This document shows positions 1-64,000 of a stretch of 64,000 bases of DNA, in pieces. The stretch lies in contig NW_024704742.1 of NCBI RefSeq assembly GCF_018977255.1, positions 3,660,001 through 3,724,000 of the forward strand, in the 5' to 3' direction. This DNA is from Callorhinchus milii (taxonomy: Eukaryota). Position numbers and translations under genes: made by a program. Numbering within the stretch: the first letter of the stretch is position 1; the number at the start of each line of letters is the position of its first letter. Below the pieces are notes generated by a model. The model did not search any database, was not told the origin of the DNA, and saw only the letters and a program-made list of their open reading frames with translations.

Positions 1-883
1 TTTATGAATAATTATGGTGCGCCAAGTCAAAACAGGCATTTAAACAAGTTCCTTCACAGTGGAGCAAGATCTATGAATCATTTCATGCGCCTGCAATGTA
101 AACGGAGAGAAGCACAGAGAAGGGAGCACTGATAAAGTGTAGCTTGTCCATGGAAACCCCACGGAGGTCCTGCTGACTCCACAAGTCCACTCCAACCCAC
201 AATCTCCATAGCGCAGTGATCTCATCAGTCGGTCTGATGTGCATAGGATTCCAGCACAAGCACAAGATGCACTTTAGGTTTCAAGATGCCTTTTCCACCA
301 CAGAACCACAGTTAGTACAGTGTTTTATTTCCCCCCCCCCCCCAAGTTAAGCATTTTTTAACCTCTGTTAATTTACTAATCTATACATGGCTATTTGTGA
401 GTCATTGCTTTGTGCAAATTGGCTACCGCATTCATCCACAAAATACATTCACTACGCTTTATAGGCTTTTTTTTCCCCCCAATCTGAACATGTGACTGTT
501 TTACTCCTGCCCGGTCTCTATAAATATTAATGGAGAAATACGATGGCTGTGGAAGAAAAGAGGTAAAGTTGGCATCGGAATTCAAACCAAAGCGGAAGCG
601 TATCCTGACATCTCACTCTGATTTTCCTTTGGCACTGAGAACTTTGATCTGAACGGAAAGGTTTAAAACTATCAGCGCGGCACACGCCTTTCGTGTGCTA
701 ATGTTAAGACTTGCAGAAACCCATCACCGTGCTTCAGAGTATCCAAACCAGATCGAGAGTTCCATGTTTGTGTACCACCTGTACATGGAATCTTCTCTTG
801 TAACTTTTTAAATAAAAGTTACAATCGCCGTGCCGTTGGATGAAAGTTGAATAGTGGAATAATACTGGATAGAGGTGTCTAAA

Positions 884-1190
884 CCAGAGCACTCGCTTTG
901 CAAGTGAGAGACCTGAGTTCCACTCCAGGCAGAGGGCGAAACCTTGGGCAAGTTTCCTTACTCCACACAGAGCCTAATAATAATCCCTCCAAAACCAAAA
1001 ACAATAATAAATTGGTCATTTTCAATCTACGACTGTTTGTGGGACATTGCTGTGCGCAATTGGCTGCCGCGTTCGCCCACAAATATACAGTCAATTCACT
1101 TTACAGTGTGTTCTGTGAAGCGCTTTAGGACGTCCTCCCGACGTGAAAAGCGCTGTATCAAATGCAAGGATTATTATTATTATTATTATT
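884..1190 (+). mobile_element. tRNA-Ala-derived Deu-domain SINE, young subfamily A
   Basis: Partial tRNA head, Deu-like core gctgtgcgcaattggctgccgcgtt, tail stem-loop with a CTCCC loop, and (TTA)n. Near-identical to the copies at 5697, 15978, 26561 and 39790. Confidence 0.9.
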
Positions 1191-1225
1191 TATTCAATAT
1201 TCAAGAGCAGTCTTTTTTCTCATAC

Positions 1226-1360
1226 CTCTTGTTCTTGTGTATCTGGGCGGAGCTGGTAGATTTGCGTTTGGGTAATTTGCAGTGTACAGATGGAGGCTTT
1301 GTGATTGGAGCGATTAGCAGAGCATCCAGAAGAGATGGAGATACAACAGGATCAGAGAGT
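1226..1360 (-). CDS. PDLIM5: PDLIM5 cassette exon LSDPVVSPSLLDALLIAPITKPPSVHCKLPKRKSTSSAQIHKNK
   Basis: Very long pyrimidine tract plus ccgctag, donor GAG|gtatga, 135 nt, phase 2->2. Resembles the recalled mammalian SLLDALCISPVSKP...RKSTGS segment. Confidence 0.82.
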
Positions 1361-2222
1361 CTAGCGGGAACAGATTATCGGAAGGAAAAAGAAAGATAAC
1401 GGAAGAGGGGAATCAGAGAAGAAATACGCAGACGAAGCAGAAAATGGCCAGAAGCATTTGCAGGATGAAGGACATTAAAAAAAACGCACATTTTTTGGCG
1501 AAAGCCGGCTGCTGTTTTTTTTTAAAAACAAAAACAATATAAATATTCTCAACCATCAGATTTTAAAGTGCGTTTCTGGCGAGACAAAATAATAAAAACG
1601 TCTCTGGCATCTTGCTCGAATTAAAAGCTTAACGAAATGGCATTCCAATCGTTCGCAGAAGTGACTAAATGTGGCTGAAACATGAAATTCAAAGACCAGA
1701 GGGTCCTGAGCTCTAAATGTCCGACAATCTCTCTCTGTCTCTACCCCACCCTTTTCTAACACGCATGTCAAAATTACACACAATACTAGACGGGTTACAA
1801 TACAGGTATTTTTGGACGTTCTCCCCAAATTACTTCTGCTCTTCATCAATTGTGGAGATTTGATATATCTCCCTGTCTTCCCAACAGACTGACTTCAAGG
1901 TCCTCTCACTCACGTATAAACCTCTGCCCACTCTCTTCTGCTACTCCATGCCCCCCCTCCTCTCAGCTAACCCATTGCACGATCCCTCTACGCCACCATT
2001 GGTGACTGAGCCGTCAGCTTCTAACGCCAAGCTCTCTCCCTCTAAGCCTCGCTCTTTGCCTGCTGTCACGCGTTTCTCTCCATCTCAGCCTCAAACGACG
2101 TAATTATTAAGTGCTCCGAGAAACTACACGACGTGAAGGACACTACTGTATATAAATGCGAGGTGTTGTTATCTAGAACCCGAAACGCTCAGCATTTCAC
2201 CAGCTATTTATTCGTGTTCTAC

Positions 2223-2348
2223 CTATGTTGAGCAGTCACTACAGCAGCAATAGTGGCGGCAGCCCTCCTGGCCTTTGGGCTTTGTTTGGTCGGAGGTGGA
2301 CAAGGGGCAGACTTTGGCAGAGCAGCCAATGGATTCTCCAAGATTGTC
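2223..2348 (-). CDS. PDLIM5: PDLIM5 cassette exon TILENPLAALPKSAPCPPPTKQSPKARRAAATIAAVVTAQH(R)
   Basis: (CT)n tract plus ttcactcag acceptor, donor AG|gtagaa, 126 nt, phase 2->2. Resembles the recalled mammalian long-variant segments LEDLPKSGPHPP and AAATVSAVIATKTR. Confidence 0.78.
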   Translation of the reverse strand, partial: DNLGESIGCSAKVCPLSTSDQTKPKGQEGCRHYCCCSDCST

Positions 2349-3448
2349 CTGAGTGAAAGAGAGAGAGAGAGAGAGAGAGAACGAGAACAAATTGAGAAGC
2401 AGAGAGAAGACAAGAACTCAGCAGTAGGGGAAAGGGAGAGGCGTTCATCAGATAGCGAGGCTTTACAATACAAGGGGTTAAATTAAACGGGTAAGATTAC
2501 TTTTCTTTAAAAAATGCCAAACATTAAGAAAAGTCCGAAACGCACAGATTTAACATGTTGCTGTTTTAATACCGTTCAGAAAGTTCACTAACACTCCTGA
2601 ACTGTGTGATCAAACACGATTTGGAACAGAGCAGCTACGGAAAGATAAACAGGTGGGGTTCTCCTGGTCTGAACGGTTACCTCTGTAGAGGGAGAGACGA
2701 GAGTACAACTGATGGCCTACATGGGGACTTGTAGACAGCTGCTGATGAGTCGGTGGGCTCTCGAGGAACATCCACATGCCTGACCAATCACCCGATGTCA
2801 GACAAAGGCATTTGAAAGAAAAACAATCGTCACAAAAGTCAGATCAGTTGAACCTAGTGGCCATTTGTACTAAGGGAATGGAGAGGCAAAGACAGTGACG
2901 TCCCATTAATGTACCAAAGGGTTACTTGCATTCTATCAGCAGTATTTAAGGTTGTAAACAGCACAAACACTGAAATGGTATTTGTTCTTTCAAATACCAA
3001 AAGTCATTCGCAAATTATAAAAATATGCACACGCCTCCTACACAGTTAGAGCTGGGACTCACTAACCATTAGTCATTAAGAGCCAGAGTCTCGTCAAACT
3101 GAACCGCAAATTAAAAATTAATTTGTCACAAATGACTTTGTTTGCAAATACAATTGCCCAACAGCATCGGTATTCTCTGAACTATCCGAGCAGAACATTC
3201 TATTCTCTGCGATATCTTAAGCAGTCTATTAAACTACAATTTCTTCTCCTCCAGTTTGGATGTTAGTTTCCTCCTCCGCTCGGTACAACTGTTTATAGGC
3301 TATGAATTGGAACATCTTGTGAAACAATTCAAACAAAATACGTCTCGCACAATTAAACCAAATAAGGTCATCCAAAAAAGATTCACAAGACACCAGATTG
3401 GTAACGCTCACAGTTATGACAAAATTGGACGCGGCTTTGCTACTGTAC

Positions 3449-3575
3449 CTGTCTGAAACGACTGGAACATAGACAATAGGTTCAGCAGCTCTTACAGCTG
3501 ATATTGGAACCAGCAGTGGAACGGCAAGAGTGAGATCTTCATTGGTCTGTGTAGCTACTGATTGCTTCCCACCAT
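3449..3575 (-). CDS. PDLIM5: Candidate cassette exon (D)GGKQSVATQTNEDLTLAVPLLVPISAVRAAEPIVYVPVVSD(R)
   Basis: ttcttgcccactag|...GACAG|gtacag, 127 nt, phase 1->2. Together with the 275-nt form upstream it totals 402 nt, which is in frame. Confidence 0.35.
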
Positions 3576-3811
3576 CTAGTGGGCAAGAACCTACGTGGAC
3601 ATCCTGTGAAGTGCTTCGAGACGTCCTCCCGACGTGAAGCCCACTGTACCAAACAAACATAAGGATTATTATCCAGCTTGAAGCTCGCGAGCTTTAAACC
3701 GAGGGAAACAACTCGTTACGTAAAAACCACAATATCATTTACGACGGTCGATTCTTCCATCTACTGGTGCGATTAAGCTGCTTCTGTCGGCTGCAGAAAA
3801 CGTCAGCTCAC

Positions 3812-4086
3812 CGCTGCTCATGCACATCGGTAACTGTCCTACGTTAGTCACGGGTGCCGGTCTTTTTCTATACCTCTGGGAAACGGCAGGAGCAAAGAAT
3901 TCAGAAGCTTTTAGAGTCGGGGTGGGCGGTGTGACAGCGAGCACAGGAACGTCACACGCTTGAGTTGTCGCTGAACGTTTCCAGGTATCCACCGGGCAAA
4001 TCTTTGCATCGGCTTCACTGGGCAGCACTTCAATAGCAGTCTGGCTTGCGGGGGCCTTTTCAAAAGGTTCGGCGTTGCCTGAAGCG
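3812..4086 (-). CDS. PDLIM5: Candidate cassette exon ASGNAEPFEKAPASQ...FFAPAVSQR... (alternative donor at 3874)
   Basis: Pyrimidine tract tttgttttctttttgcccgcgaaag, open in phase 2 (ORF 3735..4115). Donors are AG|gtatag (213 nt, phase 2) or G|gtgagc (275 nt, phase 1). Confidence 0.45.
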
Positions 4087-5696
4087 CTTTCGCGGGCAAA
4101 AAGAAAACAAATCACTTTGGGCGGGTTGCGGAGGAGGGAGGGCAGGAGAGGACACTAGGGACAAAGTCATACAACAAGTACTTTTGCAGTTGTTGTCGAT
4201 TATTGTGTTAACTGATCTTTGCCCGTAATTTCAAGGAGATTCCTACGCAAGGCGAAGCACTCAGCTCCGTGTTTGATAGCTGTAATATGCAACTCAGTAG
4301 AATTATAATTAATGCACGTTATAAAACAGCTAAACTGCACAGTAAGCTTCAAAGAGAACAACCTACGTGAAAGTCCAGAATTTATAAATTTATGAAGCGA
4401 GAGTGACAAAGAGGCTGTAATTTCGCACAACTTTCAGAACTGTGCTGTGGAACCTTTCGTGAGTTCCCTGACTGGATAAACGCAACAACTAACTATACAT
4501 TTATTTTCTCTGGAAACTTATTTACACAGTGTCTTTCACGCGTGGGAGATTGTCACCTGAGATAGGGGTGGGAACCGAGGAGGGTGGGGTGGGAAAAGGT
4601 GACCGAAAGTGCACTCGAAGGGGTAGGTTCTTGAACACATTATCACCAAACACCGACAGGGAAGGTAGCTCATGATTATTATGAATAATATGCAAATAAA
4701 AGATCTTAAATCGGGATTGCTATCATCATGTCATGAACTCAGCTTTGGCTTTCTTTAGCCCATTTCATTCCTGATACTCACTGCGTTCACCTACTACACT
4801 TTTCCCCCTCACCCTGAAGGAATCATCAGCCATAAAAAGGTGAAGTGCTCAATGCACCCGACACTGGGGTTCCAGCACAACTTACAATTATTTTGCACCC
4901 TTCACGCGGGTAGCTTGGTGGAAGACTTAATAGTGTCTTGGGGCTAAGTTGGTGGGGGGGGGTGTGGGTCTGTGTGTGTGTGATCAAATTCTTTATCCCA
5001 AATTTTGTGTGGTATCTCAGGCAAAGGAACTGAAAGGCTTAGATTTGGATCAAGTCCTGAGCAGTTCAGTGTCTGCAGGGTTTGGTATGGAGACTGCACA
5101 TAGACATAGAAGGAAAAAGTTTCCAGGCAACACACGGGTTGGTTTGAGATTATTCTGGTGTAGGGCCAGACTGTATCCAGGCCTCCAAGGGGCGAGTTAT
5201 TGTACTGGCTTTAAATTTCTTTTTGGCAAGGTTTAGGTTGTTTTTTTTTGTTGAGCATTTTTTAAAAAAAATGGTAGCTCTCTCCGCCCACCCACCACCC
5301 ACCGTTCCCGAGCTGGATAGATAAATTCCCAGGTATCTGCTCAATGGTAACTCCGTAACTAGTCATCCTCCCTCGTGTTGCCTCCACCTAGGGTTCTGCC
5401 CAGCAGGTCTCACCAGCGTAATAGCAAAGATTGTAAGATTGAGAACTCGTGGGAGGATTCAAAGACACCAACTCATTTCACGTCACCTTAGCTCATCGCT
5501 TGGCCTACTACACTGTAAATTCCGCAACCTCGGTCTTTACACTGGAACAGAACTGTCCACGTGGAACCCTTTCAGCCAGGAGTGGAAAAAAAAAACAGTC
5601 ACTTCCTCAGTATTGGGTAAGAGCAAAGCCAGAGAAGAAACGTTAAAGTGCTTAATGCACCTGACACTGGGGTGCCAACAGCATGGCACCCTTCAG

Positions 5697-6000
5697 GGGT
5701 TAGAGCACTCGCCTCGCAAGCGAGAGACCTGAGTTCGATTCCAGGCAGAGGGCGAAACCTTGGGCAAGTTTCCTTACTCCACACAGAGCCTAATAATAAT
5801 TCCTCCAAAACCAAAAACAATAATAAATTGGTCTTTAATCTACGACTGTTTGTGGGACATTGCTGTGCGCAATTGGCTGCCGCGTTCGCCCACAAATATA
5901 CAGTCAATTCACTTTACAGTGTGTTCTGTGAAGTGCTTTGGGACGTCCTCCCGACGTGAAAAGCGCTATATCAAATGCAAGGATTATTATTATTATTATT
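5697..6000 (+). mobile_element. Deu-domain SINE, subfamily A
   Basis: Same sequence as 884-1190, with B-box gagttcgattcc. Confidence 0.9.
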
Positions 6001-6069
6001 CACGCAGTTAGCATCTCGGAGCACTTAACAGTGTTGTGTCTCAACATCAATTGCCATTCAAAGTCAGGC

Positions 6070-6292
6070 AGAGGAGGGGGAAGATGGAGGGATGGAGGGA
6101 TTCAGGCAGGGAGCTCCAGAGATTTGCGGCATTGTAGTTTTTTTGAGGAGCGGGATGATGATGGGCTGTTTTGGCGGAGAGTGGAAAGGTGCCAGAGAAG
6201 AGGGACAGGTTGACTATGTCCACCAGTAGGAGAGGAATGGCAGCTAGGAGGTCAGTGCTGGGTGTGGATGGGGGTCAAGGGAGCAGGTAGTA
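6070..6292 (-). mobile_element. Decayed L2-clade LINE ORF2 fragment
   Basis: The minus strand gives frameshifted TCSLDP / LPFL / GTFPLS.KTA.I.PLLKK-like pieces typical of the region just upstream of the L2 RT domain. Confidence 0.6.
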
Positions 6293-6332
6293 AGGTTCAT
6301 CTGTTTGATGAGAGGTAGCAGGACAAGATAGA

Positions 6333-6700
6333 AATAATAATAATAACCCTTGCATTTCATACAGCGCCTCGTCACGTCTTCGAGACGTCTCAAAGCGCTT
6401 CACATAATACACCGCGAAGTGAATTGACTGTATATTTTGTGGGCGAAACCGGCAGCCAATTGCGCACAGCAGCGTCCCCACGAACAGTGGCGGATTGAAG
6501 TGACCAAATAATTATTATTTTCTTTGTGGAGGGATTATTAACCCCGGAAAAGCGACTAACAACCGGGTTCCTACTTACTGCTGGGTAAACCTAGCGTGTG
6601 GAGTAAGGAAACTTGCCCAGCGTTTCACCCCGACAGGGAATCAAACCCAGGTCTCTCGCTTGCGAGGCGAGTGCTCTAACCACCGAGCTACAGGACTCCA
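6333..6700 (-). mobile_element. Deu-domain SINE, subfamily B, full length
   Basis: Head ggagtcctgtagctcggtggttagagcactcgcctcgcaagcgag with A and B boxes, central segment present, TCGAA-loop tail, (TTA)n. Confidence 0.9.
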
Positions 6701-8629
6701 AACGGGGCCAAAAGCGGAGAAGAGGGAGCAGCAATAGAACAGGGAAGCGTGCAAAAAAAAAAAAGGGGGAGTGGGTTGCTTAAAAAAGTCCCGAAGGAAA
6801 GAGCAGTTGAGGACAACAATGGCCTGTAGCAAACATTGTGCATCGTAGTACTATGTTGAGGTGACATTTGTTAACATAAAGCTCACGAAGTAACTTGTGA
6901 TAACACAGAAAGTCAAAGGTTGTGCTTTAATCAGTGGCTGCAAAGTGAAGGTTAATCTAAGAAGAACCGGGTGCTCTAATCAGCCAACAGACTTAACTGG
7001 ATCTGGCTTCGTGCAATTTGGCTGAACGCAAGTGGAATGTCTTTCATACAGGTCTGAACCAGCCGTGCAAATAACATCAAACAGACCCATTTTCGTACAC
7101 GGTGACTCGAGGAGTTGCACGAGCGTTCACGATCAAATTCGCGGTGAAGCAAAAAGCAACGTGCCTTTACTCCGAAAGCATTTCGCTGTCGCAGGGACAC
7201 ACCCTACACGTGCCCCAACGGAAGGTGGCAATTCTTGCCCCATCTGGCATCAGCGATAACAGCACAAGTCTGGCCCGAATACATCACAGGCTGCGTCCAG
7301 TCCACTGCTACTGACTCTCTACTGTAGATGGCATTGTTGCTTAAACCTTTTCACTTAATGTGGGTATAAATAGCTATTGCGAAAGGAAATGAGCACAAAG
7401 CGATTGTGTTGTGCTGCAACAGCACCATCTACAGCCACGGAGTAACGAAGACTTACTAGCTGCAGAGTGGGTAGAAGTGCCAAGTATCTAGCTTTTTTTT
7501 TTAATCCGCCTGCTCTACGCGACCTTTCGTTGGTGCTCTCCCACATTTCACGTTGAGCTGCGCTGCAGTTACTCAAATGAGTAACGAGCGATTATCCTCC
7601 CTGGGGATGGGAAAGAGACAAACGGGGTCGCTTTGGAGCGGAACTGGCTCCAAGGTGACGTGGCTGGCAACAGAACATCAGGATCGAGTCAATCCTCTGT
7701 GGTGGTCTTGGTAGTCTGGTTCCGAGTGAGCAGTACAACCGTTAAGGCATCTCTGTCAGTGAGTGCGTAGTTAGTGACATTCATAGGTATCGCCGTTTGT
7801 GACATTCGTTGTGAGGGTAACGCTTTGTGATGCTAAGCCACAGATGACTGTGCGTTGTTAGGTTTTGCCCGTATCTGTACCTTATTTCTCCATTTCCTGT
7901 TCCACACTTCCTGAAGGTTTGAAAAAATAAGGAAACCAAAAATTAAAGGTGCAGAAGTCTTTTCGATAAGATAAGGCTCCTCCAAGTCAGGCCATTCCAC
8001 TTTGAATGAAGTCACCGGCGGGAGATTTGTTAACGATCGAGGACAGATCACGGAAATAACTTAATGATAGCACTTCATCGAGTATGGAGTCACTGGACCT
8101 CAGAACTGACTAAACTGTCATTTTATTCAAAGGGAAAAAAAATGCTAAAAGTCTCCAAACTGTCATCCCTGAAAGCTTCACTATGAGTTCACATTGAACC
8201 ACGCTCCTTAAAGTCGTTGCATCGAAACCTCTCGCTTTACTATGTTAAGTTGCCGGAATTTCCAACAGTTAAATAGCAAATTGATTATAAATTTCGAGGT
8301 GGAAATTGAAGGGTAGCAATGACTTCGACGATGCGGTTTTAATGACTGACAACGTCAAGAGTTAGCACTCAAAACTCACGGCCAATGCAAGATAAAGGAG
8401 GCAAAATTAATCCATAACATTTCTGCCCTTCAATCACACCTCAATACCATCGCTGTGCAATAGTATTTGGTGGCAAATACAGGCAGTAAGCACCAGCCTG
8501 GAGTGTCCTGTCCTCTTTCGGCTGACAGTCTTCTCTGACAATCATCAATGTAGGACATGTGAAAGTCAAGTGTAAAGCGCTTTGAGATGTCATCCTGATG
8601 CGAAAGGTGCTATATGAATGTAAACCAGG

Positions 8630-9112
8630 CTCCGTGACCCCATCACTCCCACCCTCTCCCGACTCCACTGGCTCCCCATCCCCCAGAGGATCGAGTTCAA
8701 GATCCTCGTCCTCACCTTTAAGGCCATCCATGGCCTCGCCCCCTCCTACCTCTCTGACCTGCTGACTCCCTACCAACCTGCCCGCTCCCTCCGTTCAGCG
8801 AGCTCCGGGCTGCTCCATGATCCGCCCTACCATCGGCGGCCGGGCTTTCAGCCTCTCTGCCCCCACACTCTGAAACCCCATCCCACGGTCCCTTGGCCTC
8901 GCTTCCTCCCTCGCCTCCTTCAAGGCCGGTCTCAAGACCCTTCTCTTCGATCGTGCCTTTGGTCTCCCTCCCACCTCTCTGCCTTCCCTCACCCCTACAC
9001 CACCCCTCCCCCCATGCTCGGGCCCCGACACCTGACTGTTCAGTGCTTTGGGATGTCCTCCCGATGTGAAAGGCGCTCTATAAATGTCATTTTGCTGTTG
9101 TTGCTGTTGTTG
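8630..9112 (+). mobile_element. L2 LINE 3' end (ORF2 C-terminus, 3' UTR and tail)
   Basis: Encodes PITPTLSRLHWLPIPQRIEFKILVLTFKAIHGLAPSYLSDLLTPYQPARSLRS...GGRAFS and ends in a stem-loop followed by (TGT)n. Confidence 0.9.
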
Positions 9113-9333
9113 TAAACTGTATAATTGCACAAATTGTGGAACAAACTAAACAGAACTGAACAAGCTTTCCTGGCTTAAAAGACATTAATTAAAACAGTAA
9201 ATTCCTGTGAAGTGCTTCAGGACATCGATGACCTGACGAGATGCTATATCAAAATGCAAGGATCATTATTATTAAAGGTCTGTGAGAAAACGGAATATTT
9301 GGAAGGAAGATAAGGGAGCGGGAGCAAAATAAT

Positions 9334-9635
9334 AAATAATAATAATAATCCTTGCATTTGATGTAGCGCTTTTCACGTCTTCTAGATGTCTCAAAGCGCT
9401 TCACAGAATATAATAGAGTGAATTGACGGTATATTTTTTTACGCACAGCAGTGTCCCACAGACAGTCGTGGATTAAAGTGACCGATTTTTTTTATTATTG
9501 CTTTTTTTCTTGAGGGATTATTATCAGGCGTGTGGAGTAAGGAAACTTGCCTAAGGTTTCGCACTGCCGGGAATCCAACCCAGGCCTCTCGCTTGCGAGG
9601 CGAGTGCTCCAACCACTGAGCTACAGGGCTACAGG
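9334..9635 (-). mobile_element. Deu-domain SINE, internally deleted
   Basis: tRNA head, no central segment, B-like tail loop, (TTA)n. Confidence 0.88.
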
Positions 9636-9745
9636 AAATCCCAGTTATTGGTAACATTTCAACGCACGTAGTCACAAGCATCATTCCAAAACCACATACA
9701 AGGGGATATTTCAATAAATTTAACACTTAAATAAGTTAAAGCAGG

Positions 9746-9751
9746 TTTATT
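9746..9751 (-). terminator. Candidate poly(A) signal (AATAAA) of the short isoform, giving a 3' UTR of about 1.85 kb
   Basis: AATAAA on the minus strand in an AU-rich context, followed by U/GU-rich sequence (ttgtatgtggttttgg). Confidence 0.45.
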
Positions 9752-10735
9752 AAAATACCAATAAACAGCAAACAGCATATATAGAGAAGTAAATATTTAA
9801 TATAATACAAATATATTACAGATTGAAATGCAAATCGAGGCGTCAATTGATTTTTCTTGGCTCTCCCGAATTTGCTTTAACTAATAGTCACTCCTGTTTT
9901 GCTTCTGAACACTTCTTCAATGAAAGAAAACCCTCACATCCAACTCCTTCAGAACGTCTTTCCCAAACATTCAAATGGAGCTGGTCACCAGCCCATTTCT
10001 CTCAAGGGGACAATCTTTCCATTCATACAGTGACTGATCAATCCAACTCCATTTCTCTGCGGAGCTTCATAATGTATTGTGCTCATATACCATGTAGGCC
10101 ACGCACAGCTATGCCGCACACGCCCACAAATATGCCACACCCGCACACATCCAGGCCACGCACGCACATAAATAGGCGTGGGGGTTGTCAACTTTCCAGT
10201 GACTCAAATCCGAACGCTAGGGTCTACTACCATCCAGTATGTTTCTTGTGCATGTTCTACGCTCTGCACAGGTCTGGCCATTGTGGGTGCTGGGAGTTGT
10301 ACTTCTGCCACCCGGTTCCCTCCTCTCTGACCCCAGGACACCCCTGAGGCCTGACACGAGCTGACTGCATCCAAGATGGTGACACGGTGGCTAAGCCGGG
10401 GGGGTTGGGGGGTGGGGTGGGTGGGGGGTGAAAGCGCAGTCACTTAGTAACAGAGCAGGCACGCAAGTAATGAGATAATCTTACGCCTGCCATCATTTGG
10501 TGTCCGGTCAATACTTCTGACTAGACCCTGTACAGATTCCCTTAAAGCTGGACTTTCTGGTGCAAAATCGGACAGTTGGCAATGTTAGACACACCCCCGC
10601 ACACGCAATACGCACAGAAATATTAACACATACTCACACACGCACGCACCCTTACGCAGATAAACCAGAGTCGTACTCGCAGAGACACACACAGCCACAC
10701 AGGTGGCTCTCCCTTGTGGGAGAGACAGACTCTCC

Positions 10736-10739
<4 letters not shown>

Positions 10740-10766
<27 letters not shown>

Positions 10767-11150
10767 TTCAAAAATATATTTTAAAACAAATGATTATTAT
10801 TATTTGTTTTAGTTCTAACAGTTCCTCCGAGTTCTCTATTTCAGTTGCTTTGTAAAGAGATTTTGCAATATGAAGATTTTGTTATGTACCCAAACTACGA
10901 TTTGAGGAAAAAAAAGGTGTTTTTAGTGTCTTTCGCGCCAGGGAAAACCGTTTAACAATTCATACGTGCTGACTGTGGCTTTCGGACAGGTCATGAATCC
11001 AGGCATCATCAGGAAATGCTCATATCAACAAGTGCCAATGCCTGAAAACTGCTATATCGGTAAGAGAACACGCACACACCACACACACACACACTACAAT
11101 CCACACACACACGCACACAAACACAACACACACACACACACACACACAAC
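10740..11150. repeat. (CA)n microsatellites at about 10740-10765 and 11069-11150
   Basis: Direct inspection. Confidence 0.9.
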
Positions 11151-11580
11151 ACAGTCCATTTCTCGGCAAATGTTTACCTGCAATCTCAAACGTGCACACA
11201 TCTGACCTATCTCTTAACTTCTTTACTGAACTCTTTAAGTGACTTGAGAGCAGCGCCGGGAGCTAAAAAAAAAAAACAGCTCACTGTAGTTTTCTAAGTG
11301 TCTGCACGCTGTGCGGATGAGCTGCTGCTTAAGAACTTTAGAGGAGAAAAAAATAAAACACTCACGTTTCAACAATCCAACGCTAGTCGTCAATTACGCC
11401 ACTTTTTTACTGAAAGTGGAATTTCAAAAGAAAGAAAAACAGCAGTAATGTACTACTTCAGAAATAGAAGCAAAGTATAGGATTGCTCGAAGGGCCAAGC
11501 CAACAGATTTCCCACCACCCCCCCCCGACCCCCAACCCCCGCCCCCACCTCCCCTTCAGCCCGTCGCTCTGTCACTAAGT

Positions 11581-11674
11581 TTAAATGACGTTAAGAACGC
11601 GAGCAGAAACGCCATGGTGCCAGTCACGCAACTCTGCATACTTTGGGCTGTACCGGAAGGTGGTACCCTTGTGC
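11581..11674 (-). CDS. PDLIM5: Coding part of the alternative terminal exon of the short LIM-less (ENH2/3/4-type) isoform, HKGTTFRYSPKYAELRDWHHGVSARVLNVI*
   Basis: Strong acceptor cttttctgtgtcgctttcatccgcag, phase-2 start, TAA at 11581-11583. SPKY..LRDWHH.VSAR.LNV is the C-terminus of Enigma-family short isoforms. Confidence 0.92.
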
Positions 11675-12309
11675 CTGCGGATGAAAGCGACACAGAAAAG
11701 GGAGAGGGGAGAGAGAAAAGAGAAGCAGAAGACAATGGTTAGAATGTGCGTCGGCGCACTGAGCAGTACTGTACTTGATCACAGAGTTCGAGAAGAGCAG
11801 CATTCAGGCAATTCAAGTGCAGTGGGATCATAAATTCCATTAAGGGTTACATGCTTGTGAGGCAAAGCAAGGCATCAGCCAGAATTTGACAGAATTTCTC
11901 CTGGTTGCCTGACCGACAATCCCCCAGATAAAATGAAGGCATTCACTTCAATGACTGGTTGCAGAACGCTGCTGTGTTTACGGCGACGGTCGAGTTTGCC
12001 GGCAAAATACACAGTCACTACACTTTACAGTGTATCCGGTAAAGTACTTTGAGACGTCCTCCCGACGTGAAACATTAAGAATTATTTTTATTATATATTG
12101 TTTTCCACGCCTGGCAATTCGACGGGAAAATCCTAGGAAGTTAAACTGATTGGGGTTGTTGACTACATTCAAATAGAATTTCAGATCATTTTACAATTTA
12201 AAATTGTTGTTTCAAAAATAGGTACGACCTCAGGAAATGCAGAAACTGTGCTCAAGGAGACTGGCGACTGAAGGCTCCACTGCCACTAAGTTACACCAAA
12301 CGTGTAAAT

Positions 12310-12673
12310 TATAATAATAATCCTTGCATTGGATATAGCGTATTAGCTTGTCTTCACAACGTCTCAAAGCGCTTCACAGAATATCCTGTAAAGTGAACTG
12401 ATTGTGTATTACGTGGGCGAAACGCAGCAACCAATTGCGCACAGCAGTGTCCCACAAACAGCCTTGGATTGAGTGACCAAATTATTTATTCATTTCTTTA
12501 TTTTAAAGGGGTTATTACACCCGGAAAAGCCATCTGCCAATCGGCTAACAACCGGGTTCCTACTTACAGCCAGATAAGCAGAGGCGGGTGGAGTAAGGAA
12601 ACTCGCCCAACATTTCACCCTGCCGGGAATCGTACCCAGGTCCTTTCGCTTGCGAGGTGAGTGCTCTAACCAC
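12310..12673 (-). mobile_element. Deu-domain SINE, subfamily B
   Basis: Diverged near-full-length copy. Confidence 0.88.
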
Positions 12674-13185
12674 ACACACTACAGGACATTACTCACCCAC
12701 CCACCCGCCTTCCACTCATCACCTCCTCACTGTAAGGTGGTTGAGTTTTGGTTCAATTCTTTCCAATCCTCGCTCGCACCACTAACTGCTGAGCAGCTGA
12801 CCCCACGCCTGCCTCGTGCTGACTCAAAGCACCACTCACTGTGAGAAATGCTTTCAAGGTTTGGAAAAGCTTCTTGAGTTTGAGTTTCAATGAACTGCGA
12901 TCAAATATTAAATAAAGGACTTGCGTGGGCATCATACCCGTATAATCAATCGATCCTCTGCAGACTGAAGGGCTGAATCGACAGTCAATCTAACACCTCT
13001 GTGCAGTGCACAGGGAAATCCTTTATTGTTGAAGTTTCACAGAAAATTGCGTGCAAGGTTGATGCTTTCATTATATAGGACGCACACACACGCACACACA
13101 CACACACACAGCTTTCTGTACATGCTGGTAAAGATTTTTTGCGCCATTGGCTCTGGCCCTTGAATTGCTATGTCAATCACCTTAC

Positions 13186-13224
13186 GTTATCTGTGCACCG
13201 GACCCAGCTGTGTTTTCCCACTTT
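13186..13224 (-). CDS. PDLIM5: Candidate 39-nt cassette exon, (R)KWENTAGSGAQI(T)
   Basis: atgattag|...GATAAC|gtaagg, phase 2->2, no stop. The acceptor is weak and I recognise no homology. Confidence 0.35.
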
Positions 13225-15335
13225 CTAATCATTGAAGCACGCTTTGTAAAACACATCATAGGAACGAAAGCAGATACGTCCCCTGAATGAATCCTTTTTG
13301 GGGGTGGGAGAGGACGGGATGGGGGCGGGGGCAGAACGAAGGATAAAAGAGAACAGGCTTTTATTTCGGCCTCGGCGTAAATCGTTGGCATACGGGATTA
13401 GCTGTGAAAGGTTTTTTTTTTGGTCGAGCCCACGGCAGAGTTTAACGGATAAAGAGAAACGAGTTGTCACAACGCAGTCGGTCTAAACAATGGTGCGGCC
13501 GTTCGCGCGACTGAAAACGTTGGATGCAAAGCACGAGAAGGAAGCAGTGGCTTTTTTTTATTGGCTTCCAGCCTCCGATCCACTGACATCTGAGTTTCAC
13601 GGGACATCGACCAGAAGAGGACGCTGTTGTGAAGTTTCCCCCCATGACAGACCCTCTGCCAAAGCAATGCGCGTCAGTCAATAAAGTGACCGTGCGTTTG
13701 ATTCGGAGACAGTTGCTCAACGAGATCAGGGACCTTGGGGGGCCAACAGAGGGGGGGCCGAGGATTGCCCTGACTTTCGGCCACAAAACTTGATCGAACG
13801 ACGACCACACTACGTTCGCATGAGAGCACGAGGCATCTCCAGGTCACGGGCAGGAAGGCGGCGTCGATTCTCTCGCTACGCCGCTCCAAGGGAGTTACCC
13901 GCCCAGTGACTGTCAAACCCGCGCTTGTCGGGCATTAAATGATCGTTAAGCGGTGGGGGGGGGGGGGGGGAAGGGAAGTAAGGGGGATCCTCGGGAGCTG
14001 AGTTCCGCTTGTCGGAATCGAGCGAGTTCCTCTCGGAAAGTCTCGGCAGTTTGGTTCCTGCGCCAGGGTGGGGTGCATGTCACTCCAGGGCAGCGCTGAC
14101 CGTAGTCTCGCCAGCCTGCACCGTCAGCGGGACTTGGTTAAGCAGCCCGATCCCTGGGGAAAAGGATTCTGCCCACTCAGCGCCTGTTACCCATGTTAGT
14201 CCCAGCTCTAATGGGGTAAGGTTGTCCTTGCATTGAGCCGTTTCTTTTTTAAAACAAGTCCACTCTCCCGGCTTCTACCGCCCTTCCCGCCAACCTGTTC
14301 CAGTCTCTAATTGCCTTCTGCGTCAGGAAAATCCTCCTGGTGTTACGTGCGGGCGGGTGAACAACACCGGGCGGCGAATCCTGCTTAGGATTTAGTTCAA
14401 ATCATTCTACCTTTCGAAATGACCTGACGAGCAAATTCAGTGATTGTCAAACCTCACTCTTTCCGCCCCCGAAAAATGTGAAAGCGCTACTAGAGTAGAG
14501 GTGGTATAGAGTGGAGGTGGACTTCCTCCTGACGTGAAAGGCGCTACAGAAATGTAATTTGGTATTTTGTGTTGTATTGTATCCTGTAACCCAGTGGCGG
14601 ATACATCAAGAAGATGCCCCACCAAACGTTCACGCTAGACTAGGTCTATGTTAAATCAATATTTTGTTTCCAGTAGCTGCTGAGTGGCGATGTTTATGGT
14701 GTGTCCGTGAATCAAGAAACAATTCAATCAAGAAAAACGTGCGTGTTAAAAAAAAACCCTAGGAATCCTATAGCTTCCGACCCCTTTTCCAAACGCACAT
14801 TTCATGCGGACTGTGCTGAACGCTTCACGAGATTTGATCGAAATGATTATTCAGTCACCAGAGCAAACACTTGGATCCTGTTCATCCTTGAGGCTGCAGG
14901 GTTTGTATCACCGTAAACTGCAGTAGTCGTATTCACTCGGTCAGTCTTTTTGTGTCATGACATTATCAAACAAACCACCCTCCGCAATGTTAAAGGTTCA
15001 AAAGTCAGTCGAAAACATGACTCATGCAGTCACCATGCAGAATGTGGGCTCTATAAATAACTTAGAAACTGATACTGCAACGACATGTGGAGCATCAGAT
15101 ATTTTGGAGCAATAAACGTTCTAAATTAATCCTCCCAAAAAAGCCAGATAGTGTACGTGTCTGTATCGCCTTGACCTGAAGTGTGTGTCAACGGGTCACT
15201 GTAATGCATTAATAAATGTACTGCAATTCACAATTCGAAGTCAATCCAGTCCAAAACGACAGCAAAGGCAGCAAGGAATGGAAACTCAACAGCACTAAAT
15301 CAACCCGTGCAAATATATGCAACACAGTTTCTTAC

Positions 15336-15372
15336 CTCGGCTTCTTGCTACCATCGCTCTCTTCACTTTCCA
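15336..15372 (-). CDS. PDLIM5: PDLIM5 37-nt exon, (M)ESEESDGSKKP(R)
   Basis: ccttctatctcgttacag|...CCGAG|gtaaga, phase 1->2. Bridges the flanking exons in frame and corresponds to the recalled LKESEADNTKKA exon. Confidence 0.88.
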
Positions 15373-15977
15373 CTGTAACGAGATAGAAGGAACAAATAAA
15401 TGTAAGCTTGCCCTTGTTGAATTATTGATCGTGCCAGTAAAATATGAATCGATAGCGTGCAATATTGATGGACTATTCACCGGCTCCAAAAGGGTTAACC
15501 AGTTACAAGATTTACATGATAATAGTATTTGTCCTTGTTAAGCATTTAGCAGTTTTGATGTGCGCAAGAGTAGAAACAATGTGGTTCCTCCTGGGTAAAA
15601 GTGGATCGCTTATATTCCGTTGGTGCAATCCCTTATTCCAACATAAAGCACGATGCAACCCATGCAAAGGTGTGCGGGCACTTTATTGGGAAAAGTGAGC
15701 ATTCCGAGACGCTTTATGTCGGAATTGGGGATTGCACCAATTCATGAGAGTATTGGCAACGTTCTGTCAGTTGGTAGGCGCCCGAGCTGAGGGTAAGAAG
15801 CACATGAGACCATCAGTTCCAGTGAGTTCCAGTCCCACGGTGCATTCTGTTGCCCGGGGAGCCGGACAAGCAGGCTTCCCAGAAAAAATGAGATACCCGA
15901 GTCGTCGAGTGCACCAGCTCTCCTCCCCTGCTCCCCAAAAAAGCTACATAATGCGCTGAGAGAAAAGGGCACCGTTA

Positions 15978-16301
15978 TAATAATAATAATAATCCTTGCA
16001 TTTGATATAGCGCTTTTCACGTCGGGAGGACGTCCCAAAGCGCTTCACAGAACACACTATAAAGTGAATTGACTGTATATTTGTGGGCGAACGCGGCAGC
16101 CAATTGCGCACAGCAATGTCCCACAAACAGTCGTAGATTGAAAGTGACCAATTTATTATTGTTTTTGGTTTTGGAGGGATTATTATTAGGCTCTGTGTGG
16201 AGTAAGGAAACTTGCCCAAGGTCTCGCCCTCTGCCTGGAATTGAACTCGGGTCTCTCACTTGCAAAGCGAGTGCTCTAAGCACTGAGCTACAGGACTCCA
16301 C
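15978..16301 (-). mobile_element. Deu-domain SINE, subfamily A, full length
   Basis: Complete from the head gtggagtcctgtagctcagtg to the (TTA)n tail. Confidence 0.92.
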
Positions 16302-16449
16302 TGAAGTCTATGTTGGAACTAGATCAGTTCGTACAGAAGGGTATTACAGGGTATGGGAAAGAACAGGGGATGTCATTGGAGCAGCAAACACTGACGACGT
16401 CTTCACCCGTGTTGCAGATTCCCCTAGCTCTATTTTCTTTCCAAAGTCA

Positions 16450-16800
16450 CTTGGGGGCAAGGATTCTTCCCACTAATCCCCTGTTAACCCTGGAAGCCAA
16501 AGCCTGAACACGTTAGGAGAGTTCAGCGGAAAGTTTACCAGGCAATGCTCTCAATGACGAGCTCTGGTGTTTTAGCTGGTTGGACTCCAGCATGACCCCA
16601 ACGCACGCTCCGGGGCCCCCCAGCTTTGGGCTCTTGCCTCCCTGTGCCTGATCGGATTTAGGTAAGCAAGGTAGGCATCCCTGCAAGGAGAGCGTGTGCA
16701 TTCCATTTCAGACGCGAGGAAATTCTCACGCGTAGGTGACACTACGTACAAGGAGCTCAGCCCAGTTTGATGTGCTGAAGCACGGCGACGGGTTTCTGGG
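16450..16800 (-). repeat. Unclassified dispersed repeat family X
   Basis: Aligns by eye with 715-800, 28450-28635, 33240-33445, 42780-43135, 48660-48985, 50450-50590 and 58540-58660. Confidence 0.7.
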
Positions 16801-17018
16801 AATGCGTCCAGACACCCGGCTGACCGAAAGGAAAATTCTCAAAACAGAATCTCTCGGAAGACAACACGGGGTTTTATGGAATCGCGAGTTAAATATCAAT
16901 GTCAAAATTGGAATGATTTCCCCCATGCGTTCACTGGAGGCCGATTCCAAGTTTCAGCTCGAGCTACAGTTAATTTTGTGTGTTTCCAGAGTCAAAATCG
17001 CAGACAACAATTACTCAC

Positions 17019-17188
17019 TGTGTTCAGTGCCGGTCATTTGGGCAAGGATTTGGAATGAGCGGGATTGGCATGTTCCAGTCCTTGGTTGCCAGTCTTCGGT
17101 GTCCTCCATTAGGCGTTTTTTGCTTTGGTCACTCAGAATATTAGCATGGTGCACCTCGGAGATGTCAGGCCCAAACCTCCTGCCTGCT
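17019..17188 (-). CDS. PDLIM5: PDLIM5 exon [56 protein letters not shown]
   Basis: Acceptor cacatgcag, donor CA|gtgagt, 170 nt, phase 2->1. Contains the ALP/Enigma-family SKKRLxEDTEDW..RTGTxQSRSFxILAQxTGTEH block. Confidence 0.95.
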
Positions 17189-17227
17189 CTGCATGTGTGG
17201 ACACAACAAAACTTTAAATTTCAGAAG

Positions 17228-17536
17228 TAATAATAATAATAATAATCCTTGCATTTGATGCAGCGCCTTTTCCCCTCTTCTCGACGTTTCAAAGCGCTTA
17301 ACAGAACTGACTGTAAAGTGAATTGACTGTATATTTTCTGGGCGAAACGCGGCAGCCAATTGTGCACAGCAGCGTCCCCACAAATGTTCATGGAGTGAGT
17401 GACCGATTTTACTTTGGGGGGGGTGTTTGTTGCCCAGGACACCAGGAGAAACTCCCTTCTCCGTTTGATAAGTGCCCTGGGATCTTTAACATCCAACTGA
17501 ACAGGCGGTTTAGTTTAAGGTCTCATTCGAAGGACT
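17228..17536 (-). mobile_element. Older DeuSINE (SacSINE1-like body)
   Basis: gtccttcgaatgagac...ggatgttaaagatcccagggcac...cctggtgtcctgggcaac followed by the Deu core and a (TTA)n tail. Confidence 0.8.
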
Positions 17537-18679
17537 GAAGTACACAGTAAGAAAGTGAGTGAAGAAGAACATTACACTTCTTTCTTTAAACACGGTTCAA
17601 CTTCAACCTCTAGATTAATACATGGGATCTGCAATAATGGAGAAAAGACGACCGAGGTACTTTTTATAGAATCATAGTATCATACAGCAAAGAAGGAGGC
17701 CATTCAGCTCATCGTGTTTGTGTTGGCTTTTTGAAAAGAGCTATCCAATTCAATCCCACCTCTTTGCTCTCTCCCCATAGCCCTGCGACTCTCCCCCAAC
17801 CTCCCCCCAAAGAAAGCTTCCAGTCATCCTAGGACAGAGAAAGCACTTTTTGAAAGTAAGAGTTGAGAGGAGAAGGCAAACAATACCAAAATGTGAATCA
17901 TTTACATGGAGCATAAAGCAGCACAATAAACATCTGGAAATCTCACGCTTCACATTTACGTTGGCTTAGCTCACAAGAGCACCAAAGAATGTTTAAGAGG
18001 GGAAAATATTCTGATTCGTAACAGATTTAATTACTAAATAAATACGTTTAAACTATCATGTAGAAACACTGCATTCTTCCTTCCATTTTTAAATACTGGC
18101 CCTCGGGATAACCCTCTCCACAACTTTGCTAAGGTCGAATGGTTTTGTTCAAAAGCCATTCTACCTCCTGCCCACTAAGTGGACCTAAGCAGTTTCCTCA
18201 AACCCAACATCTGAGCATAGGTGAATTCTCTGGGCTCGAAGCTGGGGGAGAGGTGGGGGTGGGTTGTGGAAAGTTGGTGGGATATGCATTCTGTTGATTG
18301 AAATTAAGTCATTCTAAGGATCCTCTTCATCCATCGCCCACTTGTAATCTTGCGATATGCGAAGTCCAGATAATGAAGCTGAAGATAACGAAAATAAGAC
18401 TAAGAGCGCGGTGTGAAAGAACTAAATGCACTAATTTGTTTCTCTGTTAACCAGTGTGCAGAGAATCACTGCTAAAGTAACGACCCTGAAACCATAGCCC
18501 AATGGGAGCAAATCACACAGTCCAAGAGGAACTCAGCCGGTGGGATATTGCAGGTATCAACCTGTGCCCTACCAACTGTGCAGCACAGCGTATTGGAGTG
18601 ACTCGGGCGACTACGCGATTTAATAGAATCAAAACACTTGTGATTTGGCATTTAAAGAATAAAAGACCTGGATAATTAC

Positions 18680-18697
18680 CGTCGTGGTAGCGATCTC
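18680..18697 (-). CDS. PDLIM5: PDLIM5 18-nt microexon, RSLPR(R)
   Basis: A long AG-free pyrimidine-rich tract precedes ctttaaaag|GAGATCGCTACCACGACG|gtaatt, phase 2->2. Resembles the recalled mammalian KIPPKR microexon. Confidence 0.72.
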
Positions 18698-19214
18698 CTT
18701 TTAAAGATCCCAAGAACAGTGGTGAAGCCAGAATATTGAACGGAAGAACAAGCAGAAAGTACACAAGGAGATTGGAGATCAGAAAGACAAGGGAAAGAAA
18801 AGATTTTAAGACAACAGTTCTCTGAAGATTGTCGAGAGTAACTATGAGATTTCACACAAGGAAGCCAGGAGAACAAGCGTCTAATTAAACGGTGAGCCAA
18901 ACATCTTGGGTATAAGGACCACAAGCACTTTTAAGTTATCTTTAATTATGGCTTCCCCATTGAAAGCCGGCCTTTTGACATGTCCGTACTGATGAAAGGC
19001 TTCCTTTCACATTTCCCATTTATCTTTGTAAGAACGGACAGGACTTTTTTGTGTTGTGATTATGCTCTCGAAGCAGCTTCAAACACTTTGCAACTAGTCT
19101 TTCGAATGGAGGCTGACCATTACTGGAGTCAACTTTACTTACATGGTCTTTTCTGTGTCACGGTGACCTGAAATTATTTCCCCGAGGCCACAGAAACGTT
19201 GAAGTAATTAAATA

Positions 19215-19545
19215 ATTATAATAATAATCCTTGCAACTGATATGGCACCTTATCGTAGAGTGGAGATGTCTGAAAGCACTTCACAAGATTTTACCGTGAA
19301 ATGTAGTGACTGTGTATTTGTGGGTGAAGCTTGCAGCTGATTTGCACACAGCAATGTCTTGCAAACGCTCGTGAAGAAAATGACCAATTTTATCTGAGTC
19401 ACTGGCTAGCCCACCCGGGCAAATAGACTGTTGGGTTTGTCTACAAATACAGACTCAATCCACTTTACAGTATATCCTGTGAAGCACTTTGAGACGTCCT
19501 CCCGATGTGAAAAGTGCTGCACCAAACACAAGGATTATTATTATT
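19215..19545. mobile_element. Two inverted SINE 3' fragments (19215-19395 minus, 19440-19545 plus)
   Basis: Tail sequences in opposite orientation. Confidence 0.75.
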
Positions 19546-19746
19546 TTACCTAGCAAGTCTACCGTATAAATTTTCTCTCAGCGGCTAAAGTAAATGTTCC
19601 CTGATCTTAAAGTGAATCCTTCCTATGCAAAGGGCAACTCTCTCCACAGCACTCCATTTTAATTTCCTGCACAGGAGCCATAAGAATGTTTGCGAAAGAA
19701 CCTTTTAAAAGAAAGCTCGAGAGAAAGCAGATGACAATGCACTTAC

Positions 19747-19767
19747 CCGGAATGAAACACAGGGCCA
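19747..19767 (-). CDS. PDLIM5: PDLIM5 21-nt microexon, GPVFHS(G)
   Basis: ccttcctgtgtctgcag|TGGCCCTGTGTTTCATTCCGG|gtaagt. Consensus donor, phase 2->2, frame-preserving. Confidence 0.72.
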
Positions 19768-19966
19768 CTGCAGACACAGGAAGGCATGACACAGAGTGGT
19801 TTCGGTGATGTTAAGATTCGTGGAAAATGCATCACAGGAGAAAGCAGACGAAAGGAGGAAATGATATAAAGAGGAGACAGTGAAGGTGTAGTGGTTCAGC
19901 GACAACTATGTTTGAAACACGTGAACGCAAGGAAATTAAACATGGTACCATTTGCATCACCCTTCA

Positions 19967-20075
19967 GATCATGCTATATGTTAAGTCTTGGATCATGCTG
20001 TATGTTAAGTCTTGGATCATGCTGTATGTTAAGTCTTGGATCATGCTACATGTTAAGCCTATGTTAAGTCTTGGA
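19967..20075. repeat. 24-bp tandem repeat (gatcatgctgtatgttaagtcttg), about 4 copies
   Basis: Direct inspection. It is also visible as the repeated IMLYVKSW in ORF 19908..20090. Confidence 0.95.
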
Positions 20076-20144
20076 ATTCGGTCTATCTGAATTGCTTACT
20101 TTGAAAGGGTTCCCATTCTCACTCGTGCATTAATTGAACCAAGG

Positions 20145-20490
20145 ATCTATCTTCTAACCTTCTGGAAAGCTTTCTCTCTCTCGTCAATTTCCTTCCCTCC
20201 TCTCCTGGAAGTCTCCAACCCAGTTTCCTTCCACCAGAGGTGCAGCTCTGTGGATTTTGTTCCCCTCCTCCCCCACTTTGTCCCAAGTGGCCATCATCAC
20301 ACAGTGCCGGCAGGATACCCACTCCTCACCCGAAACCCACCCGCAGGCATCTCCAGCATCGCTGCTGTAAAACAACCAGCAACGGGAATCGTGGAGAATT
20401 TTCCCTTCCCTCAAGCTCAATAGTTCAACCCAGCTTTAGTTCAGCAAAGGCCAGGGATTGAACGAAATCAGGGAAACTTTCCCCAGTTTT
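20145..20490 (-). repeat. Old SINE-like repeat family Y
   Basis: Shares ordered motifs (gttcaatccc..gaact, ggaaaat, ttcccg, gccact(t)ggg) with 26480-27125. Confidence 0.5.
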
Positions 20491-22496
20491 TGGGCTCATC
20501 TTTTTTGTCTAATAATGCAGGGTCCGTTTAAACCTTTGCCTTGGTTTATAGACAACAGCAAACTGTTTTCACCACTGTATGGTTGAAACAATTGCTATAA
20601 CCACTCTCTTCAACCCATGTAAATTATCCTTGTTGTTTATTAAAAAAAAGCGACTCTCTTAACTCCCAACTCCATTTTAGATGCACGTTGAGCCAGGCCA
20701 AACGCCTGTGGTTTACAAGACTTTCCCCGAGAGATTATGGCATCCTTTTCTCCCTATGGGAATGTATCTGGCCTTCCATGATTACGATCAGGGAGATCAG
20801 GAGAGTCACAGTGACCACACGTGGCACAGCACATCAGAGCTCCAACAATGCATCACGTTTGAAATGGAAAGTGGAATGAGAATGGGACAGGAGACACACT
20901 GTGGCTTTAGCACTGAATACACGATGATTAAAGATCCTCCCAATGGTCTTTTTTTTTAAATACAGCTGGGAAGCATCGCAGCATTTATGGACAATACTTG
21001 CACACGTGCAATGGGATTATTATTGATTTCCGTGCGCACACAAAATCGTACCCTCGAAGCGGATGAACGGCAGGGATACAACTCTACCACTTCATTCACT
21101 ACAGTGATGGGAAATGGATCAGAGTGCATCGACTCTGGATCCGCAGGTTACAAGCGAAGAGACTGCAGTCTTCTCAAAATTATTCAGTCCTTCTTTGAAC
21201 ATTTTCATCACCTTGTGCAGCAAGTTAAAACCAAGACCACTGCTGGCATCTGAATTGTTTTGGTTAATGGCCATTTCTTCCAATGGTCAACAAGGCAGCA
21301 AAATGTTACACTTTCGATACGATCATTTTAGAGAGGGCTGAGTGGAATACCGATCGATTTAAGAGACTTGATGCAACTACTGATAGCTGTTACCAGGATA
21401 GGAACAAAAAGACGATAGGTACAGAAGGGGAGACACAGTCACAGAAAAAGTCACAGAGACTCAGTTAGGTAAAGCAAGTTTGAAAGTCAAGGACGTTGAC
21501 CCGAAGCTTCAAATTCCGCTCATCGCTTTGCTTAATATTCATTTCGGTTATTCTTAAAAAAAATCAATGTCTGAATGCATCGATTTTGTCCCCCCCACCC
21601 CCCACATTGTCTACAGTAATGCAACACACACCATCCGTTTTGAACCAGCACCCAAACCTAATGTTTGGGAATCGAAGATTCATTTCCCCTGAAACATTAT
21701 AATGTAAAATGTGATCAGTAGCCTGATACAATAATATGCTGTAACATGATATAATACAATATAATGTATATTAAAAAAAACCTGTGTTCGACTCAGTATT
21801 TCTACCGTAAGGACTAAGACTGATGAACTTACTAAAATATTAACAATCAAATTCATTCTGAGCAGTCTCCAAATATTTTAAACTAAAGAGTTTCAAAAAG
21901 GCAATAACTAAATGTTGTACGTTCTGGAACTCCATCCCAGAGGGCCTCCACCTTGCCCTCTCTCCCTCTGCTCCTCTACCCCCACCACCACCCTTCCAGA
22001 CCCTGACTGACTTAAGACCCATCTTTTTGACCACGCAATCAGAGCCACTTTCTACTCCTTCCCCAGCTCAGCTTTCTGTCGCCTACGTGAAACAGTTTGG
22101 TATGTCCTCCTGGCACGTAAGGTGCTATCGATACAAACTGGGCTGTCCAACCACTCTTAAAGAGTTGGAAATAATCTATTCTGATTCAGGAAAGATCCCG
22201 AGTCAGGGGAAACTGACTTATGAAATAAATTGATGAATCTTCACCTCAAAACGCACGCATGCATCCGTCAGTGAAGCATAAAAAGCAGGCAAGTTAATGT
22301 TGAGCTTATAAACCATCGGACATGATAACCCATCGTCATGTCCAATACATTTGCAACTTGCCCGCTACGCAGACGAGTCACAAGGGTGAAAAATGGGAAG
22401 TAACGCTCGGCTGGAGGTCACTTCTCGCACAGCAACCACGCATGTTAGTTATTGGCAAATCATGAATCAACAGTCAGCAATAATGTGGACACTAAC

Positions 22497-22513
22497 TTGG
22501 CCAACATCTGTTT
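22497..22513 (-). CDS. PDLIM5: PDLIM5 17-nt microexon, KQMLA(N)
   Basis: ctcttttctttgcag|AAACAGATGTTGGCCAA|gttagt, phase 0->2. Positional and length equivalent of the recalled mammalian KTQVTN microexon. Confidence 0.7.
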
Positions 22514-24228
22514 CTGCAAAGAAAAGAGATCAAGTTTCATCAGTAAACAAAATACACTTTGCATTTCACAGGGCTAGTCAATCCGAGCTTCAAAAGATTT
22601 GGGTGTCTGGGATTTAAGCAGGAGAGCTCTTCCGGAGAGCCGTGAAATATGTGTTACCAAATAATAAACATCTTTGAAATGAGTTGAAGTGGTATTTCCT
22701 TTGAAGCTTGGATCAACTATATCCTGGTGTTTAACAAGGAGCTGGCACGAGCCTCCTGTACAGCATAGTCTGTTTGCAAGCAGAGAGCAGGGGAATTTAA
22801 TTTGCTCAAAATACCTTTTGGGAGGAAATGCAAAGGCATAGTTTCCTCTCCCCCCACCCCCACCCCCTCACACACACCTTCATCCCACTCACTCCAAAAC
22901 AAGAGTACGTGGGCTGAACGTTGTCACTGCATGTCACACAAACACAGATGGGTCGGTTGATAAAAGACTAGTTACTGCGTAAATATTTTGTCGCCATCAG
23001 AATTGCCTGCACAGCTTTTCTGTCCTGCAAAATATCAGTCTCTCAAAAGTAGATTCACACTCCATCATTTACGTTTGCTGAAGATTAACTGGCATTTGCC
23101 CTGTCTAGTTTATTCCTCTAAGCCATCAACATTCTGCACGGTTAGCCCATGCTCTGCATGCAATCCAGCAATGCAGCGATATCAGAAGGAATGATGCGAA
23201 AGATAAATTGAGAGGCCTGTCTGTAATAGAGAGGTTAAGGCAATTGCTCAAGTGCCAACATTTCACCGGCATTGTGCTCACCCTCTGGTAAGCGGGGGTT
23301 TGTATTGCAGAGATCAACATCTGAGAACAAGGTGTAAAGCTACAGCAAGACAAGAATTCTGCCAGTGCATTTTTCTGGAATTTTTTTGTTTGCAATGTTG
23401 GTGGTTGGGGGTAGTGGGGGGGTGGGGGGGGTGTGGGAGAGAGGGAGAAAGAGGAAAGAGACAAAAATCCCATTGAGGTTTGTGACAACAAATAATGGTG
23501 GTGCAGAATCCACACAACTGAAGCCTACATCTGTTCACAGGTTACTAAACTACAGGACAATTCCAGCGAGTCATTGGGTGGAAGAATACACGTTATGTTT
23601 TCATCATTTAGAAAATAGAACAAGTGAATACCCCCACACTTTTGGACAACTTTTCCCTCCCACGCTCCTTCCCTCTTGGCTCTCAGTGAGCTGCATTCAG
23701 TGTTGCCCAATGCGATTAACATTGATATAGCACCTTTCACGTCAGGAGGATGTCCTAAGGCACTTAACAATACTGCCTTGACACCCGAGCTGGGAGTGGG
23801 AAAGGGAAAGACGACCGAAGGCACGGTCAGAGAGCTCGGTCTTCAGAAGGACCTTGAAGAAGGTGAGGGAGGAAGCGTGTTTGAGGAACTCCAGGATGGA
23901 GTCATGAGTAGATCGGGAGCTTGGCTAGGCCTCACTGTCACAGGTCTGCGACCCAGCACTCTCAATGTCAACTCTATCGGACTGGACAAAAAGGGAGCGA
24001 GTTAGCCACGTTCTACACGCTAAAGCTTCAGTCACTGCAAAACCGAACGAATGACCCATCTGAACTCGTGCGACATTCAGTGAAATGTTAACCGACCAGT
24101 CCTCAAAGAGCCTCACGTAATCAGAGCATACTCGTGTGGATGCAAACAGATCGCTGCTGGGGCCAGGCTGCACGTGTCCGCTGCTCGCTCTCAGTCCCAT
24201 CTCAGGAGACCTGCCAAAGCCACCTTAC

Positions 24229-24689
24229 CCATTCTGCTGCTTAATGTCACCCTGCCCCTCTTTCAATCCTCTCTTCTGGCCCTCTGCCACCTCATGGGCA
24301 TTGTCAGAGGAGTAAAGGCTTATGGGGGTGTTGTACAGGTTGCTCTGCCGTGGGACATTAACGGACGAGGTTACTGAAGGCTTAGCAGCGCTGGCTGCTG
24401 GCGGATATCCATCGGCACTAGTTTTGGCGTAGGCATGCAGGGGCTGTGAAGATGCAGTGGGTGATGGAGAAGGAGCAGTGGAAACCCGAGGGGGTGAAAG
24501 GGCTGATGAAGCGGTGGCAAAGGATGCAGGCTGTGGCTGTGCAGGGGGAGGAGTGCCTCTGGGAGGAGTTACAAGTCCGAATGGCCTGGGTGATTTATTG
24601 TAGGCAGAGCTGGATGCAGAGGGGATCTTTGGAGCCAATGGAGCAATGGATGCTATAGGCACACTAGAGGTTACCTCCTTGGGCTCATC
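24229..24689 (-). CDS. PDLIM5: PDLIM5 large Pro/Ser-rich exon, DEPKEV...AYNKSPRPFG...VNVPRQ...AEGQKRG...QGDIKQQNG
   Basis: Lies within ORF 24225..24752. Acceptor ctctttgctcag, donor GG|gtaagg, 461 nt, phase 0->2. EPKEV, AYNKxPRPFG, VNVPRQ and QGDxKQQNG are characteristic of PDLIM5/ENH. Confidence 0.95.
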
Positions 24690-25834
24690 CTGAGCAAAGA
24701 GGGGAAAAACACAAGTTACACAATGAACACATGCAAAAAAAAACACCCACAAACTTCAAACAGTGCTCCTGGAAACCCAGCGCACACCAAAATATGCCCA
24801 GAGAGCCATTCTTCAGCAGGAAGCCATACAGCAGTTTTAGGGTTGATCGGCACATCATTGTTCGAGTACAGAAGCGTTTGGATCAGAGTTATTCCGATTT
24901 TAACAACAACGAGACACTCAGTGGAAACGGGCATCGTAAGCTACAGGGGTATGGGGAAAGGGCAAGTGATTGGAATTGAAAGGATTGCTCTTAGAAGCAT
25001 CGGCACAGTCACAACGTGCTGAATGGCCTTCTTCCGTGCTGTAATTTTCTGTATGCTTTTATAATATAAATTGCAATTATAAAATTATATTTAAAACATT
25101 TATAATTTGATATAAATTATGTATAAATGTATGCTTCGGAATACTTGTATGCGTATGGACTTCTGAAGCAACTTAACGGGTAAACGGGTGGGAAAATAGA
25201 ACTCCGATTTGTTCTTCAAAGGATTTGCATCACAGGAATCACATCTGCCGTGTGGAGCTGTGTATCACCTGGCACATTAAACAGCGAGGGCCATTATCAT
25301 CTTATCAGAGCAGACAAGTGGGAGGAACGTAAAGTCTGATTTGATTAAAAGCTTACTGTTAGATTTGAAATTAAACGTATTATAGGGCAAAATGCCCCAG
25401 GAGTGACCTTCATTTATTGGGGTTTTTTTTTTAAAAAAAAGATTCCGAGCAAAATTTAGAGTCAAAGTTCAAATCAAGACCATTTGATATTTTGCATTAA
25501 TTTGTGGCTTAGCGAGATTAGGCATGCGTAGAGCTTCCAGGATGCACAAAGGACTTTTGTCAAAGAGATGGCATTCTTACACAAACACAGAGAGAAAACC
25601 CACACAGCATTAGACTTCACAAGCAGTATACAGTACTGATATCAACACTTGAGATCTAACTGGTGGCAGCGAGATACAATTCAATTTTACATCTATACAC
25701 ACGGGGACTATTGCATGTCGAGGGGACATCTCCAAAAGTATTTCAGACTGGTCAGCCGAGCTGGGAGATGGGAACTAAAGAGGGGAGGATGAGCGAAAAA
25801 AACGGTCAAAAGAAGCATCCGCAAGGCAGGGGTT

Positions 25835-26172
25835 AAACGTGGAAAGGGAGGGAGCAAGTCAAGACGGACTGGACTTGCAGAGAGCGCGGACTGAATGGCT
25901 GAAAGCTTGGCTGCCGATGAGTGGGTGAATAGGGCGGAGGGGCATGAAGCAGATCAGCTGTGTCTTTGTTCCCTTTGCTGGACAAAAGGGGCAGCTGAGT
26001 CAGGAGGATTGTAGAAGGCCAAGGAATGGAAGGGTGTGGCCAGGTCACGGAGGGATGTGAAACCGAGAATCCTTAATTCGATCCGCTGAGGGATGGGGAG
26101 CCAGTGGAGCTAAGTCAGGACGCAGCTGATAGGTTTGCGGAGACTGATGTGCGAGAGGACACGGGCTGCACA
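25835..26172 (-). mobile_element. Decayed L2 LINE ORF2 C-terminal fragment
   Basis: The minus strand reads AARVLSHISLRKPISCVLT*LHWLPIPQRIELRIL. Confidence 0.8.
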
Positions 26173-26560
26173 GATGAAAGAATATATGCATCGACGCGTA
26201 TATATTTTATATGGAATGGGCTAACGGTATGGAGTGACTGGGTTAAAGCTTCATACTTATTTGAATCCTAGGTTCGGTGTCAAAATAAGCGGGCAGCACA
26301 GACCGCTGGCCAAAATGCCCTCGATCGAATAGTTTTTAAACACAGGTTGCACAGGATCTCAGTGACCTCCAACCGCCAGATTGAAACGACGCATCAGTTG
26401 CATGATAGTTTTCAATCGTGCACACACATGCTCCCAATCGACTCCGTGTGTAATGGGGTTCCATGGACTTGGTGGGTTCCCACGGTAGCTCAATTCATAA
26501 ACTCACTGCTTACTGCGAGATTACTGTGCAAACCAAGAGCTTGGGGTTGATTCCCCGACC

Positions 26561-26891
26561 TAATAATAATAATAATAATCCTTGCATTTGATATAGCGCT
26601 TTTCACGTCGAGAGGACGTCCCAAAGCGCTTCACAGAACACACTGTAAAGTGAATTGACTGTATATTTGTGGGCGAACGCGGCAGCCAATTGCGCACAGC
26701 AATGTCCCACAAACAGTCGTGGATTGAAAATGACCAATTTATTATTGTTTTTGTTTTTTTTGGAGGGATTATTATTAGGCTCTGTGTGGAGTAAGGAAAC
26801 TTGCCCAAGGTTTGGCCCTCTGCCTGGAATTGAACTCAGGTCTCTCGCTTGCAAAGCGAGTGCTCTAACCACTGAGCTACAGGACTCAACT
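26561..26891 (-). mobile_element. Deu-domain SINE, subfamily A, full length, nested in family Y
   Basis: Complete copy whose flanks rejoin as a family Y element. Confidence 0.92.
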
Positions 26892-27746
26892 GCATTGAAC
26901 TGACAGATCCCAGCTGGGAGGAGAAAATAACTCACGCCCGGGTTTCCCGCCCACCATCAGAAATGAGTGACCCTTGTGCAGATCATGGATGACAGAATCC
27001 AGACTCACTTGTGACACAACTAATCGTTGCCAACAATCGCTGACTTGGCGCAAGCCGAAGACTTGCCACTGGGGTTTAACTCAGCCAAATGTGGACAGTG
27101 CTCGTGCTACCACAGCCCAGTAACGGTCGGCGTTATTGAGGGGAGGAGGGGGGAAAAAAGGTAGGGAACAGCGCCTTTCGGGTCTGGAGGACATCTCATA
27201 AAGCGGGACACTGCCGGGTGGGGGTGGCTCACAGAGATGGACCTTGAACGAGGTGAGCGAGTCAGAGGGAATCCGGGATAACTGCATTTAACAAATCAAA
27301 AGAGCCAAAAATGCACAGTTGCTGCGGGTGTTCAAAGGTCCACTTTGACGATCAGAATTAAAACAAAAAAGAGGTAATCTGCAGATCAAAAATCCGTCGG
27401 TCTCTGAAAGCGACAGCTCACCGCTTCAAGGAACAATCAGGATAGCTCTGTAACTCTCGCTGCCACCACGAGAGTGCACTGTTCACATTAAATCTTTGCA
27501 TGAAAGTGCCAATGATATGCTCGAGACATAAAGCAATGATGCAGTAATGTATGCTACAAAAAATGACTTAGCATTGTGCTTTAAAACAACTATTTTCATT
27601 CAATCTATTCTAGATTAACAGCCCGGTAAAGCTCGTTCATGCACATGAACAAAAGTGCTGACGTTTTTAAATCGGAGCCAGTCGGTTTCCAGTCACAAGG
27701 CACAAGCATGAAGACCCACAGGGAATTTCAAATCCTTTTTACGTAC

Positions 27747-27789
27747 CTTCTGAACTGTTACGAAGTCAGATTTTGCAGACTCGGGAGTC
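27747..27789 (-). CDS. PDLIM5: PDLIM5 43-nt exon directly after the PDZ domain, (R)TPESAKSDFVTVQK
   Basis: Acceptor ttcttcctatttttcag, donor AAG|gtacgt, 43 nt, phase 2->0. Length and the VQK end match the mammalian RASAAPKPEPVPVQK exon as recalled. Confidence 0.88.
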
Positions 27790-27904
27790 CTGAAAAATAG
27801 GAAGAAAGCACCAAAAATCAGGATGATTTGAAACCAAACTGCAACACCACAAATGCAACCATTTTGCTAAACACCTGAACAGTATTTCAACAAGATAACA
27901 TTGG

Positions 27905-28160
27905 TAATAATAATCATAATAATACTCATTGCGTTTGATATAGCACCCTATCACGTCTTCGAGACGTCTCAAAGTGCTTCACGGAATACATTGTAGAGTG
28001 AATTGATTGTATGTTTTGCGTGCGAAATTCGACAGCCAATTGCGCACAGCAGCGTCCTACACACAGTTCCGGATTGAGTGATTTTTTTTCAAACAAAAAA
28101 TATTGTTGAAGGGGTTATTACCCCCGGAAAAGAGATCCGCCAATCGACTAACAAGCGGGA
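27905..28160 (-). mobile_element. Deu-domain SINE, subfamily B, 5'-truncated
   Basis: Deu core and TCGAA-loop tail. Confidence 0.85.
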
Positions 28161-30367
28161 AATGTAGGGAGACACTTTTGACGTCATGAATTGGCTTGGG
28201 AAGTGAAGATTTTTGAGTGGCCAAATCAAAGATAGTTCGGTGACTGCAGCTCCAAACCACTCCTGTTTGCGTCAGTAATGTTTCACACCTTAGTCACGGC
28301 GTCAAGAAATTTGCCTCTCCACGGATATCAGATACCAACTCGCACGCTCACATTGCATCCAGTGCCTGAGGGAGAGACACTCAACTCCCTATTCTCAGGA
28401 GAAGAGGTTTATTGTGGATGGTGCTGTGGGCCAGAGAGCAAATGGTTTTAGATGCAGGTTGGCAGGAGCCAAGGCTTGGGGACCCCATAGTGTGCGTAGG
28501 GGTACTACCGGAGGTCTAACCAGCTCAGAACCACTGAGAAAGCATTTTCCGGTTCCAGCCAGGACCCACCTATTAGGGCTTCGGCTTACAGAGTTAACAG
28601 GAGCTGAGCGGGAAGAATCCCTTCCCCCAGTGACTGCTCTGCCCCACCAAGTCCTGCCGATGGGCTGTGCTGTGCTGCGCTGTCATCAGCAGTGCCCTGG
28701 AACACTGCAGACCCGCCTGGCTCAGAAACTGGACGACCGAGAACGCCGGAGGGCGGAATCGATTCCGTGGCCAAGTTAGCAAAAATGTAATACGCTTGAA
28801 ACGAATTATACCGCACTGACAACTGATACAAGTATCATGTGCACAATTAAGTTTTCTATCAAGTCAAACCGCTGGAGCCTCCCGGGGCCGTTGGGTGAAT
28901 TGATGTGCGTCAAAGTCACACCCAAAGGAGCAGCTGAAAGGGTAATTTAAAAGAAAGGGATGGAAAGTTCCGGAATGTTCACTGGTGACATCAAGAGGCA
29001 GGTTCGTTGCAGGCCAAAGCCTGTCTGACTAACACGCCCCCATTGCACGGTGAAAGAGTGCACCTCATATCAAGCGGGTTTCTGGGAATCGCCAGGAGAA
29101 ACGGCGGTCACCTTCCTCTCAATCCAACGCGGCATTTCGGACCATTCTTTCGGTGCTGTGTACACGCGCCGCATAGCTGATTCCATACCTCAAAGAATAC
29201 AGCACGTTAGTTCCCTAGAACGTTACAGCACGGAAAGAGAGGCCAACTCGCCCTCGCCAGTGCTTACACACTCCACTCGAAGCACTCGCCCCTCATTTTC
29301 CCCTCTCTTCCCTCTCCCTTCACGTTTCCATCACGTTTCTTCGTCCATGCTTTTTGCTTCAAACCACAGCTTCCGGCATACAGTTCCACGTTCTCTCCAC
29401 CCTCTGCGTAAAGGGGTACCTGCTAAACACCCCTCTGAAATGCTGCTGGCTGTCTTATATTTACAGCCCTTATTTTCGACTCTATCAGGTGCGCTGTTTA
29501 CCAGAACTGTCCTGAAACCAAATTTGGAGAATATCAATTGAAACGAAAAGCTGCAGGCTTCTCCCCTCCTTTGCCCCACTTTACCACTTGTAATTTAATC
29601 CAGTCCCACTATTCCACCCACTCTTTCCAGACCAAACTCAGCTTTGCACGTGCACCTTTCCACCCACTATCCGTGGTTGACGTTTCAGACACGAAGCATT
29701 TGCTCACCTCAAAACTCTTCCAAACCCACCCCCCCCCCCCACCTCACATCCCTTCAAAACCTTTCTAAAATGCCTTTGGCCACCCTCATCCTGCCTGCCC
29801 CTCCTATTTCTTCCCACCTTGTTTGCATTTTCACTCCATCTCTGAAGTGCTTCGGGATATTTTGCTACATGAAAGGCACTGTGTAAGTGCAACTGGTTTT
29901 GTTCTGGCGGTACCGAAATATTTACTGATCAGCACGACACTGACATGTAGAAAACTCGATGGGTGTGGGGTGGTGTGTGTGCAGAAACAGTGAGGACATT
30001 GCTTTCACGCCAGGGTTCCCATTCTACCCCATAGGAGGCAACTCCTGTTGTCCTCAAGCAATCCTGTAACCTTTCAGGTTATAGCAGATTGTTGGTGGCA
30101 GAATCAGATTATCAAGTGATACTCTCTGGCAGAAATGCTGCTCCTTTGAAAATCTGCTTCAATAAATGAAACATCTGTTCAAATCCGACTCAGTCCACCA
30201 CACCCATCCAAAGGCTCGCGCACGAAGGATCTTGTTGCAAAAAGTACGCTTCCCAATGTCAACACAGGACTGCAAATTACTGCATTTAGGTTAACTACCA
30301 GGACAAGACGACCAAACCACGGTGAACTATAATTTCTTTGTTCATCCATCTGAAAGTTAAAATCAGA

Positions 30368-30716
30368 AATAATAATAATAATCCTTGCATTTGATATTGT
30401 GCCTTATCATGTCTTCGAGACCTCTCAAAGCGCTTCGCAGGATATACTGTATATTTTGTGGGCGAAACATGGCAGCCAATTGCGCACATCAGCGTCCCAC
30501 AAACAGCCATGGATTGAGTGACCACATTATTGTTACTTTTTTTTTGAAGGGATTATTACCCCCGGAAAACCAATCGGCTAATAACAACTGTTGGTAAACA
30601 GAGCTGTGTGGAGTAAGGAAACTTGTCCAACATTTCGTCCCCTGCCCGGGAAATCGAACCCAGGTCCTCTCGCTTTGCGAGGCGAGTGCTCTAACCACTG
30701 AGCTACAGGACTCCAC
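30368..30716 (-). mobile_element. Deu-domain SINE, subfamily B, full length
   Basis: Head through (TTA)n tail. Confidence 0.9.
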
Positions 30717-33700
30717 AAAATCACTGAGAAAAGGAAATGCCAAAAGGAAAAGCTTTTTACTGCGGTTGATAAATTTGAAGTCTCACGCTTTTCAGAAGAA
30801 ACCGTGAGTCATTTCACAGACGTCCAAAGCATTTCCATACATGCCACCTCGGATCATGATTTTTGTTAGGGGAACAAGAGTGGTTTCCTGGCAAAGCTTT
30901 GTGGGGCCGTGATGGAATGCATAGTTGTCTTCCATTTACTTCAAACAGTTTTAAGAAAAATTAAAATAGTTCTAAATTACAGAGTCCCATTTGTGTTTTT
31001 TTTCCCCTTGCTTTGCCATGTGGTGTACAAATGAATACATTTCAAAGATTCCTCCACAGTCAGGGTCACCCGCTAAGTTTCATAGCATTTTGTTTGGGGG
31101 TGGAAAAAGCCTGTCGCTTACTTTAATGTTAAGGCAAGCTCACGTTAAGTTCACGGTGTGCTACAAGAATTCTAATGACATACAGTAACTTGGGCCTCTG
31201 TTCAGAACTTCACATCCCTCCCCTGCTCCCCAAATGGTTTTCCTTAGCAACTATAAAAATGCATGTTTTTTTTTTTTGGTGAGTTTGTGTGGATTCTACC
31301 ATCAGAAGGTGCTAAAACGAAATCAATAAAGCACGCGATTTGATGACTGGATTATCACGCAAACCCCGTTTGTGAATCTACAGTGACCTTCGCAAGTTAT
31401 CTTCACAGTTGGGATCTTCTCGATCTGAATCCTGGTGATAATTCTCGGTCTGTTTTTTTATCCTGGATTCTGTTTGCAATACCTTTGCAAAGATAATACG
31501 CACAGCACCCTGCAGCATGGAAACGGGCCGCTCAACCCAACCTGTCTGTGCCTGTGGTTACACTCCACATCAGTGTCTACCCACTCTTAACCCCTCCCAG
31601 AACTCTTCTATTCCCTTCTCCCTCAAGTGTATATCTGGCTTTCTCTTACATGTATCTATATGATCTGCTTCAACACCCGTTTGGACAGCGAGTTCCATAT
31701 TCTCACTACCCTCTGCGTGAAGTCGTATCAATCTTGTTTAGATTCCCCCAGTGGTCATCTCGTACTTGTGCTCACTGTTACAGACTCTGTAACAAGTAGG
31801 AACCTCTTTGTGCATTAGAAACCTGAACGGTCAATCTTCTCTTTGCTTATATATTCTTCGTAGTGCAAAAGGCAGAAAATGCTTTGGGCCTATTCAACCC
31901 TGTTCGGGCATCCTTTGAAGTTAAAAAGATAACTTTAATGAGCACGAGAAGTCTCTGGTCGGCAAAAGTCGAACTGAAGAGAGAATCAGCGTTAACAACG
32001 GTATCAGTAGTTGGGAGGTTACTTAAGGACAACCCAGCTTTCACGTGTTATCACTGACCAAACGACAGCCCACAGGGCAGGGTTTCTGCAAGCCTGGCTT
32101 TATTGCCATGAAATCTACTCCACCTCATTGCCAACCATTCAGTAGGATTGGAGCATAACTCGCCTGACTATCAAATGTCACAACAAGCGCAAAGGCTTCG
32201 GCAGGATGCACATTGCAACAAGAATGAACCTGTACAGCAATTGTATGTACGATACTTTATTCAGTAAACCAGAAAGAAAATAATACAATCTTTGTTCTGA
32301 CCTTCCCTAAATCATGTAATATTCCGCCTAAGAGCAGACACACCCCTTTGGCAACCAAGCATAAGCTTCTAATTCTCATCCATTGGTCACAAAAGAGTAC
32401 TAACTAGTCAGATACTCTGAGGTTCTGGCACAGGGAGTACATTGCTATTCTCACCTTGCACTTATCTATCTTGGACATTATTTGCCAATCATCAGTCCAT
32501 GTAATACCCTATCATGCTCTCTTTCTACATCTTTTGCTGCCTCTACCGACTCTCTAGTCCTCTGCCCCGTTTCCCCAACGCTGGTGTCATCCACAAATGT
32601 AATCCTTAATGTTCGCAAGTAACAGGAAAAATCCCAATATAAATCTATCAAACGCCCCACTTGATACCTGCCCACAGCTGCTGGGTGTACGAACGTGTGT
32701 TCACAAACCAGACTCCAAGTAACATCTTCCAGGAGCTGTCAACCCAAGACACAGAGTTTTCTCATCAGCTCTCTGACAGACGTCTGCCTTCAGTGTGGTG
32801 GGAGGACCTTTACAGGACAGCTTGCGACGTGCCAGCCACCTTCATGTTCGAGGTCCAAGTCCAATGCCGCCTGCCAGGCTTACTCAGCACCAGCTGCTTA
32901 ATCCAGGTCCTGATGCAAAGGGCCTCGGCAAATAGACGTGCTCGCTGTGAAGCTGACACCGCCTCCAGGGGCTCAGTCACAGGTCAGTGTAGGCCAGAGC
33001 CCTCCCTACTTCCCTGCAGCCTCTCCACTGCATCCCCAGAAGCTCGGATCCATAAAGGAGGACTGCTTGTGCACAGGTCTTGTTCGCCACAGGCTTGACC
33101 TGCTTTGGGACCTTGCTATCCTCGGAGAGACGAACAAGACCAAATTGCCCTTCATCCCTTCTCAGCACGATCCTTCAGGACAATCGTTCAGGCAAAAGTT
33201 TCTGGAGGGGAGTACTCTGTTTATGGAACTCTGGAGAGCGTTACGCGCAGGTTGGCAAAAGCTAAGGCTTGGGAACCTCAGAGTGTGCGTTGGGATCCCT
33301 ACTTGGGAGTTTAACCAGGTAAAGCCACACAGCTTTGCCATTGACAATACTGTCTGGCAAGCTTTCCCGCTGCTTGTCCACCCTATCCATTAGGGCTTTG
33401 GCTTGTACGGTTACCAAGAGCCGAGTGGGAAGAATCTCTTCCCCTAGTTTTTTTCGCCCACAAAATATACAGTCAATTCATTTTACAGTATATCCTGTGA
33501 AGCGCTTTGAGACGTCTCGCTAAAGTGATAAGGCGCTGCATCAAATACAAGGATTATTATTATTATATTATTATATTTATCGAGCTCAGGAAGACAAAGG
33601 GAAAGTGCTGAACAGACCCAGAAATATCTGGCACAAAGACACGACTAACTGGAATGACTGGGATCCTTCTTCTGGGAAGTACTTAAACACCTTTGGCAAT

Positions 33701-35767
33701 GAGCTTTCTCAACACTTAGTGAGCTTTGCATTCAAATCACTGTGTTTTTTTCCCCCACACAATTCCAACCAATAGGGTGTAAACATTTCCAGGGCAAGGA
33801 TTTAGGAATCTCCAAACATCTGGGATGTTCATCGGGTGTCAATATTTTTGGGGTTCAAATCCTTAAATTAGTGCGATGTATTTTAATATTGAAAACCAAT
33901 TTTTGGAAAAACAATTCAAAATTGGACCAACGCACAAAACACTCAATTCAACAACTAAACAGTGCTACGCTGTTTTGCCTCTGGCTTTGTTGATGTGATG
34001 GCGTATCATTTCATAAATGCCTCCGCAAAACCGTACAGAACAATGAAATGCTCACAAGCTAACAATTAGTCTCCATGTGAAACAAGTTGCTGCTTCTCAC
34101 CGAGGAACTTCCCAGACTCCACAGAATAGTTGACCTTCAGACCTACACACACAGGCACTGCACAGAGTGCCAGCCTACAGAGCACACCCCCCCCCCCCCC
34201 ACCCACCCACTCACACACATACATACACACACACGCACACGCGCACACTGCACAGGTTGCGAGCCGACAGACCAAAGCAGAGTTTACATCATATATTTTA
34301 TGTCAATATTTTATACAAAAAATAGAAGAAAGTATAGGTTCGTAATTCCCCCCAAAAAAATCCCGACTGCAAGATACGACAGCACTGTGCACGTTGGGCA
34401 GTCAGACCGCACTGAATTGCCCAACAAAAGGTGTGACATCGACGACAACCTAACCACTGGGAGTTAGCCATTTTGGAGACACACGACACCGGGGAAACGG
34501 CGGGTTGGTTTACGCTCAATTGAAGCTACCGCTCAATCTGCCACATCGCAACCAGATTGATTGAATTTGAACTTGAGCCATAAAGAAGCTCGTTATAACA
34601 GGTCGTCTCCACACGGGTCTTTTGTTAAAGAAAATATAATGATAATATAAAATAATAATAATCCTTGCATTTGATGCAGCGCCTTATCACATCTTCGAGA
34701 TGTCTCAAAGCGTTTCACAGGATACACTGCAAGGTGAAGTGACCGTGTGTTTTGTGGGCAAAATGTATGCATCCGGTGTACAAAATCATTATATGATCCA
34801 CGTTTTCCAAGAGATCGTAATCAGTAGTCTGAGGTCAGAGGCAACTTAACATTCAGGGCAGTCCGAAGTCAGCTTCGTAATTGTTCAGTCTGCTTTCCAG
34901 CAACATTCTCCACCTCCCTCCCACTCACACCCAACAATAGACGGACGTGGAGCTTTTGGCGATGAGTGACACACACAGGCAGACAAATTAACATCCTTCG
35001 GCTAACGGCAATCTGATCTTGTTTAAGAGCAGCCGATGTGACAGGACATTCCACGCCTTTCACCCGACCTTATTAGGAAAAGAACCGGGCATCGCAGGCC
35101 CCTCGATGGAGGCACGACACAACCAGAGGGGGCAAAGATGAACAAAGATTTTTTTGCTTGCAATTACTGTCGATTAGTCATATCCTTTTTTGCTTCTGTT
35201 GCCATTTCCAAAGCTCCTGCTATCTGTACGTAGCAGTGGGTCCTGGCACCTGGAGTGGGTATCCTGTGTGGTCTTGGGGAGTGAGGTGACCTGAATCAGA
35301 GCAGTCTCCGTCCCTCTAAAGTGCACGTGTGTGGACACGATCAAGCTCAGTTTTCAGGTCTCCTCTTCCCCTCCGCTGGCCCGGAAATGTCTGCCGAGCT
35401 GGGTGAGGTGGTTTCAAGCATGAGCCATCAATGTGCTCATTGCACACGGGTGGGGGGGGGAAACCAAGCATGAGTCACAATAATAATAATAATAATCCTT
35501 GCATTCGATAGAGCGCTTTTCACGTCTTCGAGACGTCTCAAAGTGTTTCACAGTCATGATCATAGTCATGATCGTCGGGAGAAGGGATAATAATAATAAT
35601 TAATAATAATCCTTGCGTGTGATACAGCGCCTTATCACGTCGCTGAGACGCCTGAAAGCGCTTCACAGGATTGTTGTGTGTTTTGTGGGCAGATTAGGAG
35701 GGGGAAAAAAACAGAAGTGAAACCGATCAGTAATTTCACTCAGTAAAGCTGCCAAACTGCAAACTGT

Positions 35768-36135
35768 AACTAGCTGCCAACCCCCTCCTGTAGCTAGCTC
35801 CCCCCACGCTAACTAGCTGCTCCCCCCGCGCTAACTAGCTGCTCCCCCCACGCTAACTAGCTGCTCCCCCCGCGCTAACTAGCTGCTCCCCCCGCGCTAA
35901 CTAGCTGCTCCCCCCACGCTAACTAGCTGCTCCCCCCACGCTAACTAGCTGCTCCCCCCGCGCTAACTGGCTGCTCCCCCCGCGCTAACTGGCTGCTCCC
36001 CCCGCGCTAACTAGCTGCTCCCCCCGCGCTAACTAGCTGCTCCCCTCGCGCTAACTAGCTGCTCCCCCCGCGCTAACTAGCTCCTCCCCCCGCGCTAACT
36101 AACTGCCCCCCGCACTAACTAACTGCCCCCCCCTC
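35768..36135. repeat. 22-bp minisatellite (cgctaactagctgctccccccR), about 14 copies plus degenerate ends
   Basis: Direct inspection. Confidence 0.97.
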
Positions 36136-37449
36136 CCTAAGCAACACGAGGTTGTCAGATTGCCACTGGCATTGCCCGCGGGAAGCACTGGCCAATGACA
36201 TCACCTCACAAAGGTTCGTTGCAGGAAGCCCCATGAGCGGTGAGCCAACGTTGGCCTCGTTCAGCTCTTTGCTAACAAACTCGGTGGTGAGATTCTAGAC
36301 AGCCACGTCATAACAGGGGTCGCCCTTTAAGTGAGAACTTGAGAGTTCTGAACATTTACTGGACGGCAAGCCAATTTCGGTAGTTGTCACGTGACGAGCT
36401 TTCAACAACCTCGCTCCAGTTGTCTGCTCACCAGACCTCTACAAACTGACGAAAGCAAAGCAGGTAGAGACACGCAGAACAACTCAACTGGTGCGGGTAG
36501 AAGGGCGGAACAGGATCGAGGGGCCCAGGGGAAAGCTCCCGGATGAAGTTACAAGACACAGAAGCAAATCTCAAACAAACAATGTTTGATCATCTGAACT
36601 AACATTGCGTTGCTGCCTTGTAATAGTTATGATGAACGACTCGAGGCATGCACATGATACGGAGAGGTCAGCGAGACAGGACTTTCCACTGGCAAGGCAG
36701 GAGAAGACAAATGTCTTTACTACAAATAGTCATTCAACTGAGATGGTCACTTTCACCATTGCATACCTTGACCTCGATCTACACGCTGTCTGACCTGTAT
36801 ATATATTAAACTGCAGGTCATGTATAGAGTGAACTGTTGAACAAGACTATAATCATTGCAGTCAACCGTAGTCTATCTTTAGACCAACTCCAGGAAATTC
36901 CAGATGCACTGGGCCACTTAATCTCAAGGATTGGAATCCAAACTCTGTCCAGAAAGTCAGTTCACCTCATCTAACTTCACTCCCAAGATTTTAGCGAGAT
37001 AAGGCCGATTCAAGTATGAATTTCACTGACGAACACCCATTTTCGTAGTGAAAGTCAATCAGTACATCAAAATAACTTCCCCCCCGGATTTGATATACCA
37101 GAATTAACAGCTCTTTCCCACTCACCAGAATTAAGATTCTTTTACCCCCAACGCTGGTGCAGGCATCGGGTTCCGAGAATACAATCACAACGGATTCTGA
37201 ATCAAGTACCCAAGGCTGCTGGATAAATGGGTAACATTTGTGAAATACTAAATACTGCTGGTTCGGAAACTCTTGGGCACAGTGACGGATTTTCCAATGT
37301 ATCAAACCAACAGAAATAGAAATCACTGGGCAAATAGGTAGCATTGATGGAACTTGTAAAATCCTAAACCAGAAACTTCAATGCTTCTTCTGATTTTGAG
37401 ATAGAAAGAAAGATAATTTCAAAAGAAAAATACTGAATGCTATCAGGAC

Positions 37450-37795
37450 AGACTGGATAAGTTAGGCCTGTTTTGCCAGAGAAGAGATGTTTATGGGTGG
37501 TTGGGGGGGGGGGGGAGCTAATAGAAATGTTTAAAATTATAAAAGGGTTCAGTGAGGTTAACAGGAGTTAATTTAGGAGGAACTGCTTCGCCCGGAGGGT
37601 AGTGAGTTTGTGGAATTCGCTGCCTGAAGTGGTGGTTGAATCAGATAATGTGGTTGTAATTAAGAAGCTAAACCTTCAAATGGGGGAGGAGGGACTAGAA
37701 GGGTATGGGACTGGGTGAAGATTCATGGGGAGTATAAACACAGCTATGGACTGGACGGGCCAAATGGCCTGCTTCCATGCTGTGCATTCTTTGTA
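37450..37795 (+). mobile_element. CR1 LINE 3' fragment
   Basis: LIEMFKIIKG-coding piece, then agggtagtgagtttgtggaattcgctgcc, and the CR1-type end gggccaaatggcctgcttccatgctgt. Confidence 0.8.
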
Positions 37796-39789
37796 AATCT
37801 TTGTTGGACCCATCCCTCTGCCTTCCATTTCACCCCTCGACCCATTTCTTTACGTTGCCTCTATTTCCAGCTCTAAAATTTCAAAAGCTTCACTGTGGGA
37901 CATTGCTGGCACGGGTTAGCTGTTGGATTTGCTTAGTTGACATTCAATTATATTCTCAACATTGTAAAGAACTTTGAGACATTTGCTTTGATGTGAAAGG
38001 TATTAAATCACATGCAGTTAGTAATAGTAAGTGGGATGTTAAATATACATCACCTATTAGATTCAACCAAGAAATCTTTTCTCAGTGCCTGGAGTGCGAG
38101 TCACTTAGCCAGCGCCAGTTAACTGCATCGATACTGTAAGCTGTCTCGTTATTTGGGTCATTTGGCGATTTGCATACTGCACTGTGGCTCAATTTGCTTT
38201 GGAACAAAAATATCCGCAATAAATTTCATACCACGGGATTCGTGTTTTATCAGTGCGAGTGTACACATCTGCTTCCAGATGTGGGTAGGTTACAATTAAA
38301 GAAGTTCATTCAAATGGCTGTCCATCCAGCTTGTTTTTTTCCCCTTTGGCTAAATTCGTAAGCATCTGCTACACGTACTGCATATTTAGATAGGATGTCA
38401 CAACACAGAAACAGCCCATTTGTCCCAACTAGGCACAAAATATGTATATTGAAAGAGTGGGGGAGGATAGAAAGAGTCTCCGTGTTAAGTGGGATTAATA
38501 CAAGGTGTTTTTAGCAATTTCCAAGCACAACTACAATTAAATATATATTTTGCAATAATAGGGAATATTAATCTTCCGCAGGCTTTATGGATTAATGGGA
38601 AACATGTGTCACCAAAGTCCCCATACTCATAAAGCTGCCTCTTTGTATACTCCAGAAACTAAGCTGTCAAACACAGCTCTAGTACGAACAGAAACCAGCG
38701 CACCCGCACATAATTAATTGTAAACTAATGGTCTTTCTAACAGCAGCCACTTAAACACCATCCTAAAGGACTAATCTCTAAAATAATTCCAGGCTTCAGG
38801 ATTTACATTAAGCAGTTTTCCTGGACTAATTATTGCCACAATTTGGCTCTCACACTTTGTAACCCTTTCCCTTCCCTTTTCTTCTATTGATGTATCATTC
38901 CCATCCGCCTGCTCTAGACGTTGAAGAACCCGAGGCACTGTTTGAATAGAGAAGGGAGTGGGACGTTGCTGTGCACAAATTGGCTGCCACGTTCATTGGC
39001 AAAATACACGGTCCCTCACACTGCAGTAATTGGAGCAATTTCAGATGTCCTCCCGATGTGAAAGGCACTATATCAAACACAAGGATTATTATTAGGAATA
39101 ATAAATCAAGTTATACAGTACCGATGCTGATTGCATCTGGACTGCAACTACCATATCAATTGCCTGGACACAAGCTGTTACAACCTATAGATTTGGGTAG
39201 GAAATAGCTAGAAAACATCATAGTGAACTCATCTGTTTAGCAGATTACGTGCGTTGTACAATAGAGTCCTGTTAGAGCGGAACACGCCACACTTGTATTT
39301 AGCGACAATCCAAACATTGCATTGCAGCGCAATTAGCTGGAGGGCAGGTCATAAGATATCTCTCATTTCCTCTCATTCCTGGGAACACAAATGTAAGATG
39401 AATAGCCTCTCTAGCTACGTGAAGAAATAAATATTGATGGGAATCGGGTCCTTCGCTTCTCCCCCATCCCCCACTCCCGGCTCACTCGACACATTTTGCT
39501 CACAGCAAGGTATGTTGTATGAGTTTAACGATTCATGCAAAAAAAAAAGCAGCTAAGCGAACATTTTTGTGCATGAGGTGAAGAGGGAGAGAGTAAATCT
39601 ATTCTTCATTCTTTACCAAACAGTAGCACCACTGTTAATGCATTCCTTCACCTTCCTGAGGCTAAATACTTTTTTCCCCCACCCTTGCCTGAACAAGCCC
39701 AATCTGTATCACTGGCAACACAAGTAAAATGGGTTTAGCTTAGCTCAGCGTTGCACTGTAGATGAAATTGCTGAGTATTCAATACTTAT

Positions 39790-40049
39790 TAGAGGGCGAA
39801 ACCTTGGGCAAGTTTCCTTACTCTACACAGAGCCTAATAATAATCCCTCCAAAACCTAAAACAATAATAAATTGGTCATTTTCAATCTACGACTGTTTGT
39901 GGGACATTGCTGTGCGCAATTGGCTGCCGTGTTCGCCCACAAATATACAGTCAATTCACTTTACAGTGTGTTCTGTGAAGCGCTTTGGGACGTCCTCCCG
40001 ACATGAAAAGCGCTATATCAAATGCAAGGATTATTATTATTATTATTAT
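39790..40049 (+). mobile_element. Deu-domain SINE, subfamily A, 5'-truncated
   Basis: Near-identical to 884-1190. Confidence 0.9.
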
Positions 40050-40540
40050 GGCGAACAATCGGAACTTGCTCGCGCTCTCCTCAATTACACAATGGCTAAA
40101 AATGAGTTGCGACATTGGCTGTGTGTGTCAAATCCCATCCTTTGCTCCCCAACCCCCACCCCAGCACCCACTCCATACCCATCTCCGTGGTCTACAACTT
40201 CCTTAATTATTCCCGAAAGGAAAAAAAAATGATACGCGTCAAGATGTCTACGTCCCCGAGGGTCCCCTTATGTCCATAGTAATCCAAGGTACCAACGATG
40301 ATTGAACAAACTGCCCAGCTCCTCAATGAAACCTGCCGGAGAGCCGTGTCTGCAGCTCTGTAAAGTCAAAGCTCTGATGGAAAGGTCCCAGCTGGTCAGG
40401 TCTCAGCTTGTCAAGTCCTGGCCTGTTCTGATTTTGTTTCCATACAAATAGCTCAAAACCCGTGAGCGTTCAAACTCACGTGTAATGAACCTACGTGTTT
40501 AGGCGGTGTTTATCTGCTACACAAAGGATTTCCACCCTCT

Positions 40541-40893
40541 TGTAGCTCAGTGGTTAGAGCGCTCACCTCACAAGCGAAGGGACCTGGTTTCAATTCCCAG
40601 GCAGAATAAAACATTGGGCAAGATTCCTTACTCCACACGGCTCTTTTCCCCCAGCAGCAAGTAGGAACCCGCTTGTTAGCTGAGTGGCTATTAATCCCTT
40701 CAAAAAAAAAAAGAAATTATAATTTGGTCACTCAATCCACGGCTGTTTGTGGGGACGCTGCCGTGCGCAATTGGCTGCCGCGTTTCACCCACAAAATATA
40801 CAGTCGATTCACTTTACAGTATATTCCGTGAAGCGCTTTGAGACGTCTCGAAGACGTGATAAGGCGCTGTATCAAATGCAAGGATTATTATTA
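40541..40893 (+). mobile_element. Deu-domain SINE, subfamily B
   Basis: Head tgtagctcagtggttagagc through the TCGAA-loop tail. Confidence 0.9.
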
Positions 40894-42779
40894 CTGGTCA
40901 GCACTGATAGCATATTGGATAAAACTGTTAACCAAATCAGAATTGATTGCAGAGATACTTGATAACCAGTTCTGAAGGAGCCTGGAGTTACAGATACCTT
41001 GATTTTGCTCAGTTTCCGTCCCATTTAAATTGTAGGCCAACAGCACAAACAAGGTATGAACTGTTCAATGCACAGGTACGAATAGAGATGTTCTTCCAGT
41101 GGATATCTGCCCTAAAGTCTAAGGAAGCTCATAAAGGCCAGTCGTCCTGAAATTATATTGCTGGATTGTTGGAGGTGACTCCAAGGGCAACAGGGCACTG
41201 ATTTAGCAAATCTACGTACAAAAGCATTTCTGAAGGGAAGATCACGCTTAGCAGTGATGATACAATTTACAAATATATACAACAACGTAGATTTATGTAG
41301 CGCCCTTCACTCAGGAGCGCTTAACAGTGGCGGAGCCTGACACCGAGCCAGGAAGGTGGGGGTGGGGGTGGGGGGGAGTGAGGAGGTGACCGTAAGCACG
41401 GTCGAAGAGGTCAAATATAGAGCCTTTCACATTGGGAGGATGTCTCAAAACACATTAAACCCAACAACAACAACAAAATGACGTTTGGAAAGGGGCTGTC
41501 ACATCGGGAGGACGTCCCAAGGCGCTGAGTAAGCAAGGAGGTGTTCTTTGCGCTACATAGAGATACACATAACTTTTGCTCCAAGAAAAATCCACTGTGA
41601 GAACTGAGAAATACCACCAGGTTGAATAACCGCAATCATCAATTGCACTGACAGATATATGAACTGTGAGGGACAAATGGTATTTGTGCAACACATAGTT
41701 CTAAGTTTTTCCAGAGCACATTAGTTACCTCCTTCAGGAAATACAAACTTAGTGAATGATTTCTTGTCGTGAGAAGCAAAATGAAGCACTTGACAAACGT
41801 TAGGCGTCACGTGGAAACCGTGACAGGCTGACACTGGAGGGTCTTTACAGCTGTTGGCTGGAGCCCTCGTTCCCTGGAAACTCGCTTCGAAATTAGGAAC
41901 AAATCGACGAGGTTTATTCGGGGGGAAATGTCGCGATTTAGATGCGCAATCGACACGCAATTTAAAAAGTGACGACCCTTTCGCATTCCAATCGCACTCT
42001 CTCTCCCTCCCCACCCCATGTTATGTTGTCACCAACGTACTTTTTTCATGGGCGTGCCTGTGCCTGACACGAGGAGGCAAGGTTTGAATACATCCAAATT
42101 TGGACGTTAAATAGCCTGCAAGAGTTAAGGGAGAGACGCTCGTATGAGACATTTCCTTCCTGTAACTTGAAGGATCCTCATCCCATTTCAAAGCAGCATT
42201 GCGGCTTCTAACAATGGAAAAGTCCTGCGAACGGTTACTTAACCACACAGACACTGTCTGTCTTAGCACAACACCAGCGGGAGCTCTTTTGCTAGCAGTA
42301 CAAGGGAGAAGGGGTGCAAGTCTCAATTCTGGTTTCCCCAATGTAAAAAGTTTACATGATCATTTTTTTAGCAAAAGTAGTTATAATGAGTTATTTAAAT
42401 ACTGCATTCCAAAGAAACAGGACAAGTAAAAAGAAAACACAGTACAAGTGAGACTGAGTGGACAATTCTGCCTCACAACACAAAGGAATGCGCTTTCTGC
42501 ATCAAATTTACAAATTTTAAGCCGTTCGAAATCTTACATCATCCATCTCACAAAGGGATCTCGGGGTGGGGTGGTTAGTGGACCCCCCTTCGAGCTGAAC
42601 TGGCTCCAACGTGCCCTGAATGTCCTATTCAAGTCATTACTCTGCGCTGGTTTCGCTTGTCTGGTTCCTGAGACAGGCGGGTCTGTAGTACTTATAACAT
42701 TGCTGATGACAGCAATGGCCAGTGGCCAGCCTGGCTCATCGGCAGGACCTGGAGGGCCAGGCCAGTCACTGGAGCATGA

Positions 42780-43135
42780 ATTCTTCTCGCTTAGCTCCCG
42801 TTAACCCTGTGAGCCAAAGCCCTACCAGGTATAATGGTCCTAGATGGACAAGCAGTGGGAAACTAACCAGAGAGCGTTTTCAATGGAAAGCGATGTGATT
42901 TTCTTTTGCTGGTTAGACTCCAAAAGTACCCCCAACAGGTACTCTGGGATCCCCAAGCTTCGGCTTGCACCAACATTCTGCATCTTACATTCTCCAGAAT
43001 TAGGTAAGCAGGATGTGTAAGGAAAGAGAGTGCATTCCCATTCACAACGCAGGCAAATTGCCACATATGGGTGAGATATGCATATGGACCTCTCAGTCAG
43101 GTTTGAATACTCTGAAGTACGGTTTTCCGCACGTG
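42780..43135 (-). repeat. Dispersed repeat family X, long copy
   Basis: Collinear with 16450-16800. Confidence 0.7.
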
Positions 43136-44509
43136 TCAAACACTCGGCTAACAAAACAAAATCCCAAGCGGAAACACAAAGTTCTCACAAACCAAAAATA
43201 AGTCGACTGGATCATCGTATAATCATTTTGGCTTTTGATGTCAGGAGGACGTCTCAAACCACTTCACAGGATTTACTGTTAAGTGTAGTGACTGTATTCT
43301 GCTGGCTGGTTTGGTGCATCAATTGTCTGAGACAAGGAAGAAATGGAATAAAAATGCTTCAAGAGGGTTTCAGGCAGGAATTCCATTTTTAATTTGTTCT
43401 GTGATTACCTTAAATGTAGGCCCTTCCCGTTACTTACTCGTGAACTGGTGGAAATAATAATCTTGAAGACCTTCATCGGATCACCTCAAAGCATTCGCAG
43501 CTCCAGACAAAAAACGTTCCAAATTTCAAGACTCTGTTAGTAAATGAAACCTTTCATCCCAGTGAATCTACACTGTACCTTTTCCACCCGTCGTATAAAT
43601 GTGATGTCTCGCATTGTACACAGTACTCCAACTCTGGCTTAACCTTGTACAATCTGGTGCATGACCGTGTTTAAAATGAAGAGATTTTGCACTGTGTTAA
43701 GAACATGAATGATCACACAACGCTCTATTTTAATATAGACAGAGCTTGTGTTCCCCTCATGCTGATTTTGAAGGAACACACAGACAATTGTATTATATTG
43801 TACCCGGATGCATTGTCCATGAATTTTCGCAGATCAGAAAAGTCTGTGGTCGATATGGTTGCTGAGAGGGCGGATTCTCAGCTTCTCTCCACGACTCTCT
43901 CCGCAACTGGCAGATCCTGCGATCTTTAATATATTGATGGTTACCAACCCTCAAAAGGCTTTAGGAATTCCTGCTTAAGAAAAATTGCTCCGCTGTTACA
44001 CCAGAACGTAAATGCTTGGCTCAGGGTGATTCATTTGGCCGTTTGAAGAATTGGCTGGCTTTCTGATTCTCACACTGCACCAAACAGATGTTCCTTGCAA
44101 GAACACTCAGCGCAAGATATGAAACTCGCAGTGACATGCTGCAGGCTAAGACATCTCCCTTAAGACTCTTACATTAACCATTCTTGTCAGAGAGAGGGGA
44201 AAAAAATCACTTTGACAGCTCAGGCGTGGTTGCACGAAAAGAAAGGTGGAGGGGGAAATCGAATTTCACACTGAAAATGCATTTGCCCCATTTGAATTTT
44301 TCTCGGTGCCTTCACGGTTTGCTTGGCGAGTTTAGTTCTAAGGTGCAAGTTTAAAAAGAAAATCTCTTTACAAATGCAAGGAGTTCTCACAGGCTATCTA
44401 CTGCAGCTCCATTAAAAAACGTAAGCTCCACTCTGGAGATCCGCAACGATCTTGCTCTCGTTCAGAAACAGGCATCGGATTCGAATCCGAGCTTCTACGT
44501 TTTTACAGT

Positions 44510-45305
44510 GTAAATAGAGAAAACCCATTCCCACTGGTAGGGCAGTCAAGGACCAGGGGCTATAGTTATAAGATAGTCACAAGAAGAGTGAAAGGTGAGC
44601 TTAGCAACATTTTTTCATAGATTGTACAGATCATTTAACCCAATTAGTCTGTGCCGGTAGTTACACTCCACACAAGCCTCCACCTACTCTGTGTTCCCTC
44701 CCATAGCCTTCTATTCCTTTCTCCCTCATGTGGCATATCTAGCTTCCTCTTACAATCATCGATACTATCTGCTTCAATCACCGATTCAGGCAGTGAGTCC
44801 CACATTCTCACTACCCTCTGCATGAAATAGTTTCTCTTGAAATCTCTTTTAGTTCCCCCTGGTCACAATCTTATGGCGATGGAGAGTTGCCCTGCCAAGT
44901 AAGGTGGTAGAGGCAAAGGCATTGTGGGTTTCAAGAGGGAGATAGAGTGGTATATGAAGAATAGAGGCTTAAAGGTGTGTGGGGATAAGGCTGTTTTCCC
45001 TGGTCGGTGGTCGGTGAGATAGTGCCTAGAGGGTATCAATTCAAGACAGTAAATGAGCAAATGGGGAGGTTAGGAAAGAAGTGTTCATGTTCAGAGTATT
45101 AAGGATATGGGATGCCCAGGCAGGGGCAGCGATTGAGGCAGAATCCTTATTGGCCTTCAAGAGGAAACCGGACAAATATCTTAAAGAATCAGCTAAAGGG
45201 GTATGAGGAAAGGGCAGGGAAATGGAACTGAAAGGATTGATCGAGGGAGCCGGCATTGACACAATGGGCTGAATAGCTTTCTTCTGCGCCGTAATTTTCT
45301 ATGGG
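44510..45305. mobile_element. Cluster of CR1 LINE 3' fragments in both orientations
   Basis: aggaccaggggctatagttataag; ccacattctcactaccctctg (minus); end atgggctgaatagctttcttctgcgccgtaattttctatg. Confidence 0.7.
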
Positions 45306-45321
45306 TCTGATTCTGAGTAAA

Positions 45322-45630
45322 TTGTAGCTCAGTGGTTAAGAGCGCTCACCTCGCAAGCGAGAGACCTGGGTTTGATTCCCGGAGGGGCCAAACCTTGGGC
45401 AAGTTTCCTTACTGCACACGCCTAATAATAATCCCTCAAGAAAAAAAACCCAATGATAAATTGGTCACTTCAATCCATGAGTGTTTGTGGGGACGCTGCC
45501 GTGCGCAATTGGCTGCCGCGTTTCGCCCACAAAATATACAGTTAATTCACTTTACAGTATATTGTGTGAAGCGCTTTGAAAGACGTGAAAAGCACTGTAT
45601 CAAATGCAAGGATTATTATTTATTATTATA
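45322..45630 (+). mobile_element. Deu-domain SINE, internally deleted
   Basis: tRNA head, Deu core and (TTA)n. Confidence 0.88.
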
Positions 45631-46863
45631 TAAATTTGAAACATTTCCAGACAGCTCATCCGAAGATTGGACAGCGCTGTCCAAAACCAGACGGGCAGCA
45701 ACCTCAGTCCAAACGGAATTTAACATTGAGCCCTGAGATAGGTCCCATCAAAAATACAGTTTATGAGGCATCTTCGACCCTTCCGTCCAAAGGCATCTCA
45801 AACCATTCATCCTACTGGCACAGGAAGAAAGGTTTCACACAAGTATGTTGAAAGTGTCTATGCAGACAGGTGGAAGAAAGCAAAGAACTCCTAAAATGCC
45901 AGCAGTGCAGATTTTAAACCACAAGTCAGACCGAATCACAGTACTATCAGTTTCAAACAAGGTCTTGTCAAAATAATATGCTTTTGTACTTTAACCCTTG
46001 GAGAGAAAGCTGAGGGAAAGTCAAGTTTCCCACACCAACGTATGTTTACATCAGATAATGTCTGGCAAAGCAATTGAAGAGTTAAGAAATCTTTAAATAA
46101 ACAACAACAACAACAAATTACAGTTGTATAGCGCCTTTTAAGTCAGGAGGTTGTCCCAAAGCACTGGAAATGTATGAGTCAGATGCCAGCGTAAAATTGC
46201 GTTCCAACAACAACATAAAATTGCGTCCAACAACTGCATTTAAGCAGCACCCTTCACGTAGGGTGGCATCCTAGCGTGAAAATGCACCGTACCCTTGAAG
46301 CTGCGCAAGCAAAAATTACATTTTTGTCCCCCCCAAAAAAGTTATTCTAGATATGAATTGGTGGAGAACTGGACCGAGAGAGTGCAGACCATAAAGTGAA
46401 GAACATCTGTCCTTAAAGTGGAGAGGAACCATAACACTATTCAAAAACAAAGAGATGGGATGGGATGGGATATCCTCCCAGGCACCATAGACCTATAGAA
46501 ATGTACAGCACAGAAGGCGGACCATTTGACCCATTATGTTGGCTCCTTTAAGAGCAATCTTTCCAGTCCCAATTTACCTTTCCCCATACCCTTTAGCTGA
46601 CTCCTTTGTAAGTATTTATCTGGTTCTCTTTTGAAAGCTAATATGGATTCTGTCTCAACCACGGCTCCCAGCAGAGAATTCCATATGCTAACTATTCTGT
46701 GCAGCAAAACAACTGCTGCCTTACAAAAAGGTCAATGTGCTTGACAATAATTACCACCAAGCACTTTGAGACATTTCGATGCACCATTAAAGCAAATCGA
46801 GTTATTCTGATAACACAGCTACAATTATTACTTATTATAATTGTTAGTTATTATAGCTATTAC

Positions 46864-47105
46864 AGTGGTTAGTCGATTGGCAGAAGGCTTTCCCCGGAGT
46901 AACATTCCCTCCAAACATAAACAAAATAAAACGTTCGGTTGCTCAATCCACGACTGGTTGTGGGACACCGCTGGGCGCAACGGGCTGGCGTGTTTCGCCC
47001 GCAAAATGCACAGTCAATTCACTTTACAATATATTTTGGGAAGCGCGTTGAGATGGCTCAACGACGTGATAAGGTGCTGTATCAAATGGAAGGATTATTA
47101 TTATA
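46864..47105 (+). mobile_element. Deu-domain SINE, diverged and 5'-truncated
   Basis: Deu core and tail. Confidence 0.8.
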
Positions 47106-50100
47106 TTGTACAGCATTATTATATAACAGCACACACCATCATCTCATTCAACTGTGTCACCTTTGGACCCTTTTTCTGCTGATCTGACTGACCCCCTCAT
47201 TTGGAACAGCTGCATTTTGCATTAGATAACCTTTTGGCTGATTACCTTAAATAGAATCCAAGTCACTGGAGGACAAACTGGGCACTTAAAGTTAATGGAG
47301 AGTTTGTTTTGGTAAGTCTATTGACGAGAAGAACCCACCAACCTACGCGTTTTAACCGTATTACTGGTGTTAATTTTATGAGGGTGATTAGCACACTAAC
47401 CGTTAGTTAAAAGGTTCAGTGCTGGTCTGAAGAGGAACACGGCAATGCTGCAAACAGGAGTTGTGAACAACTTCTCAGCTGGAAGATGCCTTCTCCAGAA
47501 AGATGGGCTGATCCATCCACCAGAAATGGGAGCTTTCTCATCAACAAAACATTTGAGGGCAACGTTTGAGTACTTCTCAGTGTCAAAGATAAGCATCTTG
47601 CAAGCCCCTTCCAATGGTTTATAATCATAATAATGCTTGTGAGTAAACCTCACCTAAGTCATTATCAGTTGGGACATTACTTTTAATATGACGTATGCAA
47701 AGTATGACTTATGTCAAACTTGCAGAGAATATAAACTCTTGAACCCTAAGATCTGTGATCCATTCACCTATGCCTTTTACCAATTTAATCTAAAAAGGAG
47801 GCTGAGAGACCAGCTCTCAATTATAGTGTCGCCTTCACACTGGACCATTTTGGCAAAGAGCAGAAATACAAACAACTAAAGGAGACATCTCTATTGTACC
47901 TCAACTGTCTCGGAGGGGACAGGGCGGGAATTGGGTGGAGTGGGCAGATGAATTGACTTGGGCCTGAGCCCTCCCACTTTGTTAACCAAAACAAGCAAAA
48001 ATAACACAATCAACTAAAAAGGACAGACAGTCTGAATGCCACAACTGTATTTAATCTCCTCTTTTTCCATTACTTTTGCCAGATGAAAATACCAGCGTTA
48101 ACAAACTGATCTGTTTACACTTCAGAAAACAAACAAAACTAACTTTAAAATATTAATGTGTGTTTTCCCTTTCAAACACTGACTGACCCTGCTGTGAATT
48201 TTATTTAATTCCGACTCCCTGAACTTCCTTTTCCCTTCTTTCTCTAAGCAACTGCAGCTTCTAGCTATTAATGGAAAAAACTGAGCGATATATTGCTGCT
48301 GGTCTGGTTTTAGATCACTTAGTATTTAAACAAGATTACAAGTAAAACGATTTTTTTTTAGGCAATTATGTGGATCAGTAGTTTAACACAAGACCGATGA
48401 AATAATTGGCATGAGTTTCAATGCAAACCGGACAGAATGTTAGTTGCAAGAGACCCATCTGAAAAGAGTTCGGAGATTTGACCCAAAGTCTAGTGAGCAT
48501 GAACTCGGGTCACAAGAGTGACAATTATTTGGCATTAAATAGGCCCATTCTTTCAAAAGAGCCCACAAGATGGCTGGTGTGGGAAGTGCAAATATGCTGT
48601 GTTAGTTCAGTAAAGGAATAAGATTGGGAATATGTTAATATAACCCTGAAAGCCAAAACACTTAATGGATAGGGTGGTCCGAGCTGGTCAAGGAGCTCGA
48701 AGCTTCCCAGACAGTTTAAAGCAACTGCAAGTCTTGCGGTTTTTGCCGGTTAGACTCCAGCCATCACTCCAACCCACAGTCTAGGATCTTGCCAACCTGT
48801 GCTTTATATTTTTTTAAAAGAGTCTCCAAACCAAACGTGGAAATCCCAGAGATACGATTGTTGGAATGGAATGCACGCTCTCTCCCCGGAGGGTTGCATC
48901 CTGCTCACCTAATTCTAGAAAGTACTAGGCGCAGGTTGGCAAGAGACAAGACTTGGGGACCCCAGAGCGTGTGTTGGGGCAACTGCAATTTGCAACTATA
49001 ATTGAACATAAAACTTTTTTTTATTAAAGGAGAATATAAAACCGCTTGAATTCTTAAAGGAATCAGGTTTATGTGGACGTCCTCCCGGCGTGAAAGGCGC
49101 TACACACATGTAATTTTGTTGTTGCTGTTATACGTGGGTAAATAAAAATACAAGTATAAATATCTGCCCTGATCGTAATGAGTGCAAAAAACAAGAGCAT
49201 TTACAGCTTCGTGAGATTCTGTCTGGTCTCCCCATAGACAACACACAATATTCTCTAGTTGAATTGAAGAAAGCAGGAGTCATCCTCTCTATGGTACGCC
49301 CAGGGAGTCATATTTTCTTTGCTCCAATCTATCATTTTACATCATTCCTCTGCAGAGACTCACTGAGTACTTTTGAAGCTAAGCCATTCTCCTCTCTTGA
49401 GAGCCCTGCTGCAGGATAGGTTTCTCACTCCATCGCCAAAGAGTTGGCCATAACAAAGGGTCTGCAAACTGAGCCAAACCCATCCAACGATTCATAGACT
49501 GCAACACAAGTTTATGCTACATGTCCCACCAATGAAGGCGCAAACGTTCTAACACGTCAACCATTTGTGCACAGTCTCATTAACTTAAGTGACCATCAGT
49601 GCACAAATTGTTGATTTGCCCACAAAATACAGTCAATTCACTTTACAGTGCATTCTGTGAAGTGCTTTGAGACGTGCTCAAAGATGCGATAAGGCGTTAC
49701 AACAAATGCAAGGATTATAATTCACACTGGACAACTTACAATGACTGGATCTGTGTTTAACATTTCACAGCGTTCAGTAAATCAAAGCAATGATGTTTAT
49801 ATCATTTGCTTAGGATGAAACCATGACTCCCAAGTCTGGGAATTTTGATTATGACATTCAGCTAAACAGATCACCTCATAGAGAGATAATCGGCTACTGT
49901 TTTTTTCCATCTAGTTAAGTACTAGTTTACATCAGCTCGGCCAAAAGCTATAAAGTATTAAATTGATTTAATGAAAGCTCTGCCGTATGATATTCATAGA
50001 TCCTAGATCAGATTCCCTGCTTTGTTCTGCCTTGGCTACGCCTACAGTAGACTGATTAAACCCACAAATTCAGAGCATAATCAGCAGTACTTCCAAGACC

Positions 50101-50859
50101 GTCAGAAGCACCAAGAATGTTTTTGATCGATATCGTTGAGGTCCTCAGATTTCTGACATTTCTGCGCTACATTTTAAACCGGACAGTTGTGTGCTTTGCT
50201 GATGAGTACACAAAGACTAAGGACGCCCTGTTGCTCCAGACAGACACAACTGTTTCTCATTGGGGGCATTCCATCTCAAAAAAGGAATGGGGCTTATGGC
50301 TTACTTGCAATTTGAGATCCATTGTCCTGCTGTGCTGGTCACCGAGTGGAAAAGAACAGGTGCACTGATGTTTGAACAAGACTTTTTAAAATAAAAATTA
50401 CCTCGTTGGCGCCAAGGCAGCGTAGCGGTAATACTGAAATACATTCCCCCTCGTTTAACCTACCACCCTTCCTACGTTATCCTGGCTTTAACCCTGCAAA
50501 CCAAAGCACTAACATGTAGGGTGGTCCTAGCTGGACAAGCAGCGGGAAGGTTTGCCGGACAGCAATAATCGATGGCAAGCTATGCGTTTTTTTTACACAA
50601 TATTCTTCATCTCCCAGGACAACCTAAAATGAATGTCAAACTTATTTCCTGCCTCCCTTTCTCTCTTCCCATCGTCCTCCAAAACAGCCATCAGCTGTTT
50701 TCTAGCTGAAGGCGGAGGGTCAGAGCAGTGCTGAACTTGGCGGTTACTCATTGCACACTATGGCAAAACAGTGCGAGGCAGCAGCAAACGCGGCACACGG
50801 GGATGCTGGGCTATATTGTTAAACCAATTGAGTTTCGAATTCCAATTGAACATTTCTTA

Positions 50860-51298
50860 TCTGGGGGATTTGTTGGTTAGGACACCCGGAGAAATTCCCT
50901 CCTCTTTTCGGATTGTGCTATTGGATCTTTAGCATCCATTTGAACAGGCAGACAGGCGCTCGCCTTTACATCTCATCCGAAGGACGGAAACTCTGACAAC
51001 AGCAAACGGCGACACCCACAACACCAACCGCTTTCATATACCCTGTTTATAGCGCCTTTAGCTCGCTAGCGTCTCGGAGCATTGACGATCCATTGGAGTT
51101 GCAGCTTTGACCAGCAGGAAACTTTATAATAAATAATCCTGCATCTGATTTAGTGACTTAAAGTTGTCAAAATGAGACGCGTTTCAAACCGTCACAAGGT
51201 TTACTGTAGAGTGTACCGTTGGCTTGAAGTCCCAATGTGGTGCTCAATTCCACAACCTTCTGACTCCGAGGCGCGAGTGCTACCAACTGAGCCAGGCT
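50860..51298 (-). mobile_element. Fragments of an older SacSINE1-like DeuSINE (head at 51230-51298, body at 50860-51000)
   Basis: ggctcagttggtagcactcgcgcctcggagtcagaaggttgtgg head and gtccttcggatgagatgtaaa body. Confidence 0.7.
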
Positions 51299-52190
51299 GA
51301 TACAATTACTGCAATACTGTGCTATTGTGCAATAGATGTGATCCATTAAGCTTTTCACAACTGTGATCAGCCGAAACTTTATTAAAACCACATTTAACAT
51401 TTTCGGAAATGTGGGCAAAAGAAATGATGCTGCGAAATTTTTAACATAGTTTCAAAATCTCCCCCTTCCCCTTAACTCCCTTTTAATGCCACAGTTGGAA
51501 GCGGCGCTTAACTTGTTCCATTACTTAGCAAAACAGCCCAATTACTGTATAATGTGTTTCCATTCTTTAAGCTGCTTTAGCTCTTTGACGGTACCCAGCA
51601 GAGTACAAAGTAGTCAGCCTGCGCAGGGCGGCACGCACGCAGAGCAAACATTCAGACGGTAAACAGCAATACGCAAAGCGTACGGAGGCTGCACCGTTGA
51701 TTCAAGCATCTCTTCGCAGTCCATTACTCGACACAGAACCTATAAAAAGTGAACTCTAGTAATCACGTAACGGGAGATCAGCCTGATAATAATCCAGGTG
51801 TGACAAATGCCCAAGGCAGAAAAGACCTCCAAAGTCCAGTCCTCCGTGATATAAATCCCCAATAAACAAGGCCCCGGAGGCACACGCTGCTTCAAACAAT
51901 AGCTGGTTCAATGTTGCCAGTTATCCCCCACACAGTGAAGTCCGTCAGCTCATCAAATAAAAATGTTTATTTTTCGGCAGTATTTCAGTTACCGATAAAC
52001 AAGTACCGATGAGAGTGTCGTAAAGCTTCAATTTACTCAACAGGATCGTGTTTTTAATTGACTCCGAACACAAGGACCCGCTCGTAAGGAAAGCAATGAC
52101 TTTGCGGACATGGAAACGATAAGGCCATATTATGGATGTACTGAGTTCAGTCATGGATAGTCCTTCCTCAATTGAACAAAAAATGTCAGT

Positions 52191-52520
52191 CTGGGTTCGA
52201 TTCCCGGTCGGGGCGAAATGTTGGGCAAGTTTCCTTACTCCACACGCCTCTGTTTACCCAGCAGTAAGTAGAAACCCGGTTGTTAGTCGATTGGCGGATT
52301 GCTTTTCTGGGTGTAATAATCCCTTAAAAAAAAATTGGTCACTCAATCCACGACTGATTGTGGGGACGCTGCTGTGCACAATTGGCTGCCGTGTTTCGCC
52401 CAGAAAATACACAGTCAATTCACTTTACAGTATATTCTGTGAAGTGCTTTGAGACGTCTCGAAGACGTGATCAGGCGCTATGTCAAATGGAAGGATTATT
52501 ATTATTATTATTGTTATTAT
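52191..52520 (+). mobile_element. Deu-domain SINE, subfamily B
   Basis: From the B-box gggttcgattccc to the tail. Confidence 0.9.
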
Positions 52521-52987
52521 CTTGTACTTGCCTACAATTCCTACCCGAGTACCGACCCTCGCACCTTCGCTTAAGATGCAGCAACTCACTTCTTTGTTGC
52601 ACGGCCAAATGAAAAAAAATGCTAAGCTGCCGTTTACCAAGATCTGCCAACTTTATCATAACAAAAGCATTTTGAACTTTAGAACGCAGCAATTAACTTT
52701 TACTGCTGCTTTAGATTTCACACAGCAAGCGTTGAATCCCAAACCTGTGAGCTGCAGCCAAGTTATGTGGAACTCCACATGCAATGCAAAGAGAGCAGCA
52801 ATTGAAGCTTTGTGCAAACCGGAGGGTGGTGGTGGTGATGGTGGTGGTGAAGGGGAGGCAAAGTGGGGGAAGAAGCAGACTGATAAAGCCAACTTCAAGA
52901 CCCAAGTATCTGCACTGTTCCTGAGGACGTCAGATAAGCTGGAACCAGCTTATCGGTACTCGGGTAGAAATTGCAGGCCAGCACAAG

Positions 52988-53104
52988 ATATAATAATAAT
53001 AATCCTTGCATTTGATAGAGCGCCTTATCACGTCTTCGAGACGTCTCAAAGCGCTTCGCAGAATACACTGTAAAGTGAACTGACTATGTTTTGTGGGCGA
53101 AAAG
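52988..53104 (-). mobile_element. SINE 3' fragment, inverted relative to 52191-52520
   Basis: TCGAA-loop tail and (TTA)n. Confidence 0.85.
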
Positions 53105-53450
53105 CTGCAGGAAGTACGAAGAGTCCGGGAGGGTTTACTGAATGTGGAGACTCGATTTGAAAAGGATTCTTGGCCAAAGTGAATGATCCAAATTGAAAAA
53201 TGACTAAAGTGTTTCCACGGCGTAGGTCATCAATGTAATAAAACACTTTGCAAACATGCCAGCCAAGATCTGGTGGGCTCAACTTTCTCCGGCTGCATTG
53301 CAACACAAGGTCCAATATATCCGGGGGCTCAATCCCTCAGCTTCAGCAAGTGTGCTATTCATAGTCAAAGGTTTATTTTCCAAAAAAGGATAAACTATCC
53401 TCAGCACCAGTTTATTCTGCAACACTGAGCAAACCTCTGCTATAATAATA

Positions 53451-53615
53451 ATTTGGTCACTCGATCCACGACTGTTTGTGGGACGCAATCGGCTGCCATG
53501 TTTCACCCACAAAATATACAGTCAAATTCACTTTACGGTATATTCTGTGAAGCGCTTTGAGATGTCTCAAAGACATGATTATGCGCTATATCAAATGCAA
53601 GGATTATTATTCTTA
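53451..53615 (+). mobile_element. SINE 3' half
   Basis: Deu core and tail. Confidence 0.85.
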
Positions 53616-54439
53616 TCTCCCAGGCTGAAGGGAGACAAAAGCAAGTGAAAAGGGGTCTGTTTATCCGGCTACTTATTTACCACATTTTGGGTAAAGGTAA
53701 CCAAGGCTCTGGGTTCCACTTGATCACTATGTTCTCGTTCTCTGGAACTCTCGCCTGAAATTCCATCCCCTCGTTCCTGCTCTCTCTGCCTTCAAAACCC
53801 TTTCGGAAAACATTTCACAACAATGCTTTAGGCCAGCAACCTTTCAAATCTTCCTGCTTTCTTCTCTGCACAGCCCTTCTCAACCTTTCAAAGGCGTGCA
53901 ATCCTACACGAAAGCCGCTAAAAGAAAAATACACAATTTGTAAAGGTAATTTCTCCCGTCCCCTTCCAAAATTCCTCCTCGAAGGGTTGGGACGGTCGGA
54001 GTGGTTTGCTTTGGATGCCCTCCCAATCTGGGAGGCTGTGGATGGAGCCCAAGTGAGAATGAAAACGAAATCAGTTCAAAAAGTTGGCAGTTCCCAAACA
54101 AAAAAAAAAAGCGAACTGGAAACCGTCCAAACACATGGAGACAAAATAAGGACGGAAATAGCGGAAAGAAAGGGTCACCAGCTTCTCACCAAAGGAAAAT
54201 CAGGCTACTTGCTGTGTGGCAACAGAAACAGAGTTTGTGTCAAGGCATCCCAACAGTGAGCTGTACAGTTTCACCACTCTTAGACTGCTTTGCATCCCAG
54301 CATTCAACTGATTCTCTATTATTTTTGATCAAAATATATATTATTATCAATATTCCTCTTCTCCCTCCCCCCCCCCCTATTTATTACTGCTGTTACGATT
54401 TCAAGATCCCATTCCATCCACCCACTTCTCCTCTCCCTC

Positions 54440-54785
54440 TCTCACTCCTGAGTCAGAAGGTTGTGGTTTCAAGCCTACGTCAGGTCTTGGAATTCATGTC
54501 GTCTGGGCTGACACTCCAATGCAGTTTGGGGGGAGGGGGTGGGTGGGTGGGGGGAGGTGAAGTGTAATTGGGGTTCTGTCTGCCTGTTCGGGTGAATGTT
54601 AAAAGACCCCATGGTACGATTCAAAAAGAGAAGGGAGATTACCCTGGTGTCCTGGCCAACAATTTTCCCAAATAAAAATTGGTTAATCAGCTCGTGGCTG
54701 TTTGTGGGACATTGCTGTGTGCAAATTTAGTGCCTGTGTTTGCCCTCAAAACGCACAATGTATCCTGTGAAACGCTCTGGGATAT
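54440..54785 (+). mobile_element. Older SacSINE1-like DeuSINE
   Basis: ctgagtcagaaggttgtggtttcaagcc...ggctgacactcc...tgttaaaagaccccatgg...cctggtgtcctggccaac followed by the Deu core. Confidence 0.75.
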
Positions 54786-54834
54786 ACTCCTGCCATTGTA
54801 AGATAAGTGCACTCTGTCTCCTGGTTATCTCAAG

Positions 54835-55095
54835 AACGTAAGAAATGATAGACGAAAGAAATAGACCAAGCTCCATCTAGTTCGCCTTCCACCTTCCTGG
54901 CGTTCGCTTGCATACACTGGCTGTATATAGTATCCCATGATGTTATTTCCTAAAAGAAAACTATCTAATCTCTGTTTGAAGGAATCAACACTTCCTGCTT
55001 CAAACGTCTCCCGAGGGAGCCTGTTCCACAGGTTTACTATTCGCTCACTGAAATAATGTTTCCATAGATTTGTTCTGAATTTACCCCCTTCAATC
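54835..55095 (-). mobile_element. CR1-type LINE 3' fragment (related copy at about 59915-60150)
   Basis: Both copies share ccaag.tccatctagttcgc.ttccacc and gggagcctg.tcca. Confidence 0.65.
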
Positions 55096-58000
55096 TTGGT
55101 TTATGTTTCTCTCCTTATCCAAATTCCACCTCCCTCCCCATCCATTCACATTAATTGGCTGCTCTCTCAGAACATTGCTGGTACAGATTAGCTTCTGCAT
55201 ATGCCCATTTCACATTGACTTTACTTCAAATTAACTGTATGTTGTAAAACCCTTCAAGATCTTTATTTTTTTGGAACACAAAAGGAACTATTCAAACTCC
55301 AGTTGTTATCTTAAGGCATATTTCATGGATTTTATTAATGACAAATGGTGGATGCATTTGAGCAGTGCAATATGACTCAACAAAATCGTTAACATCACAA
55401 AATAATTAGACATTCAGACAACTACACCACAGCTCAAATTACCGGGATTCTGCAGGAAGACAAGAGAAAGATTACAATTGAAAAGTCATGCATAAGACCG
55501 ACAAAACAAACAGGCATGTGGTATGGTCATCAAAACTATAAACCATGTCCTTGAAATTCACATTGCTTTAATTGCACTCCAGAGACAACTTAAAAAGGTT
55601 GGGTCCAACATACTCTAGACAGGAAGGAACCAGGAGGTGTCGAGATGAGGTTAGTTCCACTCGCACAGCATCATTCAGTCCACCAAAGCATTCTAACAAG
55701 GGTTTACTCGAATGGAAATCGGCAGCTGATTGCAATGAGACCAAGCAGAACCCAAACAAGCCTCTGGGTTAGCAGAGGTGGAAGAGAAACCATACTGGAA
55801 ATCCAACACAAAACACATAGCAATTTGAGAGAAGAGTAAGGCAAGGTTAATGTTTCAAGAGGGAGCTTGCGTCAGTACGGATGACCTCCTTGACTAGAAT
55901 AAGGATTAAAATCAAAATCTGCATTTTGTACGTATGCAAAATGTCACAGCCAAAGATGTAGGAATCCCAGTTTCACAAAGTCACTTATAAACGAATTCTA
56001 AGCTGGATCTGACCTCGGAATCTCCAAGTTATTGGTTTAAAGAATTGATAGAAGCAGAGAAGCAGATCCTGTCTCAGAGGAGAAGTCAACCGAGCACTGT
56101 GATGGAGGCGGTGGTGCGGGGAGAAGAAGGAAAGAAATGAGAAGTAGTGGCCAATGCTGGAGAATTCACCTGCAAGAGTTTACTGCTTTCATTCAACGTC
56201 TGTTGCCAAAATGCCCAGCAATCCTTGTGGTCTTTGTAAAGTGCTTTGAGATACAGTGTAATCCTACAGATATAAGTGCAAGTTGTAGTCAGTCCCAGGC
56301 TTCTTCCAATGCTGCTCTAGAACTGGCCATTTGAAGGGACTCAATAAACTTGCACAATAAGAATTGTGGACATGGATCTACATCCAGACAATCTACAATG
56401 CACTACTGGAGCCTACAGTACATTATTCATTATATCCTCATACTTCAACAAATTTCCACTCATTAGTAATGAAATAATTACTAATGGCAATTTTTTTTAT
56501 ATGAAGTCATATATTCCGAACTGCCCAGGAGGTTTTAGTCGGCTTAGCGGCAAGAGATGGAAACTCGAAATCCACAAGGGTTTAAACTTTCCTTGCTTTA
56601 CTTAATCAAGTGAGTCACCAAATGTTAGCGAGGTGATGTGATGTTACTGACAATACCACGAGCATTCCTATGCAAGTCCTCCAGGCGACAGAGCTAACCC
56701 CTGGCAAAGTGGCAAGTCAAAGAAACATAATACGGCGCAAACTGACACTTTGGGACTGTGTTTTAACATGCGCAACTGATGCTGAAACACCTCTGGATTA
56801 GTGACACTCTAGACTGAGGTTCATTTGGTTCCTTCCTACAAAGCAAATTCAGTACGCACCTCTGACATCAGCTCCAACCATTCAACACAATAGAAATGGC
56901 ACACACACACAAAAAAAAATGCTATGCGTCTTGCTTATTCACAACCACCTGCTTTCTAAAAGGGATCTGGATGGCACAATTCCCTTTAAAAGTATGTGAA
57001 ATAGCACCGAGAAACTTGGCGTGGATGTGCGAGAGTTCAATAGCAACAACCTGCACTGATATAATGCCCCTCACACAGGATGAACTATTCTACGTGCCTC
57101 ACAGTGATGATGGGGAATGGGACGACAATTACTTGGTAGGGACAGGGGGAGTGTGAGGCTATTGACCTAAAGCAAGGTCAAAGGGAGAGGTTTTCAAGGA
57201 GCTAGGCCAGAACATGATGGCTGACTGGCAGGAGTATACGTAAGAGTATAACAAAGCATGGTGCAACAGAAAGCAAACTAATCATCTTATCCAACCTAGC
57301 ACCGGAGGTGGGTGGGTGGGGGCTCTGTGCAGCTGCCTCCCAACGTCCCTCCACCTTCCTTCCTCCTTCCACACTTTCAAACACCTTGCAAACGACCTCT
57401 TCAATCAAACGTCCACGCATTTATCCCCAACCCACTCTCCCCACATGGTTTGGCTTTCCTCACTGTACCCCATAAAGCACTTTGAGACATTATCCTATGT
57501 GAAGGGCATTATATCGATGCAAGTTGTTGTTGCTGCTGCAGTACTAAGGGGAAAATGGGTTGGAAAAAGAACTGAACTTGAACCAACTACAGATAGCATT
57601 CCTATCTAAACTGGAACACATGCTCCATAGAATATTAATCATCTATCTACACATAGCCTCCTTCAATGCCTTTTAGAAATGGATTTCCGTCCAGCTTTTT
57701 ATAAAACAAGACACCAAGACAGTAAAGGACACTTCTTGGCAATCTGTGCTATGCGTCTGCCATGTCGTGCATCGATGGCAGGTAGTACCTTCAAACGTTA
57801 GTCTCATTCAAAGGCAGAAAAGCTTTACATTCAGTCCTCAAATCTCTTCAGACCCAAACCCTCCCACATTCATTCCTGTTTGCATTTCAGTTCCAGTTGA
57901 TGCACTTTGAGTTATCTCAATGATGTGATAAGGCGCTATATCAAGCGCAAGGATTATTATTGGCATTATTATTAATGGAATGTTTCTAGTAATTCTAATA

Positions 58001-60587
58001 ATCCTCCCCACCCCCAAAAAAAAAAAAATTCTCCTTAAATGCACAATAAAAAAGGGATCAGTTTCAAATTGCTGTATAAAAATGGCCTGAGGACACATCA
58101 CGGCAATTGACAATGATTATCCAGTGAGACTTGCAACGCTGGGAATTTCCAGGAAACAGCAAGAAGAAAAAGAGTACATTTGACAGGGAATGACCGGGAA
58201 AGTTTGATGCTGGTAAAAAAAAAAGATTCGTGCAATTTAACCGCACAGCGCAACAGTGAATCAACAACACAAGGTAAATAATCGCTCAGTAATTACCGGT
58301 AACAGTGTTAGAGATGGAGAGAAAGGAAAAAGTCAAAGAGAAAGTTGGAGCGAGAAAATATCATTGTTAATAATAATCTTTACATTTCATATTGTGCCTT
58401 TCACATCTAAGAGCAATTTACAGGATATTTAAAGTGTCGTTACTGTATGTTTTTGTGGGCAGTACGAGAGAGAGAGACAGAAAGAAAAGACCAAAGGGGG
58501 GGGTAAATGATCCGCATGGTTTCCATATCCACAAAGGTGCTGATCCTCCTTAGCTCCTGTTCATGCTGTGAGCCAAAGTCCTAACAGCTGGACAAAACAA
58601 CAGGAAGCCTTGGCAGGTAGTGCACTCTGCGGCAGGCAATGTGGTTTGAGCTAGTTAAACCCAACAACAACAACAACACAGCCTCTGGAGTCCACTTGCC
58701 CACCAATATATCAAAAAAATAGAATGGCCCCGAAGGTGTAGAAGCAAACGTGAGTTGGAAATGAAACTTGACGAAAAAATATCACCCGCATGCCATAAAA
58801 AGCACAGCGACGGCATTAGAATCTGCAGAAATGTATTTTCTTACTAAAACGCAAGAGTTTTGCAGGACCCGGTGCAGCCTTTTTCATTTGCTTCAAGAGA
58901 GCTCTGTTTAGCTGCAGCTTCAACGCAACTGCGCAACATTGAAAACTGCAGAAATAAGTAGACAAAACACTAACAATGAAACACTAACACAGGATGTCAA
59001 TCGCCCGGAAACCCCGTTCGGAAAGGTAGACGGAGCTGCAGAATCTCAGCGGGCAGGGGGTCGACTTCGGGCAGTTTCCCACAACACCGCAGCGCGCAGC
59101 TGAAAGGTTTGGCAAAGCAAACACCGGACGACGAGAATTACGACAACTTGCGCTTACATAGACGCCGCGAGTGGAGGTTTTCACCTTCACAGGAGAAGGC
59201 TGCGCTGAGGTCAGCCTGCAAGACTGGGCAGAGCGCCCGCGTGTGAACAAGCAGGGCTCGCGGAATAGCATGATATCACGGCACAAGCCGTCTGTTGAAA
59301 CATCTCTGAAGCCTCGATAGCTCAAGTGGGCCTGAGTTAAGAAGCAAAGAGGGGCAGAAAATCGTTCAAAAATAAGGCGAGTGGCATCAAACGCAAAGAT
59401 AATGATATAATAATCCCTGCATTTGATATAGCGCCATATCAAAGCACCTCGCAGAATACACTGTAAAGTGGATTGGCTGTGTATTTCGTGGCACAGTTGT
59501 GTGAAGCACTTTGAGATGTCTCGCTGACACGAATAGGTGTATATAAGTGTAAATTGTTGTTGGCTTGGACTACCCAGGTTGTGGCTTTCTAACCTCACTC
59601 CCAGATACCGATGGAAGCAACAAAAAAAAAGTAGATGAAATTATTGTAGTCGTTATTGCCTCATTAATGCACTGGACTGTGGCTAAACTGCTGCACTTTA
59701 TGACCATCGCGAATGCATAAGACAAGTGGCGTCAAATAGAAGATTTGAAGAGCCCTTTCGTATATTTGAGGATGCCTCATATTGATCATCGTCAGAAATG
59801 AAGACCGCAAGGTGGAACTTTATACGAAAGAGATGGGCAGAGGAAAAGGACACCAAAAAGGATTATTATTATTATAAACATCTGCTGCACTGTGACAAGC
59901 ACAGTTTGTCAGATGAGAACATAAGAATCCGCTGGCGAAAGAAAACCAAGGTCCATCTAGTTCGCTTTCCACCATCCTAGCTGTCGCTTTACATGTCGTG
60001 TCCTAAACTATACGCTGTAACCTAACCCGAGATATTATTTTCTAACAGAAATCTGTCTAATTTGCTCTCGAAACAAACAGTCCACAGTCTCCCTCGGGAG
60101 CCTGCTCCATACGTTTCCTCCTCGCTCAGTGATCTAGTGTTTCCACAGATACACGCAAGTATCAAGAGCAATTTGTCCACCCGATAAGATTATAAAAATA
60201 TGTGAAGATCACGACCAAGAAGTACACAAGTACCTCGACCATGTTTATCCTGTACTTAGAACAGCGCAACGTAGAGGGAGTCGTGCAATTATGGCGGGCT
60301 CACAGGAAAGTGAAGATTCAGAACTGATTTCCCAAGAGTTTCAGCTGGAAATAAAAACGATGCATACTTGGCGCGAAGAGTGAATGATGACTTGTTTAAC
60401 AAATAACGTGACCCAGAGCTAAGGCAGTAATCTGCACCAGATTGATGGAAGCTGGCTAACTGGAGCTTATTTGGAACATTTTTCACGCACATTCTTCGTA
60501 CACTTCATCTACAATCTGGAGCTGAAAGATTCCAACTCAGCTGTGCCCCAAATTGATTTGCTTTTCTCACATTCAAACCCTGGTTTG

Positions 60588-60762
60588 TCTGAAATAAAAA
60601 CAGAAGTCGCTGGGAACACTCGGCAGGTCGGGCAGCATCTGTGGCGCGAGGAAAGTGAGTTCACGTCAGGTCATGGACCCGAAACGTTAACTCGCTTTTC
60701 TCTCTCCATAGATGCTGCCCGACCTGCTGAGTGTTCCCAGCGACTTCTGTTTTTATTTCAGA
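60588..60762. repeat. Near-perfect palindrome, probably a Penelope-derived inverted repeat
   Basis: The outer 57-nt arms differ at only 2 positions, and pairing extends to about 78 nt. Resembles a palindromic repeat I recall as common in shark genomes. Confidence 0.85.
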
Positions 60763-63079
60763 TTTCCAGCATCCGTCGGATTTTGCCTGTGGTTTTTCTT
60801 TACGGCTCGGTTGTCTGAAGTACTGAACACATTGGTGGCTGGTGAATCTTTTTGTCTGGTGAGGCGATCTAGGAGTTTGCCTAAGCAAATTACTTCGTTC
60901 CCACAACAAAGGGCAACTTTGATCGCCGGTCTCACCTTCCCACTCTCACCCAGCCCTGCCCGCCCAGCCTCGCTTTCCCATGCTCTCGATAAGCCCTGCT
61001 GGTCTGACAATGCTCCATATATTGCTTCACCTGTCGAGCCGCCACTGAGTGAACACGTTCCTTGAAATGAAACTACACTAAATTTAGTACCTTGGACCTT
61101 GTGCTTGACTTTCTCCAGGCAAATACCGCATCTCGGAATGACAGGCATGCTCTATCAGACCGTGTTGACACAAGGCAGTGGCCAAAGTACATACGATTAT
61201 GTAGGTCACGTTCATCTCCTGACTGTTGATTCAGTGCTTTTGGCACGAGTATTAAAATAGCAAATCACAAGGTTCGAAGGCAGGACATCAGTCCGATTGA
61301 ATGCATCTCCCAAGACAGAAGATGAATGCTCGTGTTCACGTACACAGGGCCTTGGAGTGCAACAGGGTAGCTCCAGCGCAGTACATCAATGAGGCAACAC
61401 CAACAACCATAACAACCACAACAATTTATATTTACAGTGATGGGGATGGATGCCAAGAGGGAAAGGGAAGTGGCCCTTTGGTGCTGTCGAAGAGGTAGGC
61501 TTTAAAGCAGGGCTTGAAGACGGATAGAGAAGACTCGGGACACCTGGGGGCATGAGGCGAAGACAAGAATCATTTAGAAACTCAGAAGTCCCCAAGAGGG
61601 TAAAAGCAACGCTGGGCTACACAGAGTGGCCGTTCACAGGTTCAAATGACACTCATTTGGGGGAGATGGCCGTGGTGGTCTACAATTGGATAGAGGCAAA
61701 GGTCGGGGAAGAACTGAGACAACGTTGCAATAGGTTTCAGGGCAACTTTTTTTTTTCTTTCAGTTAATCCCCATCAAGCTGGTTGGATTCATTCACTGAT
61801 CATAGACCTATGCCTAATCACAACAACTTGCATTTATATATAGCGCCCTTCACGTGGGATAGCGTCTCGGAGCGCTCGACAGGGGCGATCGGCAAGGACT
61901 GGTGTGATGGGAGTGCGGAATTTTGTGCGGGTGAGAATCTGGGCGGCGGAGTCCTGAATTGGCTGTATTTTGAGTACTGTGGAGCTGGGGAGACCAGCAA
62001 GGAAGGAACACAAAGTAATCGAGCCAAGTAATACACAGGGTAGTCACAAGGCAGCTAACATCCTTATCCTGCAGCCCAATTAACATTATATCCTCATTTC
62101 CACCAAGCACTGCGTACTCAATGTACCAACGTTTCGTAACCAGCAATTGAATCCACGTGGGGATGTAAAGTGGAGCAGTTTAATCTGCTGGCAACAACAA
62201 CAACAACAACAAAAAAGACTAAATTAAATTGAGCAGAATTGTACCAGGGCAAAATAGCTGCAATGTGAACCAACAACGACAACGACTTGAGTTCAAACAG
62301 CGCCTTTCACGCACGGTAGCGTCCCAGAGCGCTTAGAGGAGACGAGGAAAGAAGTGGAGAAAAGAAAGGAGTTCTAGTCACCAATTCCTCAGCAACTCCA
62401 GTAACCTTCCTCTTACATAAGCAAGGACCTCAGTTACATGACAAGGGTCATGAACTCTCACAACCAAATAAGTGAGCCAACATCTTAATAGCTCTACAGA
62501 TACTGCTATTTCCAGTTTGGAAAGCAACAAATCAAGTGGGAAGCTATTAAATCTGTGGGTTTAAGAAAGTAATGCGGCAGGACCGGGGATTTCAATGTGT
62601 CCAACAAAATATTTTGTCGTAAATATTGCCTCGTTTAAGAACATCCAGATGTGAGCCAGTCAAAGTGGGATTAAATACGTTAAATTCCACTATGTACCAT
62701 TTAATAAACACTTGTCAGACGCAATGACTTGATGTCAAGGTCACAATTTCCCAAAGAGCAGAGATCGGACTGATATACTGGGAGTACAAGAGAGGTCAGA
62801 TCGGTTCAAACTGTGGATAAGTTGATTTATAAAATCAAAGCAGATTACTGAATACAAAACCAGTAAGGTTCAAATAGAAGGCTCGGGGGCGGTGGTGGGG
62901 CGGGGGTGTGGGTGGGGGGGGGGGGGGAGTTGTTTAAAATTATTAATTTTAAAACATTTTGCCAAGTGACAGCCGACATCCTGGGCAAATACAAGGGTAG
63001 GGGGGAAATCTAAAAATCTGATTTTGTAGTGCAAAATTGTAAATCAAGGAGAAATTGAGGATTTTTAAAAAAATATACA

Positions 63080-64000
63080 GATTTTTTTTGATGAAGTGAC
63101 AGAGACGGTGGATTGCAGTTGATGCAATTTATATGGATTTTCAAAAGGCATTTGATAAAGTGCCACATAAGAGACTTGTAAGCAAAATAGAAGCCCGGAG
63201 TATTAAAGGGACAGTGGCAGCAGAGACAGAACTGACTGGGAGACAGAAAGCAGAGAGTGGTGGTGAACGGTTCCTTTTCTGACTGGAGGGAAGTGTGCAG
63301 CGGTGTCCCCCAGGGGTCGGTAATGGGGCCACTGCTGTTTTTGAGCTATATAAATGACCTGGAATTGGGTATAGGGAGTACAATTTCCAAGTTTGCAGAT
63401 GACACAAAGCTCGGAAAAGTAGTAGGCAGTGAGGAGGATAGTAGAAGATGGCAAGAGGACATAGACAGACTGGTAAAATGGGCAGACACGTGGCAGATGA
63501 AGTTTAATGTGGATAAATGCGAAATGATGGATGCATTTTGGGAGGAAGAATGAGGAGAGGCAATATGAGCTCGATGGCAGAATCTTAAAAGTGGGTGAAG
63601 GAACAGAGAGACCTGGGGCTCATATAAGAAAATCTTTGAAAGGTGGCAGGACAGGTAGATAAAACTGTTAAAAAAAAAAGCAAACGGGTTACTTGGCTTT
63701 GCAAATAGGGTCATAGAATACAAAAGTCAGGAAGTTATGATGAACCTTTATAAAACACCGGTTAGACCTCAGCGAGAGACTGTTCAGTTCTGGGCTCCAC
63801 CCGAGGACACCGATTTAAAATAGTTGTTAAAAGAAACTGAGGTGAGGAGAATTTTTTTCATACTGCGAGTTGTTGGGATCTGGAATGCATTGCCTGAAAG
63901 GCTGGTGGAGCCAATTCAGTAACAGCTTTTAAGAGAGAAGTAGATGAATTATTATTTGGGGAGGATAAGTTTGTAGGGCTATGGGGAGAGCGCGGGGGGA
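63080..64000 (+). mobile_element. CR1 LINE ORF2 reverse-transcriptase region, frameshifted and non-functional
   Basis: VDAIYMDFQKAFDKVPH, then SGVPQGSVMGPLLF, KFADDTKLG and WQMKFNVDKC, with frameshifts and deletions. Confidence 0.95.

What the first reader, a model, noticed from the sequence alone, without database searches (positions are those of the whole stretch)
24276..24335. This PDLIM5 retains a recognisable ZM (Zasp-like) motif
Seen: the exon encodes YNTPISLYSSDNAHEVAEGQ. Known: the ZM motif of LDB3/ZASP, PDLIM3/ALP and PDLIM1/CLP36 has the form (Y/F)N(T/N)PxxLYSxxNxxxxxxGQ and is implicated in alpha-actinin binding and Z-disc targeting. Mammalian PDLIM5 is usually described as lacking it, and I recall PTVTSVCSETSQELAEGQ at this position. 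Inference: ancestral jawed-vertebrate PDLIM5 carried a ZM that decayed in the mammalian lineage, leaving only the AEGQ end.
Basis: partly seen in the sequence, partly recalled or inferred. Interest (0 to 1): 0.75.

Follow-up and report, generated by a model that had tools for sequence, protein, structure and literature searches.

The report
Shark-lineage PDLIM5 keeps a ZM motif
An exon of the elephant-shark PDLIM5 gene encodes an intact ZASP-like (ZM) motif, an ancestral muscle-scaffold docking motif that cartilaginous and ray-finned fishes keep but that wore away in lungfish and land vertebrates, most fully in mammals.

Summary
Window 24335..24276 on the minus strand encodes YNTPISLYSSDNAHEVAEGQ, inside a 461-nt exon (24689..24229).

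- **Splicing.** The exon's GT-AG junctions are bridged by contigs of 4 of 4 public runs.
- **Gene identity.** The gene is Callorhinchus milii PDLIM5. The exon is 100% identical to UniRef V9KCG7. The PDZ domain matches PDLIM5 at 137 bits against 109 for ZASP. A separate LDB3-like locus lies on another contig.
- **HMM test.** Pfam DUF4749 scores 47.8 bits on the full protein (cut-off 28.7) and 27.6 bits on the exon alone.
- **Distribution.** The core [YF]N[ST]P..[LM]Y[SA] is complete in 16 of 16 cartilaginous and 10 of 10 ray-finned PDLIM5 aligned. It reaches at most 5 of 7 positions in all 29 lobe-finned and tetrapod sequences: lungfish 4, turtles 5, birds 1-2, mammals 0 with a 5-residue deletion.

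An ancestral ZM is therefore supported, but the decay began before the lungfish-tetrapod split, not in mammals. Database isoform models also make the motif optional: two micro-exons can replace the exon.

Function is inferred from ALP and Zasp work: docking on the alpha-actinin rod and/or on LIM domains. This is a new member of a known kind, of modest interest.

The parts
24276..24335 (-). The 20 codons of the ZM motif, YNTPISLYSSDNAHEVAEGQ
   Evidence: Translation. Pfam DUF4749 at E = 4.6e-05, profile positions 7-26. The only match to the ZM pattern in the window, with none in 100 shuffles.
24240..24341 (-). Stretch of the exon matched by Pfam DUF4749 (profile positions 5-38 of 93): NLYNTPISLYSSDNAHEVAEGQKRGLKEGQGDIK
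   Evidence: residues 117-150 of the 153-aa exon translation, 27.6 bits.
24229..24689 (-). 461-nt coding exon of PDLIM5: a Pro/Ser/Ala-rich linker followed by the ZM motif. It starts in phase 0 and ends after two bases of a Gly codon.
   Evidence: Splice signals. 100% match to V9KCG7_CALMI. tblastn. Junctions 27747|24689 and 24229|17188 are bridged by contigs in 4 of 4 runs.
24229..24344 (-). Inferred sub-exon, used when an internal acceptor (cag at 24347-24345) is chosen. It gives a short linker joined directly to the ZM motif.
   Evidence: Predicted isoforms of sharks (P0058, P0060, P0063), wrasses (P0095-P0097), gar (P0226) and seals (P0236, P0237) join the upstream exon directly to the residues 2-3 codons before the motif. 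In C. milii there is only a weak hint: one contig of run X7 stops exactly at 24346, where such a form would diverge.
17019..17188 (-). Next coding exon ([10 protein letters not shown]...[35 protein letters not shown]), the C-terminal part of DUF4749
   Evidence: tblastn. Splice signals. Junctions 24229|17188 and 17019|15372 are present in 4 of 4 runs. The full-protein DUF4749 match covers residues 214-310.
27747..27789 (-). Upstream 43-nt coding exon ((R)TPESAKSDFVTVQK), ending ..CAGAAG
   Evidence: Junction to 24689 in 4 of 4 runs.
22497..22513 (-). 17-nt micro-exon (KQMLA + 2 bases), the first of two that replace the ZM exon in the database isoforms X4 and X3
   Evidence: P0224 and P0225 read VQK-KQMLANGPVFHS-GAGRRF. 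The sequence has ag/gt signals.
19747..19767 (-). 21-nt micro-exon ((N)GPVFHS + 2 bases), the second of the pair. 17 + 21 = 38 nt keeps the same frame as 461 nt.
   Evidence: Pfam DUF4749 on the ZM-minus isoform P0224 falls to 15.1 bits, profile positions 53-87.
15338..15372 (-). Following small coding exon (ESEESDGSKKP). The lower boundary is approximate.
   Evidence: tblastn. Junction 17019|15372 in 4 of 4 runs.

Best explanation
The stretch is the 3' part of an internal coding exon of Callorhinchus milii PDLIM5 (ENH). [quoted passage not shown] That motif is the N-terminal part of Pfam DUF4749, which continues in the next exon.

The motif is an ancestral ALP/Enigma-family feature. PDLIM5 kept it in cartilaginous and ray-finned fishes. 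It eroded in the lobe-finned lineage, starting no later than the lungfish-tetrapod ancestor and ending with a 5-residue deletion in placental mammals.

It most likely works as a short linear docking motif. By analogy with ALP and ZASP it would bind the alpha-actinin rod and help target the protein to Z-discs and stress fibres. By analogy with fly Zasp it could also be bound by LIM domains of Enigma-type proteins.

Its presence in the protein appears to be set by alternative splicing. The three forms are: full exon (long linker + ZM), internal acceptor (short linker + ZM), and two micro-exons in place of the exon (no ZM).

Shown here: the sequence, the splicing of the long form, the HMM match, orthology, and the phylogenetic pattern. 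Taken from database gene models: the other isoforms. Inferred: every binding function (my odds about 0.5).
For: - **Sequence and exon.**. Spliced contigs in 4 of 4 runs.
- **Identity.** 100% match to UniRef 'PDLIM5 Callorhinchus milii'.
- **PDZ and LIM matches.** The PDZ domain scores 137 bits to PDLIM5 structures, against 108.8 for ZASP and 102 for PDLIM7. LIM1 scores 137.9 bits to the PDLIM5 LIM structure. The gene's own second PDZ exon scores 70.6 bits for ENH/PDLIM5 against 49.7 for the next hit.
- **Paralogues are separate.** The C7 locus matches ZASP/LDB3 best (68.6 against 54.6). The C13 locus pairs with a named PDLIM7 at 100/100 support in the tree.
- **The exon alone finds only PDLIM5.** All 60 hits are PDLIM5 by name or unnamed. 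Of the 29 representatives, the 20 clusters I looked up (19 carried a source name) gave PDLIM5/PDLIM5-like names or unspecific labels such as 'hypothetical protein'; no other family was named.
- **Pfam DUF4749 scores.** 47.8 bits for the C. milii protein. 40.6-48.8 bits for 7 of 7 cartilaginous proteins scanned. 34-47.8 bits for 9 of 9 ray-finned proteins that include both halves of the domain. Mammals score 17.7-22.2 and birds 17.0-18.3.
- **Core count.** 7 of 7 positions in 16 of 16 cartilaginous and 10 of 10 ray-finned sequences. At most 5 of 7 in 29 of 29 lobe-finned-lineage sequences.
- **Conservation.** In an alignment of 11 fish PDLIM5, the motif is an island of invariant columns (Y216 N217 T218 P219 I220 L222 Y223 S224 ... 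G234 Q235 R237 G238 L239) in an otherwise variable linker.
- **Paralogues in the same genome.** ZM exons in the LDB3-like, two ALP-type and one further locus share the motif and the same split between the ZM part and the C-terminal part.
[quoted passage not shown] ZM-LIM binding drives Zasp oligomerisation in flies (PMC6910826, passages).
Against:
- **The exon alone misses the cut-off.** It scores 27.6 bits against Pfam's 28.7.
- **The tree is weak on the key branch.** The branch uniting all PDLIM5 has only 76% bootstrap and 14% SH-aLRT support.
- **Synteny does not discriminate.** BMPR1-type receptor exons lie next to both PDLIM5 and the LDB3-like gene, and both match the same solved BMPR1B chain.
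- **Sampling gaps.** No coelacanth, bichir, monotreme or marsupial sequence was obtained, so the start of the decay is bounded only by lungfish.
- **Mammals are not simply decayed.** The replaced segment is itself nearly invariant among the placental mammals seen. The region was re-purposed rather than left to drift, and the fish motif could likewise serve a function other than alpha-actinin docking.
- **Isoform evidence is indirect.** The ZM-minus and short-linker isoforms of C. milii rest on database gene models plus one contig end, not on junctions I saw.
Confidence: 0.78

Rival explanations
1. The motif is real and conserved but does a different job in PDLIM5. Possibilities are a phospho-regulated Tyr/Ser site or part of an intramolecular contact of the DUF4749 region. 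On this view it does not dock on alpha-actinin or on LIM domains.
For: - Mammalian PDLIM5 works at Z-discs and in neurons without the motif. Its PDZ domain is reported to bind alpha-actinin (PMC3591300, passages).
- The DUF region of Pdlim5 (assayed in rat neurons) drives dendrite branching through other residues, such as Y251 (PMC11312917, passages).
- The mammalian replacement sequence is itself conserved.
- The authors of the ALP work raise phosphorylation of the conserved Tyr-Ser as a possibility (PMC2670261).
Against: - The motif matches, position for position, the part of ALP shown to bind the alpha-actinin rod.
- It also matches the ZM exons of the paralogues in the same genome.
- It has stayed invariant across cartilaginous and ray-finned fishes.
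Confidence: 0.17
2. Hidden paralogy. On this view the fish 'PDLIM5' genes are a different duplicate from tetrapod PDLIM5, so the pattern reflects reciprocal gene loss rather than decay of a motif within one gene.
For: The branch uniting all PDLIM5 in the PDZ+LIM tree is weak (76/14). Synteny was not decisive.
Against: - The own-genome search finds only three Enigma-type loci: PDLIM5, LDB3-like and PDLIM7-like.
- The paralogue-specific linker blocks (EPKEV, AYNK..RPFG, VNVPRQ, AEGQ.RG, KQQNG) are shared from C. milii to mammals.
- The position of the internal acceptor is also shared.
- Lungfish, amphibians and turtles show graded intermediates of the same motif at the same place.
Confidence: 0.03
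3. One reading: the motif stayed intact until, and decayed within, the mammalian lineage.
For: Mammals show the most complete loss: 0 of 7 core positions and a 5-residue deletion.
Against: - Lungfish-type sequences score 4 of 7.
- Amphibians score 3-5, turtles 5, crocodilians 3-4 and tuatara 4.
- Squamates and birds score 1-2.
- The motif's proline is missing in 28 of 29 lobe-finned-lineage sequences. The one exception (cobra) rests on a doubtful gap placement.
Confidence: 0.02

Closest known systems
ZM motif of LDB3/ZASP/Cypher (SMART SM00735; N-terminal part of Pfam DUF4749)
   Same: - Same motif. The LDB3-like locus of the same genome reads QYNTPISMYSQDAIMDAIAGQ, against LYNTPISLYSSDNAHEVAEGQ here.
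- Same place, between the PDZ domain and three LIM domains.
- Same split of DUF4749 over two exons.
- In both genes the ZM-coding exon is alternatively spliced. For ZASP this is from my own knowledge; for PDLIM5 it comes from database isoforms.
   Different: - It is a different gene. The PDZ domain of this one matches PDLIM5, and the LDB3-like gene lies on contig C7.
- Here the motif is fused to a long Pro/Ser/Ala-rich linker in one 461-nt exon with an internal acceptor. It is not a small exon of its own.
ZM motif of ALP/PDLIM3 and CLP36/PDLIM1
   Same: The core FN(S/T)P..LYS is shared. In ALP this part binds the alpha-actinin rod and is needed for localisation (PMC2670261). ALP-type loci of C. 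milii carry it too.
   Different: Those proteins have one LIM domain. Binding has not been tested for any PDLIM5 ZM motif.
Mammalian PDLIM5/ENH middle region ('DUF4749' of PMC11312917)
   Same: - Orthologous exon and flanking blocks (VNVPRQ ... AEGQRRG ... KQQNG).
- Same internal acceptor (VQK|PTVTSLCSE in seal isoforms).
- Same downstream SKKRL.EDTEDW.PRTGT.QSRSF.ILAQ block.
   Different: - The YNxPxxLYS half is gone: 0 of 7 core positions and a 5-residue deletion.
- DUF4749 scores 17.7-22.2 bits, below the cut-off, and starts at profile position 16-18.
- Reviews list ZM only for PDLIM1, PDLIM3 and ZASP (PMC9751615, PMC10754285, PMC1781342; passages). [quoted passage not shown]
Drosophila Zasp52/Zasp66 ZM domain
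   Same: A ZM motif next to PDZ and LIM domains. Isoforms with and without modules set Z-disc growth through ZM-LIM binding (PMC6910826).
   Different: The invertebrate family is only weakly conserved with the ZM consensus, by the authors' own account. No isoform function is known for PDLIM5 in fishes.

Membership tests
ZM (ZASP-like) motif / Pfam PF15936 DUF4749 | Sequence pattern [YF]N[TNS]P..[LM]YS..N......GQ | tested here: met
All fixed positions are present in YNTPISLYSSDNAHEVAEGQ. It is the only match in the window, with 0 in 100 shuffles. I checked it against the ZM exons of the paralogues in the same genome.
ZM (ZASP-like) motif / Pfam PF15936 DUF4749 | Pfam PF15936 score at or above the gathering cut-off (28.7 bits) | tested here: met
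   The full protein P0004 scores 47.8 bits over residues 214-310, profile positions 5-87 of 93. The exon alone scores 27.6 bits and the 20-mer 24.6 bits, both just under the cut-off because the domain continues in the next exon.
ZM (ZASP-like) motif / Pfam PF15936 DUF4749 | SMART SM00735 (ZM) model match | not testable with these tools
   No SMART library is on hand.
ZM (ZASP-like) motif / Pfam PF15936 DUF4749 | [quoted passage not shown] | tested here: met
   PDZ at residues 9-82, DUF4749 at 214-310, and three LIM stretches in the C-terminal part (best stretch 498-553).
ZM (ZASP-like) motif / Pfam PF15936 DUF4749 | Common descent with the ZM exons of the paralogues (same exon split) | tested here: met
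   At three other loci of the genome the family matches in two pieces, profile positions 1-38/42 and about 39/47-85/89. A fourth locus (C28) matches only in the C-terminal piece. Here the pieces are profile 5-38 in this exon and the rest in exon 17188..17019.
ZM (ZASP-like) motif / Pfam PF15936 DUF4749 | Binds the alpha-actinin rod or LIM domains and targets to Z-discs or stress fibres | not testable with these tools
Otherwise this needs bench work.
PDLIM5 (ENH) orthologue | PDZ and LIM domains closest to PDLIM5 among the seven paralogues | tested here: met
   - Whole protein: PDLIM5 PDZ 135.9-137.2 bits, against ZASP 108.8 and PDLIM7 102.3. The PDLIM5 LIM structure scores 137.9 bits.
- Second PDZ exon alone: 70.6 bits against 49.7 for the next hit.
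PDLIM5 (ENH) orthologue | Paralogue-specific linker shared with tetrapod PDLIM5 | tested here: met
   The exon alone retrieves PDLIM5 of mammals (E about 1e-14), lungfish, caecilian, squamates and a bird.
PDLIM5 (ENH) orthologue | Groups with PDLIM5 in a tree that includes the other Enigma-type genes | tested here: inconclusive
   Best tree of 21 rows and 266 PDZ+LIM columns. All 18 PDLIM5 fall on one side of a branch, but with 76% bootstrap and 14% SH-aLRT support. The window's gene joins shark and ray PDLIM5 at 93/97. The C13 locus joins turtle PDLIM7 at 100/100.
PDLIM5 (ENH) orthologue | Conserved gene neighbourhood (BMPR1B next to PDLIM5 in human; recalled, not from a call) | tested here: inconclusive
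   A BMPR1-type GS-domain exon lies about 246 kb from the gene (C1:3390578). A like exon lies about 112 kb from the LDB3-like gene (C7:8759780). Both match the one solved BMPR1B chain best (44.2 and 42.1 bits), so type A and type B cannot be told apart.
LDB3/ZASP orthologue (considered, rejected) | PDZ domain closest to ZASP/LDB3 | tested here: not met
   This gene scores 45.5 bits to ZASP against 70.6 to ENH. A different locus, C7:8.56-8.65 Mb, scores 68.6 bits to ZASP/LDB3 and has its own ZM exon.

The most novel reading that the evidence does not exclude
In the ancestral jawed vertebrate, PDLIM5 was a splice-switchable ZM protein. One gene made ZM-plus forms (with a long or a short linker) and ZM-minus forms (two micro-exons in place of the ZM exon). 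This resembles the 'growing' and 'blocking' isoform logic described for fly Zasp.

The lobe-finned lineage then gave up the ZM docking function of this paralogue. It re-purposed the same, still alternatively spliced, segment for a new and conserved role. Fish Pdlim5 would therefore reach Z-discs by a route that mammalian PDLIM5 no longer has.
Probability: 0.25. Interest if true: 0.5.

Novelty: new member of a known kind. Interest (0 to 1): 0.3.

Why it matters
Reviews of the ALP/Enigma family list the ZM motif for PDLIM1, PDLIM3 and ZASP, or for all members except ENH and Enigma. That picture is drawn from mammals.

The comparison here shows that PDLIM5 belonged to the ZM-bearing set in the jawed-vertebrate ancestor. 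It still does in cartilaginous and ray-finned fishes, including teleosts that carry both pdlim5 copies.

Three practical consequences follow:
- Results on Pdlim5 from zebrafish may not transfer to mammals, or the reverse, wherever the linker matters.
- Nature has supplied a graded series, from intact through 5 of 7 and 4 of 7 to deleted. That series could be used to map which ZM residues matter for binding the alpha-actinin rod or LIM domains.
- 'DUF4749 present or absent' in databases depends on a threshold that this decay crosses. For example, turtles pass and birds do not.

It is not a new kind of element, and Pfam-based annotation already marks the fish proteins.

Tried and rejected
- **Structure prediction** on alignment A1 (11 sequences): mean pLDDT 36.6 and pTM 0.22. 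Even the PDZ domain came out below 50, so the model is unusable. The small pLDDT bump and the helix at residues 225-241 are not evidence.
- **The look-up of sequencing runs:** no RNA holder is listed. The kind of the runs is guessed. I used only what their contigs bridge.
- **Other junctions:** those of the micro-exons and of the internal acceptor were not among the 15 of 554 joints shown.
- **Coelacanth:** none among the best 120 of 1996 hits of the lungfish query, nor among the 63 hits. No monotreme, marsupial or bichir sequence was obtained either.
- **Synteny by BMPR1-type neighbour:** not discriminating.
- **ZM in the PDLIM7-like locus:** a relaxed pattern scan of C13:5140300-5153400 found nothing. 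The named turtle PDLIM7 also has no DUF4749 hit at E up to 0.1.
- **The search of earlier findings (place, near):** nothing to show.
- **LDB3 identity of the gene:** rejected.
- **Literature:** I found no paper describing a ZM motif in fish PDLIM5. The searches were:
  - 'zm motif' + 'pdlim5' (3 papers)
  - 'zm-motif' + 'enigma homolog' (7)
  - 'duf4749' (9)
  - 'pdlim5b' or 'pdlim5a' (14)
  - 'zasp-like motif' + 'enh' (30 papers, 12 listed)

  I read passages of seven of these papers only, and no supplements. Subscription-journal papers are not in the library.
Full report
**What is in the sequence**

The reverse complement of window 24276-24335 translates to YNTPISLYSSDNAHEVAEGQ, while the plus strand gives nothing of note. 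The peptide lies near the end of a 176-codon open frame on the minus strand.

Splice signals define a 461-nt exon, 24689..24229. It has a polypyrimidine tract plus ag at 24691-24690, and gtaag begins at 24228. The exon encodes a Pro/Ser/Ala-rich linker (DEPKEV...AYNKSPRPFG...VNVPRQ) followed by the motif and KRGLKEGQGDIKQQNG.

Neither occurs in 100 shuffles.

**Whose exon it is**

The exon is 100% identical to UniRef V9KCG7_CALMI, 'PDZ and LIM domain protein 5' of Callorhinchus milii (P0004, 615 aa).

tblastn places four of the protein's exons in the window:
- 27789..27747
- 24689..24229
- 17188..17019
- about 15372..15338

Further exons below 4100 match long shark isoforms.

The whole gene spans C1:3637014-3760581 of the window's own assembly. 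Its PDZ exons lie outside the window.

Contigs of four public runs from two studies join 27747|24689, 24229|17188 and 17019|15372, each with GT..AG ends on the minus strand. The kind of these runs is a guess, not on record. So the exon is used as drawn.

**Orthology**

- Against solved structures, the PDZ domain scores 135.9-137.2 bits to PDLIM5/ENH, 108.8 to ZASP and 102.3 to PDLIM7. LIM1 scores 137.9 bits to the PDLIM5 LIM structure.
- The gene's second PDZ exon alone gives 70.6 bits for ENH against 49.7 for the next hit.
- The own genome holds two other Enigma-type loci. The PDZ exon of C7:8.56-8.65 Mb matches ZASP/LDB3 best (68.6 against 54.6). C13:5.13-5.17 Mb ties PDLIM5 and PDLIM7 in that test but pairs with a named turtle PDLIM7 at 100/100 in a tree.
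- In that tree (21 rows, 266 PDZ+LIM columns) all 18 PDLIM5 fall on one side of a branch, but only at 76/14 support. The window's gene joins shark and ray PDLIM5 at 93/97.
- The strongest argument for one-to-one orthology is the paralogue-specific linker. The exon alone retrieves mammalian, lungfish, caecilian, squamate and bird PDLIM5.
- Synteny was not decisive. BMPR1-type receptor exons flank both PDLIM5 and the LDB3-like gene, and the solved structures cannot tell type A from type B.

**Is it a ZM motif?**

| Query | Pfam PF15936 (DUF4749) score | Profile positions |
|---|---|---|
| Full protein P0004 | 47.8 bits (cut-off 28.7) | 5-87 of 93 |
| Exon alone | 27.6 bits | 5-38 |
| 20-mer | 24.6 bits | 7-26 |
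| ZM-minus isoform P0224 | 15.1 bits | 53-87 |

The eLife 2019 paper equates this Pfam model with the ZM domain (PMC6910826). The domain continues in exon 17188..17019. Comparing the first and last rows, the exon contributes about 33 bits.

Four other loci of the same genome carry ZM exons:
- the LDB3-like locus: QYNTPISMYSQD...AGQ
- C7:5.39 Mb: QFNSPLQLYSQQN...QGQ
- C1:56.88 Mb, which has two
- C13:3.81 Mb

Three of these loci show the family split over two exons at the same profile position as here; a fifth DUF4749 locus (C28) matches only in the C-terminal piece. SMART's own ZM model could not be run.

**Distribution among PDLIM5 orthologues**

I aligned the segment from 55 PDLIM5 proteins. 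I then counted seven core positions, [YF]N[ST]P..[LM]Y[SA].

| Group | Sequences | Core positions of 7 |
|---|---|---|
| Cartilaginous fishes | 16 | 7 in all |
| Ray-finned fishes (sturgeon plus nine teleost sequences, both pdlim5 copies) | 10 | 7 in all |
| Lungfish-type | 2 | 4 and 4 |
| Amphibians | 6 | 3-5 |
| Turtles | 4 | 5 |
| Crocodilians | 2 | 3-4 |
| Tuatara | 1 | 4 |
| Squamates | 6 | 1-2 |
| Birds | 4 | 1-2 |
| Placental mammals | 4 | 0, with a 5-residue deletion |

Sequences seen outside that alignment agree:
- Gar, paddlefish, an electric ray and a skate are intact.
- An amphisbaenian is decayed.

Of the 29 representatives, 20 carry the intact core. The 12 of those that I looked up are ray-finned fishes. 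Eight were not looked up.

The motif's proline is missing in 28 of the 29 lobe-finned-lineage sequences. The exception, cobra, rests on a doubtful gap.

Pfam scores follow the same gradient:
- cartilaginous 40.6-48.8 bits
- ray-finned with both halves of the domain 34-47.8
- turtles 29.3-40.2
- tuatara 28.4
- amphibians 22.2-33.9
- lungfish-type 21.9-26.8
- crocodilians 22.4-32.6
- squamates 17.4-24.9
- birds 17.0-18.3
- mammals 17.7-22.2

In the precomputed annotation, PF15936 is listed for 22 of 22 cartilaginous clusters and 0 of 38 mammalian clusters.

In an alignment of 11 fish PDLIM5, the motif is an island of invariant columns in a variable linker.

The C-terminal half (EVAEGQ.RG) and the KQQNG block stay conserved everywhere. 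The mammalian replacement (PTVTSVCSETAQELAEGQRRGSQGD) is itself nearly invariant among the placentals seen. So the segment was re-used, not abandoned.

An ancestral ZM in jawed-vertebrate PDLIM5 is well supported. It is present in both outgroups and in the paralogues, at the same exon position.

The timing is wrong. The erosion is already plain in lungfish and amphibians. It therefore began no later than the lungfish-tetrapod ancestor and proceeded to different degrees in different lines.

Coelacanth was not recovered, so the earliest bound is open.

**Splicing**

This was not part of the finding. Database isoforms show that the motif is optional.

- C. milii isoforms X4 and X3 (P0224, P0225) read VQK-KQMLANGPVFHS-GAGRRF.
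- That peptide is encoded by two micro-exons in the intron downstream of the ZM exon: 22513..22497 (17 nt) and 19767..19747 (21 nt). Both have ag/gt signals.
- Their 38 nt keep the frame of the 461-nt exon.
- An electric ray, a skate and an epaulette shark have like isoforms.
- Separately, predicted isoforms of sharks, wrasses, gar and seals join the upstream exon to a point 2-3 codons before the motif. This implies an internal acceptor at the CAG of VPRQ (24347-24345 here) that is conserved from cartilaginous fishes to mammals.
- For C. milii itself I have only a hint. One contig of run X7 ends exactly at 24346, the last base that the two forms would share, because the upstream exon also ends in AG.

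**How it most likely works (inferred)**

[quoted passage not shown] Deletions there, or a Tyr-Ser to Phe-Ala change, abolish localisation. The surrounding region is unfolded in solution (PMC2670261, passages).
- In flies, ZM is bound by LIM domains, and the balance of isoforms sets Z-disc size (PMC6910826, passages).
- The C. milii motif matches the ALP and ZASP core position for position. I therefore expect a short linear docking motif for the alpha-actinin rod and/or LIM domains, presented on a long or a short linker or left out by splicing.
- None of this could be tested. The complex predictor was unavailable. The one structure model was unusable, with mean pLDDT 36.6.

**Known or new**

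Reviews and primary papers list ZM for PDLIM1, PDLIM3 and ZASP (PMC9751615, PMC10754285, PMC1781342, PMC2670261; passages). [quoted passage not shown] None lists ENH/PDLIM5.

One paper treats the middle of Pdlim5 (assayed in rat neurons) as 'DUF4749' (PMC11312917). Another says loosely that the family 'characteristically' has the motif (PMC3591300).

My five searches found no description of an intact ZM in fish PDLIM5 or of its loss in tetrapods. Pfam-based annotation already marks the fish proteins.

I file it as a new member of a known kind: a correct and tidy comparative observation of modest interest. It comes with a useful natural series of decayed motifs and an isoform switch worth testing.

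Noticed in passing
window 22497-22513 and 19747-19767 (minus strand): Two micro-exons (17 and 21 nt, with ag/gt signals) encode KQMLANGPVFHS. In database isoforms X4 and X3 of C. milii PDLIM5 they replace the 461-nt ZM exon and keep the frame. Like isoforms exist in an electric ray, a skate and an epaulette shark.
   Followed up: partly
window 24345-24347 (minus strand): An internal acceptor (CAG of VPRQ) lies 3 codons before the motif. Predicted isoforms of sharks, wrasses, gar and seals use the equivalent site, so it seems conserved from cartilaginous fishes to mammals. One contig of run X7 ends exactly at 24346.
   Followed up: partly
G000:C13:5127961-5167696 (loci L010, L015, L016, L024-L027): The PDLIM7-like gene of C. 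milii pairs with turtle PDLIM7 at 100/100. It has the C-terminal DUF4749 block but no ZM-like core by a relaxed pattern scan between that exon and the PDZ exon. The turtle PDLIM7 has no DUF4749 hit at all. PDLIM7 may therefore have lost its ZM motif before the cartilaginous and bony fishes split.
   Followed up: partly
G000:C1, C7, C13: Enigma-type and ALP-type genes sit in pairs on the same contigs:
- PDLIM5 with a two-ZM ALP-type locus on C1
- the LDB3-like gene with an ALP-type locus on C7
- the PDLIM7-like gene with an ALP-type locus on C13

A seventh locus stands alone on C28. This looks like the paralogon pattern that I recall for human chromosomes 4, 10, 5 and 8. The ALP-type loci were not labelled here.
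   Followed up: no
G000:C1:3390578-3390643 and G000:C7:8759780-8759845 (L017, L018): BMP type-I receptor GS-domain exons lie about 246 kb from PDLIM5 and about 112 kb from the LDB3-like gene.
   Followed up: partly
window 1228-1365, 2222-2347, 3448-3609, 3873-4088 (minus strand): Exons matching the long isoforms of shark PDLIM5 (P0006, P0012) and C. milii isoform X3. Two of them (3448-3609 and 3873-4088) are similar to each other (CP.D.GK.S...Q...P.LA), an internal repeat.
   Followed up: no
window 15901-16367, 17302-17768, 19170-19636, 26175-27108, 27576-28500: Summed contig depth is hundreds to tens of thousands of times that of neighbouring bins, and there are many chimeric joints. These look like high-copy interspersed repeats in the introns.
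   Followed up: no
window 917-1399 and 39762-40232 (plus strand): Two open frames share a long near-identical stretch (EGETLGKFPYSTQSLIIIPPKPKTIINWSF...), followed by a Tyr-rich run. This is a repeated element present at least twice in the window.
   Followed up: no
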